A DNA stretch of 64,000 bases from Botryllus schlosseri (GCA_051294905.1 CM119381.1:24552001-24616000), one strand, 5' to 3'. Counted from the first letter of the stretch, positions 1-64,000 are shown. Translations and numbers: made by a program. The notes: generated from the letters alone by a model not told the origin.

Positions 1-61
1 TCGGTGGTATGTGTTGAACTTGATATCGTATTGATACTGCTAAAACATATTCGCAATGGCC

Positions 62-562
62 TAATGACCATTGACTCGTCTCGAGTCCGACTGGAGTCGC
101 GATTTTTAGGTGACTCGATTCATTTTTTCAAATGCGTAAAATGACTCGAGTCAATTTTTGTATTGACTCGACTTGTACTTGAGTCATTGTGCATCACCCG
201 AGCCAAGTCATATGACTCGAGACTAGGATGGCCAAGACAGACATTTCCTTGTAACTTCAAAGAATAGTAAAGTCACCACATTTTTGGTATTTCGTCTATC
301 AGTCCTGATACTTGGAAAATAGGGCCAGAAACTGTTAGGACTGAGGAAAATTACATTTTTATGAATGCGAGCCATCTACATCAATCGAGCAGAGTCGAAA
401 AAAGTGGGTTGAACCGGTTTGAACTCAAAACGGTGAACGCACCGACTTGGACTCGGACTTGACTCGGTGGAGAATTGAAAATGACTTGACCTGACACAAG
501 TCAAAACTATAAAAGCGAGATTGACTTGTGACTCGGAACCTTGTGACTTGGTTACAACCCTG
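62..562. mobile_element. GACTC/GAGTC-rich hAT-like MITE, copy 1 (left end degenerate)
   Basis: Dense GACTCGAGTC-type motifs; right end GTTACAACCCTG (551-562) matches the terminus of the copies at 17761-18211 and 19668-20474. Confidence 0.6.
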
Positions 563-1007
563 ATTGGTCGTGTGAGTGTCCAGACCTTCGTTAAAAACCA
601 CTGCCATGTAACGTATTTTATTCAGTTGATTTCTGATTATTTTTCATGAAAAAGTTTTGAGTCCAACAATCTCTGTACAGTCTGTAGTAAGATACTTCTG
701 GCCTGGGGGACTCAGATTTGATAACTTTGTTATATCGAGCCTCCCGTCTGTATCTTGCTTATCTGTATATCTGTATATCACATTTCAGCCAATTGCATTT
801 TTGTTATGTACGTGATCGATTATTGACAAATAAAGATTCTCTGCCTCTCTTTCTCTATTGCACAGAGAATGTTTCTGGGTATTGGAAATTCTAGCACTAA
901 ACACTCTTATCCGCTTATTTTGGTTGGTAGCGGGCATTGATAACCTGTTGCCCGCATTTTCCAAAATATTTCACTAACGCCTGATGACACATTGTGATAT
1001 ATTGCAG

Positions 1008-4000
1008 GATCCGGGAAACAAAGCCTCACGAGACTGGCTTCCTTCATTGCTGGCTACAAAATCTTCCAGATCACTCTCACGAGGACTTACAACACCAGCA
1101 ATTTGATGGAGGATTTGAAAATTCTCTACAAAATTGCCGGACTTCAGGTTGGTAAACGTTTATATGATTGTAACGTTAATGCTGACGAACAACTGTGCAA
1201 TTATTAATATCTGCCATGTATTCGTTTATTTGTTTCATTAGCCTTGGATATTCTACTGCTATGAGATTGGGCATTTGCACCATGCCAATGGTTTCTAAAT
1301 CTTATACTTCTTGATTTTATCATAGTCCACTTTGGATTTCGAGACTCTTTCCCTTCATGGGAGGAAATCATAACTCCTTCTCCCCCATTTAGGAAGGGAC
1401 TATGGACCCCCATGGTGCTAGTACTCTATGCTATGCCACTATGCTACTCTGTCATCTATATTATTGTGATCAAATTTATTAAGTCTAGTTTTCTGTGTGA
1501 TATAAATTATTGCGATATCTTTATGATGCGGGAAGATTTGAAGAAGCAATGCTTTCTCTTCAATCGCATAGTTCTTTTTTATTTGGTCTGATGTTAAAAT
1601 TGGGCGTTACCGACATTCTTACATGTGAATTGTCTTCCATTTGCAGGGAAAAGGGATCACGTTTATTTTCACCGACAACGAAATCAAGGACGACTCTTTC
1701 TTGGAATACATGAACAACATTTTATCTTCCGGCGAAGTCTCCAATCTGTTTCCGAGAGACGAGATGGATGAAATCCTGCAGGTAGAGTATTAAGGAAAAA
1801 AGTAGTCTCGAGCTTATAAACGTCTCATTATTTTCTCATTTTCTCGCATTGAAACTCAACGCAGTTACACGTGAGCAGCAATGGAGCCACCCAACGTGGT
1901 TATTGCAAATCTAGCTTAAATACAAGACCGTCCTTGTGTTAGCCGTGGTGTTTCTGATATTTCTTTGCTAATTGCAAGACATGATTCAAACAATAGTCGA
2001 AAATATGGTTGTGATGATTATTTCCAAATGACTATACTGTGGTAACGGTGAACTGTGTTGAAATCAAAGACCACATGTTATCCATGTTTTTTGCTACGAA
2101 AAGATGTATGTTTTGGAGGGAAATCACCAAGACCATCAAAATTGATCTTCAAATCAACTTCTTATTACGATTTTGTCCGGCTACAGGAATTGGTCCCGAT
2201 TATGAAGAAAGAATTCCCCCGCCATCCGCCGACCAACGAGAATCTGTACGAATACTTCATGAATAGAGTGAGGCAGAACCTACATGTTGTCCTGTGCTTT
2301 TCGCCGATCGGTTTGTAAAAAATACTTATTGACATCTACACTTTTGCGCTCAAACTTTTCCGCTCGCAGGAGAAAAATTCCGAAATCGTTCGCTGAAGTT
2401 TCCGGCGTTGATTTCCGGGTGCACAATGGACTGGTTCAGTCGCTGGCCGAAGGACGCGTTGATTGCGGTGTCCACACACTTCCTGCATTCGTTCAACATC
2501 AACTGTACTGAAAAAGTCAAAGATGACGTGAGTTTCCAAGGTTCAGAAGTTATCACTAATGGTTTTACATACCCAGGCTCAAGACACGGTTAAAATTCAT
2601 TACATATTACAAAAATGTTCTTTATGTATTGGTACAAGCGAATGTAATGGTGAATTTAATGAAATATCCCGAATAGAAAGTAGTATTCAATAGGTATTGT
2701 AACCATGTGTGGAAGAAACTATTACATATTACCAAAAGTTTTTTTTGGTTTTATTTGCATGAGAATGGTTATATAATGATTGAGGTGAATTTAGGTATCC
2801 CTTTTAATAAAAAGAAATTCATATTATTACCACATAAAAAAAATGAAATTGAGAGCAATTTGTGTGCATATCTGTTGTTCGAATTGCCACCAATGTCAAG
2901 TCCTAAAACCTAAAAATTTCATATGCTGAATAGCAATAGTCTAATTGTTTGGAGTGGTTTCATGGTATGTGCTTGATTCGCATGCTTCCTGAATTGACTA
3001 CACCACACCAGTGCGCTGACTACCTATTTATAGCGTCTGATCCTGCCTGAAATATGGTTATTCAGATTCAAAAAACGATGGGCATATACCACGACGGAGT
3101 TGCATTGAAATGCACGGAATACTTCCAACGGTACAGAAGATCCTCGCACGTCACACCAAAGTCCTACCTGTCTTTTATTCAAGTATGTATGGTTTGAGAT
3201 GTGGTTGATTCAAGTTGATGTTATAGTAAGGATGCAGGACATATATATATATATACAATTATAGAAAACATATATCTTGTTATTAGTATTTTTGTATCAT
3301 AATTAGTACAAATATATTTATATGTATAACATATAGGCTAATATATCGCATCATTTTTGTATTTGTGACAACGTAACTTGATGAGCTAATGGTCACATTG
3401 CTGGTCACCATATAACGGTTAAAAAGTTCTTCTTGAGTTCTAAAAACATCCTTCTTCCAAGAAAATGACATTATAAGAGTATTTGACGAAACTCTCGCAG
3501 GTACAAAACTTCGATACGTAATTGAATAATATATTCACATTGAAATAAACCCGAATATTTTCGCCCATCCTTTCGCCTCGATTATATTATAATTTTCATC
3601 CTGGTGACGTCATATTTGATGGTACAATTGTTGATGTACAATGTTCTCTTCAATTTTCTACGAGTTACTGACGATTACCCCTGACGAGTATCAGGAATTC
3701 ATCGTCAATGATACTCATCAATATTATCATTGTTGCCTTGACACTTTCAGGGATACAAGCAAATCTACTCGAAACGATTCCAAGAAGTCGAAAACCAATC
3801 GAACAGAATGAAAGTCGGCCTGGACAAGCTCAACGAGGCGGAGGCCTCTGTCAAGGAGCTCAGCAAAGAGTTGGTGGTGAAGGAAAAGGAACTGGAAGTC
3901 GCCAATGTTAAGGCGCAAGGCATTCTGGAAGAGGTGCTGCATTTGTTGCATACCTAGGGCAATAATCGTAATCTATCACGATCATTACAACATCATATCT

Positions 4001-7000
4001 GATGAATTGTTGTTACACCTATTCACTGTTTGTTATGTCAATGCTATGCTCAATATTTACTGTTGAGCCTATTCACATGGGATATATTGATAGGAACTGA
4101 AAAACAGGGGGTTGATGACGAAGAGTATCTTCAGTTACTTTATAAACTTTGGATTTTCTACGGTAAAAATTAGTTTTAGGCTGTGTCTTCATGCCCTTAT
4201 GAGTGAAATTGAAATTCCAATCGGACAAAATAGCTTCCACATCACGTTAACTCAAACATTTTCAAAAATTGCACCTATTTGTTGCGTTTTTGCGTGCACC
4301 CTGCGATTTTAAAAGTAGCCACATCTGATTAACATCTAAAAGTTTGTAACCTTGGCCAAATCTACTTTTTGAGATTACTAGAGCACTTTATGGGCCCTAA
4401 TCTTCTGCTCCCACTTAAAGTACTTTTGACATATCGTGGAAGTCATTACTCATCTTCTACTTGAGTATCAAGATGATTAGAGAGAGGACTATTTCGCATT
4501 TACGATTACTGTAGCTGTCGCAATTCTCCTTGTGCTAATCGCTTACAGAATCGCAATGTATTGTGGTGACAGCTTATCGGGTTCATCCTGCTTTAATGAT
4601 ATTTTTTTAATTCCAGGTTACAGCACAAGCGACGGCAGCTGAAAAGGTGAAGGCCGAAGTTCAAAAGGTCAAAGACAAGGCCCAAGCCATCGTCGACATC
4701 ATAACCGCCGATAAGGAAGTGGCGGAGAGCAAATTAGAGGCTGCCAGACCGGCGCTGGAAGAGGCAGAAAACGCCCTGAAAACGATCACGCCAGCCGATA
4801 TCGCAACTGTCAGAAAGTAAGTGAATTGTGTCGCAGATGTACGCAATAGAATTTTGGGAAAATTTCAGATCAGCAATCCGCATTATGGTTGTTCAAAATA
4901 ACATTTATAGTTATATGTAAGTCTTCCTGTCTTGATGTTTCAATACTTTTCTTCCAGACTGGGCCGCCCACCGCATTTGATCATGCGAATCATGGACTGC
5001 GTGTTGATCCTGTTCCAACGCAAGCTGGACTCGGTCACCATGGATCCCGATAAGCCGGGAATGATGAAGCCGTCTTGGTCGCAGTCCCTGAAAATGATGA
5101 CCGAGGGCGGATTTTTGAACAGCCTGCAACAGTTCAACAAAGACTCCATTACGGACGAGGTAACGACAGAGAGATTCTCTTTGAAATTGCCAAGCTCAAC
5201 GATATTCATTCATACGTGATACTTTCCTATATCAAATCAGAAATACATGTGTGTTTTATAATAATGAAACTGATCTCATACTTTATATGAAAAGTCGTAT
5301 TTTCTGAGCTACTCTATACACCTGTTGGAGTATAAGTACAAGTATCTTACTCTACTAGATTTCGATTATTTATGAGGGATTTTATTTTATAATCACTGCC
5401 TCCGAATTAGGATTTCTAGTTGAGATATGTTTATTTTGTCATCCGCAAAATTATTCGGCAAAAAATGTGTTATATTGGTATCACTTCAAATTCTGATGTC
5501 TGTCAGGCTCTGGATTTTGGACAGCAGTATATGGGATATTTTTTTCGAAGTTCTGGTTGAAAAATGGAAAATTTCTGATGTCTGGAGAAAACAACTGCAA
5601 AAACAAGTTATATCAGCTATATCAGTATCTGCTTGAAATTATTTTACCAATCAGGCTCTACTTACAACAATAGCTACAAGACAACACTCAATTTATAGAA
5701 GAGGGTCTCTGCTGTATACAACTGAATAAGATATTCATATTAAAATATGCTGATCGATTGTTGATATACAATGTTCTCTTCAATTGTATATAATATATTA
5801 TTCAATTTTATACTCTATTTATACTCACCATTCGTATGTATCAGACCGTCGAACTGATGAGACCCTATTTCGATGCTCCCGACTACAACATCGAGACAGC
5901 TAAAAAGGTATCGGGAAATGTGGCCGGCCTGTGCTCGTGGACGCAAGCCATGGCTAATTTCTACGCCATCAACAAAGAAGTTTTGCCGCTGAAGGCCAAT
6001 CTCATCGTGCAAGTGAGTCCTACTATGTAGCATTTCTTTGTGATTTTCAGTAATTAAATAGCAGGATATTGTGAGACATTCTCTGAGTTGGTTACTAATA
6101 CAGCAGGTCTACTTTTCTGTAGAATTCAATTAGTTTTTGCATACTTCTACTGAATGAGTTTTTCAACTAAACTGGATACTGTTTACTGCTTGGCATTACA
6201 CAAGTAGGAAGTACTTTACGTATATGATTGCAATCACATTTAAGATCAAATTGCCCCTGTGACACGATAATTGGATACTTTTTTGGTATGTTGTTACTAA
6301 TATTTTCGGAGGTTCTACCTATTTACGGTGTTGTCGCACTTGCACTTGGGAATTGCTACTTTTATATATGTAATTGAGTGGAAGTTTACGGCATTACATC
6401 TGCTGTTACCTGATTTGAAATGATGGATACTCTGATCATCTCTGAAAAATTGTGCTTGATTTGTGTTTGTAGCAAGCGAAATATGAGACGGCGATGATAG
6501 ATTTGGAAAAGGCGCAGGGAGAGCTTGACGAAAAGGAGAGAGAGCTGTCCGCCGTGCAGAAGAAATACGAAGCTGCAGTGCAAGAGAAACGCGTACGATT
6601 TCATTTTGCCTGTGTCGAAAATTTGATAAATTGATGCCAAATTTGACCATTTCGCCAACCTAATTTAAATCTACATACAAACAGTCTGAGATTTATTGCT
6701 GTACGTTGACTGGGCACAATTTTTTGAGTACTACTAAATAGGCTATTTTTTGGAATGCTGAAATTTTCCTGTCCTCCTTCCACTAATACTTGAATATTAT
6801 AGAGAATTATCGTTTCAATACTTTTCTGCCAACGTAGAAGCCTTGAAACCACGGTCTAAAAGTCCTTTCTTTAAAGTCGTGCATTGTCGCAAAGTGCAAT
6901 GAAATAAATAAGGTATAAAAAATACATGTACATATTTGTGCATTCCGCATTATCCATACTGTTATAGTGTCAGAATGAGTGACACTCTACTCGAAAGTAA

Positions 7001-10000
7001 TCAAAATTGTATAATGAAGTTCTGTACCCCTAAGCAGTGTGATTTGTTGCACAGTATAGGAATTGAATAGTATATTCATATTGAAATGATCCCGAATATG
7101 TTCGGCTGACACTCGTCAGGGGTAATCGTCGGCAACTAGTAGAGAATTGGAAAGAACATTGTATATCAACCATCGTATCACAAAATATGACGTGAAGTAT
7201 GGGAATTAAATGTGAATTTTGTATCTTATCACATCGGTTTATCAACGTCTGGTCTCCAGGATCTACAAGCAAACGCGGAGCAATGCCGCCGCAAGATGCA
7301 GACTGCGTCCGACCTGATCAACGGTCTCGGGGGCGAAAAGATGAGATGGACCGAACAAAGCAAGCAGTTCGAAAAGCAAACCAGAAGACTTGTCGGCGAC
7401 GTTCTGTTGGCCACCGCGTTCCTCTCCTATTCCGGGCCGTTCAACCAAGAATTCAGATCTCTTCTATCAAAGCGTGAGTAGACAAAAGACCAAAGGTGGT
7501 CAAAGTAATCATTTTTGCCACTCAAGATTGGTTATACTCAATTTGGATACAGCTTACAAAAGTTTGTTCATATTAACGTTTATTTACTCGAAGAAGTTTC
7601 CGTGAAAGGTTCTACCAGTAAATAAACATTACTATGAACATAATTTTGAAAACTGTATTCAAGTAGAAGTAGGCCATGAATTTCGACTCAATTAACAAGT
7701 ACAAGTGGTAATTTCCAAGACATATCAAAACTACTCAAGTTACTAGTTTCAAAATTTCGGATTCTCAAAGGACGAGAGATGGTTACCGTTGCTACTCTAG
7801 AAATAGTTAAAACAACCCTCTGAAGTTCACTTACCAGCAAAAGTGGTAGTTTTCAAGACAAAATGATGGATGACGCTACACATAGGTAGAATATTCGAAG
7901 ACATATTCACTCGCAGTTATACAGAGGCCATTTCATGTGGTAATTACAAGAATTTCACTCTTAAAAGTGACGCAGACCCCTCCTAAAACTACTGTATACT
8001 TATCAAGATCAAAACTGTAAAAAGTCATTAGTCTTGCCTAAAAACTGTTCAAGTGAATGTAGTCTAAAAATCTCTATAATTGGTACAATTAGGCAAAATC
8101 TGCTTTGAGACCACCTCTGCGTCAGTGAAACTGATAATATTAACGCGTTGTTGTCCGATTTCAGAATGGATATCGGAAATGAGCTCACGAAGCATCCCGT
8201 TCACCAAGCAGTTGAATTTGATCGAAATGTTGAGCGATCCGCCCACTATAGGCGAGTGGAATCTTCAGGTGAATATTTTTGATGTCATACAACTGCGTAG
8301 TTAACCAACTCAATCCGCCCTAATGCATAACTGCAGTTACGTAAACTTATATATATATAATACGCAGTAATCTCGTTCTAATGTACTGTGCATACTCTTG
8401 TTTAGAACTTTAAATGCATATCATCATATTCTCTCTCTGATTAGTTGTCATGTATGTTGTGATTTAGGGTTTACCGAACGATGAACTTTCCATATCCAAC
8501 GGAATCATCGTCACGAATGCGGCGCGATATCCGATCCTCATCGACCCCCAAGAGCAGGGGAAGATTTGGATCAAAAACAAGGAATCCAACAATGAAATCC
8601 AGGTACGTTTCAAGTATGACTGCTATTACACTAGCCAACATGCAGTTATTTTATGTGTGCCTAACCTGAATTGAGCAAGATGTGTGTCTGTTCTATGGAG
8701 ATATGCCCTGAAACTGAATTCCCTGGCTGACAATGCTTTTTTCAGACTCAATTCTTTACAAAAATTTAATGAGTAGCCTATTAGCTCTGTATTACTTGGG
8801 CTCTCTCTCCCTTGCATACCAAGTCCCACTAAATTGTAGACATTGTTAAATTTCACTGATCAACCAAATGCATTTTGCACACTATCACCTCAAGCTTAAA
8901 CCCAATGCCCATGCCATCTCTTGGTCTTGGTCATCTTCGGGTTTTGAGAAAATGTAATGTCGCTTTCTCCAGGTGACATCACTGGATCACAAGTACTTCC
9001 GAAACCATCTGGAAAACGCTCTCTCTCTCGGACAACCGTTGCTTATTGAAGACGTCGGGGAGGAGCTGGACCCTGCTTTGGACAATGTGCTGGAGAAGAA
9101 TTTCATGAAAATTGGGTCCACCTACAAGGTGAGCTCTTATTGCACAATTATGGCTAGTCGCGATTGGCCAACATAATATATGACGTACAATGACCACTTT
9201 GCAGACTGCAGTTATCTATGTGTTAAGGTAAAATCTATATATGCTTATGCTGTAAAATTAGCTTGTTCCTACAGGCTTTACATGCTAGTAATTTAAATTT
9301 ACATGACATGCTAGTAATAATCTGATATTGTCAGAGTCCACGATACTATAAATTGATATCCCACGTAATTTAATCTCTCAGTAATATACACTATACAGTA
9401 CCCATTCATATGTTACATGGTAATTCCACAGCCTACGCTAGATTTTATTGATTTTGTCCAATCTATTGATTTGATTTTATAGTTTTTATCGCCAAGTCAT
9501 ATATTTTCAGGTTAAAATCGGCGACAAGGAGGTCGACGTCATGCAAGGGTTCCGTCTGTTCATTACGACTAAATTTGCAAACCCCGCGTATTCTCCGGAG
9601 ATTTACGCGAAAACGTCTGTGGTCGATTTCACCGTCACCATTGGCGGCTTGGAAGATCAGCTTCTAGGCAGGGTCATTTTGACTGAAAAACAGGTCAGGA
9701 AAAGGATTAGTGTGATATTAGCTCGATTTGGAAGTATCCGTAGACTTTTTTCTGGTTTGGAACACCCATGATCATCTAAATATTCAGTCTAGGTTTTATA
9801 TGACCAGAAGGAGGGCCAAACATTCTGAAATTGTTGTCTGTCGACTAAATACCATCTCCTTCGAATAATTTTATTGCCATTCCATACCATGGATTGTTTG
9901 TTTACTGTTTTATTTCAAAACCTTGCTATATCTTCAACTCTAAATGATCAAAAACGTTTTGTCAAACTTGACTGTAGCTTATTAGGTGGTGCGTATCTCA

Positions 10001-13000
10001 AAGTCCTGTCCTAATCAGGTTTAGCAGTTATTGATTGCGTTCCTAGTGATTAGTTTCCAATTGCTCTTTCATTAAAAATGGTATTAATGACTGAGTACAT
10101 TGATTGTTATTCACAAAAGATGCTGACATTGTAAAAGCCTATGAAACTGCAGTCCTGTATGCAACTATGCATAGGTTATGAGGCTTCGATTGCAAACCAG
10201 AACAGACTAATTATGGAATTTACCGCGCCGATACCGCATTGCTCATACATTAGTCAATTGTACAGAAGTAGTCTCTGAGAACATATGTGTGAATACAGCA
10301 TGCAGAGGAAATCATTACAAGCGATCATCGTATGTTGTGTTTGTGAAAATATTTACATCTCATTTGATGCTCATTCTTTCACGCTCGATACAGGAACTCG
10401 AAAAACAACGCACCGAATTACTGAGCGACGTGGCTGCTAACAAGAGGAAGATGCAGGAATTGGAAGACAATCTATTGGCCCGACTATCGTCGACCCAAGG
10501 CAGCTTGGTGGATGACGAAGGGCTGATTACGATGCTCGCAAACACCAAGGCGACTGCGGAAGAGGTAACTTTAAAGCTATTCAATGACTCTAGGAATGTA
10601 TTAAATATTAGCTTACATCTAATTGAGTACTATACCTTATATGTTATTATACCAGGGTTTCTTAACCTGAGGTCCTAACTTGTTTAAGGGGTCGATGAAA
10701 GGCCCATGTTGTAACTACAACTAAAACTATATTGTCCTTCACAAGATATTTTTTCTGTCGGTAAGAAAAAGGTTAAGAAACACCGTTCTATGCTGTAGTT
10801 TACAAGAGGCAGACCCTTTTTGTCACATTGCCACAGTTTAATATCTGTGTTAGGAATTAACCAGTGGAGTGACTGGAAGTGACTAATCATCAAGTTTTAT
10901 TGATTTATAAATTTTTATGTTGTGTGTATTAATTGAAAAATTACCAATACTCGATATTCTCATCAGGTTGCTACGAAATTGGCGATCGCGGCTGAGACTG
11001 AAGTTCAGATCAACACCGCCCGTGAGGAGTACAGGCCGGTGGCGAAACGAGGCTCCATCCTTTATTTCCTCATCGTGGAAATGTCTCTGGTGAACGTGAT
11101 GTACCAGACGTCTCTCAAACAGTTCCTCGGCGTGTTCGACAAGGCTCTGCTGACGTGAGTCTTCGAAATAGCGATCTATTGACTGATTTTCGAGTTTGCA
11201 CCGCTTGGTGTTGTGTAAAAGTGTGGAAATGTCAGAAATTGGCCACTATATCAATAATAAATATACACGAATATGCCATAAATAAGTCTATTTCTCAGAG
11301 GCACTTGGCCTACCTGCACTACTCAACTGGCTACGTTTTTGGACTACTTTAACTTCTACTGAACATTTTGTTCAGGCAAAATAACTTGGTAGTAACTTAG
11401 TTAGCTTTTGATCTTGAAAATATGTATCAAATCTAATTTTTGAAACTATTCACTTGAGTACTGTTCATACCTTTCATTTTATACCTCCTCTTGGAGGGGA
11501 AGAGACTTCTATTTTTACTAGAGTGAAAATTTATGGCATTACTTTTACTAGGGTGGGAACGCTGACTGCTTTGACCGTCTCCCTATGTAGCGATGCAGTT
11601 CGTTTTCGAGCAGCTTTTGCAGTTCATATGCTCTGTATATTCCCTCTTCAGATCTCCGAAAAGCCCGATACCGAGCAAGAGAATCGCTAATATCATCGAA
11701 GCGATGACGTACGACGTCTACAAGTACTCGGCGCAAGGCTTTTACGAGCAAGACAAGGCCATGTTCAGCATCTTGACCGCTCTGAAAATCGATCTCGCTT
11801 CGAAGAAAATCAGGCACGAAGAGTTCAACACTTTCATCAAGGGTAACTTCCAACTGTGTTTATAGTTTTTTTCATTATTCGTTATTGAATACAACAATTG
11901 AACTATTCCCTTCTATCCTCTATGCCCTTTTCTCCAACAGGTGGCGCTTCCCTGGATTTGAAAAGTTGCCCACCGAAACCGCCTAGCTGCAAATGGATTT
12001 TGGACATGACCTGGATGAATCTGGTGGAGCTGTCTAAGCTGCAGAACTTTAGAGACATTTTAACTCAGGTCGGTACACAATCACGAAGATGAACACAGTT
12101 GAATTGTGATTTACATGTTAAGGTGACTCACTCTGCTAGTGTTGTTATCATCAAAATCCCTGAACTCTTATGAATGCTATTCAGATATTGTTGCTGTGTC
12201 TCACTCTCTGAGTAAAGTTATTCTCAAAACGCCCATAATCTTACCCATGCTCTACAGCAGCAGCTGCCCACGCGTTTACAGGGCGACCCGTTCAAAAAAT
12301 ATTCAGATAGGTAAAATCTTAAGCCCCAAACAGTAGTCGTAATACTGATTGTTGTGCTGATTGTGGCAAAATTTGTTTAGGCACAAAGTATCGTTTCTTG
12401 AATACACAGCCGTTGTGTATATATTTTCAAGTTTTTGCATCTCTCACATGTTTTCAAGCATTAAAGGGGCACTGCACCCTAAAAATGATGTGGTCTCAAA
12501 TTGAACGTAAAAATGAAAAAGCATTTTTGGCCGCAGCCGTTTTCTTCAGAACGCCACCGTAATGGAGTTGCAATTTATTGAAACAAGACAAATAGAAACA
12601 GAAATAGATCGTGTCTAACAATGTTTTATACATGAACAATGTTTTATACATAAGAATAGGACATGACCTATTTCTGTCCTAAAGAAATAGAATACACTAG
12701 GCCCGATTTTGACATAAATTTCCTGACGGGATATCTTCCGTTGAACGCGGTATCTAAGCCTCCTTGGCGTGTACGACATATTTTCTTCATAACATCGGCT
12801 AACAACGATATAAAGTTTGATCTCTGCGTGACTGCTGGAGCGTGAAGTTTTTTTTGGAAATTTCAATAAATTGCAGCTCCATCACGGTGGCGTTTTGCCC
12901 TTCAATTTGAGACCACATCATTTTTAGAGTGCAGTGCCCCTTTAAAATGAATTTTTTTTCCCCGTTACAATATGCCTGAAAACAAGCGACCCAAAATCAA

Positions 13001-16000
13001 ATCAGGCCACCCATGCGTTGATTGCCGCTGGTAAACAGTGTTCAATCTATACAGTTGGTCAGAGAATTGGACAATGTGTTCAGTAGATATGCCACTCCGA
13101 CATTGTTCTCAAATTTCAAATGAAAGTAGCTAGCAAGTCTGACTTGTAACACTGTAATATAAAAGTAACTGTAACTGACCTGTAACACTAAAATATATTA
13201 TGTAAAGTGTTGAGGCACGTTTTATTTGCCATGATTTATCTCTTATATAAACAAGATTTCTCGGATATTTAATTTTCACAGAAGCTACCACCCATCTAAC
13301 AGCCATTCAATGTATTCAGATCCAAAGAAATGAAAAGCAATGGAAAAATTGGTTTGAAAAGGAGGCCCCAGAGGACGCAATTATACCAGACGGATACGAA
13401 GACTCTTTGCGAGTCTTCCATAGATTGCTCCTCATCAGATCTTGGTGCCCGGATCGAACCATGGCCCAGGTAAATCTTGTCATTACCGATTTGGACCTCC
13501 GATTTTATTTATCCTTGTCATCAGTGACAGTGATACAATATCGCAGTACTCAACTTGTCTTTGGTTATTTACGTTAGTTACTAGAGTGGATGTGATTTCA
13601 GATTTTAGATCCACTTCTACGCAACTGTGTGTGAAGTAGAACTGCTTACCTTTTTACAATTTGATGCTTGTAAAGAAGATGGTAGTTTTGCATAGGCTTA
13701 AATCACTTTTACAAGTGAAATTTTCGTGACAACCTTGGGAAATAATCCCTGTGCCACTAGATATTTATGTACAATAGATATATATATGTTATTAGTCAGT
13801 TAATGGCAGCTACGAAGTCGCATCATAACATTTTGGAAGTACTGCCCGCTAACTGCTAAAATTATGCAATACACAGACCAAACCAGCTTTTTGAAACTAT
13901 GTAGCTTTGACCACCTCTGTTTGTACAGAGCCGAAAATACATTGTTGAAACTCTCGGAGAGAAATACGCGGAAGCAGTCATGCTCAATCTCCCCGAGATG
14001 TTGGCGGGTAGCAATTCCAGGACTCCACTGCTGTGCTTCTTGTCGATGGGCTCGGACCCGACCAATCAGATCGAGGCCCTGGCCAAGAAGCAGAAGATCG
14101 AGTGCGGCAACGTCAGCATGGGACAGGGGCAGGAGGTCCACGCCAAGAGATTGCTGCAGCACGCCATGGCACAGGTGAAAATTTGGAAGGAAAATGTATT
14201 TGTGACTCAGCGATGCTAATCCAGCCTAGGTTTTTCTTGTAACGTTATCCGAAATTGACCAAAGAAAAATAAACTCTGGGTTCACAACTCATCCTTGCAC
14301 TATCCTCATCATAATACAACCCATTCAATTTGATCAGGATGCCAATCCATGTTCGGTTACAAGGCTTACACTAAATAGAAAGATAAAGTATATCAAGGGC
14401 CATATGAAGTTAATGTAGTAAAATTTAACTTTTTAGTATAAGATATAATGTATAATATAATTTTCCATTGATACTTTCTGAGGCGTTGCGAATGAATGGA
14501 CATACATGGATATATGTATTATGGAACTATTTTACATCTAAATAAACTCTTGTAGGAACAGAACTTCAATATGCAATTGAATGATATATTCGTATTGAAA
14601 TAAACCTGAATAGTTTCGGCTGACACTCGTCAGGGGTAATCGTCAGGAACTAGTAGAGATTTCAATCTCTGCGTTGATACAAATCAAATGATATCAATAT
14701 CGGTGTACACTGCATGACAGGGTGGTTGGGCACTGTTGCAAAACTGTCATCTGGCGTTGGATTTCATGAACGAGCTCATCATCCTCCTCACCGAGTCCGA
14801 AGACATCCACGATTCTTTCCGCCTCTGGATTACAACGGAAGTGCATCCGCGTTTCCCAATCGGGTTCTTGCAAATGTCGAACAAGTTCACAAACGACCCG
14901 CCGCAGGGGCTGAAAGCCGGATTGAAGAGATCGTACTCGAGTAAGTTAAGCAGGGCTGTGGACTCAGTTCACTTTATATACAACTCAAGAAGACATTTTC
15001 TATTATTATTATTATTACCGAGAAAATCGACCATTCTTTTACCATTGAAAATAATTCTGCTCACATCTCGACAACTTCAAACACACCAACTCTTGCCATT
15101 TTCTTCACAGAATTCTGACTTTGATATTTCTGTACATTTTCCTGAAAAATTAAATGCATATGTCAACTCTAGTTGTTATTACCAAGCGAATCTGCCTTTT
15201 TTTAATTTAAATAATCCTGCTCACAGAAAGAAATTAAGTTTGCGAACGTCTGCCTAAGTGAAAAACTTCATAACATCTGTAACAGCTACTGCACTTTTTA
15301 GTTGGAGTCAGAGTCAGACTTGGACAACTAATCAGATTAATTAGAGCTTAATGCCGGTATTCTAGTTCTAATCTGATTTATGAAATGTTTCTATGCTCTA
15401 GTTTTAATTGTAATCTAATCTCTGCTTTTCCTGAAAAGGCTTCAGGATATCTGTATAGTGTGAAACTAGCTAATCTTGGGGACAGAAATTTGCCATTTTT
15501 CCACATTGCCATCAATTTTCAACTCCCTTTCTCAACCAGCCATCACGCAAGACCAGCTGGAAGTGTCCAACATGCCGCAGTGGCGTCCGCTGCTGTACGC
15601 TGTGGCCTTCCTTCACACGACCGTGCAGGAAAGACGCAAATTTGGCCCGATAGGATGGAACATACCGTATGAATTCAACCAGGCCGACTTCAACGCTACC
15701 GTGCAGTTCATGCAGAACCACTTGGACGACATGGACATCAAGAAAGGACCTTCTTGGAATACGATCAGATACATGATAGGTATGTTTACTTTGTGCTACA
15801 TCAATGTGTCATTTGGCGATTTTTTACTTAAAAACAGAAGATTTTGACCTTGAAGAACTTAATTTAAGTGTTTTCGCACATAATGTTTGAATTGTACTAA
15901 TTAATTATCTTCATTTCTGGTTGGAACTGTTTGGCCGGAAAAAAGTTTTGTGACTTAAAAACTGGCAAATTTTTACATGAAAATACTTTATTTTAACAAA

Positions 16001-19000
16001 ATCTGGAATTCTGAACCTATGTAGAATTTCAGTAGTTATATCACGCATTATGGTCGAAATAAATGATATTTATTGTATTACAACGAAAGATACTTTCCTA
16101 CATTCTCGGGTAGAAAGTGTCTGTCCTTACTAAGTAGCTTGCCAAGAATGGAGAAAGAACGTTCAACAGCAGCCGTTGTTGGCTGACAACACTGAAGTTG
16201 TGCGTACACTGCTGGTGACGAACCGTGTTGCTTCATTCAGACAATGTTGTCTACATCACAATTTTTCATCACGCGCTTTTTGATATAAGAACCAATCCCG
16301 ACGCAGTCTTGCTTCAGGTAATATACTGCGGTATGTTGAGCATAACACCACGTGAACCTATTTGTTTCAATTGACCGTTTATAATTCACAATGAGCAGAC
16401 AATGGGCAGTCTACAACGGTAGGCCTGTAAAGTAGGCTACAAGATGTAAAATGCCAAATAAGTTCATCGAAGGGACAAGCATCTACGATACAAACGAAAT
16501 ACCGGTTGCAAAAAAAATTTTACCCAACGCTACATAACATGTCAAAAAAATCGCCCTAGTCATCAGTGTTTGTGTATTGTGCACAGAAATTACGGTGGCG
16601 GTTCTGGCCTTTTTGGCTTGGTCCAATACTCGGCACTGGGCAGCATGATACATGTGATGTCAGTCAGGGCAGACACAATTACGCATTAACATGCAATAAA
16701 TGGCTGTTTTCGCTTCCAAGTCATTCTATTGGTTGTGTTGCATTAAGCACTTGAAACATGTTACACCAGAGTCCAGGACGCAATGCCTCCAAATCTCCCA
16801 GCTTTTAGCCAACGCCGCCGCCGGCAATGGAGCCCACTTTGGGAAGCACTGTTCAATATCGAAAAGCCACATCTGTATTTTAAGAATTCGATTTTTCACT
16901 GTTTTGACTCTATACCTGCAGGCGAGATTCAATATGGCGGACGTGTAACCGATGACTTTGACAAGAGACTGCTCAACACCTTCGCCAAAGTTTGGTTTGG
17001 CGAGAGCATGTTCACTCAGCAATTCGTGTTCTACAAAGGCTATCCGATACCGCACTGCAGGACCGTGCAACAGTATTTGGATTATGTCAAGGTACAGTGG
17101 CATACACTTCTTCTGGACATATTTCTATGTTATAACCAGGAAAAGCGCATTGATGCTGTAATTATGGTGGGCAAAATCGTTTACCTGAGTGATCCAATTC
17201 AGAATCAAGTATTTGGTTTGAAGTTGAGTATTTGAGTTAGCTCATCATGACATGATAACGGTATGAAAGATGTGGAAATTACTATGTCAAACTGTTGCAC
17301 AGTAAGCATGTCAGCTTGTAAAAACACTGCTGACAGCGAAGAATGTAAACAGCCCACCGGTTTGCTGCGACGAATCGTGTGAGCTATTTGTTCATCTCAT
17401 TCATAAATTAACGCCACAATAGCTACACAAGCACACTCATTTAGTATGGTATGATAGACATTCACTGTATCATTTACAACTTGGAAGTTGTATTCGTACA
17501 TTTGTTGAGATGTGGTTACTGTTTTGTATATTTCATGAGCCCTATATTTTAACGCGTTTCGCGTCGACAGAATTAGAAGCGTAAAAGTGAACCATACTTG
17601 TGCAAATAAACTCGCGCAGATTTCTTGTAATTTGGATCGTTGGAATCTTGGTCAAACATTGCAAACATTCACCTATTGTAGACTGTGTCGTTGCTTTTGC
17701 GGTTATTGAACTGAATATCCTAGGTGTGGTGCCTGTGATAGATCAATGTTTTATATCAAGCAGGGTTATAACCAATTAACCAAGTCGCAAGGTTCTAAGT
17801 CTCAAGTTAATCTTGCTTTTATAGATTCGAGTCATGTCGAGTCATTTTCAATTCACCACCGAGTCAAGTCCAAGTTGAAGAGCAGAGGTTCAAGTCCGAG
17901 TCATAGATTATTCAGTTTCTAGTCAAAGTCTTGTTAAATCCACTCTGCTTGTTGATATCGAATGATTTGCATTTACAATATACTCATTTATCTCACTTTT
18001 ACCAGTTTCTGGTCGCGAGTACCAGTATTAATAGACTAAATATCCATAGTCTGGTAACTTTACTTTGTAAATGCAATGAAATGTCAGTCTTGTTCGTCCA
18101 AGTCTCGAGTCTTATGACTTGGTCCGAGTCATGCGCAATGACTCGAGTGCAAGTCGAGTCAATACACAGATTGACTGAAGTCGAGTCATGGCTCGAGTCA
18201 TTACAACCCCGGTATCGAGTACGTTTTCTACTTTGAATTTAGTTTTGACAGCATATTCAAGTTTAATGCCATTCAGGTATTGTTTATTTGTAATAATGCC
18301 TTATGGTGTTATTGCACTTAGTCTTGATGCGCACATCTCAAATTTTGCTTACCATTTCAATTTTATATACGGAACCAACTATTTTAATCTGAAGCTTTCG
18401 CTCTTCGGACTTATGAATGAATTGTGTGCGTGTTGTTTTCAAACACGGTTTATCTATAGCTCGCTAAATATTGACACACGCCGCTACACTTTGACCAAAT
18501 TTAAACCCGACACCTTTGCCGTACATACGTCACCGTGGGCTTAGTTTACCGAATGCTTGATTTATGACTGTGTTGATCGGGGCATGACTGATAACAAAAC
18601 GGAAAAAGATGTTTATTCCTTTATTTCATTCGAAATCAAACATATCAAGAACTCAGAAGCATCTGGTCTACGGCGTGTGTCACAACAATCTTAATACCCC
18701 CTACAAATAAATGACACTCTTTATATATGTTATAATGACAGTAGTATTTTGCTTTTGTTTACAAAATATTTGCATACAATTGACTAATATATTCATATTG
18801 TTTCAATATATGTTATTGAATTGTGTCCTGAAGTTCTGTACCTCAAATAGTCTCTTCAAAGATTTGCATGCTCATTGAAATATTATTACAGATGCCATAT
18901 ATGCCATTAGCATATAATAATTTACTATAAGAAGAACTAGCTTGTCAGCTTACTGGAATGTTTGTACGACTGTTTGTCAGCTACACTTTCTTGTTTGCAG

Positions 19001-22000
19001 GACCTGAAAGCGACTGACACGCCGGAAGTGTTTGGATTGCATTCGAACGCCGACATCACGTACCAGACCAAGAGCGCCAAAGGAATTCTGGACACGATTC
19101 TCAGCATTCAACCGAAGGACAGCAGCTCTGGCGGCGGAGAAACCAGGGAGGATTATGTCTACAGATTGGCGAACGACATGCTGGAGAAATTACCGAAACC
19201 ATATGTGCCGTTCGAGGTGAATATCTTTTTCTTTATTTTAATTCAATTAAAGTATTGTCCAAAGGCCTAGTAAATTGAGGTACTCTTACCTTCCTCGATA
19301 CTGACAACAATCTGGTTATAGATGCATGCTAACGTATGTGTTTCTTTCTTCTTTCTGTCAGGTCCGCGAGAGACTCAAGGAAATGGGCATCTTGAAGCCG
19401 ATGAACATCTTCTTGCGACAAGAAATTGACAGGATGCAGAAAGTAAGTTCACCGTGACCCAGGTCTGAAGGGGACAAAACTCAGTGGTGATGCCATAATT
19501 ACCTTTGTGAGGCCGCAACCAGCAGTGTGAAGTAACAAAGTACATCTACTTTTTCAGGGTACTCGAGTAGCTGTTGCTGTTTACTAAGTTTTTACTTACT
19601 TGGCAATCGCTACTTGCAATTCAATAAAAATTTATGACGTTACGCCTACTTCTACTTGAGTTGGAACCAGGGTTGCGGTCAAGTCACAAGTCAACCTTGC
19701 TTTTATAGTTTTGACTGAGTCATTTTTAACTCACCACCGAGGAAAATCCAAGTTTAACTCAGGGAGCATGGTTATGGTGTAGAGACTCGGGTTCGAGTCC
19801 AAGTCGCCGTGTTCACTGTTGATTATCGTGTTCAAATCAGGTGCAACTGTTATTAAACTAATGGGTGATATCAAGTCCTTGCATTCATAGTATACTCATT
19901 TTTCTCACTCTTAACATGTTTTTTCTAACACAGTGGTTCTCAAAGTGGGGGATACTTGGGGGCGGGGTGAGAGCATCTGAAGGGGGGCGCGAAGCTGCGT
20001 TCGTCTGAATATTTTTTCCCCAATTCATACTTATTGTTCTGTGTACGGTCCAAATTTCATATATGAGAATTCTCTCATAAACACTAATAACCTTCCATGC
20101 CATCAAACTATCCGTTGGGGTTGTTACTAGCATTCTGGTTGTATTTTGCTATATGACGATAATGGGGGCGTAAAATTTTTCACTATCATAAGGGGTGGCG
20201 TGTCTAAACAAGTTTGAGAACCACTGTTCTACCAGATAAAATACATTTTCTTGGCCTGTTTTTAAAAGTATTGGTCCTGATACACATGTCTTGAATCAAG
20301 CCATGTAGAATGTCTTGATTCATGTGACTTAGTTGATTCATGTGCAATGAATCGAGTATACAAGTCGAGTCGATACACAAAGTGACTCAGGTCGAGTTGA
20401 ATCATTTTTCATTTATATGAAAATGATTTGAGTCAAGTCAACGAAAAATTTTGACTCGAGTCATTACAACCCTGGTTCCAACAATAACTGCTTTGATAAC
20501 CTAACATACGTTTTATGTGATTTAGGTCATTCGAACAGTCCGCACGACTCTTTCCGAACTGAAGCTCGCAATCGAAGGAACCATCATCATGAACGAAAGC
20601 CTTCGAGACGCCCTCGACTGCATGTACGACGCGCGCATTCCGAAAAAATGGCTCTCCGTAAGTCACACAGTGAAAGTATCACCGATTTGGTTACGTGTTA
20701 ACGCTGAAATTCGCGTTCAGATCTCATGGCCGTCCAGCACTCTCGGGTTCTGGTTCACGGAGCTCATCGAAAGGAACAGCCAGTTCTATAGCTGGTGCTT
20801 CGAAGGAAGACCTAACAGCTTCTGGATGACTGGCTTCTTTAATCCGCAAGGATTTTTGACCGCTATGAAACAGGTGCTGCCAACGCCAATTTTGCTATTT
20901 CGGTGTGTCTAACTGTATAGCGCAGGGCCGGCCAACCCGTGGCCCGCGAGGTAATTGTAGAAATTAGTAATATTACCAAAAATGGATTGCCCAGATTGTG
21001 AACTTGCATGGCCAACCAAAAGTTTGATTAGTCTGGCCGCCACACTTGGGATGTGATGACTAAAATATCAGTTCCGAAGCATTGGCAGATCCATGGGCCA
21101 ATCAAATTTTGGTAGATCTTCGCACATTACAATAAAGCAGAATATTCTGCGGTTGATTTATCTGAAGTAAATTTTTTTCACGCTTCACGCAATATGTTGT
21201 CGCTCGATTTCTTGCCTTTAATATTGTTACCCCCTCCTGAAAATGAAAGAACGCCTAATGTAGCATGCGCTTACGAGAGAAAGCGACGTCCAACATGCGA
21301 CCTTGCGTTTGCGCTCGCAGAAAGACCGTCGACGATGACACATCGGCATAAAATGATTGACGCATGTTGGCCGAAGCTTTCGCTATCGATATGCCCAGGT
21401 GCCGAATAGTCTAGTTCTTGCAAACTGAGCCCAGCAATATACAGCAGACCCGTAATATACTCAAGTAACAATAATGTCGATGCATAAACTTTGAAAAATT
21501 TTCGCGCTTGGCGTGGCTAGTGGCCCGCATGATGGTTGGTCAATGAAATGTGGCCCTTTTGGCGAAAAGGTTGGCCACCCCTGGTGTAACGTTACCATTT
21601 GATTTGTGTTTTTTTTTTGGCATTTTTGAAAGTGGAGGACGCCCAAATTTTCTCGTTTTTGAGAATTTGTTCTCTTTTTTGAAAATTCTGGTCAAATGTA
21701 TGTTAAAATTCAACTGAGATATAGCAAATTAGTACTCATGTAACGTTCCGGCGGGTCATTTTTTGGGAGTTGATTACGAAAGTTGACCTTTTTTTATTTA
21801 TAGTCAAGCAACAGACAATTCAATAAAAGGGTATATTTCTGGATTCGGATAAATTACCTTTTTTTTAGTCAAACAACTATACAAACTCTCAAAAAATTTG
21901 ACCATTTTTCCTGATTTTACTCCTCCGGTATTGTAGGTCTGTAATTTTTGAAAAAGTACGCTCTATTCAGATTCCCAACATATTGTAACCCTACGAGTAC

Positions 22001-25000
22001 GCGGGCCAGACAATTCTAATCGCCTAATTCGACTGATTAGTGCAAAATTCCAACTAAATATAACTTGTGAAATGCTTCCTGTTGTGACCTTGCGAGGAAA
22101 ACCCACCAATAGACATACGGCTTTCTAGGCTTTTATTCACTAAAAGTGTAGACTATGCTACAAAGAATATAAACGTTAAAACAGAAGTAAACCAGGAAAC
22201 ACATGCTACTCTCAGAACGCCCTACACCAGAATGATGAACTAACAGATAGACAAACGCACGAAGTAATTACTAGCGGAAATGAAGAGAAGGTAGACACCT
22301 AACGGATAAATATAACACCACAATCTCCCCAGCCTAAAACGATCGGGCCACTGTACTGAAGTCATGTTGTGCGGTCACCATACCAATCTGGAGCTCGTCT
22401 GATTCTTGATGACCTTCGGATCGGTGGCTCATCAACAGTTGCATCGGAATCGTTGCGACCGATTGAGGTATCGTGGGAGTCGTTTCGAGTATCGACAGGA
22501 GAGTTTGAATGATGATCCGAGGAGTTTTGAGATAATAAACCATTCTGGTCGTTGCTGATTTCGGCAGAACGCAAGTCGACTGCAGGCTCGATGGAACGGA
22601 AATCAAGCCCATTATCGTTCTCTTCACGCGGACACGGGGCTAGATCCTTTACTGATACAGTTGATTCCGTCCCGTTCCTGTGACGAATTAAAGCATATTT
22701 CGGGTTAGCATCTAGAAGCTCTACTCTAACCACTTCGGGATCACTCTTGTTGCGAACAAAGTTCCGTAGCAGCACAGTACCACCGTTTAGTAGCCAATCA
22801 GGTATCGACACACCCAGCATGGATCTGCGATCGAAGCTGAAAAATCGGTCATGAGGACTACAGTTAGTAGACGTGCAGAGTAGAGACCTTATCGAATGTA
22901 AGGCATCGGGTAGGACTTGCTCCCACAACCGTTCAGGCAACCTTTGAGTAGCTAAGCGGAGTTTAATTGCCTTCCAGAGGGTTTGGTTCAGACGTTCACA
23001 CTGAGCATTACCCGTTGGATGATAGGGTGTTGATTTGCTTGTCGCAACACCTTTACGCGTCAGGAAGGCCGTTACGTCTTTCGATAGGAATGAAGCTCCC
23101 CGATCACTGTGGACGTATTCTGGGAGTCCAACAAGAGAAAACAATGAAGACAGGCAATTGATTACAGTAGCAGAGGTCATGTCACGACATGCATAAGCGA
23201 ATGGAAATCTGCTATATTCATCGATTATAACGAGTATAAACCGCTTTGGTCCGGAAACAGGACCTTTAAAATCAATGCTTATACGTTCCCAGGGTCTAGT
23301 GGCTTTGACGAGATGATGCACTTGGTTGGATTTGAAAAACCTCGGTTTAAATTCAGCGCAAACCGAACAATTAGAACAGATCTTTTTGACGTCCTCCATG
23401 GAGAATGGTAGATTTTTCGCTCGAACAAAGTGATGTAGTCGACGGACTCCGGGGTGACTCAGGGCTTCATGAACCTGTTGCAACGACATTCCAGACGACG
23501 ATGAAATAGAACACAAACGAGAAAGTGCATCAGCGCCCACGTGTTCCTTACCAGGACGATGAATAATTTCATAATTCAACGAGCTTAGTTCTAATTTCCA
23601 TATAGATAACTTGCTGTTCTTGATTTTGCTCGGGTGACTTTTTCGGAAAATAAATGAAAGCGCCTTCTGGTCTGTGATCAATTGGAACTCGTTTCTGATC
23701 AACAGATAACCCCATTTTCTGACCGATTCTATAATTGCCAACGCCTCTTTCTCAACAGCCGGATATTTCATCTCGCTTTTAGACAACGTTCGGGACATAA
23801 AGGCGACTGGTCTGCCCCGTTGGCTCAGAATGGCCCCGATGGCGTGGTCTGAAGCATCACATTCGACTTGGAAAGGCTCATCGTCATAAATACAACTTAG
23901 ACAGGCCCGTAATAAGTCCGTTTTCAGAGTATTAATGGCTTCCAGCTGAATGCCAATCAACGGGAATTCGCAATTTTGACATAATGGTTTGATTTTCCCC
24001 GAGAAAGAGGGGATCCACTTTGAATAGTAAGCCATCATCCCCATGAAACGTTTCAAACTGCGATTGTCGTTAGGAACTGGCATGTCGAGTAATGGTTTAA
24101 GATGATCAGGATCTGGCTGAATTCTGTTATGTGATATCAAATGTCCAAGTAATGAGAGTTTTGACACGGAGAACAGACATTTATCTTGATTAAGAGTCAA
24201 TCCCCAATTTGTCGCAGCAGACATGAAGGCTTTAAGCCTTTCATCATGTTCTTTTTGGTTTTCCCCATAAATCGTGACGTTATCAAGATAGGCAACAGTA
24301 CCATTTAGTTTGTGCTCAGCAATGAATTTATCAATGAACCGCTGAAACGCAGCTACACCATTGGTTATCCCGAAAGGGAGACGACAAAATTGATACAACG
24401 ATCCACCAGCTTCAAATGCAGTATATGGCCTATCGGATACAGATAGCGGTACTTGGTGGTAAGCAGATTTCAAATCAATGGTGCTATATACCATTCCTTT
24501 CGCCACGTCGTTCACGATGTTCTCTATTTTGGGCAAAGGGTATGCATCCAGAGGAGTAAACCTATTGATGGTCTGTGAGTAATCGATTACTAACCTCTTC
24601 TTGTGCCGAAAATCTTTCGTTACCAAGACCTGGGCTCGCCAGGGAGACACGGAACGTTCTACTACACCGTCACGCAGCAGTTTCGACAACTCACTCGCAA
24701 TGAATTTCCGGTCATCTGAACTATAATTTCTTGATTTGACAGCTACGGGTCGCACTTCAGGGTCGACGAATTTGAATATTTGAGGAGGTGCGGATACTCT
24801 CGCAGCTGCTACGGCGCAATGTAAACCATTCGAAATGATGAGATCCTTCGATGGTCCGCCAAATTCAAATACAACTTTCCCATGCTGCTTCATGAATTCC
24901 AATCCCAGGATCACATCAGCAATGAGATCTTTAACGACTCTGAATTTGACCTTGCCGTAATTACAGCCCGGTATCTCGAGTGAAGCTTCAATGCACCCGA

Positions 25001-27464
25001 GAACAGTTGTTACGGAGTTCTTCTCTGCGAGTGTGATGGAGTACTTGCGACCAAACGGGCGAAGGCCGAGGAATTTCGATAGGGATTCACTGATATAGCA
25101 TTCATAAGCACCGGAATCTATCAAAGCCTTCACGTTATATTGCGCAACGGAGACGTCGAGGCAAGAATACCGAAGAGAGTCGGGTATTCCAGCAAGTGCC
25201 GAACCAGAGACTAACGAGTTCAACGAGGCAGCAGGTTCTCCTCCGATACGCAATCTGCACACTTTCGCATAGTGTCCCCGCACGCCACAATGAAAGCATG
25301 AAGCATCTTTCGCGGGACAGGATTTCCGTGTTCTTTCGTGAATTTCTCCGCAGAAAATGCACTTCTTCTTCAATGTATTCGCGGCAGGCACATCGCTCTT
25401 GAACGCCGATAAATTGGAACTATTAGCAGATTGATCGCTGTTGACATTCAGAACAGGTTGACTCTGCGGCTCATAGGAACTAGAAAACTTCTGTGCCTGT
25501 TCCAGACACTCTGCAATTTTAATGGCCTTTTCCAGCGTCAAATCGTCATGTTCGAGTAAGCGCAGACGAATAGCTGACGAGTGTAGACCAGTAATTAGTG
25601 AATCCCGTACGGCTTCTTGTCTGTGCTGGTCCGCCGATACATTCTCGAACGAACAATCACGAGCAAGCATGAGCAAATCCTGTGAGAACTCGGTGATAGA
25701 TTTGCCTGGATCTTGTTTCGCAATGGCCAGCAGATGCCTTGCATAAATGACGTTCTTTTTCTTTCGATACCTGGATCGAAGCAGGTCCATTGCTGCCGTG
25801 AAGGTATCTAGCTGTTCGAACAATAAATAGACGTCGGGAGACACATACCCTGTAAGGATCGCCAACTTATCGATGACATGTGCGGGAGGGTTTTCACGAG
25901 AGTTAGGAGGTGGCGTATTTGAAGTCTCAACTGCAGTGATAAAATTGTTGAGCATCTTTTCCCAGTGATTGAAGACCTTTAGGGAATCCGGAGAACTTGG
26001 AAGGATTTCGAGTATTGGCACTCGAATATACTTTTCCTGAGAACCAGCCATGATCTTCAGATTTAGTGAATAAAATTGTTGTGACCTTGCGAGGAAAACC
26101 CACCAATAGACATACGGCTTTCTAGGCTTTTATTCACTAAAAGTGTAGACTATGCTACAAAGAATATAAACGTTAAAACAGAAGTAAACCAGGAAACACA
26201 TGCTACTCTCAGAACGCCCTACACCAGAATGATGAACTAACAGATAGACAAACGCACGAAGTAATTACTAGCGGAAATGAAGAGAAGGTAGACACCTAAC
26301 GGATAAATATAACACCACACTTCCATGCTGTAATTTTAATTCTAATTTAATTTCCGGTTTGTTTAAAAATGCTACAGGAGAGCTTTATAGTGCGACAAGA
26401 GCAGAGCTTGATGTACAGACATTCTTCAGTCTCGTGCTTATGAAGATGGACTCTAATTTGATAGGAACTGAACTTTGTTTTAAATTTCAAGTTTTCACAA
26501 ATTCAGTAATTCTAATTCTATTTTTTTTTTGCGAATCAAGTAAAAGTTTATTATGTTTTTTAATCTAATTTTAAGAGTTTCTTGGAGGTACAGAACTTCA
26601 ATATACAATATACAAATATTTTCACATTAAAATATACCCGAATACTCGTCAGGGTTTAATCGTCAGCAATTAGTAGAACATCTAATTTGGTAAAGACTGT
26701 AGATGTCATTCCAATTCTAATGTTTTTTAAAGAATCTGAATAAATTTAAAATACGTTCAACTCTAATCTATCACATACTGATCCGTGAATGTGTTCTCAG
26801 GAAGTGACTCGCGCTCACAAAGGCTGGGCGCTGGACACGGTCCGCATCTCAAACGAAGTGACCAAGTTCATGAACAAGGAAGACGTGTCCGTACCGCCTC
26901 CTGAGGGGGTGTACGTCTACGGGTTGTATTTGGAAGGCGCCGCCTGGGACAAGAGGGGCATGAAGCTGATCGAATCGCGCTCCAAAGTCCTGTTCGAGCA
27001 GATGCCGATTATTTTGATCAACGCCGTTAGTTCTGGTGAGTAATGACCAGAACTGGTCTGAGTATAGCCATCGTTAGTACTCAAGCCGAGGGGGCATTGT
27101 ATATTTATAATAAAGTACTGCTACCTTCATTTACTACTTCAGCTGTAAGCAGTTTAAATATGTGTTGGAAATCGTTACCTGTAATTGAGTACTCCTACTT
27201 CTAAATGAGGACCAACGAAGACGACTTTGACCACCTCTGTAGAGACTAGGGACATTATTTGTGTAGTAAAATGCGTTAGCTGAGCGATATTACATTTTCT
27301 TTCCGCTACCAGGCAAGCAAGACCCGAGATCGTACATATGCCCCATCTACAAGAAGCCCCAACGCACGGATCTCAACTACATAGCCGACGTCGAGCTCAA
27401 AACGATACAAGGCACCGAGCATTGGATACTACGAGGAGTCGCTCTGTTGTGCGATGTCAAATAA
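1008..27464 (+). CDS. DNAH5: Axonemal outer-arm dynein heavy chain (DNAH5/DNAH8-type, gamma class); 3' part only (AAA4 to C-terminus, ~1669 aa in 30 exons); gene starts upstream of the window
   Basis: GT-AG exons with consistent phases: 1008-1147, 1647-1781, 2187-2310, 2370-2527, 3066-3182, 3751-3933, 4617-4816, 4958-5159, 5845-6012, 6473-6592, 7260-7473, 8165-8268, 8468-8602, 8973-9128, 9511-9693, 10394-10564, 10967-11154, 11652-11842, 11941-12068, 13320-13469, 13929-14174, 14721-14940, 15540-15779, 16922-17091, 19001-19216, 19362-19442, 20526-20657, 20721-20873, 26801-27035, 27313-27464 (TAA 27462-27464). They sum to 5012 nt = 2 + 1670 codons. Motifs: AAA4 P-loop [11 protein letters not shown], stalk [66 protein letters not shown]-terminal [18 protein letters not shown]5 versus DNAH8 orthology cannot be resolved by eye. 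Confidence 0.96.
3498..3695. repeat. Two oppositely oriented fragments of the ~170-nt hammerhead-motif repeat
   Basis: 3498-3563 matches the left half of the repeat (...ttgaaataaacccgaatattttcg); 3620-3695 is the reverse complement of the right half (...ctgacgattacccctgacgagtatcag). Confidence 0.7.
7060..7170 (-). repeat. Copy of the ~170-nt hammerhead-motif repeat (GAAA changed to GAAC)
   Basis: + strand cccgaatatgttcggctgacactcgtcaggggtaatcgtc at 7091-7130, with flanks shared with the other copies. Confidence 0.75.
12461..12945. mobile_element. Non-autonomous DNA transposon (MITE) with long TIRs and TTAA target site, Kolobok-like
   Basis: TTAA|AGGGGCACTGCACCCTAAAAATGATGTGGTCTCAAATTGAA...TTCAATTTGAGACCACATCATTTTTAGAGTGCAGTGCCCCT|TTAA; a second subterminal inverted pair (aacgccaccgtaatggagttgcaatttattgaaa / tttcaataaattgcagctccatcacggtggcgttt); no ORF. 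Confidence 0.85.
14551..14660 (-). ncRNA. Dispersed repeat copy with an intact minimal type I hammerhead-ribozyme core (motif 14601-14640)
   Basis: Minus strand reads ATTACCC-CTGACGA-GTGTCAGCC-GAAA-CTAT-TC-AGGTTTA, i.e. CUGANGA...GAAA...UC in type I order. Activity is not shown; stem II is only 1 bp and the first stem I pair is mismatched in this copy. Confidence 0.5.
17761..18211. mobile_element. GACTC/GAGTC-rich hAT-like MITE, copy 2
   Basis: Ends CAGGGTTATAA...TTACAACCCCG; degenerate 8-bp TSD atatcaag/gtatcgag. Confidence 0.75.
19668..20474. mobile_element. GACTC/GAGTC-rich hAT-like MITE, copy 3, interrupted by a second MITE
   Basis: Ends CAGGGTTG...TTACAACCCTG; flanks gttggaac/gttccaac (6/8 identical). 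Confidence 0.7.
19931..20226. mobile_element. hAT-like MITE nested in the previous element
   Basis: Perfect 14-bp TIR CAGTGGTTCTCAAA...TTTGAGAACCACTG; 8-bp TSD ttctaaca/ttctacca (7/8). Confidence 0.85.
20923..21583. mobile_element. hAT-like MITE
   Basis: TIR-like ends CAGGGCCGGCCAACC...GGTTGGCCACCCCTG; flanks gtatagcg/gtgtaacg (6/8); interior related to 31965-32420. Confidence 0.7.
22080..22322 (-). repeat. 3' LTR
   Basis: 243-bp direct repeat of 26077-26319; adjacent to the polypurine tract. Confidence 0.97.
22323..22334 (-). other. Polypurine tract (plus-strand primer)
   Basis: Minus strand GGCTGGGGAGAT abutting the TG of the 3' LTR. Confidence 0.8.
22362..26051 (-). CDS. Gag-Pol polyprotein, 1229 aa (Gag with zinc knuckles, aspartic protease, RT, RNase H, integrase)
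   Basis: Uninterrupted [12 protein letters not shown] plus [14 protein letters not shown] knuckles (a Mag-like arrangement); protease LIDSGA; [11 protein letters not shown] / LPFG / YLDN; RNase [23 protein letters not shown]; integrase H-H-C-C zinc finger and IDFKGP...SDRG...QCERLN; no chromodomain. Confidence 0.97.
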   Translation of the reverse strand: MAGSQEKYIRVPILEILPSSPDSLKVFNHWEKMLNNFITAVETSNTPPPNSRENPPAHVIDKLAILTGYVSPDVYLLFEQLDTFTAAMDLLRSRYRKKKNVIYARHLLAIAKQDPGKSITEFSQDLLMLARDCSFENVSADQHRQEAVRDSLITGLHSSAIRLRLLEHDDLTLEKAIKIAECLEQAQKFSSSYEPQSQPVLNVNSDQSANSSNLSAFKSDVPAANTLKKKCIFCGEIHERTRKSCPAKDASCFHCGVRGHYAKVCRLRIGGEPAASLNSLVSGSALAGIPDSLRYSCLDVSVAQYNVKALIDSGAYECYISESLSKFLGLRPFGRKYSITLAEKNSVTTVLGCIEASLEIPGCNYGKVKFRVVKDLIADVILGLEFMKQHGKVVFEFGGPSKDLIISNGLHCAVAAARVSAPPQIFKFVDPEVRPVAVKSRNYSSDDRKFIASELSKLLRDGVVERSVSPWRAQVLVTKDFRHKKRLVIDYSQTINRFTPLDAYPLPKIENIVNDVAKGMVYSTIDLKSAYHQVPLSVSDRPYTAFEAGGSLYQFCRLPFGITNGVAAFQRFIDKFIAEHKLNGTVAYLDNVTIYGENQKEHDERLKAFMSAATNWGLTLNQDKCLFSVSKLSLLGHLISHNRIQPDPDHLKPLLDMPVPNDNRSLKRFMGMMAYYSKWIPSFSGKIKPLCQNCEFPLIGIQLEAINTLKTDLLRACLSCIYDDEPFQVECDASDHAIGAILSQRGRPVAFMSRTLSKSEMKYPAVEKEALAIIESVRKWGYLLIRNEFQLITDQKALSFIFRKSHPSKIKNSKLSIWKLELSSLNYEIIHRPGKEHVGADALSRLCSISSSSGMSLQQVHEALSHPGVRRLHHFVRAKNLPFSMEDVKKICSNCSVCAEFKPRFFKSNQVHHLVKATRPWERISIDFKGPVSGPKRFILVIIDEYSRFPFAYACRDMTSATVINCLSSLFSLVGLPEYVHSDRGASFLSKDVTAFLTRKGVATSKSTPYHPTGNAQCERLNQTLWKAIKLRLATQRLPERLWEQVLPDALHSIRSLLCTSTNCSPHDRFFSFDRRSMLGVSIPDWLLNGGTVLLRNFVRNKSDPEVVRVELLDANPKYALIRHRNGTESTVSVKDLAPCPREENDNGLDFRSIEPAVDLRSAEISNDQNGLLSQNSSDHHSNSPVDTRNDSHDTSIGRNDSDATVDEPPIRRSSRIRRAPDWYGDRTT
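26062..26075 (-). other. Non-tRNA primer-binding site complementary to the element's own 5' LTR
   Basis: Minus strand TTTTATTCACTAAA starts 1 nt after the LTR end; it is the exact 14-nt complement of LTR minus-strand TTTAGTGAATAAAA (26141-26128); no TGG-type tRNA PBS is present. Confidence 0.8.
26077..26319 (-). repeat. 5' LTR
   Basis: 243-bp direct repeat; followed by the PBS-position sequence and the gag ATG 25 nt later. Confidence 0.97.
26128..26170 (-). promoter_or_regulatory. LTR core promoter and poly(A) signal: TATA-like box, TTAGT initiator, AATAAA
   Basis: Minus strand TTTATATT (26170-26163); TATA begins 30 nt upstream of the A (26138) of TTAGT, a TCAGT/TTAGT-type initiator; AATAAA at +5 to +10. 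Confidence 0.6.
26586..26680 (-). repeat. Internally deleted copy of the hammerhead-motif repeat
   Basis: ggtacagaacttcaatatacaat...cccgaatactcgtcagggtttaatcgtcagcaattagtag; lacks the GAAA/stem II segment. Confidence 0.65.
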
Positions 27465-30400
27465 ACTGTACTGACTAACTGTAGCCGGGTTTTGCATTAG
27501 TTGATTAGTACAATGTTTTATTGATCACGATGTACGTACTGTAATTGCAAGGCTCGCGTTTAGAAAAGAAATCGGCTGTGGATAAGAAGATTTGTACGGT
27601 GATTCTGATTGCGATGACACGTTCTCAAAATGAAAAGGCAAATGCAGCCTCTGTCTTATGTTAATTCACATACGCACATCATCATCACGCGTTGTTATTT
27701 GGCGTAAATACAGACATATTTTATTGTACATTTGGGTTTGAATGCGGTTTCCGTCAGTCATGCAGCTGATATTCAAGGACAGTAACACGCCATTGGTTGC
27801 CCTATACCTACCGACTGTGTACGTATGTAGTACCGGTTATGCAGGATAGTAGAAATATGGCCTGTCAGACGGATTCCAGATTCGGTTTAATATTGATAGT
27901 TTTATCCTTTCCAAACACCGCAAGATTGCGATACAACGACAAGATAGAAGTTCGAGGAGAACACATCGGGCGCTATTAATTCGTACTTACAATTGCAATT
28001 TCTACCACTGAAACGAAGTACTCCGGTCACTGGTGAGTACGATTGTGGTTCAGGGGAATGCTGATTAAATCAGTGATTCACGACCGCATGCGGCTCCATT
28101 GTAGCCTTCTTGCGACTCTGATTGACCTCTAAATATGCCACAAAAGTATAGTAGACGACAGTTGTAGTTTGTTTCTATTAATGGTTATTATCAATTTCTG
28201 TATATAAATGCTATAATGAGGGATATTAGTTATGTCTAAAGCCGCTTATGAAAACCGGGAAAGAGAATTCTTACAGACTAGCATCAAACGCATGGATGAA
28301 TATTGAATACCCGACAGACAAAGATATATCTTGAGTTCTGCTGGTTATGGACCTTTATATATCGTCTCTGTGACGAGTAGCCTACGCTTCAACACAATTT
28401 TACTAACATCAAAATAACGGCTCCTTGGCAAGTATAAATTACAGTAAGTCCAATATTACTGGGCGTATAATCCTCCACAAACTTGTGCGTTACGTGCTGG
28501 CGTGTATGAAAAGCTCTTATATAATGAATTTGCTGGATGGTGAGGTCCAGAGGTAGGTTAGCTATACCTACCTTCAAATTTTCGTTATAAGTAGCCTACT
28601 CGAGTGTTTTCACGCGGCTCCATACGTACTCTGAAGTTTGAAATGCTGCTCCGACGCCCGAATGAATATTTGTAAAGTTTTATGAGAATTTATGACTTTT
28701 ACACATATTCTTACCAAAAGAGAGCCTTTTACAACGAAGTGAAATGTCATGTTTGACGGATACTACAGAGAGTTTGCCGGTCCTATTTATGATTTCACTA
28801 CGCGTACTTGGATTTAAGCCACAGTCCAATAAGGCGAATTTACACAATAACCACCTGGTAGCTGATCCACAAACAATGGCGACTTCGAGGCTAAAACGCC
28901 TACCCCACCCGTGGGGTAAAACGCCCCACCCTTTAAAGTACAGTAAATATGGATTCTGTTGCCGTTTATGGGTTCATCAATGACGTCTTCTCGGGGAACC
29001 CCATTTCTATCAAAATAACGATTCAACTGGTTAATATAGGCTATCCCTCTGACTAAGCAAGATACATTTCAAGAACTTCCGACTTTGTTTATGACTTATC
29101 ATAATCAGTTGTCATTTCTGGATGAAATTTGTTTTCAAAAGATCCGGTACGCGATGATGAGGTGGAGAAGTATGTATAGATCTGTATAGGGATTAAATAT
29201 TAATCTTTTACGGAGTGGCATGCGGTATTTAGTAAGGTATGACGGGGTAAAAAACCAATGGGTGCGTTTTGCCCCACCCATGTAGCAAAAGGTCAAATTG
29301 ATGGACATAGATTAATGATAATTTTACATATGATAATTTTTACTTGGACTTTCGAGACGATATTGGTAGAATGGGAACGATATCTTGCGCTCAAATTCCG
29401 AAATTCAATCCGTGTAGACTAGTTTGGTGGATATTATGACGTTTCCCGCTTAGGGTAGGCGCGTTGCCCCACTCTACCCTAAGTAAGTAGTTGGTTGCTC
29501 CGATAAAGCTGAAGTACTTCGTTAAACCGAACACCTCTGCCCCTAAGCAGATATGATTTTTGAACCGTTGAACACTCAAGTTGCTGGATTACAAATCACG
29601 ACTCTTTGTGATTTGAAATTCTGACTACGCAAACGTGACTCAGTCGGTTTTGAAGAACAAGCTCCTACTCCCGGCATTTAGCTAAACTAATAATCTAATT
29701 TTCCACAAGTCTGCGCGCACTCACCAACTCACTGTGGGATCCCTTGGACAACAGTGCGTAACGACTAAAAAAAGGTCATCACTTCGACTTTCTTGCGCGC
29801 GGCACAAGATTTTCTGTGTGCGGCGACATTGTCGCGCACGCACGCAGCTTAGAGGTAATATTGTATATAGCATATGTCATTTAATGAGCTGAAATGTGAC
29901 TCCAACTCTTTGCTTAACACACCCGCGTTACTCCCTACACCACTATAGGCCAACATGAAAACTGCAATCATGGGAGCTGGGAAATTTACTCTGCAAATCT
30001 ACTCCCGAATCTTCATCAATTGTGTTCACGACTCCGAGTCATATATTCATATATGCATTTGATTCATTATCATATCGAATTCAGGGCCCCAACGACTCCA
30101 ACAAGTAGAAAAGTGTCACTCTGACTCCGATTCCTAAGTGTCCAAAAAGGCATCGACATCAACTCCCTGGCCTGTGTGACGTGTAAGAGGTCGCCACATT
30201 CTTTATTCTCGTGACATGAATCTCCAGATAGACTAATATAATGAAATAGGCCTACTTACATCAACTCCCACCGGAAAGTCGACTCTTGCCTAGTTCTACG
30301 TTTGACGTATGCAAGCAATTGCCGGATTCTCAAAATTAGGCTACGATGTGAATTTTTCATCAAATATTTGGTAAGTCGTATGCGTATGCAGCTACGGAAT

Positions 30401-31964
30401 CACAATACAAAAATTCGGCCTGGTATAAATGACCATTGCCGTCGAAATACACCATGGATACCATAAACAACAACCTATTGCAAAAACAATGAACGAGAAC
30501 CGTTATCTACTCTGCTGAGTGTTAATTATTCGGCAGGACAGGTATAAATAAGTTAACGAGGTAAGTCGGAAGTGCATGAACCTTATCGTGTTAATAATAA
30601 CTGCGGCTATACAGGTCGACTACAGGTCACGGTTCTTCCTACATTTCCGGCATGCATGCATGATGCCATCGCCGAAACCGCAATTATTTTGCGATGTTAA
30701 TCTGGAAAAAACACTTATCAGCTCGAATACATAGCCTACAATTTATACGACCACAAACAAAATGTTGCCCGCAAGTTATCACGAAGAACAGAACCTCGTA
30801 GTTATCAGCTACCAAGTTGCAGTAATGATGATTGTGTCTCTGACTTTCTGTGGTGGTACCACCACGACATTTTCCTCGCTGTGTGAACACTTTGTGTGAA
30901 CATTGAACAGGTCGAAAATAGCTCGGGATGTGTTCATCTATTTGTATAAAATGGACTCCAACATGTCATGGAAGAACAGAGAAAAGAGTCAATTCCCGTC
31001 TGTATACCATCGAGGCGGTTTGACACAATGTTATCGAGTCAGCACTATAGGCATGCTATTTTGCTCTCTACGTACAATGACGAGCGCGGATCAGGGAAGC
31101 CAAAAGTAACAGTTTTACAAGCAAAGTATTTTAGCCAACCCGCCTTGGGTTCACACCCACAACCTATCGAGCGCAAAGCCGAACCCGCACTCCACCAATG
31201 CGCTATACTGTCGAGTCATGCCTTTTTCTATTACAATAAAAAGTATCCCAAATTTCCAATCGCAGGCTACTATGATTGGGACAAAAGATGCCTGTGATTA
31301 CCAGATCATTTCAGTCAATGTTACTCTACTGCAGTGGTTCCCAACCTTTTACGTCTCGTGGGCCCCTTTGGTCAGTATTTGAGCTAATACCCCCCTTCCT
31401 AAGAAAAAGTTGCCCGGTGACTAAAAATAGAGCTTTTTAACGCAGAACCATTGCTGACTGAGCACTTTTTTCCCAAACTATGTCGAATACGGACCGCAAT
31501 ATTATCATTATTTAACACTAGGTGTACTGTTATTTAGAAGATAACTGAATCAAAAGAAATTAGATCGTTACTTACCGTTCTGGCAGCATCCCGGCAAATT
31601 TGGCCTGTTTTTTTTACCGGTCGGGTAGCTGCTGATGAAAAAGAAATCACCACGTTCGCTTGAGATGGTCTTGAGTTGAATCGGTGAATTTCGTATGAGC
31701 TCAGCGATGTTGGCTAAAAAAAGGTAAACATTTTCATGAGCGGCATTGTGCTAAATTCCCTGCTTAGTAGCAATTTGGCCTATAGTCTCATACCGTCGAC
31801 CACAGTAAATCTCTTGAGGGCGATTTCGATATTAATTTATTTATTTCGTGTCTACTTATCCACTCACATCACTCAATTATTCGGCTGCCATATACCACAT
31901 TTATGTAACACAATGAGAGAAGGTGTGGGCTATCTGCTTCTCCATGTTGCAAGGTTGCCATACG

Positions 31965-32420
31965 GAGGGGTGGCCAACCTTTACGACCAAAGGGCCACAT
32001 GAAATTTACGAACTATTGCGCGGGCCATTTAAATGTTCATGAACTTTCTTTGTCGTGCGATAGGAGCGAGCCGGATTAGGTGACGAGGAAAACAAGTTTT
32101 ATCTTACTACCCATCAAAATCCATGACATTTATGTCATGAAAACTCAGTGTACAACTGTGCATATCAATCATACCCGCGCCATTAAGCGCGAAAATTTTT
32201 CGAAGCTAACATATGAATGTACTTGATAATATTGTTCCTTCCATATATTGCGGGTCGCCTCTGTATACCGCTGGACTCATCTTACAAGGACAGGACTATT
32301 CGCATGGATATATCGATATCGAAGGTTTCGGCCAACATGCGTCTATCATTTTGTGCAATGGTTTCATCGCCGACCATCTTTCCGCTTCCGTATTGGCGTG
32401 TTGGATGGCGCGTTCTATCA
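31965..32420. mobile_element. Partial hAT-like MITE related to 20923-21583 (opposite orientation)
   Basis: Starts GAGGGGTGGCCAACC; its interior gives a spurious peptide similar to that of the other copy ([10 protein letters not shown]) in the ORF track. Confidence 0.55.
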
Positions 32421-34664
32421 TAATTTAGAATATAGGTATACTCTATTCTGATCAGGTGAAAGAAATTTTGAGGATGGCGAATTTTTTTTTGTCATGTCAT
32501 AACACGACGTCATGGATCCATTGTAATAGTGAAAACATCTGACGTTATACAGTAACCAATTCGAATATTTAGTCGAGCAGGAGTGCAAAGGACCCTTTCT
32601 CTAACCCTGGTTACATATATGATGGTGTTTGGGGTTACCCCTACAGTGCGTATCTATATAACCTACATTGAATACCTTTTATGAATGATATGCAGCAAAT
32701 TGCTAATCGTTATAGGCCAAGTATATACAGAGGTCATTGCAGTCTTGGCCTACTAAAGTTACCGGCGTTCAAATATTTGTTCAGCTTGTAATCATTAGGT
32801 AGGCTGCGTGTATGGGTATAACCGTATAGCGGTTCTATGCATGCTCCCTACCGAACGGCGTATCAAGCACCTTTTGAATTTTCACTTTAATATTGTATTC
32901 GAATAAAACTTATCGCGTCATAAAGATTTTGCCGGTCTATGAACATCAGGTCGAATCGGTTCGTAATTTTCACCACTCCCCGTGTGTAAAGCGATTAAAC
33001 CAGCTGTCGACTGGATTATGAAGCTGTGTGGCTTTATCGTGGTCATTGGTCAATGGACATTCACTGCTTCCGTATTACCGATCGCCATTCAAATAGATTT
33101 ACACCAGGCAGATAAAGCTTTGATTCACGATTCACAATGTTTGTCAATGGCGTGGTTACATGCTGAATAACTGCTATATACTCGCATTTATAAAAGTTAT
33201 AGCGCTTGAACAAACTGAACTAGTGAGTGTAGTTCTCGTAGGTGGATAGGCAAGGTGGAGACAGAATTCGAGAATATAGGCTACTGCTGGTCTGGTGCTT
33301 TCATGGGACTCGCCATGTTATTGCGAACTTAGGCAATTTGGAGTCATCAATATTTACGTTACGTTTAGTATTGGATTTTACTTGATAATTTCCCAATCAG
33401 CCAACACTAGTTGGATAGTATAGTTATCATTACCCGCTGCAACAGTTACATTCGATGATACGTAGGCTATCTATTGGATTATTATCAGTATCAGTCGATG
33501 TACGAAATCGCAATGCATCTTGATTTTCTGACGGACCTCGCTGATGTATGAGACGAGGATACATGCAGCCTATTTGATTCATCTTCAAATGCAATAGGAA
33601 CGATCTATATCGTCTGCTATCGGTTCAACGAATTAATCATATGTTGGTAACTAGCGCCCAGTAATATATATCTTCATTCGTTCAACCTCTCAACATATTT
33701 TTAGAGTCGATAGCAGACGCCATGCAGATAATTTAAATCTTGTTAAAGCTTGTCACATGTTGTTTAACGTCTACTTTCAATTAAATCAAGTTATTTATAA
33801 CACGGGCTTTCCGAGCAGCGGTCCTACATCAAATTATTTTTATTATTGTTTCGCGTTATTCTGAAGATCAATTTGTATCCATAAATTTGCCTGTTGTGAC
33901 ATCACATGGAAAACAAAATCAACTTTCGTGTCTATAGGAGTAATGACGTAGAAAATGTAATTGAAAATTCTATTCCATACTCAAGCTCATATACAGAACG
34001 TTGTTCGGGCGGACTTGCACCTAATGTACCGCCCTCTATCTTCAGTCCTTTTCGGAGCTCATCGCCCTCATCGGATTTGTCAATGTATCTCTAGTCAGTA
34101 GCTTTGCACGAAGTCGACTCTTCCTTGTCCTAGGCTAAAACATTCACTCTCATGTATTTTTCTGAATACGCGATGAGAGAAAAACGGTCTCTCACGGACT
34201 TCGATCGGTGTTTCATCAATATGTCAAGTCGATAAATTTATAGTACTATGTGAATGGGATGGCTGTTCCCAATCGTATGATGTGTAGCTATAGTTTTATT
34301 TTTCGGCAGAGTATCAAATATATGACATTGTTTGATTTGCGGCTGTTGTAGCCTTTGATATTCTCTTCAGTTCAGTTTATTAATAATCATTTGCAAACAC
34401 CACAAGATTGCATTAAAATGAGAGAGGATAGGAAGAAGTCCAAACGACTTGCAGTAGTGTTTCAATCAAACAATATAAGCTTTGCCTATGAGGAAATTCG
34501 GGGTTTCAGGAATGTTCAGTATTTTGCGACAAGAACATGAGAATTTAAGGCATGTACAATGAATATAAAGTAATAGAATATATCATATAAATGACAAGTA
34601 ATGAAAATAAAGTAACGTGTGTCGATAAGGCAAAATCGTTTTGTCAGATCATGATACCGTAGGC

Positions 34665-35577
34665 CTGGGGTGTCAAACATACGGCCCGCAGGCCGCATCC
34701 GGCCCGCCAAATGATTTCATCCGGCCCACGAAGCAATTCTGAGTAGATTGAAAAATACTTATATTACTCAACAGATATATAACAAATGTTGACATTATTT
34801 GTAGGACATACTTGTATTAAGTAGCTTAATTCCTCAAGACAACAAATGTCGCCCATATAGTCCTGTTTATAGCCCCCGAATGCGGTGTTGTGATTGCACC
34901 CTTGTTACCACTAGGAACAAATCGGTGACAATGAAACCGAATTTTATAATAAAAAAACTGTACATTGAGTTTAGAGTTTTATGGACAAAATTGAACGAAA
35001 AGTAGTTATTCACATATGCAAAAACGTCAGTGCGGAACCGCTCTACCCAGTTTACTCGGAGAATATATTAGTTGCACGAAAATATCATTCAAAAACCTTT
35101 GATCGCACTACTGTGCCACTTTTGACTTAAAAAGGTCCCCGGACTCCAGATAAACTGGTACCGTGATATTTTAATAGAAACCAAATTCCAACGTCCGCGT
35201 TTGCAGTTCAATCTCCTGTATGCCGCACAACGCATACTAAAGGCTACCGCCAGATTATGACCATAGCAAAGGAAGCATATAAATATGGCAACTTATATCG
35301 TCGTTAGCGCTACTGTTTTGGAGGTTGTAACTCTATTCAAACGGCCATTAATCGTTTTTTTTTTCAATTCCGTTGTTTGCGAATGTGTCGCGAGTTGCTG
35401 GAATAAACCATCTATGGCCCGTGATACAATGTAATGCCCTTATATTTATGCATGATTGATTATAAAGTATATAAGTAAAGATATGAGGCAACATTTTGGA
35501 ATCATTGACTGGTCCGGCCCGCGAGCGATTTGAAGGTTTGAATCCCGCCCGTGAAGCAATTCGAGTTTTCACCACTG
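34665..35577. mobile_element. hAT-like MITE (~910 bp)
   Basis: Ends CTGGGGTGTCAAAC...GAGTTTTCACCACTG; subterminal CGGCCCGC motifs; 8-bp TSD ccgtaggc/ccgtagac (7/8). Confidence 0.75.
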
Positions 35578-35599
35578 CCGTAGACCTACTCTTCAGCAC

Positions 35600-37100
35600 A
35601 GAGTAGTATTCATGTTGTGTTCTGGCTTTCTTCCAACAATCGCTCAAATCGAGAATGGCTCACGTATTGAAAGATATCTGTTAGCAGTTTCATCTAAGGG
35701 TAGAGAGCCTGCTTTTTACCAGAGTATCATGAAAGTTACGGGGCTTTACCGTATTGCTAGTAGCTGTCTTTGTGGGATCCTTACATTTCAGGCCGTTTTT
35801 CAGTATCTGCGGATGTTTCCGTATAAGATTTTATAGATTTTTCCCGGAAAAATCTATAGTGACCATAGATATTCTGTGATGATTTGCTCTTTCATTGTTT
35901 GACTGTTATTCATGATGACCTCCCAGGGAACATTGGTTGTCTTGTTTGCTTGGTATTTTATAACCTCTCGGTCATAGCCGGATTTCGCGAGTTTGCGCTG
36001 CAAAACTTCTAGAATCTAGATGACTTTCACTGCTTTCTTCTACCTTTGTGTAAATTCTTATACAGCTTTTCTATACAGCATGTATCTTTTGCAATGGATT
36101 GGATAAAAACTGTAGTCATTTAGAATTCGACCAGGGAGGTGAACAAGTAGATTTATCAATTATGCACGATTAGATCGTTTATTCGAATTCTGGTATGCTA
36201 ATCAATGACATGCTTTTGTTGGCTTTGGTCTTGAACGGACGGTAACGTTATAGATGAGCAATTTTGAGATAAATAAGGTAGTTTTACTGGATGACAAATC
36301 CCGTTTACGCGCTATATATAGAACAAATTATTATGTTTTCCTAAATCGGCGATCTTTTTACTTAAATGAAATGCATTAGCAGGTAAATAAAGTAGTTCAT
36401 GGTCGAAAGTAACTAGGGAAATTCTTCGACATCTAACAATATCATCGGGTCGAAAGATATAGTATCGAAACAAATTAATGCTTACTTTCGAGGTACGAGT
36501 AGTGGCGTCTCGGCACGATGACGGTTGAACGCGATTATCTACGGGAAGATTGGAAGCAAAATATTCAGCATTAAATAATGACCGTAATGCAATAAAATGA
36601 TATATATTTGGTTTGCTCTCGGCCGAACCCGATAGCCATAGCTTATTTTGCTCCAGAGCCGGCTCTAAACTGAGTGGAGCCAGAGATCCACCGCCACCGG
36701 TTTCGCACTCCTCATCTTTAGCCCTGCGTAGGTCTTCTACTCCAAAATTTTCTGGTTGCGGCAGTCTCGTTAGAATTATTTCGTGGTGTACCAAGCTAAA
36801 CTTATACTGGAAACATGGCTGAACAAGAACCCGGTGGTGGTGGAATTCAAGAGGTAAGCTTTTGTGCGCATTCCGTGGTTCTATAAGTCCAAATATAACT
36901 CGTGGATTGTCAACTCCAATATATCACGTATTTATGCTCTCTCAATGAACTTGCTGCCGATATTGATTTATTTGTGGGCATCCAAAAGTCATACTCAGCT
37001 GATATACGTTTATTTGATATATATTTTATTTGTGGAGCCGTTTAAGATATAATAGTGATATGTAGTTAACCATTAGCCTTTGTGTTATTCAAGTTTGATC
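35600..37100 (-). pseudogene. Decayed Penelope-like element (PLE) reverse-transcriptase region
   Basis: Minus-strand peptides in the expected PLE order, across stops and frameshifts: NKRISAEYDF (~36990), VHHE (~36785), INLFRYY..RPDDIV (~36440), NAFHLSKKI (~36365), YSFYPIHCKRYMLYRKAV (~36085), LAKSGYDREVIKYQ (~35970), RISMVT..NLIRKHPQIL (~35830), KPRNFHDTLVKSRL (~35720). Aligned by eye to the recalled PLE consensus only. Confidence 0.6.
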
Positions 37101-38140
37101 GGAGATTCGGAGGTGCCTTAACTTCTATCGTTCTTAAAAGATGTTTCGGTTATGATTTTAAGCAGTGTGTTGTCTAAGTATGTCCTGTATCTAATCTCAC
37201 CCCGTTTGTAATGTCTGCAATATTTGCTGTCATTTTCTGGTGATCTCTTTACCATTGCGGATACTTGCGTAATTCAGATCACAGTTGGTAGTAATTAGCA
37301 GTATCTCAAATATATCCTTGGTTATTTGTAAATTTGCAATGATCAATTTGCTGCATGGAATATAGTCGTATACATTTTCGATATATTAGAAGCCCATGAA
37401 GTATGTGTTTTTTAAATTGATGCTCTGAACTAAATTGATAAACAGCCAGGAAGGGTTGATTGATCACAAGATTGGATCAATGATTTTCTCCATGTTATAT
37501 CAATCTCGTGTACATCTAGTACATCAGCTGTGCTTCCCTTGAGTAGTAATGCAAATGCAGTAGCATATACTTATAGTTGAAATTCTCAGTATTCATCAAG
37601 CTGTCCATTATGTTCGGTATTTTTCTGTTTCATTTCATCAAGTGGAACATCATACCAACAGCATTGAAAGGCCTTTGCTTTCATGTGTAACTAGGTCTCA
37701 TAAATCATTACACCCATAAGTTGTCGTTTGCTGTAGCTGAAAACTAAACACTAGGCTGACTTTAAGCTCGATTCGTTTTGTGTAATGATGTGTCAATATA
37801 ACACCTTGCGTATAGCCTACTCAGTTGTGGATAGTTTTGAACAACACATTTTTGTAGTGCACAGGTCTCTGGGTATTGATCATGATTGTACAGTACATAT
37901 GGTCTCACTATTCAATATTTTTGGTCACTCTGCTTTGTCTTGCATGCCATAACCATGTAATAAAATAGTAATCCGTTTTAAGAGATGACCGTAGCTTTAT
38001 TGACTTGATAACCTGAACTTGGATTTTCCTAAAATTTCAATAATTAACCCAATGTAACGCCGTGTATCAGTTTTCAAATGCTTAATCTTGTGGCTGGTCT
38101 AACTTCATTTTGTGACTTCATAATTACACGAACTTAATTT

Positions 38141-38270
38141 TTGAGGTGCAGAACTTCAATATACAATTGAGTAATATATTCATATTTAAATAAACTTAAA
38201 TATTTTCGACTGACACTCGTCAGGGGTAATCGTCAGCAACCAGTAGAGAATCGGAAAGAAAATTGTGTAT
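38141..38270 (-). repeat. Copy of the hammerhead-motif repeat (cleavage triplet altered)
   Basis: Minus strand CCC-CTGACGA-GTGTCAGTC-GAAA-ATAT-TT; flanks shared with the other copies. Confidence 0.75.
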
Positions 38271-38939
38271 CGTTCGGATTTATGTCAATATGAATATGTT
38301 ATTCAATTGCAAACTTGATTGCAAGGCACTGCTTCGAACAAGTTCATCTGATATGGTTGTTCGGTGATGTAAATTTTGTTAACGAGTCACCTTAAACTAG
38401 TCTTGAATTACACTACACAGCCTATCGACTGTCTTGAGCATTTTAGTTCGTATGTTTCAGCATTCACGCTTCACCATTTCAAGTTTTCCCCAGTGTCTGA
38501 AACCCTCATACTTTACAGTCCAACCCTTTTAACTTCATGGTTTCTGCACAGTAATGCAATCAAGTCGTTCAAAATTCCTTCCATGCAGATAGTAGATCTG
38601 GTGTTTTATGATTGGGGCGTTTCATAGCTGCATTATATTGTACCAATACGTTTTCCTGTAACAGTAATTTCCGTTCTCCATTCAGCCATCCATCAAACAG
38701 ATAGGTGTTGCAGTTATGGTAACGTGACGGTTGTATCATGCAATCGGTGTCTTACGTAACCTAGCCTTTTCAAGTACGTGAAACAAATAATTGGTGATAA
38801 CTCTGAAACAACTATTTCTATCAAGCTAGCATCAGGCATAAGCGTCAGAGATTACGTAGTCTGGCTGACGCATGGATGGCCACTGCGCTCGGTCACGTGT
38901 TGCGAAAGAGAGTGGAATTTTTTGAAGCTGCCTCCACGC

Positions 38940-39118
38940 TCTCGCGACCGCCTATGTTTCTTTCGTTGAGTCAGTTTTGCGACGAGTGGGTATCGCTTCC
39001 GCGCGAAACAAGTCTTGTTTCTGCCGTTCTCCGGGCGCGCTGGCCGGTCATTTCTCTCTACTGACTCTAGTTTCTCGAGCGCTGTGTATTTAAACTGCGC
39101 TTAATGGATTACGTATGA
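38940..39118 (+). promoter_or_regulatory. Candidate promoter / first exon of the Na,K-ATPase gene
   Basis: CpG-rich stretch, upstream CACGTG (~38895), TCAGTT initiator at 38971, then ATG GAT TAC|GTATGA (39104-39112, phase 0). Inference only. Confidence 0.3.
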
Positions 39119-39359
39119 ATGGAGACCCGGCGTTGTTGTACACACTTTTGGGGTGTTCTCGTCTGAGTTGGGCATTGTTAGGCGGCGTGTAATTTTCCTT
39201 AAAGTCGGCGTAGTAGCCGGGCCGGTATGACGTAGCAATATTCAAGTAAAATCATTACGCGCGCACTAGTTTCGCACGAAGCTTCAAACACACTTTAATT
39301 TTCGTACACGTTTTACAGGAGTGATTTTAACGGCAATTTCAAGTCGCTTAGTATCAGTT

Positions 39360-39720
39360 TTATTAATGATTTCACCCTTTCAAAACATTGCGATACAATA
39401 AAAAGATAGGAAGTTGTCGAAACGACGTTTGAAATTAGGGCCTAGGCGATGTAAATAAGATGCGTACACAATAAATAAATACAAGTTAATCCCCTAGTTT
39501 ACCGGACCACAACCTGACATATCGATCTCGCCTTTCGACACATGCCACCTTTTTCTTGTCACCTGTCCTTTTATACTATTTTCTTTTACTTTTCATACAG
39601 TGTGCATGCCTGCTTTTTTACATCGCCTAGGCCCAGTTGGGTGTCTGCCTTCGAAGACTACCCGAAGTCGTTTCGACACCTTCCTATCTTTCATTGTATC
39701 GCAGTCTTGTGGTGTATTGC
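39360..39720. repeat. Imperfect fold-back (long inverted repeat) element
   Basis: ttgcgatacaataaaagataggaag..gtcgaaacgac..cctaggcgatgtaaa is mirrored by tttacatcgcctagg..gtcgtttcgacaccttcctatctttcattgtatcgca; related fragments near 27920, 34400 and 59935. Confidence 0.65.
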
Positions 39721-41166
39721 AATGATGAAAATTGTAGCAATAAATTGAATTGATTTGAACACACTGGGCGGGAAGAACTAGGGGATAACATAAAACTGCT
39801 AGGCATGGAAATGCTAAGCGAACTATGGAATTACAGATAACGCCGATCCCGATTCTCTGATTCACAATTACTGTCGTGCGGTTAGTTGTAATCGAATATG
39901 ATTTTTGCTGCCCGTGTGTGCCTAGTATCCCTCGAAATCAGTTATACCGAATGTTGTTCCACCTCGTTTTCCAAGATTCGCGGTAATCTCCAATCGAGTC
40001 ATCGACGTATCTATGACTAATCGACTCTGGTGACATCGATAGATAGATAAACGAAAAATAGCTGAGATGAGATGTACTGTCGTTGCTGAAATACGCCTCG
40101 TTTCTGATACAATACGATCGGAAATCTAACGTACGGTTAGGTAGGTCGAAAGCACGCCTCATACATAGCAACGTACAAATTCCTTCCCGTAAATGCATTC
40201 TCGGCTAGCCACAGTCCAAGGTGACCCGCTGATAGTATATCCGCTCCCGCTCACTCCCGGAAATCGTTGTTCTGACTGTTGCCCGATTGCATGCTGATTG
40301 CGTGAATGTACCGTTGCCCGGCTAGTGACAAGGTGTCCTTTAGTAGCGGTTGCCCGGATAATCACATCGCCGCAAGCTTTAATGTCACGGTCATACTATA
40401 CTGACTTCCGCGAATAAAGAGTATATTTGCTAAGAATCTTGTATCATCGCGGCGTTCAGAATCAATGAACAGTTGCATTAATTTCACAGCGGGTTATATT
40501 CGACTATATCGTCCCGTCTCATGTATTACCCAATTTCGCAATCATCGATTGTGGCCCAGAACGAAAGGCCGTGTCGGTCCCAAGGGGCGCGCGGCGCTCA
40601 ATGCTACGCAGTCGGAGCTTACGCATGAGTGAACCGTCTCGGTGACCTTCCGCCGTCGCCGATGATGAAGTGTAGGATTAGTTTGAAACGGAAGAAATTT
40701 GCAGTCTTGTATAGCCGTGGACTTGTGAATTTAGCGGTTTGTGCCGTGCAGGGTTTTGCGTAAGCGGGGGGAGGGTGATTGTGTACCAAGAAAGAAATAG
40801 CAATGGAGCAATACAGCCTAGTAGGGATGAGTTTATACGAATGGTGGGCATCTTATGTATAGTGGAGTGGTTTGCGATTAGTTCATATCCAGTTTGTTCA
40901 CTCATATCACTTTTTTAAAACCTATTTTGTCCGCAAACGCAGACTTCTTAGACTACCAGTCTACGATAGACTTGCACATGCTCGAACGTACTTGAGACCA
41001 TATGTACAAGCAAACGAGATCAATACCCATAAACCTTGGCATTACAAAAATGCGCGGTAGACTTGCGATTGATCCGCAATGTACGGCTCTGGCAACTATT
41101 GCGCAGCGGAACCGGGTTTGCGATGGAATAGCTACTCGCGCGCGGAACTAGGTTCACTCGGAGGCA

Positions 41167-41190
41167 ATGAGCTCTAAGAATTATTTGTGT
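41167..41190 (+). CDS. Candidate alternative first coding exon of the Na,K-ATPase alpha (MSSKNYLC)
   Basis: ATG, 8 codons, then a perfect GTAAGT donor in phase 0; no homology support. Confidence 0.35.
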
Positions 41191-41790
41191 GTAAGTAATC
41201 GATTGCGAATTTGTTCGGATCGATTTTTTCCCTGTGCACCGCTATCTCACCTGATCCCGGTAATTGCTCTGCCCGATGGACTGTAATGGTGGCATTGATT
41301 TGGGCACGCCTGGTTGACATTGTCATTCGCGTTGCGTGTGACCGTGTCCGCCTGCGAGTGCGCAACTTCTCAGAAAATTGTATTTTTGTAGAAGTATTGT
41401 GTGTAGACTATAGAGATAATTCCAATCAACAATACAGTGCCAGACAATAGCATGTTTTCACCACGCGAGCATCAGATCTTTACAAGCTTTCTTTTATTAG
41501 TGTGCTGCCGGAACTGTTATGTAACTTCTGGTAAGTGCGACTAGTCCTGCAAATGCTGTGGACTGCTGAAATAATGATTAACCAACTGTTGACCGAGCTC
41601 TGCCTTTGGCTCGTGGTCACAGCGATCCGAGGAGCATTAGGTTGCTCGCGAATGCGAGGCATTGTGCGTGTCCCGGTGTGTGAGTATTGCGAAATCCTGT
41701 TACGAGGTTACGGCCTTATTGTTTGCGGTTCTTTTTTGCTTAGTCCCATAAAGGCTACTTCTGGAGGGTGATGCCGTGTTTGATTTTCAG

Positions 41791-41880
41791 TCGCCGGTAG
41801 ATCATCCGTCGACGCCGCAAGGCCCTCGTCGCAAGTCCAAAGAGCAGCGAGAATCGCAGAGAGCTGAGGGAGTAGCGCCG
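41791..41880 (+). CDS. Candidate 90-nt symmetric (phase 0-0) N-terminal exon of the Na,K-ATPase alpha (SPVDHPSTPQGPRRKSKEQRESQRAEGVAP)
   Basis: TTTTCAG acceptor, CCG|GTATGT donor, exactly 30 open codons, GC-rich like the true exons. Confidence 0.45.
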
Positions 41881-43863
41881 GTATGTTGTACAAGGGGGAG
41901 TGTGTGCAGGAAGGAATGTTTCTGTGATAAAAAGAGTGTATCCGCGGTTTAGTTTTAGTTCTTGAAAGCACAGTGTAATGCAGTTTTTAGGGAAGGGTTT
42001 ATTACAGAATTTGACTGCTAGAAGATTTTTCAGCTTCCGTCAAATTTGATTACAATTGGAATTATATCTGCACAGTGCACAGTTTTGTTCCAAGTCAGAT
42101 TAGAATTAGAATTACTATCTCGAGTCTGGGGTATCTTGAAATGCTCAGGCCTCAGACCATAGTTTGACAGCTATAAAATTTGCAGCTTTCCCGGATTTAG
42201 ATTGGAATTGTAATTATAGCCACGCATTTTTTTTCGAGTTACGTTAGATTAGTTTTACTGTGTTTCTCGCGAAATCTTTGAAATTGGATGAAATTCTGGA
42301 TTGGAAAGGAAATCGACAAAATTCAATTTCAGCTCATGGCAAACAGAGTTCATTCTCGCAAGCACGAGAATTGCAAATGTCTGTACGCAGTTTCACAAAA
42401 TCATATTAGAATTAGATTACTGTCGTTTTTCTCTAATTATGTAATTGTCGAAGTCTGTTTTATCGGGCCGTACGTTTTCTTCCAGCAAATAACTTGCCAA
42501 GTATTGAGTCACAATCAGGCCTCATTATGCCCCATCGACTATCGCGAGCGACGGCCAATAAAGTCGCTTCGATCGAATTGGCCTGTATGTTTTTTTTCGC
42601 TGTCAATCGACCGTTCCACAAAGTATCGCGGCGCACCGGTTTTAGACCATTGCATTATTCATAACTTTGAGCGTTTTCCCGTGCGGTATCAACTGCTTCG
42701 TATGGACACGAATTTCGATGGCATTTTTCGCTGTGGTCTACGGGAGCTGGGAGGGCGCGATAGTTTAAGGCTTTTATGCGTGTTTGGGATGTGTTGCAGG
42801 GGTTGAATACTTGCTATGTTCGAGTGGGCGCTAGGTGACTGCCTAGTGCCTATATATGGTCGGTATGCGCGCTTCACGTGCGGAAAACGTGGTTTAATTA
42901 CGGCGTAAGATATGAATTGGCAAAATATGCAGGGTTTGAGCTGATTGGGTATTTCTACGCCGTCAGCGTACCGTGGAAAACTACGTTTTGCTATGCAGCA
43001 CCAAGTAATAGTGTTCTGATGGTTGTCTAGCTCCATTTCGTGATTGTGATGTTTGAGTTTCTTCAGACGTCGGTTATGGATATATTGTATTGAGAGTGAG
43101 AGAGAGACTCATATCTACGGATGCAGATTCCGTTATTTATTTGACTCTCTTTACCGTACGCTTTTAGCAGGTTAATTGATCCCCCAAATTCGTACACCAT
43201 CGCAAGTTCTGGTATTCTCAGTGCGATTTTGAACGAGTCGTATGCTGCTAAGTACGAAAATGTGCAGTATGGTCATTAGCTTCGATTTTAGACTCTTTTA
43301 GGTACGGACGTTCAACATACAATTGAATACCTAGTAGATTTTGTTCATGAAAAACATTGGATGTTATTTTCGACCTGTAATCCATAGTTGCGGAGTAAGG
43401 TATTCCATCTATAATACGGGCATGTCTTTGCATATAGTTGGATATGTATCACGAATCGCGTAGTTCAAGAACAATCGATACGCCGATCGTCTCCATTCCG
43501 TCCGTTGTAGATGTTTCCGAATTGTCGGCGCGCTGATTTATCAATGTTGAGTCGGCTAATGTGGTTTTGCACCGCTCCTGCATTCGGAAAATCGTAATTA
43601 CCCATTTTGTGTGGTGACGCGTTCAAAACCGCCAGCCATCTTCGTCATCGGGGGATTTGAGGAATTATGTTAATCTCAGGTTCCGTACCCGTCTGCGTTT
43701 GTACCCTTCCGTACGATTGAGTCTGAACGCGGCAATCGATGGCACCAGATCCTTCCGTTTCGTGTTGGTATTTTTCTTGGTTCTACCGATGAATTTACTT
43801 GTCGGCATCTGCAACTAAGTCCCTCCCACGAATGTACTCTCTGCAAGTCACTGACGATCGCCT

Positions 43864-43930
43864 CTGACGAGTGTCAGCCCCAAATATCTTGGTTAGTTTC
43901 AATATGAATATGCTATTCAATTGTACAAAT
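43864..43930 (+). repeat. Degenerate copy of the hammerhead-motif repeat
   Basis: ctgacgagtgtcagccccaaatatcttggttagtttcaatatgaatatgctattcaattg. Confidence 0.6.
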
Positions 43931-45989
43931 GTTTTTATGAGAATATGCTATTTCAGCAGTGGCTTGGGTCGACGCACCGTGATATATAGTCCGTGCGTTG
44001 GTAAAGTACTATTGCCTTCGTGCGGTTGCTTCTATATTTTCCGCTCCATTGCTTTTCAATAAGGCGGGCACTTTTATTTTGCGTCCGGGAGCCAATGTTT
44101 TGTTTGCATCTGAAAGCGAATTATCGCGTTTAATACCAGGCCGCTACTGCTGTATGTTATTGTCGATTCGAAGACTTGTCGCTTTCGTGACTGCTGTGGC
44201 TTCACGAGTGATGCTCGAATATTCTACTCGATTCGGGATCGAATCTTGAATCGAATCAGAATCTTGCAGACCGATTGCAGCATTTTGGGATTGATATCAC
44301 TTCGTAAATTTTCGCGATACGCAGCTCGTTTTTTTACGGCCGCAGCCTGAAGCGCGTTCATTTCGACGGGTGCGTTATGATAAATCATGCGTTTCGTTTT
44401 GTATTCACGCTTCCAAGCCGGTGTGTGGCTCGTTATTTGCTTTACGTCTCGGAAGATATTGTCTGAGTAAGCACAGATTGACGATTTCCATCAATTGCCT
44501 TTCACAGTGCGCGGAACAGATTCGGCATAGTCAAAATTCTGTATTTTGGATGCTTTTTGTGCGGTTGAAACAGGCTTTTTGTACTCGACGCATGAGCGAT
44601 GGAACCGGGGGTCTTTGTGTGTTCGGACGCATGCGTGATGGTCGTCTAACATACCCCGCCTTATAGATTCTCGCTTTATACGCTTTATAAAGCATGTGAA
44701 GAATCATTGTGCGCGGCTTTATGCTCTGTGTTTGTTGGTGTAATGAGGCGGTATTGTGTTCAACTTGAGTACGCGACTGTACCTGCGGCTGACTGATAAT
44801 ATTGAGGTATCCTGTTGCACTCTGTAGGAGAACCAGTGAAATGTAGTCGGATTGAAAAAAAGTGAGACGGTTCGGTCATCGGGTGACCGAGGTAGACATG
44901 ACGGGTATGGTTCGCTGAACGCGTGTTGTTAATGTCTCTCTGTTCGAATGCGTGTTTTTCGAGTGAAATAGAGATGCCTTTTATTTGTGGTACTGGACAT
45001 TAATATGCATTTTAATATATTTTTGCGTCTTGTCTTCGGAGTGAAAAATTAGATTTGAAGATACTTTTTGGGGTACTGAACTTAAATATGCTTTTTAGTT
45101 ACGTATTCTCTACGTTGAAGTTTCTAATCCGAAATAGGTAACGGGCTGAAACCTAATATGGATTGAATATACATGTAAAGATGTAATGTATTACGTTATG
45201 AAAATATTGTTAAAACGTATATTTATATTAGATTTGCGCCCGTTACTGATTTCGGACAACTCGATTCAAATTTGATTGTGACGTAACATGCTAGTGACTT
45301 GGTTTCGCTGCTAATGGTTACAGATATAGGACAATCTATGGAATGAACCCGAATTTTATACTTAATCAATTGCATATTGAATTTCTGTACATCCAATAAG
45401 CTATTCAGATATGTAGCCGGGTAATTATACTTGAAAAGGTATTGTTGTCATGCTAGGTTGTATGATTCTCATTTTCGGCTCTCCGCAGATTGCTTAGTAG
45501 GGATCAGACGAATATGATTAAGTGCCGCGACCCTTGATCAGCAACACACGACCGTCGCGTCCTAGTGTGCTACTAATCATGGGAAGGTATTTTTGAGGCA
45601 GAGAGAGTCTCTCCGATATACATCGAAATTATTCACATAGGGATTCAGTTGAAATCGCACGCTGTCGTTAGCTATCCGACAAGACGGTTCTGTGGATTTT
45701 GAAAAGCACGGAGTAATTTTGCGATAAGTTTGCGAAATGTAATCGTCATATGAATAGCCCCTGCATCACGGTAACTCGGTGGTCTTCGGCCAGCGGTACG
45801 CGAAGTAAGTTCAGGTGGTACGCAGCAATTCAAGAAATGTATTCGTCGAATGCATAGTGAAATACCGTTCGACTAGGTTGCACCCAGTCTAGATCTGCTT
45901 GAGAAGAATAAATTGCAACCATCATATTAAATTATGCCTTGTTTTTATGTGAAACTTGTGTTGATAATTAAATCAGGGGCGAATTCCCA

Positions 45990-46075
45990 ACCACTGCGGT
46001 AACTGAATGTTGGCCTCTCTCGATCGGTAGGTCGTGGGTTTAAATCTCAGGACGGGTCAGACCGAAGACTCGATT
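45990..46075 (+). mobile_element. Degenerate tRNA-derived SINE head
   Basis: B-box-like GGTCGTGGGTTTAAATCTC followed by GGGTCAGACCGAAGAC; does not fold into a full cloverleaf. Confidence 0.35.
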
Positions 46076-46730
46076 TCTTAAAGCGAAACCCGGAATGGGA
46101 GAGAAAAATAGTGATGGTGCTGACTCCATAAACTTGCCGAAACTTCTCGGTGCGGTGGTGTATACGAAAATATACTACCGATGGCTTTCTCTAAATGTGC
46201 GGTTATAAGAATTGATTCACGCTGTATAAGTAATTAAGTATATATGTTCTCACACCAGAGGAGATTCCACAATTACGGTCTCGTAGCTGGGAAGTTTCGC
46301 GCGTCGCGTATCCGATATTGTCGACTCGGCGCAAATTACCAATAACTTACACGCGGGATATTGATCGTTCTCGCCTGGGACCGTCATCTTGTGAGAAAAC
46401 TAATTTGCGTCCGGCGATTTTCCGTGCCGCTCACCGGCGTTCTCATTAGCGGCTGTTGTTGATTTGTATTTTGATTGCGAAACTTCGAGGCTGCCGTCGA
46501 CGGGTATGAGCGTAGCTAGCTGGTTGGTTGATGAAGTCAGTGGGATGGTATTGATCTGTAATTTCGGGGGGCGATCGTGTTTGTCGCGTAGCTTCTTTTG
46601 CGTTTTGTTCTATCCACGGCAGGATGTGTTGTATGGATTACAGTACAGCTACCATTGCTACTTGATATTTTGTGATACCAGGGTTGCTTATCCCGGACTT
46701 TTTCTATTTCATGTTGTTGTGCCTGATTAG

Positions 46731-63221
<16,491 letters not shown>

Positions 63222-64000
63222 GTGGGTCGCGTGACAGGATTTTCTAGGCTTGGATGATTGAAATATATCAACTTCTAGTCCTAGTGTGATATGGTGCAGT
63301 CCCGCTATTCGCGTTAACGGGTGCGTGCTGCGTATTGCTCATCGTGTGTTTAAAGTGAACTTGGGTATTCAGGGCAATATCACAACCAACGCAATGTTAT
63401 AGTTTCTACAATTACCCGATCGCCTTGCGATGTTACACTTTCGATTAACAATTGCAGATTTTGTGTCATACACTACGGACGGTCCTATACTTTAAGCCTC
63501 AACTTATCGGACGTATTGTGCGATAAATTGAATTTCTATACACAAGGCAATAACACAACTCTACACTGTATTCTTTTCTGAGACCATTTCAGTGTGGTGC
63601 AGTTTGGTTGTAATAAGGTGCAGGTTTTGTGGGATATCCTGCCGCCCTACTAGTCAGAGTTGGTTAAGCTCTTCCAAATTAGATTGCAGTTAGGATTATT
63701 GCTAAAGAGCATTTTCCGAGTTAGATTAGAATTGGAATTACTGAAAACTTGAACGCGAAAACTTGGGTGGTCATTGAATGAATGCAAGTAGATATCAAAT
63801 CATAGTTTTTTTCTCATCGGCACGAGAACAGCAAATGTCTCTGCGGCAATTGCCCCGTTTCGCACTACACAATTCTCCTGTTGCAGTTTCAGGAAAACCC
63901 GAAATTCGTGAAGAATTAATAATTAAAGATAGAAACATCTCACAAATTAGATTAGAATTAGTATAATTAGTCATATTATACAACTAGAATTATCTAATTG

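What the first reader, a model, noticed from the sequence alone, without database searches (positions are those of the whole stretch)
26062..26170. tRNA-independent self-priming signature: the PBS is the complement of the first 11 nt of the element's own transcript
Seen: 1 nt after the 5' LTR the minus strand reads TTTTATTCACT(AAA), not TGG plus a tRNA complement. Inside the LTR a TATA-like box (TATA at 26168-26165) lies 30 nt upstream of the A of a TTAGT initiator (26138). A transcript from there begins AGTGAATAAAA, the perfect 11-nt complement of that PBS (14 nt if the start is 3 nt earlier). Established: S. pombe Tf1 primes reverse transcription with the first 11 nt of its mRNA, released by RNase H, and self-priming has been proposed for related Tf1/sushi elements. 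Inference: this animal element, with a Mag-like Gag, no chromodomain and a YLDN RT, self-primes through a ~50-nt R-U5 loop. That may be an independent origin or a little-known lineage; I cannot check whether it is already described.
Basis: partly seen in the sequence, partly recalled or inferred. Interest (0 to 1): 0.85.

Follow-up and report, generated by a model that had tools for sequence, protein, structure and literature searches.

The report
Self-priming Gypsy retrotransposon lineage in animals
This is a young, intact Gypsy-type retrotransposon whose primer-binding site pairs with a piece of its own LTR instead of a tRNA; relatives in molluscs, insects and nematodes share and co-vary this design, so it very probably starts reverse transcription with its own RNA, as yeast Tf1 does.

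Summary
One base after the 5' LTR, 26075-26062 (minus strand) is the perfect 14-nt reverse complement of 26141-26128 inside the LTR. No shuffle reached this length.

The element is a 4,240-bp Ty3/gypsy retrotransposon with identical 243-nt LTRs, a 5-bp target duplication and one open 1,229-aa Gag-Pol frame.

The main new evidence is comparative. About 28 related families from Mytilus, Papilio, an aphid, Trichinella and unnamed metagenome hosts share the layout: LTR end CA, usually one A, then 12-17 nt complementary to their own LTR. The sequences differ between families. Single-base changes are compensated, including within this family in this genome. That fits Tf1-type self-priming and argues strongly against a shared tRNA primer.

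The transcription start is not shown. Four RNA runs gave only 2-9 reads each. Pairing runs to about position 16 in relatives, so "first 11 nt" is unproven.

The element has no chromodomain. I could not run a phylogeny against Tf1/sushi or Mag, so an independent origin is untested. I found no paper describing self-priming in such animal elements.

The scan reached the same reading earlier on another piece of this genome (s1-234245).

The parts
26320..26324 (-). 5' copy of the 5-bp target-site duplication (GGAAG)
   Evidence: Read directly: the same 5 bases flank both LTRs.
26077..26319 (-). 5' LTR, 243 nt, TG...CA, 100% identical to the 3' LTR
   Evidence: (direct repeat 22080-22322 / 26077-26319, 100%).
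26165..26168 (-). TATA-like box 30 nt upstream of A26138. It is not conserved in the sister subfamily or in most related families.
   Evidence: alignment of family copies; related families.
26128..26141 (-). Putative self-primer: a 14-nt LTR segment complementary to the PBS. It contains AATAAA (26134-26129), the likely poly(A) signal when read in the 3' LTR.
   Evidence: 0/200 shuffles. Compensatory changes.
26084..26127 (-). Predicted hairpin stacked directly on the primer:PBS helix. GCCU (26127-26124) pairs with AGGU (26087-26084), and there is an inner stem 26122-26112 / 26103-26094. It may be the analogue of the Tf1 U5-IR stem-loop. It holds a GT-rich stretch (about 26111-26095) that could be the poly(A) downstream element.
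   Evidence: MFE -21.3 kcal/mol, z -3.0. A helix starts right after the primer in 15 of 24 families, against 5.1 expected from shuffled loops. GCC or ACC follows the primer in 16 of 24 families.
26076..26076 (-). Single-base spacer (A) between the LTR end and the PBS
   Evidence: The same CA+A layout occurs in 18 of 24 families.
26062..26075 (-). Primer-binding site complementary to the element's own LTR, with no TGG
22362..26051 (-). Single open Gag-PR-RT-RNaseH-IN frame of 1,229 aa, with two zinc knuckles, YLDN in the RT (about 24290-24279) and no chromodomain
   Evidence: ORF; Pfam gag-asp_proteas, RVT_1, RT_RNaseH, Integrase_H2C2, rve; nothing in the last 199 aa even at E<=10; best solved relative Ty3 Gag-Pol, 3.6e-60.
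22324..22335 (-). Polypurine-tract-like run (AGG-CT-GGGGAGA), one base before the 3' LTR
   Evidence: Similar G-rich runs precede the 3' LTR in L038, L039, L175-L177.
22080..22322 (-). 3' LTR. It carries the same 14-mer at 22144-22131, where its AATAAA would act as the poly(A) signal.
22075..22079 (-). 3' copy of the target-site duplication (GGAAG)

Best explanation
The element is a recently inserted, apparently coding-competent Ty3/gypsy LTR retrotransposon. It belongs to a compact lineage (about 4 kb, one Gag-Pol frame of about 1,200 aa) that is widespread in animals and replicates without a tRNA primer.

Inferred mechanism, by analogy with Tf1:
1. The genomic RNA starts in the LTR at or just upstream of the segment 26141-26128.
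2. That segment folds back over a loop of about 52 nt (the rest of R plus U5) onto the PBS at 26075-26062.
3. A cut after the last A of the segment, at the junction with a stacked hairpin that begins GCC, frees a 3'-OH.
4. Reverse transcriptase extends it across the spacer A, U5 and the rest of R to make minus-strand strong-stop DNA, which then jumps to the 3' R.
5. Plus-strand strong-stop DNA copies the RNA primer. A change in the LTR segment is therefore written into the PBS of the progeny, which explains the tight covariation.

The same segment carries the poly(A) signal that would be used in the 3' LTR.

Shown: the anatomy, the complementarity, and its covariation and lineage-wide conservation. 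Inferred: the transcription start, the cut, the enzyme that cuts, and the R/U5 border.
For: 1. Anatomy. The LTRs are identical, there is a target duplication, the frame is open, and the domain order is that of Gypsy.

2. Complementarity. A 14-nt perfect complement begins 1 nt after the LTR, which is where the minus-strand primer must sit. It was reached in 0 of 200-300 shuffles.

3. Compensation within the family in this genome. A subfamily with LTRs 83-85% identical, including a copy with an open 1,230-aa frame, has G-to-C in the LTR segment and C-to-G in the PBS.

4. Covariation across families.
- 24 distinct primer/PBS pairs have perfect arms of 12-17 nt, and four more were read.
- Each PBS pairs 12/12 with its own LTR. 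It pairs on average 6.3/12 with other families' LTRs, and 3.5/8 at the variable positions.
- One-step compensated differences occur between close families, for example L047 against L048, L046 against L053, and L041 against L057.

5. Named hosts. The layout is seen in Mytilus edulis, Papilio machaon, Macrosiphum euphorbiae and Trichinella britovi.

6. Several different PBS sequences coexist in one assembly or sample (the WLWD01 contigs; the Ga0210059 contigs), each matching its own LTR. A shared host primer cannot explain that.

7. Old or broken copies carry mismatches, while young ones are perfect.

8. Folding. The predicted fold puts the primer:PBS helix next to a conserved stacked hairpin. 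Tf1 needs a comparable U5-IR-like stem-loop (title of Lin & Levin 1998, cited in PMC4600332).

9. The Tf1/Tf2 mechanism, self-primer in R with RT cutting it off, is established (PMC5341516, PMC4600332).
Against: - There is no direct evidence for the RNA 5' end, the cut or the primed cDNA. Four raw RNA-seq runs gave only 2-9 reads on the element.
- Complementarity reaches past the Inr-like A that lies 11 nt from the primer's 3' end, out to about 16 nt. The first paired base is usually a pyrimidine, which is unusual for a Pol II start. The exact primer is therefore unclear.
- The host tRNA set was sampled only partly: 46 distinct genes of 6 anticodon types.
- Covariation proves pairing, not priming.
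- The distance from the poly(A) signal to the LTR end is very short in some relatives (about 20 nt in Trichinella). That leaves a very small R for the first strand transfer.
Confidence: 0.8

Rival explanations
1. The LTR-PBS pairing is a conserved RNA structure with another role, such as packaging, dimerisation, or a switch between gag translation and reverse transcription. The real primer would be some other molecule.
For: Covariation shows only that the two segments pair. The helix ends 10 nt before the gag ATG, and in some relatives it overlaps it, so it could affect translation. No primed cDNA has been seen.
Against: The paired site begins 0-2 nt after the LTR end in nearly all families. 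That position fixes where minus-strand DNA must start. The leader is only 25 nt, so there is no room for a second PBS. No TGG or tRNA-like site is present.
Confidence: 0.09
2. Priming works in trans. The primer would be the same LTR-derived segment, but from the co-packaged second RNA, from the 3' U3-R copy, or from a separate short LTR transcript, rather than from a fold-back of the same molecule's 5' end.
For: Complementarity extends 1-6 nt upstream of the Inr-like A. That is easier to explain if the partner includes sequence upstream of the main start, as the 3' LTR copy does. One broken copy combines the LTR type of one subfamily with the PBS type of the other (L024/L037), as expected if RNAs mix.
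Against: A 3'-OH still needs a cut at the same place. The fold-back hairpin with a stacked helix is predicted in most families. In Tf1 the primer comes from the element's own mRNA 5' end (PMC4600332).
Confidence: 0.08
3. An unusual host tRNA, an internal tRNA fragment or another host small RNA primes at this site.
For: Only 6 tRNA anticodon types of this genome could be sampled. Some elements, copia for example, use internal tRNA fragments (from my own knowledge; half-tRNA PBSs in plants are reported in PMC6317226).
Against: - The PBS starts TTTT, not TGG.
- The best complement to any sampled tRNA is 7 nt, against 14 nt to the element's own LTR.
- PBS sequences differ between related families in the same genome or sample, and each tracks its own LTR.
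- Rfam finds nothing in the element.
Confidence: 0.02
4. The match is chance complementarity in AT-rich sequence.
For: Both arms are AT-rich, and the last four positions (TAAA/TTTA) are nearly constant across families.
Against: 0 of 200-300 shuffles reach the observed length. The same layout recurs in about 28 families with different sequences and compensated changes.
Confidence: 0.01

Closest known systems
Tf1 / Tf2 (S. pombe) and Tj1 (S. japonicus): experimentally shown or proposed self-primed LTR retrotransposons
   Same: There is no tRNA PBS. The PBS next to the 5' LTR is complementary to a segment of the LTR that lies in R. The mechanism is fold-back, a cut, then extension (PMC5341516, PMC4600332). 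A stem-loop adjoins the duplex (U5-IR-like in Tf1; the RCCU..AGGY hairpin here). Like Tf1, this element has a single Gag-Pol frame.
   Different: Tf1/Tf2 are fungal chromoviruses with a chromodomain in the integrase; none is present here. Pairing here is 12-17 nt rather than exactly 11. The primer segment here carries the poly(A) signal. The start site and the cut are not mapped here.
Predicted self-priming chromoviruses: fungal Maggy, Skippy, Cft-1, Boty, Grasshopper, Afut1; vertebrate sushi; plant Tcn1 clade
   Same: Self-priming was inferred from the same kind of LTR-PBS complementarity (Lin & Levin 1997 as cited in PMC6934838; PMC6317226).
   Different: All of these are chromoviruses of the Tf1/sushi-Tcn1 group. 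This lineage lacks the chromodomain and was found in molluscs, insects, nematodes and, by protein match only, a tunicate. Whether it is sister to the Tf1/sushi group could not be tested.
Plant Ty1/copia TAR lineage (Houba, Osr-1): predicted self-priming
   Same: It shows that self-priming is not confined to one clade and has probably arisen more than once (PMC6317226).
   Different: It belongs to a different superfamily, with a different domain order, and to plants.
Mag lineage of animal Gypsy elements (Mag, SURL, Steamer, C-clade branches)
   Same: These are compact animal Gypsy elements, often with one Gag-Pol frame, short LTRs of 150-250 nt, TGT...ACA termini and a conserved AATAAA in the LTR (PMC3601003, PMC8905726).
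   Different: Described members use tRNA primers. Mosquito Mag elements use Leu, Ser or Arg (PMC3286476). Steamer and the C9/C10 branches have a tRNA-Leu PBS starting TGG (PMC8905726). This lineage does not. Membership of the Mag lineage was not testable, because I had no reference sequences.
Cigr-1 clade (Ciona intestinalis), recalled from memory as a roughly 4.2-kb single-ORF Gypsy element
   Same: The size and layout are as I recall them, and a Ciona protein is among the closest named relatives (56% over Pol). The clade is reported in molluscs (PMC6238403).
   Different: This is a lead only. I could not fetch a Cigr-1 sequence or description, and I do not know what PBS it has.

Membership tests
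Self-priming LTR retrotransposons (Tf1 type, defined by mechanism) | No PBS complementary to a tRNA 3' end | tested here: met
   The PBS starts TTTT, not TGG. The best complement to 46 sampled host tRNAs plus CCA is 7 nt, but that sample is incomplete. PBS sequences differ among related families.
Self-priming LTR retrotransposons (Tf1 type, defined by mechanism) | Sequence directly after the 5' LTR is complementary to a segment inside the LTR downstream of the promoter | tested here: met
   A 14-nt perfect match, 26075-26062 against 26141-26128, starting 1 nt after the LTR. 0 of 200 shuffles reach it.
Self-priming LTR retrotransposons (Tf1 type, defined by mechanism) | The two segments co-vary among relatives | tested here: met
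   A G/C swap in the sister subfamily. 24+4 families with different but self-matching pairs. Own pairing is 12/12 against 6.3/12 for other families.
Self-priming LTR retrotransposons (Tf1 type, defined by mechanism) | The complementary segment is the very 5' end of the genomic RNA | tested here: inconclusive
   RNA reads were too few: 2-9 per run and no starts. An Inr-like TAGT with its A 11 nt from the primer end is frequent (19 of 24), but pairing continues to about position 16.
Self-priming LTR retrotransposons (Tf1 type, defined by mechanism) | RNase H-dependent cut at the 3' end of the primer, and primer found on strong-stop cDNA | not testable with these tools
   This needs biochemistry or cDNA mapping.
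Self-priming LTR retrotransposons (Tf1 type, defined by mechanism) | Stem-loop in U5 adjoining the primer:PBS duplex | tested here: met
   A predicted helix starts directly after the primer in 15 of 24 families, against 5.1 expected. In the window it is GCCU/AGGU. This is a prediction only.
Tf1/sushi group (chromoviruses) | Chromodomain at the integrase C-terminus | tested here: not met
   There is no Chromo hit in the whole protein, nor in the last 199 aa at E<=10.
Tf1/sushi group (chromoviruses) | RT/RH/IN phylogeny groups with Tf1 and sushi | not testable with these tools
   I could obtain no Tf1, sushi or other named reference sequences. The only solved relative is Ty3.
Ty3/gypsy (Metaviridae) LTR retrotransposons | LTRs with TG..CA, a TSD, a PPT, and the order Gag-PR-RT-RH-IN | tested here: met
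   The best solved match is Ty3 Gag-Pol, 3.6e-60.
Mag lineage | Phylogenetic grouping with Mag/SURL, and the tRNA Ser/Leu PBS usual in described members | tested here: inconclusive
   The phylogeny was not testable. The tRNA PBS feature is absent, whereas described Mag and Steamer elements have one (PMC3286476, PMC8905726). The Gag matches no Pfam family.

The most novel reading that the evidence does not exclude
Self-priming may be the ancestral replication mode of a large animal-wide Gypsy lineage that lacks a chromodomain and has never been described as self-priming. In this mode the primer doubles as the poly(A) signal and is cut at the foot of a conserved hairpin. The lineage would have arisen independently of Tf1/sushi and would be invisible to tRNA-based PBS annotation and to tRNA-fragment silencing. 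First-reader notes on this genome hint that a Bel/Pao element may do the same.
Probability: 0.45. Interest if true: 0.7.

Novelty: new variant of a known kind. Interest (0 to 1): 0.6.

Why it matters
Self-primed reverse transcription has been demonstrated only in fission-yeast elements. It has been predicted mainly for chromoviruses and for one plant copia lineage.

- **Breadth.** A diverse, apparently active lineage in molluscs, insects, nematodes and probably tunicates would show that tRNA-independent priming is common in animals.
- **Annotation.** Pipelines that look for tRNA-type PBSs would miss these elements or mislabel them.
- **Host defence.** Such elements would escape defences that target the tRNA PBS with 3' tRNA fragments.
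- **Natural experiment.** The many co-varying primer/PBS pairs, the conserved GCC-hairpin at the presumed cut site, and the very short R-U5 show what a self-primer needs.
- **RT motif.** The frequent YxDN in place of YxDD in the RT of these families is a separate biochemical question.

Tried and rejected
- **RNA evidence for start and poly(A) site.** I laid four raw RNA-seq runs on 21900-26500. Only 2-9 reads per run matched and no starts or ends were listed.
- **Host tRNA catalogue.** RF00005 on the genome returned mostly tRNA-Lys arrays. After fetching 20 more sites I had only 6 anticodon types, so the tRNA exclusion rests mainly on covariation.
- **More families from this genome.** Searches list many families with 39-73% identity and open frames.
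- **Naming the clade.** Source names of relatives are uninformative. The viral-contig scan found nothing. The papers by Levin 1995, Lin & Levin 1997/1998, Springer 1991 and Arriagada 2014 are not held. Only one held paper mentions Cigr-1.
- **Transcript-like contigs as a proxy for RNA ends.** The Logan and ENA contigs I fetched are DNA-type collapses that break at LTR edges.
- **Other checks.** Rfam finds no family in the element. The TATA box is weak evidence for the start, because it is lost in the sister subfamily and in most relatives.


Full report
**What is in the window**

On the minus strand there is a complete LTR retrotransposon of 4,240 bp.
- The two LTRs (26319-26077 and 22322-22080) are 243 nt long, 100% identical, and run TG...CA.
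- The same five bases, GGAAG, flank both ends.
- Between the LTRs lies one open frame of 1,229 aa (26051-22362).
- Pfam finds a retroviral-type protease, RVT_1, RT_RNaseH, the integrase zinc domain and the rve core, in Gypsy order.
- The best solved relative is the Ty3 Gag-Pol polyprotein, at 3.6e-60.
- A purine run ending GGGGAGA sits one base before the 3' LTR.
- There is no chromodomain, even when the last 199 residues are scanned at E<=10.

The copy is therefore young and uninterrupted.

**The observation**

The LTR ends at 26077. A single A follows, and then 26075-26062 is the exact reverse complement of 26141-26128 inside the LTR. The match is 14 nt, or 11 nt if counted from A26138.
- The 14-mer occurs only three times in the window: once per LTR and once inverted at the PBS. 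Shuffles expect 0.06.
- No shuffle of the upstream region gave an inverted repeat this long near the gag start.
- The PBS position has no TGG.
- The leader between the LTR and the gag ATG is 25 nt, so there is no room for another primer site.
- AATAAA lies inside the LTR segment (26134-26129).

**Covariation inside the family**

The genome (495 Mb) holds at least 40 LTR matches. I aligned the 5' LTR plus leader of the copies that keep both parts.
- A subfamily with LTRs 83-85% identical has a G-to-C change in the LTR segment and the matching C-to-G change in the PBS. Its pairing is 15 nt.
- One copy of that subfamily has an open 1,230-aa frame.
- Two older, broken copies carry one mismatch each. 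One of them combines the LTR type of one subfamily with the PBS type of the other.

**Covariation across families**

The Pol region has more than a thousand relatives at about 55% identity. They are compact single-frame elements. Named hosts include Ciona, Mytilus, Biomphalaria, Lepidoptera, aphids, a copepod, Trichuris and Trichinella. I fetched contigs for some of them and scanned metagenome contigs with an alignment of 24 proteins.

Wherever a clean 5' LTR junction was present, the layout was the same: LTR end CA, usually one A, then 12-17 nt perfectly complementary to a segment 28-66 nt upstream in the element's own LTR.
- I counted 24 distinct pairs with perfect arms of at least 12 nt. 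Four more were read.
- Hosts confirmed by name are Mytilus edulis, Papilio machaon, Macrosiphum euphorbiae and Trichinella britovi.
- Each PBS pairs 12/12 with its own LTR. It pairs on average 6.3/12 with the LTR of another family, and 3.5/8 at the variable positions.
- Close families differ by single compensated changes.
- Several different pairs coexist in contigs of one assembly or one sample.
- Old copies with diverged LTRs carry mismatches.

A shared host tRNA cannot explain site sequences that differ between families while each tracks its own LTR. The small host tRNA sample I could obtain gave at most 7 nt of complementarity.

**Further regularities**

[quoted passage not shown] In most families the segment thus ends in a poly(A)-signal-like word.
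- Positions 11, 10 and 9 are mostly A, G and T, which looks like an initiator.
- The three bases after the segment are GCC or ACC in 16 of 24 families.
- Folding the window's RNA from 26141 to 26055 gives the 14-bp helix with GCCU (26127-26124) paired to AGGU (26087-26084) stacked on it. The energy is -21.3 kcal/mol, with a z-score of -3.0.
- With the primer:PBS helix enforced, a helix starting right after the segment is predicted in 15 of 24 families. Shuffled loops expect 5.1.
- This hairpin resembles the stem-loop that Tf1 needs for self-priming (cited in PMC4600332). Here it is only a prediction.

**How it most likely works**

I infer the following by analogy with Tf1/Tf2, where a self-primer in R anneals to the PBS and the element's RT cuts it off and extends it (PMC5341516, PMC4600332).
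1. The RNA's 5' segment folds back on the PBS.
2. A cut at the helix junction after 26128 frees a 3'-OH.
3. Minus-strand DNA copies the spacer, U5 and the rest of R, and then jumps to the 3' R.
4. Plus-strand strong-stop DNA later copies the RNA primer. This writes the LTR segment's sequence into the new PBS and so produces the observed covariation.

The conserved GCC would then be the first template bases after the cut. Their complement would form the 3' end of strong-stop DNA. That last point is my own inference.

**What is not shown**

The start site is unknown. Four raw RNA-seq runs gave 2-9 reads each and no start or end positions. The evidence on primer length points two ways.
- For a start at A26138: the TATA box at -30 and the initiator-like word.
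- Against relying on that: the TATA box is lost in the sister subfamily and in most relatives. Pairing with the element's own PBS stays well above background to position 16 and drops to background at 17. At position 16 it is 15 of 23 against 0.27 for non-own pairs; at position 17 it is 4 of 23 against 0.29.

The primer may therefore be longer than 11 nt, or the start may lie a few bases upstream, between about 26146 and 26138. Priming in trans from the partner RNA cannot be excluded either.

**Comparison with what is known**

- Self-priming is established for Tf1/Tf2.
- It is predicted for Tj1, several fungal chromoviruses, vertebrate sushi elements, the plant Tcn1 clade and the plant copia TAR lineage (PMC4600332, PMC6934838, PMC6317226).
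- Described animal Mag-lineage elements, including Steamer, use tRNA primers (PMC3286476, PMC8905726).
- In six full-text searches that covered self-priming, Mag-lineage elements or primer sites I found no paper describing self-priming in animal Gypsy elements without a chromodomain. The library lacks most subscription journals, so an earlier description cannot be ruled out.
- I could not obtain reference sequences, so the lineage's name (Mag-related, Cigr-1-like or other) and its relation to Tf1/sushi remain open.

**Earlier scan notes**

A follow-up agent working on another, broken element of this genome reached the same reading (s1-234245). Two first-reader notes flag further candidates, one of them Bel/Pao. 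These are not independent evidence. I tested the claim on this element and on relatives myself.

**Verdict**

The self-priming reading is well supported by comparative evidence, at a confidence of about 0.8. The 11-nt primer and the exact start are unproven. It is a known mechanism in what appears to be a new and widespread animal lineage with features of its own.

Noticed in passing
window about 24279-24290 (-), RT motif C: The RT reads YLDN instead of YxDD. Among 120 close homologs, 59 have YxDN and 61 have YxDD. That includes families with identical LTRs and open frames, so the second Asp seems dispensable in this lineage.
   Followed up: partly
G000 genome-wide: The host genome holds at least 150 matches to the Gag N-terminus of this lineage.
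   Followed up: partly
L176 (Trichinella britovi), positions about 1145-1200: Only 20 nt separate the primer segment from the PBS. R plus U5 after the primer is about 19 nt, an extremely short R-U5 for strand transfer.
   Followed up: partly
protein cluster of P0104: Copies from Maniola jurtina and Melitaea cinxia fall in one 90%-identity protein cluster. This hints at recent horizontal transfer between butterflies.
   Followed up: no
L024/L037 = G000:C1:21355396-21359383: A broken copy has the LTR segment of the window's subfamily but the PBS base of the sister subfamily, giving a G opposite G. It could be a recombinant between co-packaged RNAs.
   Followed up: partly
G000:C3:34.49-34.51 Mb: There is a dense array of dozens of tRNA-Lys(ttt)-like genes, and 186 of the 192 tRNA calls in the first sample were Lys. 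It may be a tRNA gene cluster or a tRNA-derived repeat.
   Followed up: no
window 26321-26352 and 23465: In RNA run X22, two reads join 26352 to 26321 with 10 extra letters, right at the outer edge of the 5' LTR. Four reads have unmatched ends before 23465. There are too few reads to interpret.
   Followed up: no
window 26789-27043 (+): The open frame just beyond the 5' LTR looks, from memory, like a dynein heavy chain C-terminal exon. The element may sit in or next to that gene, on the opposite strand. I did not test this.
   Followed up: no
window 14551-14660 and 52853-53572: Other first-reader notes on this window describe a hammerhead-ribozyme-bearing repeat and a triplicated Na,K-ATPase exon. 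I did not examine them.
   Followed up: no
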